In this document: positions 1 through 64,000 of the stretch, piece by piece
How the letters are laid out: each line of letters starts with the position of its first letter
How positions within the stretch are numbered: position 1 is the stretch's first letter
Origin: Felis catus
Lineage: Eukaryota
DNA length: 64,000 nucleotides
Direction: 5' to 3'
NCBI RefSeq assembly: GCF_018350175.1
Contig: NC_058368.1
Coordinates: forward strand, 107,014,001-107,078,000
Made by a program: the position numbers and the translations under genes
The notes under the pieces: generated by a model
The model's database searches: none
Told to the model about the DNA's origin: nothing
What the model saw: only the letters and a program-made list of their open reading frames with translations

Positions 1-280
1 GCAGCTTATGTCAGAAACAGAGACAAATATTTTGTGTCTCTTACTGAAAGCACACAATATCATCTATTGAGTAGTTTTGTTAAAAAACAAACAAAAAACA
101 CAAACAACAACAACAACAAAAAACCAACCCTGAACTTGTATCTGGAAATTCTCTAGGTCCTAATGCCAATTCACAAATTCACAGGACATACAGAAGACAG
201 AGAAGCATGTGAAATGACACTGCAGGAATGGAATCTGCAGAATTCAGATGGTAGCAAACCCCATAGGACAAATGATCCAC

Positions 281-482
281 TTTTTTAAAAAGTTTATTTA
301 TTTATTTTGAGTGAGAGCGAGAGAGCCGGGGAGGAGCAGAGAGAGAGGGAGACAGAACACCACACAGACTCTGTGCTGTCAGCACAGAGCCCGACATGGG
401 CTGGATCTTGTGAACCGTGACATCATGACCTGACCCAAAATCAAGAGTTGGACACTTAACCGACTGAGTCACCCAGATGCCA
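281..482 (-). mobile_element. CanSINE
   Basis: tRNA-derived head, (CT)n, A tail. Confidence 0.85.
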
Positions 483-737
483 CAATCTACTTTTTTTTAA
501 AAAAAACAAATATAATACAAGGAAAATAAGGCAGAACTTATTAAAGAAGCTTGAGAGACATATAAAACAATACTGATAATAAAAAATAGAAGTATAAATT
601 CATAAGACAATTATGCAATTCATAAGACAAATTGTAAAACACATGGAATTGATGTGACTGTTGACAGTTTGAATGATTATTTGATATTTGATAATATTAA
701 GGAATAATTATCGAATTCATATAAGGTGATGACATTT

Positions 738-955
738 AAAAAAAAATTTTTTTTAATGTTTATTTTTGAGACAGAGAGAGACAGAGCATGAACGGGGGAG
801 GGTCAGAGGGAGAGAGAGGGAGACACAATCTGAAACAGGCTCCAGGCTCTGAGCTGTCAGCACAGAGCCCGATGCGGGGCTTGAACTCACGAACCGTGAG
901 ATCATGACCTGAGCCGAAGTCGGACGCTCAACCAACTGAGCCACCCAGGCGCCCC
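738..955 (-). mobile_element. CanSINE
   Basis: Full length; TSD ggtgatgacattt 725-737 / 956-968. Confidence 0.92.
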
Positions 956-1479
956 GGTGATGACATTTTTATAGTTTTCAGTTTTTAGAGCTACATATTA
1001 AAATATTAATGGATAAATGATGTCTGTAGTTTGCTTTAAAAAATTCCAGCAGGAGTTAAGTGGTCAAGGACATACATAAAACAAGACTGGTTATGAGCTA
1101 AGTGTTGAAGCTGGATGATGGGTTCAGGAGGTTCCAGTACATGTACTTTGTATATGCTTGAAATTTTGCATTGCAAAATGTTTTTAAAAGATAGCCAAAG
1201 GGAATTCTCAAAACCAACTAAAATGGTCATAGTGGCCCTCCACCAAGAATTCTAGTAATTCAAAAGGGGATAGTAATAGGAAAACATCAACAACTCCAAT
1301 AGCCCCATAAGAAGATTTTTTATATAAGACACATTCATCAATGAATAGAAATCCGAATTTGCAAGGCACGCTTTTTGAAAATATTACTTTATGTAGTAAA
1401 TGTTACTTACATGGTTTGTATCTAATGTAATACAGAAAGTTCAGAAGTATGGCATTGGGAATGAGTATCACTTTAATTT

Positions 1480-1965
1480 GTGGCTTAGAGCAGAGGATGC
1501 CAGAGTCCTGCCCACACCTCCTTGCCTTTACCACTTCCGTGCTTGCCACTGATCTGTCTTCCAACTGTGAGCTCTTTAACTCTTTGATGAAGGGCTTTTT
1601 CAAACTGTGCAAGGGGCAGGCTAGAAGTACTGGGGAATGTGTCCCCTGGGAGCAGCCCTTGATCAAGACTGACAGAAGTTTGTCTATAAACATACCTGGC
1701 CTCTTTGCTCTTCCTATGGGATGAGTCTGAGGCCCATGGTCTACAATGACTCCAAGGGTTTCCCAAGTGGAATTAAACTCTAGCTTTCTTCAGTGGTAAC
1801 TGACTTCAGCACCTACCTTTTATTGGTTTCTTTCTATTCCTTGAACTCTCCCCTTAACTTCTCCACTCTCCCATCAGTATTCCCCAGGATCACTTTCCAA
1901 ATAAACCACTTGCTCTCAAATTCTTGCATCAGAGTCACTTCTTAAGGAACTCAAACCAATTTACA
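1480..1965 (+). mobile_element. ERVL LTR (LTR16-like)
   Basis: gaagtactggggaat...cccctgggagcagccct and 3' end ccaaataaaccacttgctctcaaattcttgcatcagagtc..cttcttaaggaactcaaac. Confidence 0.65.
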
Positions 1966-2242
1966 TTCAATTTGTAAAAAGCAATTGAATAAGGGTGATT
2001 CTATCATTTTGGGCTGGCGAACCTAGAATTTCAGCTATGTATTCATGATTTTGTTTTTTGTTTTTGTTTTCTGAGGGTGATAAATGTCAGTAAACTGGTA
2101 TAACAATTCTGCTTTTATGTTAATTTTTAAATTTAATGTATGTTCTTAGGACTTTGAATTATCCCATTTATCAAGGAAAATTAGAACAGTAGGTTACAAA
2201 CTTTAGTTTTTAGTTTAAGAAATGCTTAGATGTGGATTCCTG

Positions 2243-2462
2243 GGGGCACCTGGGTGGCTCAGTGGGTTAAGTGTCGGACAGACTTTAGCTTCAGGTCATG
2301 ATCTCACAGTTTGTTAGTTCGAGCCTGCATCGGGCTCTGTGCTGACAGCTCAAAGCCTGAAGGTTGCTTCGGATTCTATGTCTCCCTCTCTGTCTGCCCC
2401 TCCCTTGCTCACATTTTGTCTCTCCCTCTCAAAACTAAATAAATATAAAAAAAGTTTTTTAA
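2243..2462 (+). mobile_element. CanSINE (inside a MER5-like relic)
   Basis: TSD atgtggattcctgg. Confidence 0.9.
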
Positions 2463-3610
2463 AATGTGGATTCCTGGCCCCCACCCTCAGTGATTCTGAT
2501 TCAGAAGAACTCCAGATTCACTATTAATACTTATGCACATTAAAACATTAGAAATATTTACAGAGGAGTCCTGAGGACCTTACTTTGAGAAACACTGACC
2601 TGGATGCCAAAGTTTTCATTACTTTTAGGACCTCATGGCCATTGGGGTTCTATATGCCTATCAGGTTTCATCTGACTCTGATTGGCTATATCATGTCCTG
2701 GAGTCCCAATTCTATGCTGCTAATGCTAAAACTTAAATTTAATTTTAATCTGGTTCATATGGTACTGTGGCTATTTCTGTCCGTTTTCTGCAAAGGTAGA
2801 CGTGGGAAGTGCAGTCTGGAAGAAAAACGTGTGGTGTCGTATGAAGGGTGTGGTAAGCAGAACGGTAGCAAAGGTCTTAAAAATGCAGTGCTCCACCCCT
2901 CACTTATTTCTTGGGTGTGCCTCAGCCATGCTTCCTTTTGAATCTCTTTGTGCCCAGTTGGGAGGTGAAAGCAGAAAGCACTGCTGGGAAATCACTTAGC
3001 TATGAGGCTAACATTTGCTCTTAATCTTCTCTTCAGGCTCTTCTAGTCTTTACTGCCCAGTGAAAAATCAGAGCTAAGGCCACAGGGAGCCAATGAGATA
3101 AAGTATCACCATGTCCCAGGCCTCCCCACACTCTTATTTTACATCTGGAACACTATTCTGAGAGCAATTTCCAAATGATGACCACTTATTTCATTTAGGT
3201 GAGCCGCTTCGCCCTTGTCAATTAGTTCACGCAGTTTTATTTGGATTTTACATTTTGTCTATTCCTGGAGCTCCAACTGGCTTCAAAGGGCATATAACTG
3301 CACCTTCAACTTTATTGCTATGGCAATGGTATCTTCCTCTTTCCTCATTACATTGTATGACTCTTAACCTCTAAAAGTCACTTACTGAGACATGTTCTTT
3401 TTGGCACAGTAACACAAAATGGTTGGAGCTTTAGAATGATGCATCGTCCTAGAGTTGGTTTTTGTAGAAATGAAAAGTATATACTCCCAAATGTGTTAAA
3501 GTTACTAATTGCTACTTGATACAAATTAGAATTCTAAATGTCTGAGTGATTTAAATTCTTTTTGTCTCGAAAGATTCATTTCTGACATTCCCTTCCGACA
3601 GCAACACATA

Positions 3611-3658
3611 CAAAAACAAAACAAAACAAAACAAAACAAAACAAGACAAGACAAGACA
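3611..3658 (+). repeat. (AAAAC)n/(AAGAC)n pentanucleotide repeat
   Basis: Direct reading. Confidence 0.9.
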
Positions 3659-3901
3659 TCAAGGTACCAGATTCCAGAATGCAATAGGGGTGAATCTGAA
3701 CACATGGAGGCAATTGTATACTTAAAAACATGTCACAGCTTTAAAAATACAAATTCAATGATGGTCACTCTCTTGTCATCCCAAACCATTAGACCGGTGT
3801 TCCATCAGGAGGAAGGCATTCTAACTCTTAATTTTTCCTCCTAAAAAATTGTCATGCTATTTCTAGTAGAAGAAAAAGGCAAATGAAGGTATTTCCTTAG
3901 A

Positions 3902-4113
3902 CCATTGGTTTCACATGTTTGGTTTTTGAAAGCTCTTTACAGTCTTAAAAATCAATGAGGATCCCAAGTATTTTTAGTGTGAGAAATTAGAAATTAGAAA
4001 AAAATGACATAATGTCTCATACAGAAATAACAAACCTACTATATTTTAAATGAAAAAACATTTTATGAATGTATGTATATGTTCCAAAACAAACAAAAAA
4101 AGTTGGAGAGTGG
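3902..4113 (+). mobile_element. hAT-Charlie1-like fragment
   Basis: ctttacagtcttaaaaatcaatgaggatcccaa motif. Confidence 0.5.
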
Positions 4114-4422
4114 CAGAAAATAAAAGTTCTGTCCTCCCACTGCTAATATTTTATTGCAATCCATGATTTTCAAGACAATTGAAAGATGTGTCATTATTAG
4201 CTCACTATGAATTTAAATAAAAGTCCACTACTGGAGGCAGCAGTCGTCAAATGAACTAAAACTATACCTGCCTTACTCTCTCAAAATGCAATGACAATGG
4301 GTTGAGAGATGTGATATTTAACCTTTCTCGCATCTTAGTAAAATATCCTGAAATTGCTGCATGACAGAAACGTCCCCCTAATTTCTCTTCTTATGTTTAT
4401 TCTGTAATGGTAGTATGGCTAT

Positions 4423-4424
<2 letters not shown>

Positions 4425-4456
<32 letters not shown>
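4425..4456 (+). repeat. (AC)n microsatellite
   Basis: Direct reading. Confidence 0.95.
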
Positions 4457-4458
<2 letters not shown>

Positions 4459-5241
4459 GCATGCACATGTATGCATCATATTTATGTAACCATATGCAAA
4501 GTATTTGTATATTGATACTTAAGAAAGCACAATAAATCCTGTGAATGTTCTGAAATCCATTTGTCTTTGTTAATCAGAAAATGAGCTTTGGGACTTAATA
4601 GTCAGAAATGGCTATGCTGGGTAAAATAAAAAGTATTTTATTTAAGATTCACATCACCTGTTTTTACTGTACAGAATGTGGCAACTAAAAATTTTTCTTT
4701 ACATATGTGGATCATATTATATTTATTTTCAACAGCAGTCATCTGTAGGAGAGGAAAAGATAGTAATTTACAGGGTTTTAAAAAGTTAAAGAAACAGGAA
4801 GGAAGGTAGCATGTGCATTTTAATTTTTGATAGATTAAAGTATTGAATTGGAGCTTATTAATATTTTGGAGAGTACTGAAAGGAGGAAAAATAAAAAAAA
4901 AACTTTTTTAGAATAAATTCAGATTGGTGATTAGGAGCTCTCTGAAGATTTTACAGCTCACTGCCTAATCATAGATTACTAGTACTTAAAAAGAAAAAAA
5001 GTCCTCATCATAAATAGTGCCTCTTTATTTGTTAAAGCATGATTGGGTGTTTTACTTATGTCTAAGAGACCGTGTTGGAGCCCAGGGATGATGGAAGAAG
5101 TAGAAGTTTTAATTCTGATAGGGTCACCTCTTGTCTCTTCCATAAGTGACAGCAGGAGTCTTATTTCTTCTCAAAGTACATAGATGATTTTGAAGAAAGA
5201 ACCATCTTCATACTCAGATAAATCTATAGAAAATAAAAGTC

Positions 5242-5440
5242 AGGGTGCCTGAGTGGCTCAGTCAGTTAAACATCCAACTTCAGCTCAGGTCATGATCTCA
5301 TGGTTTGTGAGTTCGAGCTGCATGTCGGGGGCTCTGTACAACAGCTCAGAGACTGGAGCCTACTTCACATTCTGTGCCTCCCTCTCTGCTGCTCCCCGCT
5401 CATGCTCTGTCTCCCTGTCTCTCAAAAATAAATAAATATT
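5242..5440 (+). mobile_element. CanSINE
   Basis: gggtgcctgagtggctcagtcagttaa...aaataaataaa. Confidence 0.88.
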
Positions 5441-7119
5441 TTTTATAAGTCTGTGTGTTGATTTTAAACAAAATATTTTCTTTAAGGGTTTTATTACAGG
5501 AAATTCCAAGTCTACCCAAAAGTAATAACCCAGTCCAGTTATCAATCCCTGGTCAGCCAAGCTCCACCCACATCGCCATCCACTTAGCACCTCCCTCAGT
5601 CCTGTGTTATTTGAATTCCAGTCTGCATGCTAGCTCATCTACAAAAATGTCAGTATGTAATTCTGAAAAAATAAGAACTTTATTTTGGAAACATAGCCAC
5701 AATACAATTATCATATCTAAACAAGGAGTTAATAATTCCTTAGCATGATCAAATAGCCAGTCAGTGTAAAAAACCAAAACCCTACGTTTTCAAGTTGATT
5801 AACTAAATGTTAATTAGAATTAGGCTCTGAAACTTACCTAGGTTCATCATGTGCTCTAAACAATTACCTTTTCCTATTTCAGTATATGAACTTCTATCAC
5901 TCCCTCATGTGCCGATTTCTGAGGAAACAAACATATAATTAGTCATCTTGTTATGTGTGTATGCTTAATTCTCTGTTTATTGAGATTCCTCTAGCTATTG
6001 ATTGGCAATGTCAAAAATACCATATAACACAATCTACCCCTTAGAAACAAACAGAATTACATTATGATTATTAGCCACTAGATGCCACAGTTGTTTCACA
6101 CAAATGAAATCAGCTCAGCCTTGGTCTGTCAAGAAAAAATGATAACATTCTAAATATCAGAGTAAAATACTAAATTGAAGTGTCAGAACTAGCCTAAACT
6201 GGCTTGCACCTAGTAGCAGACCCGTACATTGAACCATATATTTAAATATTTACCTTTAATTCTTGTACCTGAGCGAACTATGATAGCCACCCTTTTAAAT
6301 GCATCTGTGCCTTTGTCTATGATTTTGAAGTTCTTGCTAATTCTTTCCAATCAATTCAAACATGGAATGGAGTACCTTCCAAGAAGCCTGCTGAATGGCT
6401 CTCTGTAAGTGTGTCAGATTTTATTTTGGGTTGGTTAAAGTTGCTAAGGATTGAGAGAAGACAGGGAATCAGTTTTGCATTTTTTTTTTCTGGAAAACAT
6501 CATACTTTTTAGAAGCTTTTGTTGTTATTACTTTCCTCAAAATCTGCTGAGCTGCTTCATCAAGATTAATCAAGTGGTTCACTAGTGTACCTACTGAAAC
6601 ATTCTTGTTTAGGTAAGAACAACAATCTTACCATTTTTGGTCAGCAATATTAGAATTATATACACTTCTGCAAGCTTTCTTTCAATGTAGTATTCAGATC
6701 TGGCTATATTTTAGTATACATTTAGTATTTTTATTCAATGATAAAAAGTTTCCATACAAATTTGTCACTTACCACCCCTCTTATTCAAATACAGGTTTTG
6801 TTGTTGTTGTTGTTGTTAACTTTTCCCTAGAATGTTTTACCCTATTCTTTGTTTTAATAAAAAAAACGTAGCCCTTGGTAGAAATTTTCCAGAAAAGCAT
6901 CTACCTGAAAACTCATGTATCTCAAAATTAAAGTTAAGTATGGGAAAATTACTTCACTGACCTTGGGAAATACCAAATAAATAGCCTGAGGAATCTCAAC
7001 ATATACGAAATTACACTCTTAGGAAAAGCTTTCTCAAAACTTCTACTTAATAAAAATCGGGAAAAGGTGTAGACACTGTGTGGGATGTCATGGAGGTCAC
7101 ATCAGTAATGCTTTAAATG

Positions 7120-8090
7120 CTTTCCCTGATTCTACCCTTGTCCTTCCCTAACTTTTTCTTCTCACAGGAGCTAGAGTGGTCCTTGTAAAACATAAGTAAA
7201 TAAAAAACATACTACCGTTCTACTCAACACCTTCGTTATCAATCAGAATGAAAGACCAAGCCTTTACAAATGTCTGTAAGCCTCAAAATATTCACAGTCT
7301 AATGTGATAGACACTAGTTAGATGTGTCTTTTGAACATGTGAAATGTAGCTAGTTTGAATTTAGATGTGCTATTAAGATGTGAAATACACAATGGATTTA
7401 GAAAACTTAGGACTGATTAAAAGAATGTAACTTTTCTCCGTAATAATTTTATATTATTATTTATATATAAGTTGCAGTAATAATATTTTGGATACAGTGA
7501 GTTGAGTAAAATATGTTATTTAAATTAATTTCACCACTTTTTAAAAAACTGTATCCACAAGAAAAAAGTTAAATTACAGGACTGACATTTATGGCTCACA
7601 TTCTGATTTTGTTGAATGGCACTAGCCTAAATGACCACCAGGTTACCAGCTCCCTCCCAGTTCCAACTCACATCAGCTTCTTTGCTATTCCTCAATATAA
7701 CCATGTATATCTCAAGCCTTTGTGTTGGCTGTTCTCTCCTCCTGGAAAGTCTTGCCACAGATATCCTTATGGTTAGTTTCCTCACTTTTTTCTGTTCTGT
7801 GCTAAAATTATCAGAAAGAACTTCTCTGACCAATCAATTTAAGATGGCCTCACAGAACACTTGTACCTACCCACTTTTTTAAAAAACCTGTATCACCTAG
7901 CATATTATATGTGTTTGTGTGCATGCTTGCATGGTGTGTGTGTGTGTGTGTGTGTAATAATTCCTTAGTAGAATAACCCCCATGAAGTCAGGGACTGTGT
8001 TTTGTTTATTCCTGTTCCTCTGGAATAGTACCTGGATTTTGGTAGATACTAAATAAATATGTGTTAAATAAATGAAAGGATAAATATCAC
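7120..8090 (+). mobile_element. L2 3' fragment interrupted by MER33
   Basis: ccatgaagtcagggactgtgttttgtttatt...tagatactaaataaatatgtgttaaataaatgaa L2 3' end. Confidence 0.65.
7295..7626 (+). mobile_element. MER33-like hAT element
   Basis: agatgtgctattaagatgtgaaatacac...taatattttggata...aattaatttcacc...atggctcacatt. Confidence 0.65.
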
Positions 8091-8789
8091 TAAAAATAAG
8101 CAAAGAGATATCTGAGGCATTTTATCATGAAGGTTTGGAAAATGAGAAGAATTAACATTTCCTGGGTGCCTACAATGAACTAGATACTGGGCTAAACACT
8201 TATATATAATGTCTTAATCCTCACAGAAATGTATTTGCAGATTAGATATCTAAAGTTCAGACAATTTAAATAATTTTCCAAGGTCATTTAGCCAGTATGG
8301 AACATCATTTCAATACTTTTTATTTCAATGTCTCCAAGTAGCTCCCCTGACTCCCAGAATAAATCAGATGCTCTTGTAAATAATTTCTAAGTACTTCCCC
8401 TTCATATAATTTGTCACCACTGTATTCATTTTGTAGTTTGGCGCTTAATGTCTGTCTTCTCGCTGAATTATAAACTTCATGAGAGGTGGCAGTGAATATC
8501 TTGTTGATATTTCCACCCTAATACTTAATCTCTAGTACATATTTATTGAATACATGAATGAATAAAATTAACTTTATCTTACAATATTATAACAGTCGAT
8601 GAGTGGGTTATTTGTGGCCAATGAGAATTAATGATTTTGTAGATCTTCTAAAAGAATGGCACTCATTAGAATGAAACCCTGCTGGATATTTCAGGGGAAA
8701 GTAGGCTGGTGTATAGGTGTTCTTCACACTTGACCGTACCTTATGATCACGTCTTATGGTCCACACCTTATGGATTTCCTCTGGAAATG

Positions 8790-9180
8790 TACTGTCCAAC
8801 ATGGTAGACATATAGGGCTATTTAAATAAAACTTAATTAGGGGCACATGGGTGGTTCAGGGCATTTGGACATCAGCTCAGTTCATGATCTCACGGTTTGT
8901 GCGTTTGAGCCCCATGTGGGCTCTGTTTTGACAGCTCAGAGCCTGGAGGCTCTTTCAGATTCTCTGTCTCCCTCTCTCTCTGCCCCTTCCCCACTCACAT
9001 TCTATTCCTCTCTCTCTCAAAAGTAAACAAACATTTTAAAAAATTAAAAAATCATTAGATTCATTTCCTAAACTATATTAGCCACATTTCAAGTGCTCAA
9101 CAGTCATACATGGCTAGTGGCTGCCTTAGGACAGAACAGATAAATAAAATTTCCATTATAGGGAGAGTTCTAATGAACTA
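8790..9180. mobile_element. MER3-like hAT element interrupted by a SINE
   Basis: ctgtccaacatggtag...tagccacatttcaagtgctcaacagtcatacatggctagtggct. Confidence 0.65.
8840..9040 (+). mobile_element. CanSINE
   Basis: Head, (CT)n and A tail. Confidence 0.85.
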
Positions 9181-10942
9181 TTCTAGGAAGTTAAAAAATT
9201 CTTAGGAGGATGTATTTTTAAATCAGAAAGGGATTGTTCGATTAGTTTTGTATTCTAACTAAAATTAAATTTTGAAAAAGAGCTTAATAATCTGTATTCT
9301 CAAGTGTTTCTGGGCAAGACACAGACATGGAAAAGGAGCTTCATTGTCTAGTGGATGAAACATTTAGTCAGACGAGCTCATGCACAGCCAGTGACTGGTG
9401 TGGAAAGAACCACTCCTCTGAGGGCTCTGGCCAGGCCTACTGTTCCAGGGAAGCCGCCAGCACCTGGCGGGATTGAGTCCTATGTCTAATGCTATTCAAT
9501 ACCATCCCTTTGCATTTGATGTACAAAACAGAAGACTGAAATTTGAAGAGGAAAGGGTTTGGAATGCCAAAACGCACCTCAAACTATTAGACTCACAGCT
9601 TCTGGAGAGTTTTTAAATGTCCCCTTCCTCAAAATGTTACATATCTTCGGGCAATTTCTTCATCATGTAACTTTCAATAATCTTGGCCAATATAATCGAA
9701 CTTCCTTTGAGATTCTGTCGCTGAATGTCTTTCTTGCTAATTGGACAAATAAGACATTTCCTGTCATGCCTAAGAAAATAAAAAAGTTTATAGGCAAGAA
9801 TAAAAATTACATTTCCTATTTTATTTTCTGATTAAGTTTACTTATTGAGGGCGGGTAACAAGAATTTTCTTAAATTGAATCTTCTGGGTATTGGCTCTAG
9901 AATTTGTTCACATTTCTCCATCATTGGCCTCTCCCAGTGAATAAGTCTTTTACCAAGACTGAAAATAGTTCATGGTTCTCACTTCTAGACAAGAGGCCAG
10001 TAGGAGAACTGAGGCGGAGACCAGGAACCAGCCCCACACTTCCCAACTCAACAGGTGGGGAACATGGGATTTTTATGTTCTTTGGGGACTGGGTCCCCAC
10101 TCACCGTTATCTGTCAGTGTCTGCCTCTGAGATTTTCTTAGGAGAGACACCTAGGGACAGCGGTGCTCTGCATAGACTGGAGAGGAGTGGTGAAGGAGGC
10201 AGGCGAAACTGGAAAGTTAGGAAGGTTGGGAGGTGAGGTCCTAGGTCCCCAGAGCCCGGACCTAGGATGGGACAGATGGTTCCCCCAGCAGTGCGCGGGA
10301 CACCGAGCGGAGAGCAGAGACACGGAGGAGCAGCAGCAGGGGAGACGCGAAAAGCACCGCAAACGCCAAGAGGGGAGCGCGCACGGACCTGGGCGGGGCA
10401 GAGTGGGGAAGGGTCACGCCGGGACGTCACCCGCTGTGGGCCGGGGGAGGCGAGCGGGGCGGGAGCTGCGGGCGCCTGCCGGGGGCTCTGAGACCCGAGC
10501 TCCGCCGATGAGGTCAGTGGAGCCGACGCGCCGGGAGGAGGGCAGTGGAGCCCCCGGACGCGGGAGTTGCGAGGCCGGCGGAGGGGCGGGACGGGACGGG
10601 AAATGGGACGGAGAGCTAGGGCCGTGGGAGGAGGAACGAGGGGGCGTCGGCGCTGGAAGCCGGAGGCGGCCCGACCGGGATCGTTTCCTTCCGGAGAGGA
10701 GGCCGGCTCTGGACAGAGGCGGGGACGGGGGGCGTCCAAGGGCGGGTGACGGGGAAATAGCGCGGCTCTCGCTTCTCCCGGGCTGGCAGCGGTGCTGCTT
10801 GTGGCTCCTCCTCGGGGCCAGTCCGGAGCCCGGCGGCGGGGGGGAGCGGGAGGCGGAGAGCGAGGGCGGGGGCTCGGGAAGGAGGGAGGAGGGAGGGACC
10901 AGGCGCGCCAGTGACAGGGTGGCAGCCTAGGAGCGGACGCGT

Positions 10943-11013
10943 TGCCGCCGCCGCCGCTCCACCTCCTCCTCCAGCAGCTCCTCTCGCTGCTGCCGCCGCC
11001 ACTGCCGCCGCCG
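10943..11013 (+). repeat. Interrupted GCC/CCT trinucleotide tract upstream of the CHSY3 start codon
   Basis: gccgccgccgccgctccacctcctcctccagcagctcctctcgctgctgccgccgccactgccgccgccg. Confidence 0.7.
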
Positions 11014-11263
11014 GGAGAAGTTTCACTCCCGACCCTCGTTTGGAGCCCGGACCTAGAGCCGAGCAGGGAGCGCGGCCGGCAGCGGCAACCCGCAGTGGGC
11101 CAGGCGCCCGGAGCGCTCCGACCGTGAGCCGGCGTCGGCGCCTTGGCGGCGGGCAGCGGCCCGGGCTGGGGGCTCTGAGGCGGAGGAGGGGCGGGTGTGA
11201 GCCGCGGGACCCGCGCGCAGCGCCGCAGCCACTCAGCTAGCGTCCGCGCCGGGGGCAGTCGCG

Positions 11264-12071
11264 ATGGCCGTGCGCTCCCGCCGCCCGTGGATGAGCGTGG
11301 CACTGGGGCTGGTGCTGGGCTTCACCGCCGCGTCCTGGCTCATCGCCCCCAGAGTGGCCGAGCTGAGCGAGAGGAAGAGACGCGGCTCCAGCCTCTGCTC
11401 CTACTACGGCCGCTCGGCCGCTGGCCCCGGCGCTGGCGCGCAGCGGCCGCTCCCCCAACCTCAGCCCCGGCCGCGGCTGGAGCAGTCGCCGCCCCCCGCG
11501 CGCCAGGAGCTTCAGGGGCCGCCGCTGCCAGAGGCAGCGCCTGGAGCAACCAGTTTTCGGAGCAGCCCCTGGCAACAGCCACCTCCGCTGCAGCAGCGGC
11601 GGCGAGGACGCGAGCCCGAAGGCGCAACGGGGCTGCCAGGAGCCCCCGGGGCCGAAGGGGAACCCGAGGAGGAGGACGGGGGCGCGGCTGGGCAGCGGAG
11701 AAGCGGCCGGCCGGGGAGTAGCCACAACGGCAGCGGGGACGGGGGCGCTGCCGCCCCGAGCTCCCGACCCCGGGATTTCCTGTATGTGGGAGTGATGACC
11801 GCGCAGAAGTACCTGGGCAGCCGCGCGCTAGCGGCGCAGCGGACCTGGGCGCGCTTCATCCCCGGCCGCGTGGAGTTTTTTTCCAGTGAGCAGCCCCCCA
11901 ACGCTGGAATGAGCCAGCCCCCGCCACCCCTGCCTGTCATCGCGCTACCGGGGGTGGACGACTCCTACCCTCCCCAGAAAAAGTCCTTCATGATGATCAA
12001 GTACATGCACGACCACTACCTGGACAAGTATGAGTGGTTTATGCGCGCCGACGACGATGTCTACATCAAAG
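11264..12071 (+). CDS. CHSY3: Chondroitin sulfate synthase 3, coding exon 1 (cytoplasmic tail, TM anchor, Pro/Gly-rich stem, start of the Fringe-like GT31 domain with DDD motif)
   Basis: ORF from gcgATGG: MAVRSRRPWMSVALGLVLGFTAASWLIAP...FLYVGVMTAQKYL...DDSYPPQKKSF...WFMRADDDVYIK, recognised as CHSY3. Ends AAAG|gtgacc (donor GT 12072-12073), 808 nt, phase 1. Confidence 0.96.
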
Positions 12072-14509
12072 GTGACCTCCCAGCGCCGGCTGTCCCGCCT
12101 GCCCGCTGCCCCCCACCCTCTTCTCCCGAATCCTTCCTCTGCAACCAGCCCTAATCCCTGCCCAGCCCCTCTCTGCTTGGCTGCCAGCACGTGCTCTGAG
12201 CTCCTGCAGCCCCCAGCCCTCGGTCCCCACCCCTCGCATCCGCCCACCATGCCTAGTCCGCTCCTCCTCTTCTGCTGCAGTCTGGACCCTCCTCACACCT
12301 GACCGGTTTTATTAGCCTTTCTCACTCTTGCTGGTCTCCTTTCCGCCCAGCGCTTGCCCCTACTCTTCACTCTGTGTCAACGCTGAGGAAAGGGACTTTA
12401 GGGTTAGCCAAAGGCGTTTCCTACTCTGTCCTCCTCGGAAAGCCCGGGTGGTAGTAGTTTCCCAAATCTATCTAGAGGGGCGTGTCCTCAGTAAAGGAAG
12501 GGAAGACCGAGGAAGCGGGCGAGAGCCGGTCTGGATACGGGTGTTCTAGCTTTATTCCACAACCCTTTTGTTTTGATTGGATCTAGCGCGGTTTCAGAAA
12601 TGGTGAGATTAAGGAATTATTTTCGCTATTCGGGACCGTTCCCTCTGCGTTTCCTTCCCTCTCTTACGACCCCGTCAAGCACCGGGAGTCCTTGAGCACC
12701 CACACCCACATCGCTCCAGCGCGCACCTCCTTCCAGCCACAGCAGTGCCGCACAGAGTCGGGCCCTAACCCCCACCCCGCCCCCCGCCCACCTCAATAAA
12801 ACCCCGGGCGGAGGAGAGCATTTTCAGGAATTGGTGGTGCGCAGAAGGTGAGAGCGCGGGTGACTTATCCAGACCCCAGGAGCTCCGAGCTGTATTAGCA
12901 TGTACTAATGTGGATCCTTTCCAGTCCATCTTGGTGGCGGCGGCGATAAGCAGAGGCTTGGAGTCCTTCCCCAAAACCACGCGCAGCCACAGCAGGAGAA
13001 AACTTTGTCAGTTTTAAAAGAGGCGCGGTCTTTCACCCTCATCGTGGGTGGCTCTGGCCAGAGGTTTCTAAACTCAGCAGAGAGAAGTTCCTAAGAGCGG
13101 GAGTAAATCTTCCCAGTACCGCCCGCCGTGGAGATGGAGATGGGCGCAAGGGAAGTCTCAGGGTTGTGTTGAAGTAGGGTCTCCCAGTGCTTCCTCCGTT
13201 TCCCAGCTTCTTGGTCAAAGCGGGGCAGCCCTTCCTTACTTTTTTAAGAAAGCCTCGTTGCTTTCTCCTTATCCAGGTAGTCTTTCACAGGATTCAAGGA
13301 AAAACAAACAAATTCCGTTTTGGCTCAGGGAGTGAATGTGGAGTAATAACTAGAGATTTCTTGGGGTTAGGTTGGGAAGAGCGAAGTCATTCCATTGGTG
13401 ATTCGATACAAGAATAAATGGTTGCCTTTCTAATGAATACGGTATCTTACAGACAGATTTCAGATGTATAGCTATCTATAGCTATAAGTGATAGATCCCT
13501 TCTAGTCCCCTTGTCTTCTGCGTATGGTTGAAGTCACAAAGGTTTCCTGGCAGAAGTTTGCCACACTTGACGGAGAATTTCTAAAATGCACGAACAGCAT
13601 CTACTTCTGTCATTTCTCTTAATGGTTTGAAAGACTGTCCTTCAGAACACCAAAGTGCCATATTCATTCCATCTCTATTAAGAATGAAATGCATTTTGAA
13701 TTAAGAACCCAATAATAGCTAAAACTCACTGAAATCCAAGGGGGGAGGGGGGGAGGTGTGGCATGGCTTCAAGATAAATGACTGCAGATGAGTTCTCATC
13801 AAAAAACGATAGTAAAGATGCTGACTGGGAATACAAAGAAGGTGGCTACTTCATTGTATCGCTTTGTAGAATACCAAATGTGTTTTAGCTACACAATTTG
13901 ATGTTTAAGTGGTTTTTCTTGATGAACTTACATACTGTAAGGAAACCAATTATATTATTATTTTAACAAATGTTTATTTTTTCCAAAAAGGTGCTTTTCA
14001 AAGTTCCCAAGTTAAATTCGAACACAACTTTAATATTCTTTCTCTCTCTCAATTTTTGTTTGTATGTGACTCAAGTTTAGTTCAGGACAAAACACGACCA
14101 ATTTATCAGGAAAAAATACTAATCGGATATCGACAATCTGCCAATCAGTGCTGAATATAAATGTTATTTTCTGAAAATTTTATCATTAACTCAGATATGC
14201 TAAGAAATTTATCATTAATCTCCTTATCATAATCTCACCTTTTACAAAAAAAGTCTGGTGATTATTATACTTAAGGTTTTCCAGTGACCTTGAGTAGAAG
14301 GTTAAGAACATTTTATTATGACTTAATTAGTAATGGAAATTTCATAGTTTTAAAGTAATAGAATATTCAGAGAGGTCTTTCTTCCTTTCAGCTGTATTAT
14401 GACTTTTGGGGAGTTTGTGCACAATGTTGAAAGGTGTTTCCCTTACTTTGTATGTTCTAAATGATTACGAAATTAGGAAAAGGAGAGATTGTTGCCTTTC
14501 TCTTTGTAG

Positions 14510-14793
14510 GTGATAAGTTAGAAGAGTTTCTTCGATCACTCAATAGCAGCAAGCCTCTCTACCTGGGCCAGACTGGCCTGGGGAACATTGAAGAACTTGG
14601 AAAATTGGGGCTGGAGCCTGGAGAGAACTTCTGTATGGGAGGACCTGGCATGATCTTCAGTCGAGAGGTTCTCAGGAGGATGGTGCCACATATTGGTGAA
14701 TGCCTCAGAGAAATGTACACGACTCATGAGGACGTGGAAGTAGGACGATGTGTTCGACGCTTTGGTGGAACTCAGTGCGTCTGGTCTTATGAG
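14510..14793 (+). CDS. CHSY3: Chondroitin sulfate synthase 3, coding exon 2
   Basis: Acceptor cctttctctttgtag|GT completes the split Gly codon: (G)DKLEEFLRSLNSSKPLYLGQTG...FCMGGPG...HEDVEVGRCVRRFGGTQCVWSYE. Donor GAG|gtaaga at 14794. 284 nt; 808+284=1092 nt, ending in phase 0. Confidence 0.96.
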
Positions 14794-17700
14794 GTAAGAC
14801 GGGCTGTGATGAAAATGTTCACATGTTATAGATTCTTGCCAGTTTATTGCCTGGGGCAATGACTATGTTTATTCTCTTGCTTGAAAATGACAGCATCAGC
14901 CGTGTATGGACACAAGGGTCATTGTGGGGAATAACTTTCTTCACAGAGCTGAGGCCTGTGGGAGGTGTTTTTTATTAGCATGGCCCTTAACTTTAAGCAG
15001 GAATCTGTATATATGGTCACATCTCTGGAAGATGCTCTTTCCCCTCTATTTGCTTTATTGGTGTTGATTGATATACATGCTTATCCATTTCCTGTCTCTA
15101 ACAAGGGGACTAATTTTATTCTCTTGGGTTGTAACTTTTAGCATTTGGTACTTGGTCGGTTGTTGCTGTTGTTGTTTTGGTTAGGTGTATAATTGCATCT
15201 CTTTGTTTCCGAACAGTTTAAGTTTTCTTGGGAGATTTTCAGTTGGAAATTTAACATGCATGTTTTTAAATCATAGGAAAAGTTAACTCATAGGGTATCA
15301 TTTATGATAGATTTATTCACAAAATAAAGGGGGCTTGTTACCTGGGAAAATAGAAGAAGTTATGAAGATGTTAAGTAACTGTTTAGTATTATGACTGGTT
15401 CCCTACAATTGGTCTCTGTCTGCCGTTCTATTTCCTGAACAGCAGCTGTTGTTTATATAATCTGAGTTAGGAACTGTTCTTTTATTGTGATAATTAGTTT
15501 TATGAAATACTCTGGGATTTTTTTTTCCTTCAGAAATTTGTTTTGAAGAGAAATACAATTTTGTTTGAAATAGTTTTCCTAAAGGTTAGTGTTAGTAAGA
15601 ATTTGATTTGACATTTGGTGTATTGCAGTTTTGAGTAGTTTGGTTTTCAGGTCGTTGGAGTTTGATATACTCAGCTGCACACATATGTAAATTATAACTT
15701 AACTCATTTTTTTATCTTTTCAAATTTTTCTTGTCTCCCGGTATAGAAGAAACATGAAAATAGGTTCCTTGAGAAGTCATGATACCTCAAGATTACACAG
15801 TTACTTTGTAATTACTTTAGTAATTACTGTGTAATTACTTTAGTTAATTTTGCTTTATTTTTAATACTTTGTAGTATTTACACTTTTAGGGAATATTTCT
15901 TGTATCTATTAAAGAAACTAAAAATGATCAATAAATAGTTATTTGGAATATGTACTATGCAAATTTAAAATTGTTATTACCTCATTTCTTTTGATACTAA
16001 AATTGTAATTTTTCTTTTGTATAACTATGACTACCCTGTAGAATAAAAATGTTTGCAATGCAAGAACATTACAGTTAAAAATAGGTATTTTAGAATCAAC
16101 TCACTGAAAAATATTTGTTTCTCCATTTACCATAAAACTAACTGAAAGGCATAAAACAAATACACAGTATAGAAAACACATTAGGTTGATTTTGTTTATA
16201 TGAAGATACAACTTTGGAGACATTCACTCTGTATGGATGAGTAAACAAAATTATTGATATTTAAAAATAGAGATGGAAACTTATAATGTTTTATTTGGTA
16301 CTTTATTGCCTTAACATCACATAGAAGGTCTTAAGGAACCTTTTGTTTAAATGTCCTTCCCTTCAAGTTTTCATTGATCCTGCTGTCTTCATCTAGCTGT
16401 GTACCCATTTATGTTCCAGGAGAGTAAAGTAAACTCAGGTGACCTACATGCTCAAGAATCGACTTAATATTTTATTTTTAATATAGGCATTTTATAGTGG
16501 AACTTTAGGTCATATCATAAACTGACATAAAAGAACAGATAAACCAAGAAATTGCAAATCTTACAAGATGTAACATCATGATCACAGTATTTTCATTAAC
16601 TTTTCAAAATACATTTAAATTTACACTCATACTAGGTTATCAACTGAGTTCACAATCTATATGAAGAAATAATTTCTATCTTTTTTTCCTCGCAAAAGAA
16701 AATATTATTCTCTAAAGTTGTGCTGTTTTAGAAGGTTGACTTTATCTTTTGCTAAACAATTACATAGAATTTACTTTGTTTTGGAATATCAGTTTTTAAA
16801 GAGCTATTTAAACAGAATTTTGAGGGGGCATTGCTTTGGTAGTACAAAGTCTCAGGTCTTATTTAAAGGAATGATGGAACATTTCATGGCCAAAGTATTT
16901 ATTAAATAGCATCTGTTAATAAATTTAGTAATGGTAAATATACAATTAAGTAATAATTTAAGCATGTTAATATTAGGATGCGTTCTGTGTTATATGGGAC
17001 TCCTGAGTAGATCAGTTGGATCACAGCCAAACTAGGGTTTTCCAGTTTAGATTTTAGGTTAGTTCATCTGATGTCCATTCTTTGCTACTGTTCACATTAT
17101 TTGAAAAGAATCCTCTATTTTACTGTACATTGGTGTCCTCAGTAAAGATGAAATTGTACATCTGGTCGTATAACAAGCTATGAAAGGATCTTTAACTTTG
17201 TTTTCTTTTTTCTTTTAAAAGATCCATCTGTGATAGAATTCTCTTAAAATCTTGAATTTCCTTTATCTATACCTTTCATGGATTTCAGAATTTTGTTTGG
17301 CTTTTCCTCCTAATAAAAGTTCTTACAGAGTTAAGAGCACTGCCTATGAATTTTGAGTTTAAATATATGAAGCATTCATGGTGCAGTATTATCTTTTAAA
17401 AATGATAAACAGGCTTGAAGATCTTCCAGGAAGAGGATTGGGCAAACATAATTAAACTATATAGACTTTGTAGCTTTTCTTTATGATAAATTACAATTTT
17501 TATAAAACCTAGAAATCTTTTAGTATTATTTACTGTTCAATTAAAGTGTACTTTCTCTGTTTTATATACAATTTAGCATTAATTGAGAGAGAGAGAGGAT
17601 ACACTTGAACTTGGGTTTGAGTTCTGTTGTCTTTGGTAAGTTAGTTCTTTGAGCCTTGTTTAGTTCAACTGAAATTGGACATTGTAACAGTGCTACATAA

Positions 17701-20023
17701 TTTTTGGAGAAGATTAAGTGAATTGGCGAAAAAACCTATGTAAAGCCCTTCATATAGTGTTTAGTACACAGTAAATTTTCAATAAATGTTAATTATTATA
17801 GCCATAATTGTTGCTGAATAGATCATGTATTATACATAACATGGATTCATCGATATTTTATTTTTTAATGATTAGTAATGAATGATTTGTCTATATCAAA
17901 AGAGTCAAAGTAAAAATAAACTGAATTCTTTTCAGTTAAAGAATCCAACTTTAAGGTTTTTTTGGCAAAGAGCAAGAAAGTTTCAAAAATACTGAAAGTA
18001 TGGGGATTCCATGTCAGTAGAACTTACTATAAAACATGGAAGTCTGCATGTTTAAATGATGCATTACACATATTTGCTTCAGTGTTTGAGCACCATAATA
18101 ATAGTTTATCTTAAAAAAACAGTATGGAAAATATTATCTAACAAGTGATGATCTAATATACATATTTAAGGAATCTCAGATCAGACTCAATATTAAAAAA
18201 AATTATTGTATAGATTTCTAGATGGGTTGCTGGAACAATAGCCCCCTTTTCTGAGATTCTCTGGAATTTTCAGTAGAAACAGAGGTTAATAGTGTCTCAT
18301 TCTGCAATAAACTATATGAACACCAGGAACTTGGCTTTCAAGTAGCTAGAACCTGTTGCTGTGGTGCTCACTTTTGCAGGAAATGATGGATAGCTTTACT
18401 TCCTCCCCGGGGTAAGGTCCTCATGGTCTGGGAAAAATGTCTTGCATGGGGGCTTCTTGGTTTGTTTCTCTCTCTGTCATCTCCTCCCCTTTTACTTTTT
18501 TCTTTCTGTATTTAATGACATATAAAATAGATTACAAATGCATTTGGTATGCACTACTTTTCATCAAGTTCTTAGTAAATTAACGTGCTTATGATAGACC
18601 AGCCCCTATGTCGCAAGAGATCACAGAATGTGCGCCCAGATCACTCCTAGGGCCCAGGAATGACTTGACCTCTCCTGACTAAGAAGGCCTTTAGTTGCTG
18701 ATCAGCCTCAGATGGACTGGTTCTCTGTGTGCCTAAGACCATTGGAGAGTCAGAATTATGATTCTCCCTTTGGTACTTGGAGGTAGAAACATCTAGAGTC
18801 CTAGGACATATGGCATATGTTAATCAACACACTTCATGGGTTGCTGTTGTACTCATTTATACCTCAAATTGTATAAGTAAAGATTACTAACTAAAGCATG
18901 TTCGTGAAAAATCATTCTATTTTATTCATTCTGTGAGTGTGAGAATTTATTGGCATCTACTGTTGGCTAAGTTCGCTTTTGTGGTAGAGCTCTATCTTGG
19001 CTACTGTTTTTCTAGTTCTCTGAGCTGCAATCTGGCAGCTTGGGAGGCTGCATATGGCTCTTAAACATCGTTTGGCTCATGGAGTGTTTTAAGGTTTTCT
19101 GTTTTTGTTTTCAGATGCTTTTAGGAGAGGCCAGCAGTCTTCAGTCCCCTTCATATCCTAATTCTAGCAACAGGCTTTCCTTGCATGTTTATTTTAACTG
19201 CCTGGCCCAGGTATGCTTATGAGTCCTGATATTTTGAGGCAGATAACACACATGTTGAAATTTTTATTAAAATATTCTCTAGAAGATGAAATGATTTTCT
19301 AGTGAGAATGAGATGCGTATTTTAAATACTGTAATTTACAGAAGAATTTTTTCCAACTTGGCTGTTAGAATTGTGTGTCATATAATATAGTTATACTTCC
19401 TTTGTTGTAGGTGTATTTTTAGTAACTAGAAAGTCCTCACTGTTAAAAAAAAAATAGTTCAGCCAATCCAGTTTCAGCATGTGCCTTAGGAGAATTGCAA
19501 GTTCTATTTCTTTGGTTTCTGTTTTAGTGCGATCCTTTATATTCAAGCATTTAAGTAATTTTAATTTCAATGATTCTTCTTCTCCCTATGAGGGAGTTTT
19601 ACATTTCATCTAAGACTCATCTTCAGAACGGTGTGTATTTATCTTCTTAATGTTTATAGTTAAATGGAGCCAGAGAATGCATGTGTCTTTATTTCATTCA
19701 ATTAAATGTTGTTTCGAATAAAATATAGCTCTATATTGATAAAGATATTTCTCTTTGGGCTTAAAAACCATTTCTTAGGACTAAACAGATTTTTTATTAG
19801 ATTCCTTAAAGAGTTAATTTCAAGCCAGAATGTCTTATGTCTCATCTTGGCCCCCTAAAGGCTATAAACACCCTAGAAAATTCCATTATTTCACAAAAGG
19901 ATATGTTCTGGAAGTGTTTCTCTGGGCTTATAATACCAGAGAGCTATACCATAAAAAACTTAACTACATATAAGTTCTTCATAACATAACCATTAAGGTT
20001 AAAATAGTTGTGCCATTCTTAAA

Positions 20024-20343
20024 TTTTTTTTTCAACGTTTTTTTTAATTTATTTTTGGGACAGAGAGAGACAGAGCATGAACGGGGGAGGGGCAGAGAGA
20101 GAGGGAGACACAGAATCGGAACAGGCTCCAGGCTCTGAGCCATCAGCCCAGAGCCCGACGCGGGGCTCGAACTCATGGAGTGCGAGATCGTGACCTGGCT
20201 GAAGTCGGACGCTTAACCGACTGCGCCACCCAGGTGCCCCCTTTTTTTTTTTTTTTTTTAATTTTTTTTTTCAACGTTTTTTTATTTATTTTTGGGACAG
20301 AGAGAGACAGAGCATGAACGGGGGAGGGGCAGAGAGAGAGGGA
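20024..20343 (-). mobile_element. Young felid SINE dimer (full copy 20024-20241 plus 5'-truncated copy 20242-20343)
   Basis: Two SINEC_Fc-type tails; one flanking TSD agttgtgc(ca/ag)ttcttaaa. Confidence 0.88.
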
Positions 20344-23129
20344 GTTGTGCAGTTCTTAAAGGGCTATTGTACATCCTCCCTGGCATCTTCCTGTTAACTT
20401 AGGGGCTTCACTCTTCTGCAATGCTAATTTTGCTGTATCATGAACATGGTTTATGCCCCCAGAATATATTAATATGTATGGAGAAGCATAAGTGGGGACT
20501 TGGATCAAAAATTCAGTCGTTCAAACATCTTTTCTTGGTTCTTATTCACAGTTTAGTTTTTAACTAAAAGCGGTAACCTGCTCACACCTACCCTTCCCAC
20601 CCCCATTTCGCTTGTCAGATGAAATCATGCATTGATTTTATGCAGCTTCTTTTCTGCTACATTGTTTTCTTCCTTGTACAAAATGAAATTGCATTCCAAG
20701 TTGAAGGAGAAACATGGTGTGGTTTTTCCATATTTTGTAGTCTTAGCTAGTTTATTGTTGTTGTTAATGGATGCCTTATCACTTGAATTGTGACAACATA
20801 TGCTTTATAAGATGATTCCGACAAATTGTGGAAAATAGTAAGTGAGAAAGATGCCTCCACACAATTTGAAATAAGTTCCATGACGACATAAATACTATCT
20901 TAGATTAAAAGCTTTGGATATTTTTCCTCCTTAATTGATCATAAGTATACTAATTTCCTGAAGAAATTCCAAGTCAACTTTTTACTTCTGCTTGCTTTGT
21001 CTTGGTCTCCAAAAAACCCCCTATGTTTTTAGAAACATTTATTTCAGTCTCTTTTCTATCGAATGAATTAGTGTTCATCATGCAAATAAATGTATTCAGT
21101 AATACAACTGATACGGCATTTTCCTTTGATAATAACATGTTACATGTTTTGAGCAAAGGTGTGCCTTTTAATAATGAGGTATTTGAGCTAGCCATAAACT
21201 TCATTAAAATAAAAAATTCAGCGTCTTTAGTCATCTGAGTCATTATTTGATATGATTGAGCAATAAGAAAGCCTGAGTAAACTGAAAAATTAAGGGATTG
21301 CCGTTCCCTCAGAATCCTAACATTCTGTTCATTTACTGTCCTAACTATTAAACAACACTCTAGTTAAGGCTTAACCACATACAAATAATTTTGAATGATA
21401 ACATGCATTTAAGGTGACCCCGTCTTAGAAAGGTGTGGGACATTTATGGCACAGTATGTGATAAGTTTCTAAATTAACTAAATCAAAACAATGCTAAAAA
21501 AAAATCAGCAAACCCTGTTTTGGAACTAACTAATGAATGGAATGGATTTCTTAATTCATTGAGTTTCTAAAATCTTTACTCACCATTTGTCATTCAAGCT
21601 CTGTCCCTCATTCTTCACTGTCAATGTCATCTGCACTTTTCATTGTCTCTTTTAGTTTCATTCATTAAAGAGAGATAGCTTAAAAAAAATATATGCATAC
21701 TAATAAAAGTAGTATGCAATAAAATTAAATTCAAATGTGAAGAAATAAAGGAAAAAGGAAAATGTAGAAAAATAAAAAAAAAATCTTTAAAAATGTGGGT
21801 TGGGCTCATGTTTTGCTGTTGTTAAAGAGAACTCTACCTAGATACTGAGACCTGAAAGAGATCTTTCCCATAGAACGGAGAGGGGCTCTGAGGGATCACA
21901 AAACTCAGCATCACTTCTGTGAGTAGAACAGTATGAATTGTTTCAGTATTTCTTGTAAATCACCTCAACATAAGCCAGGAGTGCCACACAGACGGGCAGT
22001 TCTGCATGAGGAGTTCTACTTGGAGACAGTGCAATTATGTTCAAGTGCACCATTGCCTCCTGCCTTACTTGATTTTATTTTAAAATTTAGAATAGCTTTC
22101 AGAAAGCCCTTCATGGATATTGCCTCTTGCTAAGATGTTTCATAGTAGGTTGGCCAACAGGAAGTTTGAGTTACGCATGTTCTCTGGTGAGAACCGAGAA
22201 TGTATCTGTTGTGTCATCGGTTAAGGACAGATACATGATTGTTCTTTGCTCATCAAGAGGATGATGGAAACACTCGCTACACATGGAGAAATCAAACCAG
22301 ATTAGAGACCCAATGGCCGTCCCACCTGAGGAGCTCAGAGTGAAGTCCAAGAGAATTCCTAACATCTTGGCCTAGAATTAGCAATGTGGTTACCTCGCTA
22401 TCAAGTTGATTATTAGAAATGTCTATTTTCATTAATTCGATAATTTATTGTATAATCATATAAGTTATGTAATTTTTATTACTTTTTTATATAAATGTAA
22501 GTTTAATTTTAGGTAAAATTTGCACGCCCAAATGAAAACATTGAACAATCAACATTTTAATGAAAAAATCTCTTTTAATCTAATGTTCTTATATATAGAA
22601 ATAAATTTTATATGAGTTGAGAATATTTAATACCCATGATGAGTGTTACGAAGTATGAGAAGAATTACAGTGGTAAATTAAATTTAAACTAGTCTGCCTT
22701 AGAATTCAGTCATCTCACACCTTATATAGCTGGCCGATTTCATTTGACCAAATATGTCTCCATCAGCAGTGAACACACATAGACCTTCCTTGTCCTCATG
22801 GAGCTCAGAGGGAGGAGGGAGTCCCGCTTCTAATGTTGTCTTGCTTTCACGTCTGATACAGAGTTGGGTTTCCCATTTTTGTCATCCTTCTGAATTCTCT
22901 TTCATTCTAAGTCAGGAGAGCTCCACTTGGGTTCACCAGTGATGTGTGTGTTGGAACTGGGATCACGGGGTCTTTATCTGAGTTTTCTTAGGTGAACATC
23001 TTCCTCTCTTGTTTGTATTAATTTACTGAAGAGGAGTGAAACAAAGGCACGTTTAGTGGTTTGATGGCATGTAAATATATTTTTTGCCTTTTGTAAAGCA
23101 CAGGCCACTAAGAATTTGTTTTTTAACCA

Positions 23130-23358
23130 AATCTAGAGCTGGAATACTTGGCTTCAAGTTGTAGATCTGCCATTCACTAGCTGTATGGCCTGAGACAGTA
23201 ACTTAACTTCTTTGTGCCTTAGTTTCCTCATCTATCAAATGGATATAATCCCAGTACCCACCTCCTAGAACGGTTGTAAGGGTTAAATGAGTCAATGTAT
23301 ATAACAGCACTCACAATAATGCCTGGCAGTGTTAAGTGTTCTGCAGCTGTTAGCTATT
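23130..23358 (+). mobile_element. MIR
   Basis: acttaacttctttgtgccttagtttcctcatctatcaaatgg core. Confidence 0.75.
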
Positions 23359-23624
23359 TTCGCAGAAGCAGAATGGTATAAAACGGTGCCAACTTTACAG
23401 AGCCATTGTGAGACATAAAAAGGTCAACGTATTAGAAGACCTTAGACTAATGCTTGACACATAATAAGTCCTGTATAACTCTTAACTACTATTAATGTTT
23501 TCCAGTGTACAATGTTCATATTCTTTTTTACCCTCATGGGAAAGAGAACGTTGATTGGAAAGGGTTTATTGCAATTGCTTTCTGAAAGATGGGCTTTGCT
23601 GTAGCAGGGAACGTGCTGATTCAG

Positions 23625-23800
23625 TACTTCCTCAGCCTGACTGCACAATTGAATCCCCTGGGGGACTTCGGAAAAAATCTGATGCTGGAACCCATCCTTG
23701 ACCCATTATATCAGAATCTCTTAACAGGTGAGACCTGCCACATAGGTGATGTTTCAAACTCCCTAGGTGATTCCAATGTGGCTCTAAGATTTAGACCTCT
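23625..23800. mobile_element. MER5-like hAT element
   Basis: gactgcacaattgaatcccctggggga...tcagaatctc...ccctaggtgattccaatgtg. Confidence 0.55.
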
Positions 23801-24399
23801 GTATAACTTTTTTTTAAATATCCAGTCCATTCTTTATTCCTTAAAAATGACTTTTTGTTTTTTTTTACTTTGGGGTAGATCATAGGAGGGAAATCGACAT
23901 TCTGCATTTCTGTCTATGTTTGTTACTTACCTGTTCCAAAGAGTTAGTGACTGGATTTAAGATAATAAATTTAAAGCCATCACTCATAACTGTAGGTTTT
24001 TTATGGTCTGCTTTTCATGGTTCACATATTACTCTTTTCTTTTTTTTTTAATTAAAGATAGATTTTAAAACATTCTTAGAAAAAAAATATTTTTTTAACC
24101 CATGCAAGGCTAGAGTTTTTATACCTGTTTTTATTTAATATGTTTGAGTAATGTATAGTAGCAGAGTTCTTAAAATTATAGGTGGAATGTTTTCGTTGAC
24201 TTGATTGCATTAACATTGACTGGTGACTTGGACCTCAAAAGGATAAAAGATAACGTAGTATCTGTTTGATTGCAGAAACAGTAATTTATTTACAAACTTT
24301 TTTGGGTAAATTTGATTTCAGCCAGTATTTTCAGCAAGTATTTCCATGCCCATGCTATAGTTGACTGCTATAATGGAGAAAAACATAGGATACACAGAA

Positions 24400-25620
24400 T
24401 TGTAAGGTAAGAAGTCCCCAAGGAGAAGAGCAAAGTGCAGTACTTCCTTCAAACTAGACGTCATACACAGGTGCATTGCCAGGTAAGTCAGGATGCCTGA
24501 GGAGGCAAAGGTGGAAGAACAGCATGATGGCAAATCGTGTGTTTGCTTCAAGTATGTCTGGAGGTAGGAGAAATGAGGCTCAAAAGCTGTTGGTAGAACT
24601 CAGGAAAGGCCTTGTACATCATCTTCAGAGGTTTAGGATTATACCTTGTAGATCACTGATTCTTAGAATCACCTGGGGAGATGTCATTGGTTTAGATACC
24701 GTAGTTGTGATGGAGCATTTGTGTAGAATTGCTAAAAATCTCTGGGCAATTGTAATGAGTAGTCAGAGTGGAAAATCAGTTCCATAGATCATGGGGAGCT
24801 TTGAAGATTATTTTTTCATTGGTGAATGCCATGATCACATTATGCTACAGATAATGGTTGTAGCATGGAAGGATGGACTTTTTAGTTCCTAGGGATAGTA
24901 ACAAAAGACAACTAGGATGCTATGGTACCAGACCCATGAGAGATGAGTCTTGATGAAAGAGTAAAAGTGGCAGTAGAGGTGAGCCTAGTGAGGAAAGAAA
25001 ATTGATAGAAGTAGGCGATTGATTACATACAGGGTGTAATGGGGGAGAGTTACAAGGTAACTCCTGGGCTTTGGATTCATATGCTAGTACTATTCCCAGA
25101 GACCGCGAATAAAGGAAGAAGGGTGAGTGTGGGTGATTGGTGTGTTTCAGGTGTGGGCAGAGGGTGAGGAAAATGGAGGTCCATTTTGGATACATTGAAT
25201 TTTGTTTATTATTTATCTATTCAACAAATACTTATTGAACAACGAATATTCCTGGCCCTTTTATAGGAAGAAAAAAAGAGAAAAGAAATGGACAAAATTA
25301 CTGCCTTGTTTTCTAGAGGGGAAAGAGAGTAAATCAGTAAGGGAAGGCCAAAAGAACACAAGACTGTGGGTGTGCAATTTTAAATAGGGTGGTTAGGTGG
25401 GCTTTACTAAGAAGATGATATTTGAACCATGTGAGGAAGAAGCTCTCCTGCCAAAAGCAGTCAGCAGTCAAGTCAAGAACTTGCCAGAGGGCAGAAGGGA
25501 AGCTAGAGTTGAATAACAGGCCAGGAGGGTGAGATCTGAGGGGATAAGGGGTAAGACATCATGTTCAGCTTTGCAGTCCTTTGTAAGTACTTATTAGTAG
25601 AAGATTGAGGCCTACAAAGC
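24400..25620 (-). mobile_element. L2 fragments
   Basis: Purine-rich degenerate L2 motifs; tattcaacaaatacttattgaac. Confidence 0.55.
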
Positions 25621-25801
25621 TGTTGCTCTCTGAGATTAAGCTGGTAGGAGTATGGCTCTACTGTAGGTATTATCAGACTACGTGAATGCATTTGTTTTAG
25701 GCAAGCTTCACTCATCGGTGAAACAGTTATTGTTTAAAATGTAAAAAGAAAAACCATGCCAAAGCCATAGGATTAAAAGATTGTTTAAAATTTAATTTAT
25801 T

Positions 25802-26022
25802 GGGGCGCCTGGGTGGCGCAGTCGGTTAAGTGTCCGACTTCAGCCAGGTACGATCTCGCGGTCCGTGAGTTCGAGCCCCGCGTCAGGCTCTGGGCTGATG
25901 GCTCAGAGCCTGGAGCCTGTTTCCGATTCTGTGTCTCCCTCTCTCTCTGCCCCTCCCCCATTCATGCTCTGTCTCTCTCTGTCCCAAAAATAAATAAACG
26001 TTGAAAAAAAATTAAAAAAAAA
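25802..26022 (+). mobile_element. Young felid SINE (SINEC_Fc type)
   Basis: CpG-rich, near consensus; TSD aaaatttaatttatt. Confidence 0.92.
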
Positions 26023-26414
26023 ATTTAATTTATTAAGAGTCATTGATTTTTAAATTGTTTACAACTCAAATTTTATTTGGTGATTGGAACCAGTAATATT
26101 ATAAAATGGTTCAAAAACAAGGCATAAAAATAGATATAGTTAAAAATCTTTCAATTCCTGGCCTCCATCTGCCTGGAGAGGCCTTCCCCCTAACAACTGT
26201 CTACTCTTTTTTCCAGAGTTTCTTTTGCGTGTGAGACTATGCATGTATAGTATTGCCCACCTCTCGAATTTACATTTTTCACAAGAGGTGGCATATTACA
26301 TACATTGCTGTGAATGTTGCTTTTTTCAATAAAGAACATTTCCTGAAGTTATTCTGTCGTTACCTCATTTTCATTAATCTCATTCTTTTTTAAAAAATCA
26401 CCATTCTCTTTCAT

Positions 26415-26638
26415 TTAAAAATTTTTTAATGTTGTTTTATTTTTGAGAGAGAGAAAGAGAGAGAGAGAGAGAAAGAGAGAGCGAGCGAGTGGAGGAAGGC
26501 AGAGAAGAGAGTGAGATCCAGAATCTGAAGCAGGCTCCAGGCTGCTCAGAGCCAGACGGGGGGCTCAAACTCACGAACTGTGAGATCATTACCTGAGCTG
26601 AAGTTGGATGATTAACTGACAGAGCCACCCAGGCACCC
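26415..26638 (-). mobile_element. CanSINE
   Basis: Consensus-like; TSD attctctt. Confidence 0.85.
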
Positions 26639-26799
26639 TATTCTCTTATTTATTGTTGCCTAGTATTTAAAAACGAAACTGAAAATTGTCTCTTATTTTA
26701 AGAGGCACTGCATGCATTTATGTGAGAGCAAAAGGAAAATGGACAGTGCAACAGCCTGCAATCAGTATATATATTTCCATCTTTTCTGGATTGCTGAAT

Positions 26800-27017
26800 T
26801 TTTAAAAAAAAATTTTAATGTTTATTTATTATTTGTGAAAGACCGACAGAGCATGAGTGGGGGAAAGGCAGAGAGAGAGGGAGACACAGAATCCAAAGCA
26901 GGCTCCAGGCGCTGAGCTGTCAGCACTGAGCCTGACATGGTGCTCGAACTCACGAACCACGAGATGATGACCTGAGCCCGAGTCGGACGCTCAACCGACT
27001 GAGCCACCCAGGTGCCC
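26800..27017 (-). mobile_element. CanSINE
   Basis: Consensus-like; TSD attgct(g/a)aa. Confidence 0.88.
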
Positions 27018-27042
27018 TAATTGCTAAAATTTTTTATTGTGT

Positions 27043-27158
27043 GTTTTTTTAAGGTTTTATTCAAATCCCAGTTAGTTAATATACAGTGTAACATTAGTTT
27101 CAAGTGTACAATGTAGTGACTCAGTGCATCCATACAACCCAGTGCTCATCACAACAAT
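27043..27158 (-). mobile_element. Short carnivore L1 3' end fragment
   Basis: cagttagttaatatacagtgtaacattagtttcaagtgtacaa...acccagtgctcatcacaaca. Confidence 0.65.
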
Positions 27159-27183
27159 TGCAAACAAACAAAACCAAAAAACT

Positions 27184-27405
27184 GGGGCGCGTGGGTGACT
27201 CATTTGGTTAAGCATCCGACTTTTGCTCAGGTTGTGACCTCATAGTTTGTGGGTTTGCGCCCCATGTCAGGCTCTGTGCTGATACCTCGGATCCTGGAGC
27301 CTGCTTCAGATTCTGTGTCTCCCTCTCTCTCTCTCTCTCTCTCTGCCCCTCCTCCACTCACACTCTGTATCTTTAAAATAAATAAACATTAAAAACAATT
27401 TTTTA
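27184..27405 (+). mobile_element. CanSINE
   Basis: Consensus-like. Confidence 0.88.
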
Positions 27406-27601
27406 AAAACCCTGAAAAACCAAAACTAAAATAAATAAATAAATTTTTAAAAAGAGTAACAGACTCCCCACATGGTTAACCCTTTTTAAAAAAATGTGTA
27501 TTTGAATATGTAAAATTATTATCTCATTTATTTAAGATATGTATAGTGTGATCTGAAAGGTAGCCTGGTACAAATTGTAATATTAAAAACATATTTTACA
27601 T

Positions 27602-27722
27602 CTTTTTTTTAAAGTTTATTCATTTATGTAAATAATCTCTACACCCAATGTGGGGCTGGAACTTAAAACCCCAAGACCAAGAGTTGCATACTCTTTCACT
27701 TGAGCCAGGCAGATGGCACCCC
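27602..27722 (-). mobile_element. Short CanSINE variant lacking the (CT)n
   Basis: aatctctacacccaatgtggggctggaact...tgagccaggcagatggcacccc. Confidence 0.75.
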
Positions 27723-29719
27723 AAAAGCATATTTTATATTTCTTGAATATGAAGGAAATATTTAAATATGTATTAAATATTAAGGAAATAAATAAATATG
27801 TATAATATATTACATTTACCATATAATATGTTAAGTATGTTTGTTATATTTAATGTAAACATGTATGTAAATATGCATATTTAAATTTATTAACTTAGGA
27901 GCTTCTGAGGACAGATTTAATCGAGAGGCACAGAAGTGCTTTACTACTAAACAACCAGTAAGAAGATAACGGGCATAAAGCATAATAAATGTCAAGTCAT
28001 AAATTTGGGCTTCCATTTTTTATACGTTATTTGCCAGATCTCGTATGCAATATATTATGTCATTGTAAAGTTTCCTGCAGTAGAATTACCAAACAAATTT
28101 AGGGTCATTAAAGTGTGGATCTATATTACACAATATTATTTGGCAATAGACTAAAGTTATTTTTACTTCTCTTGAAAATTTTGTTGATAGTTTTAGATAA
28201 GTAATTGATTGCATACTTATAGGATATTCTTTGTTGTATCTGGAGGTTATTCTTACAGTATAGAACTAAGTTACAAGGTTTCTATCTTGTATGGCTTTTG
28301 CTTAGTGTTTAAATACCTTAAGATACATATCTTCCTTTGTGAAACTAGAGTTTAGGAATTATGAACATATAGTCTATTCTATGTCTTAATAGAACATTAG
28401 GAGCTTCTGCTACAAATAGATTTAGAGCAGAATGCCTTAGATTAATTACATAGCATATAAATCCATCATCCTTAATATCCTACCCATATAATTGCTTACA
28501 TTAAGATTCATATGTTTCCTTTCTGCATTTCTCATATTTAACCTTTCTCTTATTTCGGTTTCCCATTTTAATTAAATAGCCTTAAAGATTTACAAAATTA
28601 TAGTCAATTAAATCATGGCAAGAATGTCTGCTGACTTTGAAAAGTCTATAGAAAGACCCAGTATAATCAAATAGCCTTTGTTAATCAGTATTTGCTTTTC
28701 TGACAATACATTTTGTAGCAGTGTTTGTGAATGTTTGCTTTTATTGGTTGTCACCATGTGACTGATGATTACTCTTGTTGTTATACACATTTGTTGCAAT
28801 AATATTTATATATTTACTCCAGTAAATTCTGCATATAGATGGTCTAACACTTAATCAATTTTTAAAATAATTTCAAATCCATTTGAATTGATTTATTTTT
28901 TCATTTGAAGAGCATTTCACAGTATACCATAAATTAGATTTTTGAAACCTAAGCAATATAATAAATGGTAGTATATTCATTGAAATACAAAATACATACA
29001 TAATTATAAAATAATTATGATACTTTTATAATAAAGCAAAATTAGTGTAAATGTAGGTATTTTCGTCAGGTCCTGTAAGGTCCTAATTTGAATACATTTT
29101 AATTTTTGGTCCTTTTTTTCTTATCTCAGCCAAGTTCTAATTTTTGTAATCTTAACAAAACTTTAATTTCCTGTCCTTTATTCTCTTAATGTTTCTTCAT
29201 TTTCTAGCCCTCTTAGTGTTGAAATGCAATTACCAGGTTTTATTCTGCCTCAATCCATTTTAAAAGTAATACCTTAGCTAGCAGATATATAGCCACAGTG
29301 GCATTATGAATTTTGATTACACTTCTCTTATAAAACTAAATTGCCATATTAAGGAAGAAAATACATCACCTTATTTCAATTTTGACACTTTTAACACAAG
29401 GTCACATGGTTTTGTGTTGTTAAATGCCAGGACCAGCCTGGCAGACACCCTCAAACTCTCCAGGGCTTGTAAAACTTAAATCTCTTTTGCATTAGATCAG
29501 AGTTCCATTTCTCCAAGTACCTCAGTTGAAGAGTTGCTTGAAACAGTCATAATGAGTGAAATTGATTTTATCAACTTTGACAGAGAGTTGTAAAATGTGT
29601 CTGGAAATAATGGCAAGCAGATCTGTTCTGATGCTCTCCAGGCTTTATTTTCTAGCAATTACCAGTTGTATAAAATATGTAAGTAATGATGCTGATAATT
29701 CCCGATTATATAAAATGTT

Positions 29720-29924
29720 TTATTTAAAAAATTTTTTTATGTTTATTAATTTTTTTGAGAGAGAGACAGAGCATGAGCAGGGAAGGGGCAGAGAGAGAGG
29801 GAGACACAGAATCTGAAGCAGGCTCCAGGCTCTGAGCTGTCAGCACAGAGCCCAGCATGGGGCTTATACTCATGACCTGAGCCAAAGTTGGCCCCCCAAC
29901 CGACTGAGCCAGCCAGGTGCCCCC
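29720..29924 (-). mobile_element. CanSINE
   Basis: Consensus-like with small internal deletion. Confidence 0.88.
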
Positions 29925-30389
29925 TTTTACCTTTTTAAAGAACCCTGCTTTCACTTTATTCCTTGTCCAAAAGATGATTTGTGACCGAAAATGCTATGTG
30001 AAAAAAATATTTTTAGGAAGGTGAGTGGTGAATCCCTTTTTTAGTTTTCCATTTCTCCATACTAGTATTGTTTTTCAGTTTACATGCATGACTCTATGGG
30101 AGTCATCCAGTTTCCACAACTCTTAGGTAAGTTGAATAAAGAATGATTTTAGCAGTATATTATTCTCATGGCCAGTTCCTATACATTAATTAGTCACATT
30201 TTGGAATGTTAGAGATTTGTGAAAATGCTTTTTTTGTTAGTACATTTGCTGTACTTTTTTCTGTAAAGTAGAATTAATGTGGCTTAGACAAACTAATCTA
30301 GATCTGAATCTAATAGATTTTCTTCTTTTTAAAAATTGGTGGATAATGTTGGCATCATTTTGTAGAGCTGTATTGGTCAGATTTATTTC

Positions 30390-31737
30390 TTTTGTTTTTT
30401 TTCTTTCCAAGTGTTTGTTTTAGTTCCATTTAGCTAACAGACAGTATAATCTTATTCTCAGGTATAGGGTTTAGTGATTCATCACTTACAATAGTCAGTA
30501 TTCATCACAATAAGTGCCCTCCTTAATACCATCACCTATTTAGCCCATCCCGCTATCTACCTCCCCGCTGGTAACCATCATTTTGTTCTCTGTAAAGTCT
30601 GTTTCCTGGTTTACATCTCTCTGTCTTTTTCCCTCTTTGCTCATTTGTTTTGTTTCTTGATTTGTTGTTGATTTGTTTCAAATCCCACATATGAATGAAA
30701 TCATATGGTATTTGTCTTTCTGTGACTGACTTATTTCACTTAGCATAATACACTCTAGCTCTATACACATTGTTGCAGATGACAAGATTTCATTCTTTTT
30801 GATGGCTGAGTAATGGTCCATTGCGCGCGCGCGCGTGCGTGTGTGTGTGTTTATGTGTATAGATATACCACTTCTTCTTTATCCATTCATCAGTCAGTGG
30901 ACGTTTGGGCTCTCTCTGTGACTTGGCTATTGTTGATAATGCTGCTATAAGCATGTGTCCCTTCGAATCAGTATTTTTTGTACCCTTGGGTAAATACCTG
31001 GTAGTGCAATTGCTGGGTCATAGGCTAATTCTATTTTGAACTTTCTGGGAAACCTCCATACTGTTCTCCCAGAGTGGCCGCATTAGTTTGCATTCCTACC
31101 AACAGTGGATGCAGTGCACATCCTCTCCACATCCTCACCAACACTTGGTGCTTCTTGTCTTTTTGATTTCAGCCATTCTGACAGATGTGAGGTGAGATCT
31201 CATTGTAGTTTTGTTGACTGTTTCCTTCACTGTGCAGAAGCTTTTTCTTTTGATGAAATTCTGATAGTTAATTTTTGCTTTTGTTCCCCTTGCCTCAGGA
31301 GATGTATCTAGTAAGACGTTGATACAGCCCATATCAGAGAGGTGACTGCCGATGTTTGGCTCTAGGATTTTGATGGTTTCCTGTCTTAAGTATAGGTCTT
31401 TTATCTATTTTGAGTTTATTTTTGTGTATGGTGTAAGAAAGTAGTCCACTTTCATTCTTCTGCTTGTTACTGTCAGTTTTCCTAACGCCATTTGTTGAAG
31501 AGACTGTCTTTATTCCATTGGAGATTCTTTCTTGCTTTGTCAATTGACCATACAGTTGTCGGTTCATTTCTAGGTTTTCTATTCTGTTGTATTGATCTGT
31601 GTGTGTATGTTTGTGCTGGTACCATATTGTCTTGATCACTACAGCTTTGTAATATAACTTGAAGTCTGGAATTTTTTTTTTTTAAGATTAAGATTTAAGA
31701 TTTTTTTTTAAAATTAGTTAATTAATTATTTTGAGAG

Positions 31738-31803
<66 letters not shown>

Positions 31804-32285
31804 TCAGGGAGGGGCAGAGAGAGAGGGAGACCGAGAAGCAGCACATATTCTGATGTGGAGCTCGAACTCATGAACCAAACTGTGAGATCATGAAGTTGGA
31901 AGCTTAACTGACTGAGTCACTCAGGCATCCCTAAAGTGTGGAATTTCGATGCCTCCAACTTTGCTTTTCTTTTTCAAGATTGCTTTGGATATCTTAGGTC
32001 TTCTCTGGTTCGATACAAATTTTAGGATTGTTTGTTTTAGCTCTCTGAAAAATGCTGATGGTGTTTTGATAGGGATTGCATTAAATGTATAGATTGCTTT
32101 GGATCATACAGACATTTTAACAATATTTCTTTCTTCCAGTCCATGAGCATGAAATGGTTTTCCATTTCTTTCTGTCCTTTTCAATTCCTTCCAATAGTGT
32201 TCTATAGTTTTCAGAGTACAGATCTTTTATCTCTTTGGTTAGGTTTATTCTCGGGTATCTTAGAGTCTTTGGTGCAATTTCTTGA
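30390..32285 (-). mobile_element. 5'-truncated carnivore L1 (3'UTR plus ORF2 end) with internal deletion and nested SINE
   Basis: ORF2 remnants on minus ([42 protein letters not shown]); carnivore 3'UTR motifs. Confidence 0.85.
31673..31931 (-). mobile_element. CanSINE with expanded (GA)n, nested in L1
   Basis: TSD aagt(c/g)tggaattt. Confidence 0.87.
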
Positions 32286-33970
32286 TATTGAAGTAAATTT
32301 AGTTGCATCTCTACATCATGTTAACAGTTAAGGTATGTAGCCCATGGGAAAATGGAAACCAGAGTAAGGATTTAGGGTAGTGTAAAAAGCAGTGTATACA
32401 ACCCAGTCTAATGTTGATCTAGAGCTTAGTGTGGTTCTATTCATTTTACTGTCTCGTTAAGAACAAAGACTATGCTAGGAAATGTCTAAAATGTCTAGTG
32501 TTTATTATATGATGAGCAATTACCTAATTGCCCACCTAAGCTTTTTAACTTGAGTGCATAAAATTATAATAATAATAATAATAATATAAGCATCAAACTG
32601 GTTTATATTGATACATAGCTATAAAAATAACTATTGATCATTAGTTGCATACCAAACACTTGACTGGATGCTTTAACATGCTTTTCTGTGCTGTAAGGGT
32701 GATTAAGTGAGTTAAAGTGTCCTTTCTTTTGTCTTAGGGTATAATTGGGTACCATACTCAGAGCACTTTTGTAACTTGCCCAAATTCACACAGCCAGAGA
32801 GCTGTTTGAGTCTTGCTTTGAACTCTGGTTTATTTGATTCCAAAGACCATATTTTTCTCCGTAATATTACATTGACATTCTGCCTTAACTTTCAAAGAAT
32901 GACATTTCATTTTTATTTTAAAACTATGTTGTCAGATTGGAATAGACAAGTTCAAGTATATTCAGTATGAGGAAATTGGAAAGAAATGACGTAGGCTACA
33001 AAGGTCAGACAGTAAAGACCAGAATGGAGAGCTGCTGCCATCAGTTTCCGCATCCTTGCCACATCCTTTCCTGTTGGAGATAAAGAGTGTCTTCATCTTT
33101 CTGGGAGAGACCTGTAAAGAGTGAATGAAAAGGACCAAAAGTGTTATAGTCCTTCTAGTCCTAAGCATGTATGTTTACAGGAAAAATATCCGACACTAAA
33201 GTTTTCATTTTCTATAGAAGCAGAAAATTGTATATTTTACTTTACCTCAGGGCAAGAGTAAAAATGTAAGCTGTCAGTTTTATCTTAATTTTTTTTTCTT
33301 TCAGCTGTACTGTTTAGGAACAAAGTACACATGGGCATGTGTATCACACTAGAATTTCACTTGTTGGGGTATATCCTGAGAATGCATGAATTTATCTTAA
33401 AAATGTTCTTTGTTCTGTTAACTAGTTTATGTTAGAATGAAGATTTCTCATGTACTTCTCAGAAGTGCATATACATAGAGGAAAATTTTCAGAAGTAGTT
33501 ACATATTGTTTTTAAAAAAGCTGAAACTTTGTAGAAACCATTATTTCAGAGATTTTTATTATGAGTGTTCATAATTATTAGCTTCTAGGAGTGCCTTTTA
33601 CATGGACTTACATTGTTAATAAATTCTTGTGAAAATCCCTGCAGATAAATGGGTTTATTACCATTTTTATTAGAATCGTCATAATAAGCAGGCTTGTGTT
33701 GAGTGCCAGCCGAATGCTTAGCTCTAGATAGAATATGAAAATAGAGATAGTGCTTTAGATAACAGCTTTAGAATCCTAGAGTCTTACAGTAAAGTCATAC
33801 AGTGGAAATATCAGAACAACAGCCCATGTCAGAATGAATGCATTTCAAGCACTTACCAATATAAGATTGCATGTATTGTTCTAAAGACATAAACTTCTCT
33901 TAAAGAGTTGAGAGTATAGCTAGGAAAAAAGATAATCTTCACTATAGCATGTTCAAAAGGAGCCATCCCT

Positions 33971-34199
33971 GGGGGCACCTGGGTGGCTCAGTTGGTTGAG
34001 TGTCTGACTTTGGCTGAGGTCATGATCTCATGGTTCCTGAGTTCGAGCCCTGTGTCTGGCTCACTCCTATCACCTCAGAGCCCACTTTAGATCCTCTGTC
34101 CCCCTCTCTCCTTGCCCCTCCCTGCTCATGCTCTCTCTCAAAAATAAAACTAAACACTAAAAAAAAATACATATACATATATATATGTATATATATATA

Positions 34200-34246
<47 letters not shown>
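33971..34246 (+). mobile_element. CanSINE whose tail became a (TA)n microsatellite
   Basis: TSD gga(gcc/act)atccctggg encloses both SINE and (TA)n. Confidence 0.87.
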
Positions 34247-34248
<2 letters not shown>

Positions 34249-34755
34249 AACTATCCCTGGGAGCTATGAAATTTGGCAGAAGAGCTTCATGGAGAAGTTG
34301 ATCTTAACTTTGAATAGTAGGTAGATCAGTTTTCCAAGCATAGAGAAGAGATGAACCAAGATGGGCTGTGCATGGTGCCCTGAGGGCATGGTTGTTGGGA
34401 CCTGCCACCTCCCCTAGGTCAAAGCTGTAGAAGAAGGAGTCACAGCACCAAAAGAGAAAATTGGACATTCTTCTATCATAGGGATGACTGTGTCAGTGAG
34501 TACCAAAGAGCCAAACTGTTGGCAGAAAGCAATGCAAAGACTGCAGAGGAGACATGATCTGTGAATCCTGGAAAGAAGAAGTGAGAATCTTCTTTTACCC
34601 CTGGGAACCTTCTAGGCTTCCAGTTAAAGTAATATCTTGGAATTCCAGGAACTCTTAGGCTACTAGGTTAACTTAATCTCTTTGAAAACTGCCATATTCA
34701 AATTCTTATCCAATGTAACTCATTCTTTCCAATCCAGTTAATTGTAAATTGCCTC

Positions 34756-35050
34756 TATGTCCACCCCTCATTCAGTGGTAGTGAGCCAGCAAAAAGGAAT
34801 GACTAGGCATGTAGAATTACCTAGCCAATAAGGGGAAAACCTGAGAAGGAACAAGGGGGAAGGAAGGGGGTTGATCAAAACCCTATAAAACAAAGCACTT
34901 TGCCTATAGTCGTGACATTTACTTTCGAATGTCCCCTCTCTGTTAAGAGAGCTTTCATACTGTTCTTATGTTCTGATCTTACACTCTAATAAACTTTTGC
35001 CTGATGCTCAAATAAATAAAATAAGTAAGTAAATAAATAAATAAATAAAT
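34756..35050 (+). mobile_element. LTR-like U3-R fragment with A-rich tail and TSD (probable L1-mediated ERV retrocopy)
   Basis: CCAAT 34825, TATAAAA 34884, AATAAA 34988, CA 35009-35010, then (TAAA)n tail; flanking taaattgcct at 34745 and 35050. Confidence 0.65.
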
Positions 35051-36030
35051 AAATTGCCTTTCTCAGCCTCCCCGATCTTATCACAACCTCCCTCTTGGCA
35101 ACATTTATAGACTCACATATCATGCCAATTGAAAACATTTTTTTTTCTCATTTTGAATAATCCACTGAAAACAGCTCCTGTTTAATACAGCTTTAAGAAA
35201 AATTTAAAATGTGTATTTGTGAAAAATATATCTAGCTTAAAAACATGGCAGTACTCTAATCGACGCTGTTCTACAACCATTTGTACCTATGGACAAAGAT
35301 GACTACCTCATCTTGCTTTGTGTGTTTCAATTGATGGGCAGCGCTGATTTCTTCCAGCATTTTTCTGTAAATGAAGGCCTTTTAACAGAAGACACTCATT
35401 AATTTCTGTCTCATATTTTAACTAAGTAAATTATTAACTGCTTAACAAATTATACCTGGGCTTTTAATATTTGTGTTAATTTTTTTTCAACCTTTCTATA
35501 CGGAAACAGTTTACCAACTTAATGGGATAGGTATTTGGGTAAGAGTGTATAAAGCCATTTTATGAGTTACTGTGTCACATAGGAATGCATATGACTAAAA
35601 AAAAAAACCCCCACACAACAGAAAATTTGTACACAGTGGCTTTTGTCAATTTTCCAAAAGTGTAGGTGATGACTCCATGACTAAGTAGATGCTAAATGGT
35701 ATCATCATGGTCCCATGCTTTAACTGTCTTTTTGGCTCTGCCTTTGCTTAGAATGTTAGCTTTTGTCCTCATGCTTACTGATTTCAGGCACTGTTAAGGA
35801 TCTAATCCTAGTTCCAGGTAGGAAGGGGAAAGACTTGCTATTGCCGTGAGTTTAGTCCTTTCTTCAGGATGGCGGTCCTCCCCATGGACTTTGGCCTACA
35901 TATCCTTGGTTGGAATTGTGTCATATAGCCATCTGTGACTGCAAGAGAAGTGGGAATCTAGCTTCCACGGTAGGAAAAAAAAAAGCCAAGGAGAAGAGCT
36001 TGGAAATGGGTGTTAATAAGGCTAACATGC

Positions 36031-36257
36031 TGTATTAGAATTCTCTGGAGAAACAGAACCAATAAGATGTATGGGTAGCTGTCTATCTGTCTATTGATCT
36101 ATCAAGTGACGGAGATATTTTAAGGAACTGGTTCACATGATGGGATAGGTGAAGGGTGCTGCAAGTCTAAAGTCTTCAGGGAAGGCTAGAGGTCTGGAAA
36201 TTCTGACAGGAATTGATGTTGCAACTGAAATCTAAAAGTAGTCTGGAGGCAGAATTA
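36031..36257. mobile_element. MLT2-like ERVL LTR fragment (adjacent MaLR-like relic ~35690-36030)
   Basis: tgtattagaattctctggagaaacagaaccaata...aggaactggttcaca...gtctggaggcagaatt. Confidence 0.65.
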
Positions 36258-37830
36258 CTAATATCTGTTTAAAGAAGGGAAAGAATTTTTTAAGGAAAAA
36301 AATTTGAGTTTTCTTAGGGTCTTATTTAGTTCTAAGGTGGTAAATGACTTACAGCATTTTAACCAATAAGATTACTTTCACCGTAATGGACCAGCGAATG
36401 TTAGGAGGGATAGTGGAATGTTGACTGGCCTGGAAATTGGGATACCTAGTTCATCACCTTTCTTTTCTGAACCATGTAAGAGAACCACCTAATAATAGAT
36501 CTCCTACCCTTCCAACTAGATTGTGACACTTACATGAGATAATGGATCTAAAAAATGCTTTATGAACTGCAGAGTGATAAAATACATGAGTATAAACCAG
36601 AATATAAAGGTAAGTGTCTTGTAATAACCTTCTCTGAGCTTTGAAGATGGCAGGGCTGGTGAGCTGTCAGATGAGGGTTAGAGCTGAAAGATCTGTTCCT
36701 AATTTTTTACAGGGTAAGCTTTACTGCAGAGGGCCTCAGAGGAACATCCGTCCCATGAAAGTGTGACTGTGGAAAGCAATAGGAGGGCCATTTCCTGGCA
36801 GAATGAGGAATGTTTGAAGTTCACATCAGACTGTTAGATTTGGTCAGCATGACAGCTGTTTCAATCCGTGTTCTCTTTGGACATACACAACATTCAACTA
36901 ATATTGGGAGAATATGATTTAAGAAATACTTCATTTTAAGAATAAAATCTTCTAGAGATACGTAGTAACTTCAAAAAAAATACTAAATAAGGGAATAACA
37001 GAAGAGTTTACCTAATGTTACATTTATTAAGAACAGCCTGTAAGTAATCCCAAGTGATGTTGCTTAAATTAATTTTACTTGTATATAGAATAACTAACCA
37101 CAACTAATAGTCATTGATAATTTCTTAGTTCATTCACCCATCATTTAAAGCACATAAAAGTCAGCTAAAATTCCACAAAGAGTTGATAATAAATATACCT
37201 GCAGAATAGGATTTATATAACCCTGACTATACCATTAATTTCTGACTTCTTCCATAAAATTCTCAGTGCCTTTCAAAGAATGATTTTGAATGTGTTTGTT
37301 TGTGTAGGATAGCAACTTTCTTACAAAATGCAGAAGATGTATCTAGCAATTTAATTCCTTTCGAGAATATTGATGTTGAAACTCTTAAACACTAGCTGTT
37401 AGCACTTTTTCTTGATGTTCATGTGGAGTGGATACTTAAAACTTCAAAGTCGGCTTCAAGTTTTCAATGTTGGTTACAAGTAATCTTTCTTCTGTCCTAG
37501 CAGTTTTGCTGCCATTTACTGTAAGGAAAGTTGAGATTATTTTAAATTTGTAGTATTTAGTAAGTGAGGCACCCTTACCAGTAGAGAAAATGATTACAGT
37601 ACTGTGCCTCTATATAATAGATCTGTAGTCACTAAATATGGCTTCCTACATTTACAGTATGAAATAGAAAAAATACTTAAGATGTAATGTGAAAAGAATG
37701 AGTTAAAAGTGGAATATAAATCATAACCTCAATTCAATATATAAATTATATATTGCAGTATAATTAGGTCTTTGGGGATACTACTACATTGCTCTCTGTT
37801 ATTCTTGGTAAGAATATATTAATATGTATA

Positions 37831-37890
37831 ATACTGGGAGTCATCTGTTTAATGAAATTGATACTGGGAGTCATCTGTTTAATGAAATTG
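37831..37890 (+). repeat. Perfect 30-bp tandem duplication
   Basis: atactgggagtcatctgtttaatgaaattg x2. Confidence 0.97.
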
Positions 37891-38539
37891 AGTGCATTTT
37901 TATGTGGGGAAATGAAAAAAAAGCAGACATATTGCCAGATGATGGGCATGGAGTCAACTATAGCATAATTGATTTGAATTTAATGTGGTAGGCACTGTCT
38001 GTCCTATGTTCTTCAGTAGTGGAGATTCATGATTGCAACAGCCTTGTAGGAAGATACCCAAAGTAGCAGTATGTGGAAAATTCTAGAAGAGTGATTGTAT
38101 TTGAAATGGTGGATGGGAACCTTTTATTTGTCATTCATGATAGGTTGTTCTTTGGTAGTTGGGTGTAAAATAGGCTTGGGATTGGTTCTTGGAGAACATA
38201 AGATTAAATTTAGATATGTTGATTTTGTTTTCAAAAAACGATACAAACAGCTTTTTATTTCCAATAGAGGTCTGCTATGAATCAGGAGAAAAGAAAAGAG
38301 AAGCGTTGGGGAAACAAATTGCTCTACAGAGGTTTAGTTTGACAGTTGAAAGGAGTCTCACTGCTATGGCTAGCCTACCCAGGAAGATACCCCTACTAAT
38401 TTAGGAGCCCTGAGTTTAGAAGGTGGCCCTTAGAAATACAGAAGGAAATTCTCACTCATAATAAGAATTAGACCCTTACATTAAATCAGTCATAGTGAGA
38501 GTTGGGCTATAAAAGAAAGACAAACTATTAAAAGAGCTA

Positions 38540-38611
38540 TTTTATTTTTGCAAGCAGTGGAGGGACAAAGGGGGGCAAGAGAGAGACAGAGAGAGAGACA
38601 GAGAGAGAGAA

Positions 38612-38664
<53 letters not shown>

Positions 38665-38789
38665 CCCAAGCAGGCTCCACGCTGTCAGCCCAGACCTGGA
38701 TGTGGGACTCTATCCCGTGGACTATGAGATCCTGACCTGAGCCCAAATCAAGAGTCAGATGCCTCACCAACTGAGCTACCAGAGGCCTC
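38540..38789 (-). mobile_element. CanSINE with long (GA)n
   Basis: TSD aaagagctatttta. Confidence 0.88.
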
Positions 38790-39654
38790 AAAGAGCTATT
38801 TTAATTACTGTTCTAAGAAGTACATTTCTAGTAAAGATAAAATTTCCTTGGTTGTAACATGTTTCTCTTGTGCAGTTACTTTTTTTTTTTTATTGTGAGA
38901 AAATTTTAAGCATTCAAATTGACATTTCTTCAGATATACTTCTCTGAAACGTATTGTTTTGGGCAGTTCCTTTAATGGTTAAATAATCTCTCTTTCTGAT
39001 CACACGCATGAAAATATCATATTATATACTATTTTTCTTCCTAGTGGTCATATAGAGTTATATATGAAATAGGAAATAAGAAAATCAAAGAACATATTTG
39101 TTGGTTTTGGGAAGTCTATCTCTTTATTCTCTGTTCCGAAATTAGACTCACAACACAGCCTTACTTCAGAACACTCATTTTCTTGTGCCAAATAATGAAG
39201 GACAGATACCACTCCTGAGGCCACTCTGTCATTCATCCAATTAAAAGGTTGGTTCTTGACAGTCTGTCGTTTGGATAAAATACTCATTTCACACAGTTTG
39301 CATTTCCAGAGTTCATTCATCCGCAAGAAGGGTAACAAATAGCTGTGTAAGAGGAGCTCTTCACATAAATTGCCTGAATAAAAAGTAGAATGAATGGAAA
39401 AGCCAGCCTAAAATTGTACTGAGACATCAGATGCGGGTGCTCTTTGGAGTTACTTACTTTTTACCAAATTCTAAGTGAATCACATGAAAATATTGCCTTT
39501 TTAAATAGGTGTTGTAGCACACCAGTTACAGCTCTCACGCTCTAAACTGAAGCTACACATCCAGGCATTCACTTGCATAGCTCATAAATCGCTGGCCCCT
39601 GTTGAAACAGTATTTGTTGGCAAAGTTGGTGCAGGACAGTGTCCTGTTAAGTCC

Positions 39655-39874
39655 TTTTTTTTAAAAAAAATTAATGTTTATTTATTTTTGAGAGAGAGAG
39701 GGGAGGGACCGAGCACAAGCAGGGGAGCAGCTGAGAGGGAAACACAGAATCTGAAGCAGGCTCCAGGCTCTGAGCTGTCAGCACAGAGCCCGACGCGGGG
39801 CTTGAAGTCACGAACCATGAGACCATGACCTGAGCTAAAGTCAGATCCTAAATCAACTGAGCCACCCAAGTGCC
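39655..39874 (-). mobile_element. CanSINE
   Basis: TSD ttaagtcctttt. Confidence 0.88.
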
Positions 39875-41574
39875 GTATTAAGTCCTTTTTACAACCACAT
39901 TGCTACAGAGTAGTTTCTTATGAGACTGATCTGGGATCAGGGCTGGGAACAACTTATTTGTTGATTCAGAAGGCAATTTTTGGTATAAAAAATAATAATA
40001 ACTTGAGGGCTAAAAAAAATAAAGGATTTCAAAACTTTCACAGAGTACTAATTAAAAGATTATCAATATTCATACTGCTTTTAAGTATTAATTCAGTAAT
40101 ACATATGTCTTGATGTAAAATTTTGGGCAAAAGTGATCAACTTGATAAAATTCTTCAGTGGCTAAAAATAAATAACACTTCTAAATCAGACTCACATTTG
40201 GAGAACATTAATTTGCCTCTGACTTTTGGTCTTACATACCCTGCAAAATAAAGGTCAAGCACTTTTGCAGGGCGTATCAGTCAGAATTCTTCATTGAAAG
40301 CACCTTAATGGATTCCTACCTCTGGTGGGAATTTATCAAAGAGGATCTTGGGCAGTTCAAGGAACTCTGCCAGAACCTGAGAAACAGGTTAAGGTTAGGC
40401 TCCCCGAGGCAGGTCCCAGAATTATGCTCCTGTCCCTGTCTCGTAAGATACCAGGTGTCACATGTGATGTAGCAGCCACCACTCTTGCAGGGAAGCAGTC
40501 TACACCGTTCACCTCACTAGCTTCCTGGGTGGGGAAATCCTAGATTAGATTTCCATACCCCAGCTCTAAGGAAGGCTGTGAACGTGACTGAATTCCAATT
40601 TTTGCTTCTTGGACAGATGTAAGATGGGGGGATTCCTCAAACATAACAATGGGATATAGATGATGAGAGTCCAGAAGAAAACTAAAGTGTGTATGCATGC
40701 AAGGTGTTCAACTACTAGCTTCATGGCTTATTCTGTTCCACTCTCATGTTGCCCCATATACTCTGCATTCTGGCCGTAGAGTCCTCATCATCCCTTCAGC
40801 ATCCCTTATACCTTTCTGATAGTGTGGTTCGGCTCATATTGCTCCCTGAGCTTGAAATTCTCTCATTTATGTGTACTGTCCTTCAAAGGCTGCCTCAGTA
40901 GCCAGGTGTTCCACAAACTCTTCCTTTTTTTTTACCCCCCTGGGAAGAAATATCTTCTCTCATTTGGAGTTCTCTCTCTTGTTCTCTTACTGTCTTTTGG
41001 AGTTCTGTCTCATCCCTATTTAATGAAAGCCTGTGCCAACTTCATTCATATTTATGGAGCTTTATGTCATACTGATCATTTGGCTGTATTCATTGGTCCA
41101 TCCTCTTGTCAAAGGAAATTTTTTAAATATGACTCATTAAGACTCTAATTTTGCAATATTTGAATGGGAATTTACATTTTCCCTTATTTCCTCCAAACAC
41201 TATTTTGCTTTTAGCTTTAGGTATTATTTTTATGCATAGTGTGAAAAATAAAACAATCCTGGAAGTTACATATTTTGAATTTTTCTCCTCAAATGTGTAA
41301 TGTTAAGACAAGTTTGCTTTGGCTGAGAAAACAAGCCTGTCTACCTGCTTGTCTCAGTGTAGGTTCAATTATATTGGTAGGTTATCATAAAAAAATAATT
41401 TTTCAGATTAGAAATAAAAGACAAAATACAAACCTATTTTATTACCACGTGAATGCTTGGAATATGGAAAGTCTTATTCTGAATGAGGCTTTGAATTTGT
41501 ATCATGTAGTGAACTTTATATCAGTGAGTATGGATTTACTAATATTCTTCACTGGTATTGAAAATGATGGGCTC

Positions 41575-41797
41575 GGGGCGCCTGGGTGGCGCAGTCGGTT
41601 GGGCGTCCGGCTTCAGCCAAGTCACGATCTCGCGGTCCGTGAGGTCGAGCCCCGCGTCAGGCTCTGGGCTGATGGCTCAGAGCCTGGAGCCTGTTTCCGA
41701 TTCTGTGTCTCCCTCTCTCTCTGCCCCTCCCCCATTCATGCTCTGTCTCTCTCTGTCCCAAAAATAAATAAACGTTGAAAAAAAAAAAAAAAAGAAA
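41575..41797 (+). mobile_element. Young felid SINE (SINEC_Fc type)
   Basis: Perfect TSD gaaaatgatgggctc; CpGs intact. Confidence 0.93.
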
Positions 41798-43309
41798 GAA
41801 AATGATGGGCTCAAAGTAAAGGTGCTTCTCACTTTTTCACGCAGAGCCTGTAATATCAATTAACATGGGAAATCCTTTTACAAGTACTGCCTCCAGATGA
41901 CAACTTAAAGCCTGAGAATATTAAGATGTAAAGATTATACATGGTTAAATTCTAATTATTCTATTTCATGTGATAGTGGCAGATATTATTCCCATTCACT
42001 GGGGACCATTTTCTGTTATCTGAGTTATAGAACTATTAAAGAAAGTATGATCTTGATACATTATCTTAGGTTCTAAATAGTTTATGCTAATCAAATTATA
42101 ATGCCTTTGAAGGAATTCTTTAAAGGCTTGACACTAAATAGAAATGTTCTTAATTCCCTTTTTCAGTATGGGCTACCTTAGGAATGCACAAGGAATATGA
42201 GATTAAACCTATTTTTTAGGTCTAAAGGACTGTGGGGGTGTTTCCTTGTTTGTTTGTTTTTAAAAAGCAAACAAAACCTTTGATTATTGCAGATGTGAGA
42301 TGAATTTCTGAGCATTGAATTATGAATAAATTGATGTGATGAATCTTCTTTTGTCTATTGCTAGTTGAACTCATTGTTAGCTTTTGTCGTGATGACTTGT
42401 GTGTGAATCAGGGATTAAAGTTTTCCAGAAGAGATGGTTGGCAAAAATATGTCATCAGACTTTTGTAAAAATTTTATTTTCAGGAAGATAAGCTTGAGGC
42501 ATTATGTTAACCTTTTACAAATTACACTGAGAACAGATCCACACATTGGTAATTTTAGATAGAGTCTTAAAGATGTGAACATATGCTTTTGGGGGGGAAA
42601 TTACATAAATTTGACCTTGTCTCTCTTTTATAAACTGTTCTTTAAAATTTCACCGTTACAAAAAAATGAATTGCGTATCCTTATGTGTGTGTATATAATA
42701 CATATATGTATATAGTATATACAGATTACAGATTTATATGATAGAAAATTTGCGTAGTTGATATATACATTATATAATAATATATTCATTTACCTAAATA
42801 ATAATTATACATACATATGTGTCTCTGTGTATGTCTATAATTATGTATACACACACACAGCTTTATAGTAGGCAGATTTATGAAGTCCTTCGTTATGACT
42901 TTTATATGACTTTTCTTGGCATAAATGAAACTTACCCAAATTTTTGAATACATCACTTTTGATACAACAGATTTATGACTTCAATTCTCGTGATATGAAT
43001 ACTAAGCTCATAAAAACCATCTCACATGTGAAGATTACCACAGGGTAACACTCAATGAAACTGTAAGAATACTGCTCATTTGTTTTGTTTAAATAAGTCT
43101 ATCATTCTCTTATAAATGTTAATCTCTAAAATTTCTATTAAATATTTGCAAAACTACATTTGTCAACCTTTTATAATTTTCGTAAAATTAATCTATGTTG
43201 TATTCTTGAATATACATTTTATTCATGTATAATTATGAAATAAAATAATTATTACTTAAAAATTTCATTTCCAAAGGACATGGTCCCAATAAGCTGGAGT
43301 AAAAGAAGG

Positions 43310-43500
43310 TATAGTCACGTTTATTGGATCACACACTATGTATAACACGATCTGTATTATCTCGTTTAGCTTTGACGGTAACCCTGCTGGTATGTATTCT
43401 TATCTCCATTTTACAGATGATGAAAACTGATGCTAAAGAGAAGGTTTAATCATCTTCCTAAAGTCTGTCTGATTGCAAAGCCTGTGCTCTTTGCACTCTG
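43310..43500 (-). mobile_element. MIR
   Basis: tatctccattttacagatgatgaaaactga core. Confidence 0.6.
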
Positions 43501-43743
43501 CCTCATCAGATCAGGGAGAGAGTGCACACTTTGGTTTGGATTTCTAAAAGTATCTTTTATTTGATAATAGATTTGAGAGGTAGAGCTTATGTTTAACATT
43601 TTCTTTATTTCAAGCATGTTGCAAATTGAGTCAATAATAGTTTACAAGATAAGCTTCATTTGATCCTTAGATTTATCCTGCCTCTAATGGAAACTCTCCA
43701 TTGGAGTGTTTTCTTGAACCTCCAGGAATCAGCAGTTGCATTC

Positions 43744-43832
43744 TTTTTTTTTTTTTTTTTACATTTTTTGAAATTTTTATTTATTTTGAAGTTTTAAGTA
43801 TTTTATTTATTTGAAGTTTTAAGTATTTATTT

Positions 43833-43867
<35 letters not shown>

Positions 43868-44027
43868 GAATGGGATAAGAGCAGAGAGAGAGGGAGAGAG
43901 AGAATTCCAGGCAGGCTCCCTGCTGTCAGCGCAGAGCCCTACATGGAACTCGAGCTCATGAACCATGAGACCACCACCCAGAGATCAAGAGTTGGATGCT
44001 TCACCAACTCAGCCACCCAGGCACCCC
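43744..44027 (-). mobile_element. CanSINE with duplicated tail segment
   Basis: TSD cagttgcatt; tttgaagttttaagtattt occurs twice in the tail. Confidence 0.87.
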
Positions 44028-45763
44028 AACAGTTGCATTTCTCTGGGTCTGAAAGTTCTCGACAGAAGTTATTCTGTGTTTTATTTTGATAATAAATTAA
44101 AAGTAATATAATGACACATGAACAGATTCTGAATCATTGGACAATGTCATAATTGAGTCTTGCCATGCAGAATCAGTATATTTGTAATCATGTTTACTCT
44201 CTCATTGGAGCTAAATCGGACGCTTTTCATTATGAGTAAAGGGTAGCAGAGGAGAGTCAGACTTAATATGGACATAATACAGTAGCACCAAAATGAAGAT
44301 TAAAATATCATCAGGGCACTCTATGAAAAGGGTTTTTCAGTAGTGCAAACAGAGAAAACTGTTGGAGGAATTGCTTCATGAAATGGTGATTATATACACA
44401 TGCTGAACTCAAAAGAACTTGTGCCATTGTAGGCAGGCGGTACCATAAACAATTTGCAAAAGAACCATTGTCACTTAAAATATTGCCAAACGAATGTTAA
44501 TTCAAATTTTAAATGTTTGCATGTTTGTGTCGGTGTAGTTTAATTTGTGAAGTAATTATGTATAAATAAAACTATATTGTTATGCAGGATTTAAGTCCAC
44601 AGCTTTTATATTTAGTAATATGTTTATATATATTTAGGTAATACTGTAATAACTTAAATCAACAATCATGATCCTTCAGGTTTTTTTTTTCTTTTAAAAG
44701 TGTTTTGTCAATAAAATTTCATAAAGGTAGGTTAGGATATTTCACATGTGTGGAGGACAGGGACCAGGTCTAATTCAGAGCTCTAGACCATAGGTGTTTT
44801 CAATAAATTTGTGGAGAATTAAATTGTATCATACGTTACATTTGTGGCTATTAAGGTCATGCACATAGAACACTATAATAATGAGCATATAAATTTTGGA
44901 GTTTCACTATTAAGCATGGCTGTGGAATTTGGAAGGCATTGACTGGCAATCTTGTGAGATTAGATGACGTCTTGGCAAGTTGTACCATGCTGCACAGAGC
45001 TAAGGAGCACATATGTACGAGAGTTGTAGTGAGGTTGTCTTCCACTATTCAGTGCTACTCTCTTTTCTAATGATAGCTCTTCAAGGATTCTTATCAAACT
45101 TCAAGTGTCCAATTGGAAAGTGATAGTCACAGAACTATGGTTTTCCTTTGGGCTTGTACACGGAGTCTATAATATCCCTCTCCTATGGTGCTTGGAAAAG
45201 GGCCAGGTGAAATTCATCTGAAAAAGAGTCAGCACCTGTACCTGGAGGTCTCCTTTCTTGGACTGAGATAACTGACCCATCTGAATATCCGTGACAGTTT
45301 GCTGGTAGAATTGGGGAGGAGGTGGAACACTAGTTGTTCTGGACTGGTGGTTTAAGATAAGCTTGATTTTAACTTGCTTAAACAGAATTACAAGCCATGC
45401 ATAGAGATGGCCTTATAAATTGCCAGTGGTCAGGGGCCTTCAGGTCATTCACTTGGGACAATGAAACAGATTGAGTATTTTCAGCTGTTGACTAGAGCAT
45501 ATATTTGTAACTAGTACATTAATTCTTTTAGATCAATGCACTTTTGAAAAGGTTACTAGAAAAGAAATTTGTCCTGTGTATAGATAAAAATATCAAGCTC
45601 TCCAGTTCTTCTTCTTTTCTTAATTACAAAAGCAACGTGTTCTTAAAAAGTAACAGCACACATAGGTGAGGGGAAGAAAGTGAGTCTCCTTTCTCTGTAC
45701 CCTTCATAATGTGTGTCCACGTTTTAAACAAATCTCGCTTCTTGTTAAAAAATGAATGGCACA

Positions 45764-45838
45764 TTAAGGAATGTACTCCTGAAATCATTGTTGCACTATA
45801 TGCTAACTAAGTTGGATGTAAATTGAAAATAAATAAAT
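45764..45838 (+). mobile_element. Very short 5'-truncated L1 3' end
   Basis: tactcctgaaatcattgttgcactatatgctaactaa...aaataaataaa; TSD aaa(a/g)atgaatggc(a/g)ca. Confidence 0.75.
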
Positions 45839-46499
45839 AAAGATGAATGGCGCAGCAAGGATTAATTTATAATTTTCTTTGCAAATGCTAATGTCACATG
45901 ATAATTTTAGTGTGCTAATATTCTTAGGAAATCTATTAGTTTCTTTTTTATTTCTTTAAATTTGTCTGCCCAAATTAACTGGATTGGAAATGAAAATAAA
46001 TTGAGCCTACAGGTTGGATTTGTTGTGCTTCAGTAAAAACAGATGTCTATTTTAATACCTGATTATTCCAATATCCAAAGTCCATGAATCATCCTGAAGT
46101 TTTCTGTGAGCTACTGCCCTGGGTTTTGTAGGGGAGGATAGGCATCTAGGGACTCTGTGGGACAGGAGGAATGTGGAACATGGCACATGAGCCTGCTTGG
46201 AGAAAGCAAAAACCCAAAAATCGCTAGTCTGTTCTTTCTACATTGGCCTGGGCACCCCAAGAAATGCCACAGGCTAAATATGGTACAGTTAACCAAAGTA
46301 TTAGCTTTGCTTGTAGTTTTGAGGGCAAACAGTTACAATGAAATAAATAAGGCTATGTAAGGAATAAAATTAAGTGCCTAATTCATAGGAATTTTCAAGT
46401 TTTAACAGAAAGAAATTCTTTTTAAGCATGGAGCTTATTCCATTAATACCTGAGTGTACGTAGCTCACCTCCTTCCTCATGAGAGTACTTCTGTTTGAT

Positions 46500-46677
46500 A
46501 GGCACCTGGGTAGTTCAGTCAGTTAAGCGTCAGGTTCTTGAGTTCAAGCCCCACATTGGCTTGCTGCTGTCAGCACAGAGCCCACTTTGGATTCTCTGTC
46601 CCCCTCTCTCTCTGCCTCTCCCTCCCTCTGTCTGCCTCTCTCTCTCTCTCACTCGAAAATAAACACTAAAAAAAAAA
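46500..46677 (+). mobile_element. CanSINE with internal deletion
   Basis: TSD agagtacttctgtttg. Confidence 0.87.
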
Positions 46678-47144
46678 GAGTACTTCTGTTTGGGAAAATT
46701 TGAGAAACTCTCCGGTATGTTAAGGAAATGAGGAAAGAACAGAGAAGACACTCATGGACTTTTTATTTTGGACAGTATGGGAGAAAAGACAGGGAGAAAG
46801 AGAACTGAAGATTTCTCCTTTTTAAATTTCCTACAGTATTTAGCACAACACCTTGCAGGTGATAGGACATGTAAAATGCTTATGGATTGTTTGATTCAGT
46901 TTCTCTTCTTATTAAAGAGAATCATGCTGGAATAGGGTACTAGCTCCCAAATTTTGCCAGTAAGTTTTCTTTAAAACTCAACTATTACTTTTTTTTTTAA
47001 TCCTGTAAATGTAAGAAGCTCTGACTCATGAAGAGAAAAAAAGAACAAGAATTTGAGAGAAATGAAACTTGAGCCACAAAACTTGTTTTTATGTATTTTT
47101 TATTCAGGCAAAATTGTATATAACATTTTATTAGTTTCTGGTAT

Positions 47145-47333
47145 GCTCTTGAACAACATAGGTTTGAATTGTGCAGGTCTGCCTATATGTGGTCTTTCTA
47201 AGAATACAGTATATAATACATGTAACATACCCATGAATACATGTTAATTGATTTTTTATATTATTGTTAAGGCTTCAGGTCAACATTAGGCTCCTGGTAG
47301 TTAGGTTTTGGGAAGTCAGAACTTATATGTGAT
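47145..47333 (+). mobile_element. Tigger2-like DNA transposon fragment within the L1 3' region
   Basis: ctcttgaacaacataggtttgaattgtgcaggtc...ggtcaacattaggct...agttaggttttgggaagtcagaacttata resembles the Tigger2a consensus (recall). Confidence 0.65.
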
Positions 47334-47699
47334 ATTCCATTGTGTTTATATACCACATCTTCTTTATTCATTCATCTAAGGATGGACACTTGGGTTGCTT
47401 CCATATCTTGGCTATTGTAAATAATAATGCGGTAAACATAGGGATGCATATATCTTTTGGAATTAGTGTTTTCATTTTGTTTGGGTAAGTAAATACACTG
47501 TAGTGGACTGAACAGATCATATGGTAATTCTTTTTTTAATTTTTTGAGGAACCTCCATACTGGTTTCTATAGTGGCTGCACCAGTTTGAATTTCTACCAA
47601 CGGTGCATGAGTGTTCCTTTTTCTCCATATTCTCACCAATGTTTGTTATTTCTTCTAATAGGTGTGAGATGGTATCTCATTGTGACTTTGATTTGTAGT

Positions 47700-47921
47700 T
47701 TCTTTTTTCTTTTAATGTTTATTTTATTATTTTTGAGACAGAGAGAGACAGAGCATGAACGGGGGAGGGGCAGAGAGAGAGGGAGACACAGAATCGGAAG
47801 CAGGCTCCAGGCTCTGAGCCATCAGCCCAGAGCCCGACGCGGGGCTCAAACTCAAGGACCGCGAGATGGTGACCTGAGCCGAAGTCGGACGCTTAACCGA
47901 CTGAGCCACCCAGGTGCCCCC
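47700..47921 (-). mobile_element. Felid SINE nested in L1
   Basis: TSD gatttgtagtttctt. Confidence 0.92.
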
Positions 47922-49376
47922 GATTTGTAGTTTCTTGATAATGAGCCATGTTGAACATCTTTTCATGTGTTTGTTGTTATAGTTATGTCTTCTTTGGGAA
48001 ATGTTTAAATCCTTTGCTCATCTTCTAAAAATTAAACTGTTTTTATTGTTGATATTTTAGATATTAATCCTTATTGAGTATATGATTTGCAAATATTTTC
48101 TCCCTTGATTAGGTTGCCTTTTCATTTTTTTGATGATTTTCCTTCCAATGCAGAAGATTTTTAGTTTGATGGAGCCCCACTTGTTTATTTTACTTTTGTT
48201 GTATTTACTTTTAGAGTCAGTTCTAAAAATTGAATGTCAATACCTATGTCAAGAGGCTTACTGCCTGTGTTTTCTTCTAGGAGTTTGATGGTTTCAGGTT
48301 TTACATGCAAGTCTTTACCCATTTTGAGTTAAATTTTGTGTATGGTGTAAGATAGGGGTCTTAGATTCATCCTTCTGCATGTGGCTGTCCAGTGTCCCCA
48401 TTGCCATTTATTGAAGAGTCTTTCCTTTCTCAATTTTACATTCTTGGCTCCTTTGTTGTAAATTAATTGACCATGTATATGGGGGGCATTTTGTGTACTC
48501 TCTTTTTTGTCCCATTGATCTATGGGTCTGTTCTTATTTCAATACCTTAATGTTTTGATTACTGTATTCTTGTATAGTTTGAAATCAGGAAGTATGATGC
48601 CTCCAACTTTGTCCTTTATCAAGATTGCTTCATCTATTCAGAATCTCTTGTGGTTTTATACAAAGTTTAGAATTATTTTTTTTTTGTGTTCCATGAAAAA
48701 ATGTCATTGACATTTTGATAAGAATAGCATAAACTCTGTAGACACCTTTGGGGATTATGGACATTTAAAAATATTAATTCTTCCAATTCATGAGCATGGA
48801 ATATTCCATTTATTTGTGTCTCCTTCAGTTTCTTTCATCATTGTCATAGAGTTTTCACCATATGGGTCTTTCTTCTACTTAATTAAATTAAATTTATTCT
48901 TAGATATTTTATACTTTTTGATGCAATAGTAAATTTTCTTACCTTATCTTGCTGATAGTTTGTTATTAGTGTGTGGAAATGCACCAGTTTCCTATGTATT
49001 GATTTTGTATCCTGAAACTTTACTAAATTAACTTATTAGTTCTAATAGTATTTTGGTGGAGTCTTCAGGGTTTCCATATATAATATCATGTCATCTGCAC
49101 AGAACATTTTTTTTTTCTCCCTTGCAGTTTTTTTCTCCCAAAAGCAGTTTGGATGCTTTTTATTTTATTTTTGTTCTTGCCTAACTGCTGTAGTTAGGAC
49201 GTTCGGTGCTATGTTGAATAGAAGTGTCGAGAATGGATATCCTTGTCTTGTTTCTGATCTTAGAGGAAAAACTTTCACTTTTTCTCCATTGAGTATCGTG
49301 TTGACTCTGGGTTTGTCATATATGGCCTTTATTATGTTCACATATGCTCCCTCTATAGCCACTTTGCTGAGAGTTG

Positions 49377-49601
49377 TTTTTTTTTTTTAATTTTTTTTTC
49401 AACGTTTATTTATTTTTGGGACAGAGAGAGACAGAGCATGAACGGGGGAGGGGCAGAGAGAGAGAGAGACACAGAATCGGAAACAGGCTCCAGGCTCTGA
49501 GCCATCAGCCCAGAGCCTGACACGGGGCTCGAACTCACGGACCGCGAGATCATGACCTGGCTGAAGTCGGACGCTTAACCGACTGCGCCACCCAGGCGCC
49601 T
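49377..49601 (-). mobile_element. Young felid SINE nested in L1
   Basis: TSD tgctgagagtt. Confidence 0.92.
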
Positions 49602-50401
49602 CTGCTGAGAGTTTTTATAATTGATGCTGAATTTTGTTAAATGCTTTTTCTGATTCTATTGAGATGATCATATGATTTTTTTCCTTTATTTTTTTAAAGT
49701 GGTAAATGAATAATACTGATTTTTGGTCATTAAACCATCTTTCCATCCCTGAATAAATCTCACTTGATCATGGTGAATGAATTTTTAAATGTATTGTTGA
49801 ATTTAGTTTGCTAACATTTTAAAAATTGAGGATTTTTGCATCTAGGTTAATAAGTGACATTGGCCTATAATATTCTTGGTTTGTGGTGTCCTTCTGTGAT
49901 TTGGTACAGGGTAATGCCAGCCTCATAAAATGACTTTGGAAACTTTCGTTTGTCTTCAATTTTTGGGAAGAATTTGAGAAGAAAAGGTATTAAATACTCT
50001 TTGAATGTTTGTTACAATTCATCCCTGAAGCCATCTGGTCCTGGACATTTGTTTGTTGGAAGTTTCTTTCTTGTAGATTCAATCTCTACTGGTAATTGGT
50101 CTATTCAAATTTTCTTTTTTATCATGATCCAGTATTGATAGATGGTATGTATCTAGGGATTTATTCAGTTTTTCTTTGTTGTCCAACATGTGGGCTTATA
50201 ATTTGTAATAGTAGTTGCTTATGATCCTTAATATTTCTGTGTATTAGTTGTGAATTCTTTTTTTCTTGGTGCCATCAGTTTTATCTTTCAAACAACCAGC
50301 TCTTAGTGTCTTTAATATTTTCTCTTGTCTTTTTTTGTCTCTGTTTTTGCTCTAATCCTTGTTATTTCCTTGCTTCTACTAACTTTGAGCTTCCTGTCTT
50401 C

Positions 50402-51327
50402 TTTTTTTTTCTTTTTTAAAAATATAATTTATTGTCAAATTGTTTTCCATACTACACCCAGTGCTCATCCCAACAAGTGCCCTCCTCAATGCGCATCACC
50501 CACTTTTCCCTTTTCTCCACCCCCATTAACCCTCAGTTTGTTCTCAGTATCCAAGGGTCTCTTATGGTTTGTCTCCCTCGTCCCAACCCCCCCCCCATAA
50601 CTTTTTTTTCCCTTTCTCCTCTCCCATGGTCTTCTGTTAAGTTTCTCAAGATCCATATATGAGTGAAAACATACGGTATCTGTCTTTCTCTGACTTATTT
50701 CACTTAGCATAATACCCTCCACTTCCATCCATGTTGCTGCAAATGGTTAGATTTCACTCTTTCTCATTGCCAAATAGTATTCCATTGTATATATAAACCA
50801 TGTCTTCATTTCAGGTAAAAGGCTAGTATCCAAAACCTGTAAAGAACTCACCAAACTCCATACCCGAAAAACAAATAATCCAGTGAAGAAATGGGAAGAA
50901 GACATGAATAGACACTTTTCCAGAGAAGACATCCAGATGGCCAACAGACACATGAAAAGATGCTCAGCATCACCCCTCATCAGGGAAATACAAATCAAAA
51001 CCACACTGAGATACTACCTCATTCCAGTCAGAGTGGCTAAAATGAACAAATCAGGAGACTATAGATGCTGGCGAGGATGTAGAGAAACGGGAACCCTCTT
51101 GCCCTGTTGGTGGGAATGCAAACTGGTGCAGCCACTCTGGAAAACAGTGTGGAGGTTCCTCAAAAAGTTAAAAATAGATCTACCCTATGACACAGCAATA
51201 GCACTGCTAGGAATTTACCCAAGGGATACAGGAGTGCTGATGCATAGGGGCACTTGTACCCCAATGTTGATAGCAGCACTTTCAACAATAGCCAAATTAT
51301 GGAAAGAGCCTAAATGTCCATCAACTG
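50402..51327. mobile_element. Younger 5'-truncated L1 with inversion (minus-strand 3'UTR 50402-50807; inverted plus-strand ORF2 C-terminus 50808-51327)
   Basis: ORF 50883-51353 [27 protein letters not shown]...[13 protein letters not shown]...CTPMLIAALSTIAKLWKEPKCPST is the L1 ORF2 C-terminal domain; adjacent opposite-strand 3'UTR with poly-T. Confidence 0.9.
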
Positions 51328-52039
51328 TCCTCTTTTTTTTATTGTCTGTTTGATGTTTTTATTTCTGTTGGTAGACCTGTATCACTAGGAACTTCCTTGA
51401 TAGAACTACTTTTGCAGTTTTGGATTGTGATATTTCCATTTTCATTTGTCTTGACCTATTTTATTTTTTTATTTTTCCTTTTTGATTTCTTCATTGATCC
51501 ATTCATGTTCAGTAGCATGTTATCTAATCTCCACCTATTTGTGGTTTTTCCATTTTTCTTCTTGTAATTAATTTCTCGTTTCATACAATTGTGGTCAGAG
51601 AAGAAGCTTAATAAGATATCATTTTTCTTAAATTTACTGAGACTTATTTTGTATCTAACATGTGATGTATCCTGGGGATTAGTGTATGTGCACCTTAGAA
51701 TAAGGTGTATTCTGTTGCTTTTAGATGGGATATTCTATACATATCTATTAAGTCCATCTGGTCTAATGTATTGTTTAAGGTTGATGTTTCCTTATTTATT
51801 TTTTGTGGATACTTTATCCATTGATGTGAGTAGATTATTGAAGTTCCTTACTATCACTGTATTGCTTTAAATCTCTCTCTTTGGTCTATTAATATTTGCT
51901 TTGTATATTTAGGTACTCCTTGGGTCCATAAATATTTACAACTGTTGTGTCCTCTTCTTGGGTTAACCCCCTTTATCATTATGAAATGCCCTGTTGGTCT
52001 TTTGTTACAATTTTATTTTAAACTATTTTGTAATCGATA

Positions 52040-52092
52040 TTTTTTTTTAAGTTTGTTTTTGAGAGAGACAAGGATAGCGTGAGCAGTGGAGT

Positions 52093-52128
<36 letters not shown>

Positions 52129-52245
52129 CCCAAGCAGCTCTGCACTGTCAGCACAGAGCCTGCTGTGGGGCTTGAACTCATGAGACCGTGAGACCATAAC
52201 CTGAGCCTAAATCAAGAGTAGGATGCTTAACTGACTGAGGCCCCC
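52040..52245 (-). mobile_element. CanSINE nested in L1
   Basis: Consensus-like. Confidence 0.85.
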
Positions 52246-53574
52246 ACAACTACTCTTTTACAGTCTATTTTTTTGTGACTACTCTGGCTTTCTTTTTGTT
52301 TCCATTTGCATGAAACATCTTTTCCATATATTCAATTTCCATCTGTGTGGGAGACACTTCCCTGTTGATTCCAGGTTGCTGATCTGCTTCATCTAGTCTG
52401 CTTTCGAACCCTTTTAGTGTATTTTTCAATTCAATGATTGTTATTCTTCATCTCTGTGACTTCACTTTGGTACTTTGTTTTATGTCTTTGATGAGGTTCT
52501 TACTGTATTCATTCTTCTGAATTTGGTGAGCATCTTTACGGTCATTAGTTTGAACTCTTTATCAGGTAGATATTTTATTTTTATTTCATTAAGGTCTTTT
52601 TCTGAAGTCTTGTCCTTTTGTTTGGAACGTATTTCTCTGTTTCCTCGTTTTGCTCGACTCTGTGTTTGTGTCTGTGTGTTAGGTGAAATAGTTACCCCTC
52701 TCAGGCTTGATGGTGAGGCCTCTTGTTTAAGAGATGCCATCTTCTCCTTCACCATTGCTTTAGCCCTTCTTCATCTCTCAAACCTCTGTGATTGTTGAAG
52801 TAGCTGACTGTGTTCTTGATAGGTCCCAGTTCTTTAGGGTGTGACGAGGCCTGCCACTTTCCCAAAGGGAAAATTTCTAGTTTCAGTCTAATTGGAAGCC
52901 AGATCCTCAGGCAACACCATTTAAAACATACCAGTGTACATGATCCTGAGAGACTGCAGTCATAAACCCTGCTGACCTCCAGATCAGGAGATCTAGATGT
53001 GTCCCTTAGGTGTATCTTGCAACGCTTCAGATGAGTGTATGAGCTCCTTTTTCGGCGGTACCAAGGAAGTGTGGTGAGGCCAAGAGGGGCTCAAAGATGG
53101 TATCTCCCTGCCTACATTTCTTGGGAGCTTCTCTGTAGCCACTAGGTGTGTGGTATACCTGAAGCCTATCTCTCAGGTTGAAGCTCCAGGATGAGTAGAT
53201 GGGCCTTTCATACAGGCAGGTTGTGGGGGTGTGTTTCAGTCTGCTGTCTGCGCAGTGCACTGGGTTTGGTAGTTTGGCTAGAACTCTGTTTTTGATAGTT
53301 TGAGTCCCTCAAGAGGATTATCTGAGGTCCCCACAATCTTCCTTCCCTCCATCCCCTAGACATAAGCCCTGTTGGTCTCCATAGGTAGATATTTTCAGGG
53401 GCTCATCTGCCCAGTGTAGGTTCCCAGAGTTGGGGTGCCTCCTATATCACACGAATCTCTCATCCCTAAGGCAGAGGCTCCAGACATGGGAGTTACCTCC
53501 CTGTTGTAAGTTGCCGTGCAGGGGTGGGGTTTTTGGTGAAACTATATCTCTGTGATCTCCTTGCTGCACTTAAA

Positions 53575-53781
53575 ACAAATTTTTTTTTAATGTTTATTTT
53601 TGAGACAAAGAGACAGCGCATGATGGGGGAGGGGCAGAGAAAGGCAGACACAGAATCCGAAACAGGCTCCAGGCTCTGAGCTGTCAGCACAGAGCCCAGT
53701 GTGGGGTTCGAACTCATGAACTGTGAGATCATGACCTGAGCCGAACTCAGCCCCTCAACTGACTGAGCCACCCAGGTGCCC
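53575..53781 (-). mobile_element. CanSINE nested in L1 5'UTR
   Basis: TSD ccttg(c/t)tgcactt. Confidence 0.88.
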
Positions 53782-54180
53782 TTCCTTGTTGCACTTTTAT
53801 CCTTTATTGTGGAGGGAGTTGTTCACAGTAAGGATGGAGAACTGGAGGGAGAACTTTTCAGTTCTTTTTCTGCAGGAGTTATTCCACATGTAGCTGTAGA
53901 TTTGGTGTGTCCAGGAGAGGAGGTGAGTTCAGGCCTTTGCTATGTCACCATCTTGGACTTTCCCTTCCCACAAAACTTATTTCTAACAGTCTGTTGATAC
54001 ACAGCAGTAACTCTAAGAGCATCGGAGAAGCATAGGTTAACTCTCTATAGTACTTGGGGGTGCTGGGCTGAGTTTTTCCACATTTATGGACACCTCTATG
54101 TTGTTCATCAGCTATTTCTTTTGCCTTAAATATGTGGGAAGATGTTAGGTAGTATAGTTGAAGTAAATTTAAAAATTTTC

Positions 54181-54496
54181 ATTTTATTTTTTTTAATGTT
54201 TTATTTATTTTGTGTGAGAGAGAGAGCACAAGTGGGTGAGGGGCGGAGAGAGAGGGAGACACAGAACCTGAAACAGGCTCCAGGCTCCGAGTATTAGGGT
54301 ATATACAACTCTGCAAAGGACCAAACATTGTAGGGCCATATGGTCTACTCCAACCTATTGCAGACGCCATAAAACTCTTTACTAAAGAGCCCCTCTGACC
54401 CCTTACATCCTCCATATTTATATTCTCACACGGAGTGTGAGATCATGACCTGAACCAGAGTCAAACACTTAACTGACTGAGCCACCCAGGCACCCC
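54181..54496 (-). mobile_element. CanSINE interrupted by an ND1 NUMT
   Basis: SINE 3' half 54181-54291 and 5' half ~54426-54496 flank mtDNA. Confidence 0.88.
54291..54425 (+). pseudogene. ND1: NUMT: fragment of mitochondrial ND1 inserted in a CanSINE
   Basis: Vertebrate mitochondrial code translation [45 protein letters not shown] matches the conserved ND1 motif [37 protein letters not shown]. Confidence 0.95.
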
Positions 54497-55126
54497 TACA
54501 TTTTTAAAAGGTTAAAAGTTTAAAAAATGTTCATTAAATAGTCATTTCTAGAAATTTTAATTTCTCATTTCATAGATGCTTTCTAAAGAATATTTTGAAG
54601 ACAGATTAGGGGATTTGGGAGGTAAATTTATTTCCAGAAAGGATTTCTCCAGATGAAGAAATTATTATCCATGATTAAGTCAGAGTAAAATATAAGATTA
54701 TAGGATTAAAAGTAAAAAAGTATATGTTTTAAACCTAACAATCCCAATACAATTATAAATATATGTGAACTTTTTGTTTGCATTGAAATTGTGTGTTGAT
54801 AGATAATTTTGCATTAATCTATACTTATAATTTAGAAAGATACAGTTAAGCAAAATATAAGAATTTTTATAACGCCTTTTTCACATTTTGAGAGTTAATA
54901 TTATTTCTCAGTTTTTTGTTGGGTCTATAAATTGAAATGTGTAACTTAGTATAAGAAATAACATATAAGGTTTTCACTGTGACTAACATTTTTTTGAAAC
55001 AGTTGGAAGAATATCAATAAAAAGTGGAATATATACTGTTTAATTAACATTCAAAAATATTACAGTGCTATGGAAACTTAGAGAATAGGTTTTAGAATTT
55101 GCTTCTGTTCAAGAATGGTTAAATTA

Positions 55127-55342
55127 GGGGGCACCTGTGTGACTCAGTCGGTTAAGCTTCTGATTCTCGGTTTCCGCTTGGGTCATGATCTTGCGGTTCA
55201 TCATTCTGGCCTCACATTGGTCTGTGTGCTGGCATTGAGGAGCCTGCTTGGGATCCTCTCCCTCCCTCTCTGTGCCCCTCCCCTGCTTGTGCTCTCTCTC
55301 TCTCTCTCTCAAAATGAATAAACTCAAAAAAAATTTTTAAAA
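55127..55342 (+). mobile_element. CanSINE
   Basis: TSD aagaatggttaaattag. Confidence 0.88.
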
Positions 55343-56473
55343 AGAATGGTTAAATTAGTACACATACACAGATATTCTAAGAATTTTTTTTAAATCTTAT
55401 CAATTTTCTTTTACCAAATATAATAGTTTTGTTACAACCTTCAGCAGATGGTAACAGCTGAAAAAATAGTCATCTTTCTCTCTGAATTACTGTACAATCT
55501 TTGTCATAGTGCACATTGATGATATTTTAATCTTCATTTTGGTGCTAATGTATTGTGTCCATATTAAATCTGACTTTTTTCTGCTACCCTTCACTCATGG
55601 TAATGAAGAAAGTACTACTTGGCTCTAACAAAAGAACAATACTGATACTGCATGGGAAGCCTTAATTATGATTGGTCTAGGTATTAAAGGTTTATATTCC
55701 TTTTATTTATAAATTTATATTTATATGACCTACACCCTCTGAGTTTTGATGTCCCTTCAGATTTAGGATCCCCCTGCCCCATTATTTCTTTGATTCATTC
55801 CTCTGTTCCGTTTTGTTTTCACTTTTTTCCCCCTGATATTAATGCTCATTAGTCACATCTTTTACCTGCTTTATTTTTGCTTTATTTTTCTCTTTGTTTT
55901 TCTTTCATATTTTCCTCCTCATACTTACATCCTGGGCAGTATATTCAATTATGTGTTACAGACCTTCAGTTGATTTTTAAACTGACAATCTTGTAGCTTT
56001 CTAAATGTTATTTTATGTGTTAATGCTTTAAAAACATTAAATGTTTTAATGTTCTCTAATGTTTTAATTGCTTCTCTTTAGATCATGCAGTTATTTTTAT
56101 GGCTGTAGCACCCCTCTTGATTATGTGAATGTTATTCGTTTGTGTGTTTTTCTTTTGTGGCTTAAATTAGCACTTTGTTCTGTTCTTTCTTGCTCATGTT
56201 GTTGCTTTTCCTTGGAGATATGGTGACTTTTGGTTGTCTGCCCATATGTGAGTGAAAGCTTTGGTTTATTATTTAATTAGGCCGTGTGGATTTTTTCAAT
56301 GTTGTATAACTAGACCCATTTCGTGCTGGGCCTTTCTCTGGCATAGGGTATCTGACTGGGAACTATAGGTAGGAAGAAGATAGACTGAGTGAAATGTATT
56401 ACTTAGGGTGAGTGCAGGGCCGAGTAGTGGTCAAGTGGATGATCACAAGCCTTCATTAACAAGTTACCCTCCA

Positions 56474-56913
56474 GGGGGCATCTGGGTGGCTCAGTCGGTT
56501 CAGCATCAGGCTCTTGATTTTGGCTGGCATTGGTGTGTTGGGGTTTGTGGGTTTACACCTTGCGTAGGGAGCCTGCTTGGGGTTCTCTCTTCTTTCTACC
56601 TCTCCCCACTCTCAAAATAAATAAACTGTCCCCCAGGGGGGCTTGGGTAGCTCAGTTGGCTGAGTGTCGGGCTCTTTATTTCAGAGCTGAGAGTGAGCCT
56701 ACTTAAGATTCTCTCTTTCCCTCTCTCTCTCCCTCGCTAGTGCAAAACTCTCTCTCTCTTTCAAAAAAAAAAAAAGCAAACAAAGAAGCTTTCCTCCAGG
56801 TTACTTTATAATTTTTGTAACTTAAGTAATCCCTACACCCGATGTGGGGCTTGAACTCACAAACCTGAGATCTAGAGTCGCATGCTCCACTGACTGAATC
56901 AGCTGGGGTGCCC
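56474..56913. mobile_element. Cluster of three degenerate CanSINEs (two + strand in tandem, one short - strand)
   Basis: Heads at 56474 and 56635 on +; minus-strand short copy ~56805-56913. Confidence 0.78.
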
Positions 56914-57169
56914 ATTGGATTCCCTGAATTACCTTTATTATTCTTTTAAATTTCACTTTACTGCTGGTTCTGTATTCAGGAAATCATATTAACAAGTTAA
57001 GAGTTAATTATTTTTAACCTGCAAAGCAGAACTGAAAGTAAACAACAACAGAAGGCACTGTGTTTCCAGAGTATCTGTCACAGGTACCTTAGAGAAAAAC
57101 TGTGAACTTTATTTCTTATCCTTCCTCTAGGACTTCATTGATTTTTACTTTTCCCTGTGTTTCTTTTAA

Positions 57170-57480
57170 TGAATTAATTAACTAATTAATTACGTTTTTA
57201 GAGATTCAAAATATATAAGCAGGAGAGAGGAGCAGAGGGAGAGAGAAAGAAATAATCTTTGTGTTTAATGTTTATTTATTTATTTTGAGAGAGAGAGGGA
57301 GAAAGTGCAAGCAGGGGAGGGGCAGAGAGAATGAGAGAGAGAGAATCCTGAGCAGGCTCCGTGCTCAGAGCAGAGCCTGATGGGGGGGTGGGGGGGTTTG
57401 AATCCTCGACCATGAGATCATGACCTGAGCTGAAATCAAGAGTCAGATGCTCAAAAGCCTGAGCCGCCCAGGCTCCCCCT
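57170..57480 (-). mobile_element. CanSINE plus adjacent SINE tail fragment
   Basis: Consensus-like. Confidence 0.8.
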
Positions 57481-57751
57481 TTTCCTGTTTTTCTAATTAG
57501 GTTACTTTCTTTTTCCATTTCCCATAGAAAAAGAGAAGAATTAAAAACAAAAAAAAGAGGTATGGTTAGAAGTAGGTGGCCTGCTGGAGACCACAAATAA
57601 ATAGAATATGAAGCTGTGCAGTCTGAAGAAGTCCTATAATCTCCAAGTTAAACTGTTTTCAGTGGCTTCTTTTTAAGAAAATAGAGAAGTAATTTCTTTG
57701 ATGGAGATGATTTTTGAAGGGCCAAAGAAATGTATAAAGATTAATCCTTGA

Positions 57752-57960
57752 GGGGCGCCTGGGTGGCTTGGTCATTTAAGGGGCTACTTCAGTTCAGGTC
57801 ATGGTCTCATGGTTCTTGAGTTCGAACCCCGCGTCGGGGTCTGTGCTGACAGCTCAGAGTCTGGAGCCTGCTTTGGAATCTGTGTCTCTCTTTCTCTGCC
57901 CCTCCTCGCCCATGCTCTCTCTCTCCCTCAAAAAGAAATAAACGTTAAAAAAAAAAAAAA
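57752..57960 (+). mobile_element. CanSINE
   Basis: TSD aaaga(t/c)taatccttga. Confidence 0.9.
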
Positions 57961-60517
57961 GACTAATCCTTGAAAGTATAAAATTCAGGACTTGGCATTT
58001 CCCTGCTATCATAAATGCATGAGTTGTTATCCTAGCTTGTTAGCCACACACAGCAAATTTCTGTTTCTCATTCAGAGGTCATTTTGAATCTTGACTCTTT
58101 TAACAAAGTCTTCTCGGATAAACCCCAGTTGAATGTACTCTGTCTAGTTTATTGATATACTTAAATCTTTATTTTCCTCTTTCTTGTTAGACTTGCCATA
58201 TTTTGCTTCATATGCTGATGTGTGTGCTAATATTAATGTTAGAAGTTAATCATGTGAAAAATATTTTAATTTTTAGTAATTTTTGTATATTTCTTAGATG
58301 TTTTTGCCTAGGAGACAGTAAATAGTATTGGTCTAATGATTGGAGTAATGCCAATCTCATAATTTTTCAGTAATCATTTGTTACTTGCTTCTTGGCAAAA
58401 AATACTGTGCATATATTGAGAATATTGCTGTCTTTTTGATGATTTCCTTTCGTATTTCCTAAGTTTATATCTGGGATTATTGTTTGTATTTTGACTTAGG
58501 GTTTGCGTCTTCAAATTTTAATGTCTTCTGTTTTTTCACATTCATATTTATTGTAAGTCAGTAGTGCAGACAAACTCCTAGTTAGCATGAAAAAGAATGT
58601 GAGATGTGTCAGTTTCAATATTGTTAAGTAGGGAAAAATAACAATAAACATATATTTATGATCTGGAATAGTTGAGCTCATTGTTATTCAGTTTGAATAT
58701 GCAACTAAAGCGGCAAGATTATAAATGTAAGTGGTTTCCATAGATAGCATTTTTAGACTTGTTTGCATCAAGATTTCTACATCACCAGCTTGGGAGAGAT
58801 GCTGAGAACTATAATAAATTTGGAAATTTTCTTCAATCACAGTTTTACTTTTCGTGTACATTTTATTACAGTTTAAGGTACTGTTTTCCCTGTTATTATA
58901 ATTTATGTATTTGTTTTAGAAACTTCCTGATAACACTATAAAATTTCCCTGATAGGTTATTGGATTATTTCATTACCACAGAGTTGAGTGGTTTGGAGTG
59001 TTAAAGCATTTCTGATGATGCTGGCAACATCATTGAGAAAAACCTCAGAAAATTGCAAATCCTCAGAAATATGAATGCATTAAGTTCATTTGATGACAAC
59101 AGACGTCCATCTGATGAAGTTAAAGTGGCTTTTCTGGGACTCTGTCAGTGCAATTTTCCCATCCTACAGATAGCAATGTGCCCAAATTATTTCTGTTCCC
59201 AAAGGATTGACCACACCTTTTTAACACAGCCTATATGCTGCCTTTGTTGCCTTAATGGGCCTCTTTCTCCATTTGACTTTGTGCACAGAAGTTTGGGTAG
59301 GGCTTGATATTTAGCTGATACTCACTAAAACCGTAGAATGAATGAAGTCTGATTTCCTGACTGTTAACGCACCTTTGAAGGTTTTCAACCAAAAATAACA
59401 GGGTGAAAAATCCGTCTCCAAAATATTATTTCCTGATACTCTAAAATGGCCATTGATACTGGGATTTTGTTACTTGGTTCATATTTTTAAGTAAATATTG
59501 AAATTCAAAGATTGATTTTTTTTATGGAATGGCTGAAATAAATGTGTAAGTTCTGTTCTCTGAAAAAGAAAACTGTGGTGAGATGAGCAAGGATTTGCAC
59601 ATTTTACTTGAATACATTGGATTTAAAAAGGTAATTTAAGTCCAATTCTGGTTTCGGTTAGATTTGTTTTTGCAGCTCTCAGTGTAGTAATCTTATAATT
59701 TGGTAAATGTGAAATGAAAGTTTGCATCATCATTGTTTTAGTACATCACTTGTTTTATACACTATTATCTTTTAAGCGATGAATTTGTTTCGTTGTTTAA
59801 GAAGTAAGCTAGTTTTTACTTATCTTGAGATCTATTTAGCAGATTTTTAAGGAACATTTAAATATACCCTACTTGCAATGTGAACATGGATAGGGGAGAG
59901 TGTTAGAAAGGACTGCTCTCACAATAGTTTTACTTTTTATCTAGTGTTGAGTTATCAAAATAGAATTTATTTTCTAATATACTCTGAATACCGTGTCCAC
60001 CAGTGGGTATGTTCAAACCAGTAGAAGATTTCTGCAGCCTGTTTCCGAGTTGAAATTCTTCCCAGAGTGACTTGAATTGGAATGTCGGGTTGATTGCGGC
60101 AAGTCTGACTTGCCTTTCACCATAAATGGTACAGACGTGAGTTTTCAGAAAATGGGCAGTGGAAATTACAGCTAATGCATGGAATACACCAAAAGGGGTA
60201 ATTGCTTCCTTCCTTCCCTCTTTAAATTTAGTACTTCTTACATTGCTCAAGTTGCTTAAAAGGCTCTCTTTCCTAATTGTGACATATTGACTCAGTAAAA
60301 GCAGGGGAGGTGAGTGAAAATAAAAAAGGGTTTTGAATTGAGAGAGAGTAACAAATATGTTCCCACTGGCCTGTTACCTCTTACAATACTTCTGTGTGAA
60401 ACCATAGCAGTGTAGAGAAGATTATTGCTCAAAGATGGTCTGAACTCAAGTTGAATCCTTTCATTTGAGAGTGAAATTTTAAATCACTTACTTACCTCTT
60501 TTACAGAACAGTGGTCA

Positions 60518-60747
60518 GGGGCGCCTGGGTGGCTCAGTGGGTTAAGCGTCCGACTTCGGCTCAGGTCATGGTCTCACGCACGGTCCGTGAGTTCGAGCCC
60601 CGCGTCGGGCTCTGGGCTGATGGCTCAGAGCCTGGAGCCTGCTTCCGATTCTATGTCTCCCTCTCTCTCTGCCGCTCCCCTGTTCATGCTCTGTCTCTCT
60701 CTGTCTCAAAAATAAATAAACGTTAAAAAAAAATTTAAAAAAAAATA
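60518..60747 (+). mobile_element. Felid SINE
   Basis: TSD agaacagtggtcag. Confidence 0.92.
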
Positions 60748-61209
60748 AAGAACAGTGGTCAGTTGTGATGACCTCTTCACCTAATGTCTGAACGTACTAT
60801 ACATAATATACTCTTAGCCCTGGTTTTTTTCCCTGACACCCCAAAGGCCCTGAAGCTCTCCGGGCTTGACTCATGCCCCTGTATTTCAGATTTTAAACAA
60901 TATCTCAACCCCTTCTCGGAGCACAGTTGTTCTTTTTCTTTCAGCATAATTATCTAGTCCCTGCTTTTCCCTCTATTAGTCTTATTCTTGCTTTTCTTTC
61001 ATGTGTACATATGTGTGTTTATGTGTGTGTATATATGTGTATGTGTATGTGTATATATATATATGATTGATTATTCTAATTAGTCCTAATTAGAACTCAT
61101 GAATAATTCTAACTATATATGTATACGTATGTATGTGTGCATACATGTGTGTATAGTACACACATATGGACATACATACACACACATGTACATACATACG
61201 TAATTTCCA

Positions 61210-62260
61210 CACCACGGCCTACAATTTCAGGAACATTTTATAGTACAGCTCCCTTTAAGCCCAGACTTTTTTATATCCCAACTCCTTTAAGCCCAAGCAC
61301 AGCCTGGTGTCAACTGGTGTAACTGCCCTTTATTTCTGTGATCTACATACTTTTTAAACTTTCAACAACTACTTCAAACTTTCTACCCTCACACTTTGTA
61401 TTTCTCGTGTCATTCTCTACAGATAACCCTTTTTCTTCCACCCACAAGAAAATTAAAGGCATCATTTGGAAACTCCGCTTCCCTCAGCCAAAACTGGGAA
61501 GCTACCCATATCTGGAGCCATCCTTTCGACTTGTTACGTAGGAGGGGCCCTGCCTGTATTATACCCATCCCTTCAACTGGACTTTGTTTCCTGTATCCCC
61601 AACACTCAAAAAATTTCCGCGATAAATTTCTCTTTTCTCTTTCTCATATCAACTGTTTCATCCCAAAGGAATCATTTCAGTCGTGACTCCGATTCAACTC
61701 CTCTGTGCTCGAACGCATGACCTTCAGCATCATCCCCTGCCTCTGATCCTCTGATCTAGGTAAATAGCACCACTCTGGGAAATTGCACACAGAAACATGA
61801 GGCACTCTTCTCTCACTCTCTGAATTCAGTCTATCCCCAAGTGTTATTGCTGTTTCTCCCTAAAGGTCTGCAGTAAACCTCCTTCTTTCCATGTCCCCTC
61901 TCAACATCCTCATCTAGGCTAGCGTGACCTTTGCCAGTGAAACTATGAAAGCCTCTTAATTCATCAAGACGGTTTTCCAATATGAAGCTGTATTTATCCT
62001 TTCTGATTATAAATACCACCTCTCACTCCTCTGCTCAAAACTCTTTAGTCATTCCCCGTAACAAAGTCAAATATTTCTTTCCGTAGCCTGTGAGTTCCTG
62101 CATGGACTGACCCCCTGCCTCCATTTGCACCTTTGCCTTTCTCTCCCCACGCTCCGTCCACGCCAGCCTTGTTTTTCTGGTCAAACTCAGGACTCCTTCT
62201 TCCTCCTCTTTGATGATGACACCAAGTCCCTGGACATTGGCTTTTTTGCAAATACTAACT
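61210..62260 (+). mobile_element. Old L2 fragments
   Basis: Pyrimidine-rich; ctcactcctctgctcaaaactctttagtcattcccc. Confidence 0.45.
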
Positions 62261-63317
62261 CAGTGGCGTAATTCTGTCTTCAAGGATTGCATTCAAATGA
62301 AAACTCCAGCAGAAAGAGGAGAATTTTCTAGAGTTATCGAGATTGTCTAGAAGGATAAATTGACTCTGTGAGAGTCGGTCTAGGATGCAGCCACCTTGGG
62401 GACTCTTAGCCATTTCAGAGCATCCATTTTTAGGTGGGCTTTGTATTAAATTTTCTGCTGCTGAAATTCTGTCTACCTCATGCTGGTTCTAGGAGACTTG
62501 GGGTGGTTAACACAGCTCCGGCTTCAATGGTGAGGCCAGAATGACCAGAATTCACTATACTTACAATCAGTCCAGCAAAACTAGGGTGTGATGGAGCGAG
62601 AGAATCTCTGTGCTGACTCTAGGGCTAGATGAGTAAAGAAAATAGGACCTCATTTTATTTCTTAGGCAAGATGAGTGGATTGCAGCTGCTATAAATGCCT
62701 TACATCTCTGTAGCATTTTGGTGTTTATGAAACTTTGTTCATCTACCACTTCGGTTGATAATTCACTTATTAAGGTAGACACAACGCCCATTTTTCAAAT
62801 TTTTTTCGTATGGGTGAAGGAGCGCAAAGAAAGGTTACAACTTCATATGTCACTTAAGTTTCACAGCTAGAGCAAACAGCCGCATCTGATTTCTACGCTT
62901 GTCCTCACAGGGTTGGTATAAAATTCAACCCTATTCTGGATATAGAATATAGTGTGTACTATTAACATATTAGTGAAGTGTGATGTACTGGGAAAATAAC
63001 TAGCACATGACATTAAGGAATCAATTTTCAGCTGGTTTTCACAATGCAGCCCTCTATTCAGCAGTTAAATCGACCTATTTTTAGTTGTGTTTGGGACGAG
63101 GCCCAGAGCAGTACTGAGCAGAATCTACAACCTTCTGTTTGGTGTTACTTGCCCTTCATCATCATTTGAATGTTTCTGATGTCATCTGACTCAGAAAATA
63201 CACATTTTCATTGTTTGCTGTGGTATTGGTTCAGCTGATCCTGAGTCCTTTATAATGTAAGGAATTTTTTTGTGTGCTTGTTTTCCTTTAACAGGTTGAA
63301 AAAACCCTAAAAAAATG

Positions 63318-63321
<4 letters not shown>

Positions 63322-63366
<45 letters not shown>
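63322..63366 (+). repeat. (TG)n microsatellite
   Basis: Direct reading. Confidence 0.95.
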
Positions 63367-63368
<2 letters not shown>

Positions 63369-64000
63369 ATGCTCATGTGTGGGTGTGTATCCTGTAATTC
63401 GCTTGTGATAAAGCAATGTCTGAGTCATGGTAGTGCTTAGTTTCTCCATCCTCACTTTTCAGAATGTGTGTGCCAGTCAGTGCATAACCCCCACATCATC
63501 CTCACCTCATGGCAGCAGGGAAGTGTATGCTGTATGGGAATGAGGTAATGGTTCGTCTCCTTCTTCAGTAGCCAGGCTTTCTGGCCATGTGATCCTAGAG
63601 TGACTGACTGCAGCTCTGAGTGACTCTGAATGCACCTATTTATTTAGGAGACAGGGTGTTTCCTTGGATAAGATAGCATTCCCAATAGTACCTCCATAGT
63701 TTCTCCTGTCTCATCAGTCAGTCTTTTGCCTAGCTAGGGAAAGACAAGGCAGGAGAAGGTGATAGTGGTCTAGGAAAGAGAAGAACGTGGTTTTAAGTTT
63801 CCTTGAAGCTAGGGGCTGGCATAGCCCAAGTATGCATCCATGTGAAGCATGGATGATTCCAATAGGTCCCAACCCATCTCTGCCAATGCTATATGTTTCT
63901 TTTATGTTTGGGATTCTCAGCTAGAAACAGCACATGGTCTCCAGTCTTAGACTGAGTTATTCAGTATGTTTTTCCCCCTTGTGGATAGTAAATAGCATGT

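What the first reader, a model, noticed from the sequence alone, without database searches (positions are those of the whole stretch)
54291..54425. Mitochondrial ND1 fragment (NUMT) patched into the middle of a CanSINE
Seen: a minus-strand CanSINE reads normally to ...caggctccgag and then switches to 135 bp that translate (mito code, no frameshift) as [35 protein letters not shown](TGA)PLTSSMFMF. The SINE resumes at (c)tcacacggagtgtgagatcatgacc. About 30 bp of SINE consensus (ctgtcagcacagagcccgacgcggggctcgaa, present in the other copies here) is missing, and there is no TSD around the insert. Known: this is the conserved N-terminal ND1 loop, and small NUMTs with target deletion are typical of NHEJ repair of a double-strand break. 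Inference: mtDNA was captured at a break inside an existing SINE, so the SINE gives a maximum age. A chimeric SINE-ND1 retrotransposition event is less likely but testable.
Basis: partly seen in the sequence, partly recalled or inferred. Interest (0 to 1): 0.75.

Follow-up and report, generated by a model that had tools for sequence, protein, structure and literature searches.

The report
Mitochondrial fragment inside a cat SINE
A 135-base scrap of an old cat-family mitochondrial gene replaces about 33 bases in the middle of a dead repeat in an intron; it is real, most likely patched a chromosome break once, long ago, and is an ordinary kind of insertion.

Summary
Confirmed. 54291-54425 is felid-type mitochondrial ND1, codons 27-71, set between two in-register halves of one minus-strand CanSINE downstream of a CHSY3 exon. 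It replaces 32-34 SINE bases. A contig identical to the window spans the right junction in 3 of 3 contig runs from three studies, at 1.2-1.8 times flank depth; no listed record spans the left junction. The insert differs by 16-17% from today's high-copy ND1, and all 5 of its TG dinucleotides are CG there, two of them in conserved Arg codons: an old nuclear fossil. The deletion removes most of the SINE's B box, and the insert adds a TTTT, so it is unlikely to have been mobile. Best reading: one end-joining capture at a break in a SINE already there (0.88). A 32-34-base loss is larger than usual (4 of 90 primate cases lost 30 or more). Empty orthologous alleles could not be tested. The scan noted the same kind of event in other repeats before (unchecked notes). 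Ordinary.

The parts
54178..54185 (.). candidate left copy of the SINE's target-site duplication (7 of 8 bases match 54497-54504); weak, A/T-rich
   Evidence: read from the sequence; the script found nothing longer or better
54186..54291 (-). 3' half of the host CanSINE with (CT)n stretch and A-rich tail
   Evidence: SINE reads align through 54291 (table 5)
54290..54291 (.). 2-base overlap (AG) that fits both SINE and mtDNA
   Evidence: 4 ND1-like contigs (table 8) and 4 of 7 mitochondrial loci align from 54290; SINE reads align to 54291
54290..54425 (+). NUMT: felid-type mitochondrial ND1, codons 27-71 at 54291-54425
   Evidence: 7 listed ND1-like contigs stop matching at 54425 (table 8)
54312..54314 (+). 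Arg34 codon decayed at CpG to Cys
   Evidence: Arg in 119 of 119 rows counted; C in 23 of 25 X22 reads
54396..54398 (+). Arg62 codon decayed at CpG to TGA (Trp in table 2, stop in the nuclear code)
   Evidence: Arg in 115 of 119 rows; C in 68 of 70 X22 reads
54426..54428 (.). three unassigned bases at the right junction (2-base duplication in the SINE, or filler)
   Evidence: mitochondrial matches end at 54425; the best-supported SINE joint resumes at 54429
54429..54496 (-). 5' (tRNA-derived) half of the host CanSINE; A box kept at 54476-54484, B box cut off after its first bases
54497..54504 (.). candidate right copy of the SINE's target-site duplication
14515..14805 (+). context only: coding stretch of chondroitin sulfate synthase 3 (CHSY3), about 39.5 kb upstream on the same strand as the ND1 sense
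   Evidence: E 3e-61 to PDB 9q8z_B and 9o4g_A; Pfam CHGN

Best explanation
A small NUMT made by one repair event. A full-length CanSINE (probably subfamily II, type A) sat in the intron. A germ-line double-strand break in it lost 32-34 bases, and end joining sealed the gap with a 134-136-base piece of the mtDNA of an ancestral cat, with a 2-base overlap on the left and a 1-base overlap or 3 filler bases on the right. The piece was then methylated and decayed as nuclear DNA, and spread through the population. It has no function: it has no start, a stop in the nuclear code, and the host SINE lost its B box. Shown: identity, junction anatomy, right junction in independent data, low copy number, CpG decay, B-box loss. 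Inferred: end joining as the pathway, SINE first, deletion and insertion in one event, and an age of several million years up to about 35 million.
For: Identity. Only one mtDNA-like piece in the window (tblastn of 4 ND1 proteins; blastn of 7 loci, plus one weak 35-base hit elsewhere). SINE halves in register with 34 profile positions missing and the same gap in genome-wide SINE reads. A 171-base contig, 54314-54484, 0 differences, in 3 of 3 contig runs from three studies; depth 10.8, 12 and 16.5 against 6.14, 7.7 and 13.8 for the flank contig. 20 of 24 listed runs, 11 studies, hold 0.88-0.94 of the words of 53800-54900. 22 and 21 differences in 131 bases from the high-copy ND1 contigs of X12 and X20. 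5 of 5 TG but 2 of 22 other T read C in nearly all high-copy reads, Fisher p 2.6e-4. Size, intronic site, short overlaps and small additions match human NUMTs (PMC9630118; PMC2567098).
Against: No listed record spans the left junction, none spans the whole stretch, and the junction contig overlaps the unique-flank contig by only 6-8 bases; the raw-read run had no depth over 54567-54760. A 2-base overlap is common by chance (inference). The loss is large: 4 of 90 primate NUMTs lost 30 bases or more, so part of it may be a separate event. NUMTs inside retrotransposons were rare in human (10 of 557; PMC3467031). By depth sums, other nuclear ND1 copies share T at three of the five TG sites, so only two are sure nuclear changes. 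No empty allele was seen, because no ortholog could be read.
Confidence: 0.88

Rival explanations
1. Born chimeric: during L1-driven reverse transcription of a SINE RNA the enzyme switched to a mitochondrial transcript antisense to ND1, copied 135 bases, and switched back 32-34 bases further along the SINE RNA. SINE and insert then have one age.
For: The + strand is the direction of first-strand synthesis for this minus-strand SINE, and a skip of SINE sequence with short overlaps is what a double switch would leave (sequence; inference). The SINE is among the more diverged in the window (11.5% non-CpG; 6 of 20 copies higher) and the insert is also old, so equal ages are not excluded.
Against: It needs two switches and an antisense template, with ends in mid-gene and not at a transcript end (inference). 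A literature search listed 13 papers, none of whose titles or abstract starts showed such a SINE-mtRNA-SINE product (listing only). In primates the neighbouring retrotransposon predated the NUMT in 93 of 103 cases and was of the same age class in 10 (PMC3467031). Plain end joining explains every feature.
Confidence: 0.04
2. Same repair event, but the patch was copied from an older nuclear ND1 copy and not from mtDNA itself.
For: Other low-depth ND1-like contigs are closer to the insert (9 of 84, 11-12 of 112, 15 of 136, 12 of 94 differences) than the high-copy ones (21-22 of 131); one begins at the same base, 54314, as the insert's contig (tables 4 and 8).
Against: By depth sums, table 3, the two closest long copies share at least 5 and about 9 of their differences with a present high-copy haplotype, mostly at third codon positions. 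That is the pattern of separate captures from mtDNA of different dates, not of nuclear drift from a common copy. One listed copy is no closer (17 of 89).
Confidence: 0.04
3. Assembly chimera of SINE and mitochondrial reads.
For: The left junction is not bridged by any listed record.
Against: The right junction stands without a difference in three independent assemblies; the insert is 16-17% from high-copy ND1 and carries two changes at conserved Arg codons; the SINE halves are in register.
Confidence: 0.02
4. A mobile SINE-ND1 chimera, with this locus as one of many copies.
For: The junction contig is 1.2-1.8 times as deep as the flank contig, so two copies are not excluded.
Against: The depth lies at or near that of other low-depth ND1-like contigs (5.3-10, 8.3-12.5 and 18-28 in the three runs) and shows no variants. 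A B-box motif was found at offsets 66-77 in 15 of 20 other copies and is cut off in the host; a TTTT lies inside the insert on the SINE's strand. That both defects block polymerase III copying is established knowledge, not tested here.
Confidence: 0.02

Closest known systems
Small NUMTs captured by end joining at double-strand breaks (Hazkani-Covo and Covo 2008, PMC2567098; Wei et al. 2022, PMC9630118)
   Same: Short mtDNA piece (human median 156 bp), overlaps of 1-2 bases or a few added bases at the joints, loss of target DNA, intronic site.
   Different: The loss of 32-34 bases is in the upper tail (4 of 90 at 30 or more). This copy is old, not species-specific as far as its decay shows.
NUMTs inside retrotransposons (Tsuji et al. 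2012, PMC3467031)
   Same: One retrotransposon continues on both sides of the insert.
   Different: There 10 of 557 human cases, called under-represented; here a felid SINE. Wei et al. found ultra-rare human NUMTs enriched in SINEs, so the class is known and its frequency is disputed.
The tandem 7.9-kb Felis Numt and the Panthera numt (as described in bioRxiv 10.1101/2022.04.04.487049 and PMC8662614; the original papers were not read)
   Same: Nuclear copy of felid mtDNA. One of the two high-copy ND1 haplotypes seen is probably such an array (inference).
   Different: This insert is 135 bases, low-copy, and differs from both high-copy haplotypes at 13 listed sites, so it is not a piece of that array.
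Feliform CanSINE subfamily II, type A (Walters-Conte et al. 2014, PMC4084570)
   Same: Host element: tRNA-derived head, A box without the type-B change, (CT)n and A-rich tail.
   Different: B box mostly deleted; the subfamily motif can be checked only in part.

Membership tests
NUMT | homologous to mitochondrial DNA | tested here: met
NUMT | joined to nuclear DNA in independent data | tested here: met
   right junction in 3 of 3 contig runs, 0 differences; left junction not bridged by a listed record
NUMT | differs from living mtDNA by nuclear-type decay | tested here: met
   two conserved Arg codons lost at CpG; 5 of 5 TG are CG in high-copy reads
End-joining capture at a break | blunt or short-overlap joints, small additions, no element-type duplication around the insert | tested here: met
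   2-base overlap left, 1-base overlap or 3 added bases right, no adjoining repeat; not specific to this pathway
End-joining capture at a break | an empty orthologous site in a relative | not testable with these tools
   no genome held; all 24 runs bear one organism code
CanSINE (host) | tRNA-derived head with A and B boxes, (CT)n stretch, A-rich tail | tested here: met
   81-85% to a neighbouring copy on both sides; A box present, B box in the deleted part
CanSINE (host) | target-site duplication around the whole element | tested here: inconclusive
   7-of-8 candidate in A/T-rich DNA
CanSINE subfamily II type A | diagnostic motifs of PMC4084570 | tested here: inconclusive
   A box lacks the type-B change and the subfamily I motif is not seen in the head; only the last 5 of 7 bases of the subfamily II motif survive beside the break, and 0 of 20 other copies had that motif in full
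Mobile chimeric SINE family | many copies with the same junctions | tested here: not met
   depth 1.2-1.8 times the flank, no variants; two copies not excluded
Mobile chimeric SINE family | intact internal polymerase III promoter and no early terminator | tested here: not met
   B box cut off, TTTT inside the insert
Tandem felid Numt array | kilobase units in tens of copies, near the array sequence | tested here: not met
   135 bases, low depth, 13 listed differences from both high-copy haplotypes

The most novel reading that the evidence does not exclude
The element was born whole: L1 reverse transcriptase left a SINE RNA, copied an antisense mitochondrial transcript, and returned to the SINE RNA. 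That would be a germ-line NUMT made through RNA by a double template switch, with SINE and insert of one age and no empty allele in any species.
Probability: 0.04. Interest if true: 0.6.

Novelty: new member of a known kind. Interest (0 to 1): 0.15.

Why it matters
Little, on the best reading: one more small NUMT. It has modest use as a nested marker (SINE absent, SINE alone, SINE with insert) for cat-family phylogeny, and as a 135-base sample of an ancestral felid ND1 (Phe69, where all 7 Felis rows printed have Leu). If the RNA template-switch reading held, it would show a route from mitochondrial RNA into the germ-line genome, which bears on the question whether NUMTs can arise through RNA.

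Tried and rejected
Whole-genome search for further copies and orthologs: no genome is held. An exact 22-base search of metagenome contigs for felid mtDNA found 0 matches; the protein-based scan gave 80 loci, of which I compared 13; the closest differs at 27 of 135 bases and none is felid-like. Raw reads as a junction test: run X22 was read to about 1 in 100 and left the unique flank uncovered. Rfam gave one weak hit (mir-9235, 28 bits against a gathering score of 95) 330 bases away, taken as chance. A larger broken NUMT nearby: no second ND1 piece in the window; a 35-base hit at 52208-52242 (E 0.005, one of 7 loci) was not followed. Exonisation: a crude scan found only weak donor-like (6-7 of 9) and acceptor-like sites; no RNA data were examined, so it is untested and not argued. 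Numerical dating from SINE divergence was dropped: the profile mixes subtypes and the tail mutates fast. Telling which high-copy haplotype is cytoplasmic: not settled. Literature: 'CHSY3' with 'numt' gave 0 papers; a search for a recalled primate precedent gave 0; searches listed nothing on this locus by title or abstract start. Two separate SINEs landing on either side of an older NUMT was rejected: the halves are in register and share one orientation.

Full report
Observation. It matches Pfam PF00146 (E 1.7e-12) and residues 27-71 of mammalian ND1. Of 4901 proteins found, the best 120 were listed; the top 40 are all felid ND1, the best at 96%. Among 119 of those 120 rows (one lacked the anchor motif), the insert's Phe69 occurs in 36 of 59 felid rows and 1 of 60 others, most of which are canids; no non-felid feliform is named among them. 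The donor was therefore most likely a cat-family mtDNA. No other ND1 piece lies in the window. A coding stretch at 14515-14805 is CHSY3; no further CHSY3-like long frame was picked out before the insert, so an intronic site is likely, but the intron number was not checked.

Host element. Both flanks match the window's other SINE copies (81% and 85% to the neighbour at 53575) and are the two halves of one minus-strand element in register. Against a majority profile of 20 window copies, 34 positions are missing. The host differs at 15 of 130 non-CpG and 6 of 14 CpG positions; 6 of 20 copies are more diverged and 14 less. By the motifs in PMC4084570 (passages) it is probably subfamily II type A, which that paper dates from about 35 million years ago onward; the test is incomplete, since 0 of 20 copies carried the subfamily motif in full. 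A 7-of-8 candidate target-site duplication flanks the whole SINE; it is weak.

Junctions. Laying four runs on 54261-54760 at 80% likeness showed the following. SINE reads of X22 align through 54291 and resume at 54429, with 34 letters between (best-supported joint, 2249 and 2246 reads by mate direction). Four ND1-like contigs align from 54290, as do 4 of 7 mitochondrial loci, so AG at 54290-54291 fits both partners. Seven listed ND1-like contigs stop at 54425. The three bases after it are either filler or SINE with a 2-base duplication, in which case the C at 54425 is shared and the loss is 32 bases. No repeat adjoins both ends of the insert. The deleted part holds most of the B box: the motif was found at offsets 66-77 in 15 of 20 other copies, and the host keeps only its first bases; the one pattern hit in the host lies at offset 31, a different place. 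The insert puts a TTTT on the SINE's strand.

Is it real? 20 of 24 listed runs, from 11 studies, hold 0.88-0.94 of the sampled words of 53800-54900; one may be the source of the window. A 171-base contig, 54314-54484, identical to the window, stands in 3 of 3 contig runs from three studies and crosses the right junction with 112 and 59 bases on its sides. Its depth is 10.8, 12 and 16.5, against 6.14, 7.7 and 13.8 for the unique-flank contig. Against this: no listed record crosses the left junction or spans the whole stretch, the two contigs overlap by only 6-8 bases, the tool warns that filters drop records and that some counts were cut, and the raw-read run did not cover the flank. The left junction thus rests on the register of the SINE halves.

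Age and decay. The high-depth ND1 contigs of X12 (286) and X20 (892) differ from the insert at 22 and 21 of 131 bases. The raw reads of X22 hold two high-copy haplotypes in about equal shares; the insert differs from both at 13 listed sites (which hid 34 rows). A tandem array of 38-76 copies is described for cats (bioRxiv 10.1101/2022.04.04.487049, passages; PMC8662614, passages), which would explain the second haplotype; I could not settle which is cytoplasmic. All 5 TG dinucleotides of the insert, but only 2 of 22 other T, read C in nearly all high-copy reads (p 2.6e-4; two T sites that differ in one haplotype only were not counted). Two of the five destroy Arg34 and Arg62, which are Arg in 119 and 115 of 119 rows; these are surely nuclear changes. 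The other three may be donor states, since other nuclear copies share them by depth sums. One CpG is left. NUMTs are methylated while mtDNA is not (PMC9630118, passages). All 7 Felis rows printed have Leu69; if the host is a Felis, which I infer but did not show, the donor predates that change. The age is several million years at least and about 35 million at most; both bounds are inferred.

Mechanism. End joining with mtDNA as filler explains every feature. In 90 primate NUMTs, 49 lost no target base and most losses were small; 7 of 8 with overlaps on both sides had losses (PMC2567098: passages, sections 8 and 9, all of Table S1; its two .doc supplements could not be read and hold further classes and comparison data). 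In Table S1, 4 of 90 lost 30 bases or more (42, 60, 155, 317). So this event is on the large side, but within the known range. The template-switch reading needs two switches on an antisense template and gains nothing from the data (0.04). Copying from another nuclear ND1 copy (0.04) is disfavoured because the nearest copies differ at sites shared with a present haplotype. A mobile chimera (0.02) is disfavoured by depth and by the lost B box; an assembly chimera (0.02) by the three independent contigs.

What is known. NUMTs within retrotransposons are described: 10 of 557 in human, called under-represented (PMC3467031, passages and one section), while ultra-rare human NUMTs are enriched in SINEs and introns. 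Intronic sites are common (PMC515365, passages). SINEs cover 10-11% of a felid genome, so about one random insertion in ten would land in one (inference). NUMT lineages shared across Felidae are known for cox1 (PMC12491944, passages). Passages of PMC11507379 and PMC10764098 added nothing on SINEs. My searches did not show this locus in print, but subscription papers and supplementary catalogues were not searched. Earlier notes of this scan report the same kind of event in an L1 of this genome and in three other genomes; they are unchecked and did not change my reading.

Verdict. A real, old, low-copy NUMT inside a SINE: a new member of a known kind. Interest 0.15.

Noticed in passing
contigs aligned to window 54314-54425 (runs X12, X15, X20): Another, longer nuclear-looking ND1 copy begins at the same base as the insert's contig, carries a 9-base tandem duplication and 11-12 other differences, and runs 168 bases past 54425. 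By depth sums it and a 338-base contig of X20 also have T at 54396: parallel decay of the same Arg codon.
   Followed up: partly
window 54295-54425: Two high-copy ND1 haplotypes about 10% apart occur in roughly equal shares in run X22; one site (54347) varies within one of them, as expected of a tandem array. Its depth relative to the flank differs much between runs (about 8 to 65 times).
   Followed up: partly
window 10001-12200 and 14515-14805: CpG island (GC 0.72, CpG o/e 0.84) with a 317-codon + frame, followed by a CHSY3 coding stretch.
   Followed up: partly
window 50778-51350: A 191-codon stop-free + frame without a Pfam hit; it looks like a piece of L1 ORF2 by recall only.
   Followed up: no
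window, SINE copies near 29732 and 26467: Two other SINE copies have internal deletions near the same region, without any insert.
   Followed up: no
window 52208-52242: Weak 35-base match (83%, E 0.005) to one mitochondrial locus, L011, inside a SINE-like region; probably tRNA-like sequence or chance.
   Followed up: no
PMC2567098 Table S1, numt id 99: The 13 deleted bases look Alu-like by recall, with overlaps on both sides: possibly a primate counterpart of this event.
   Followed up: no
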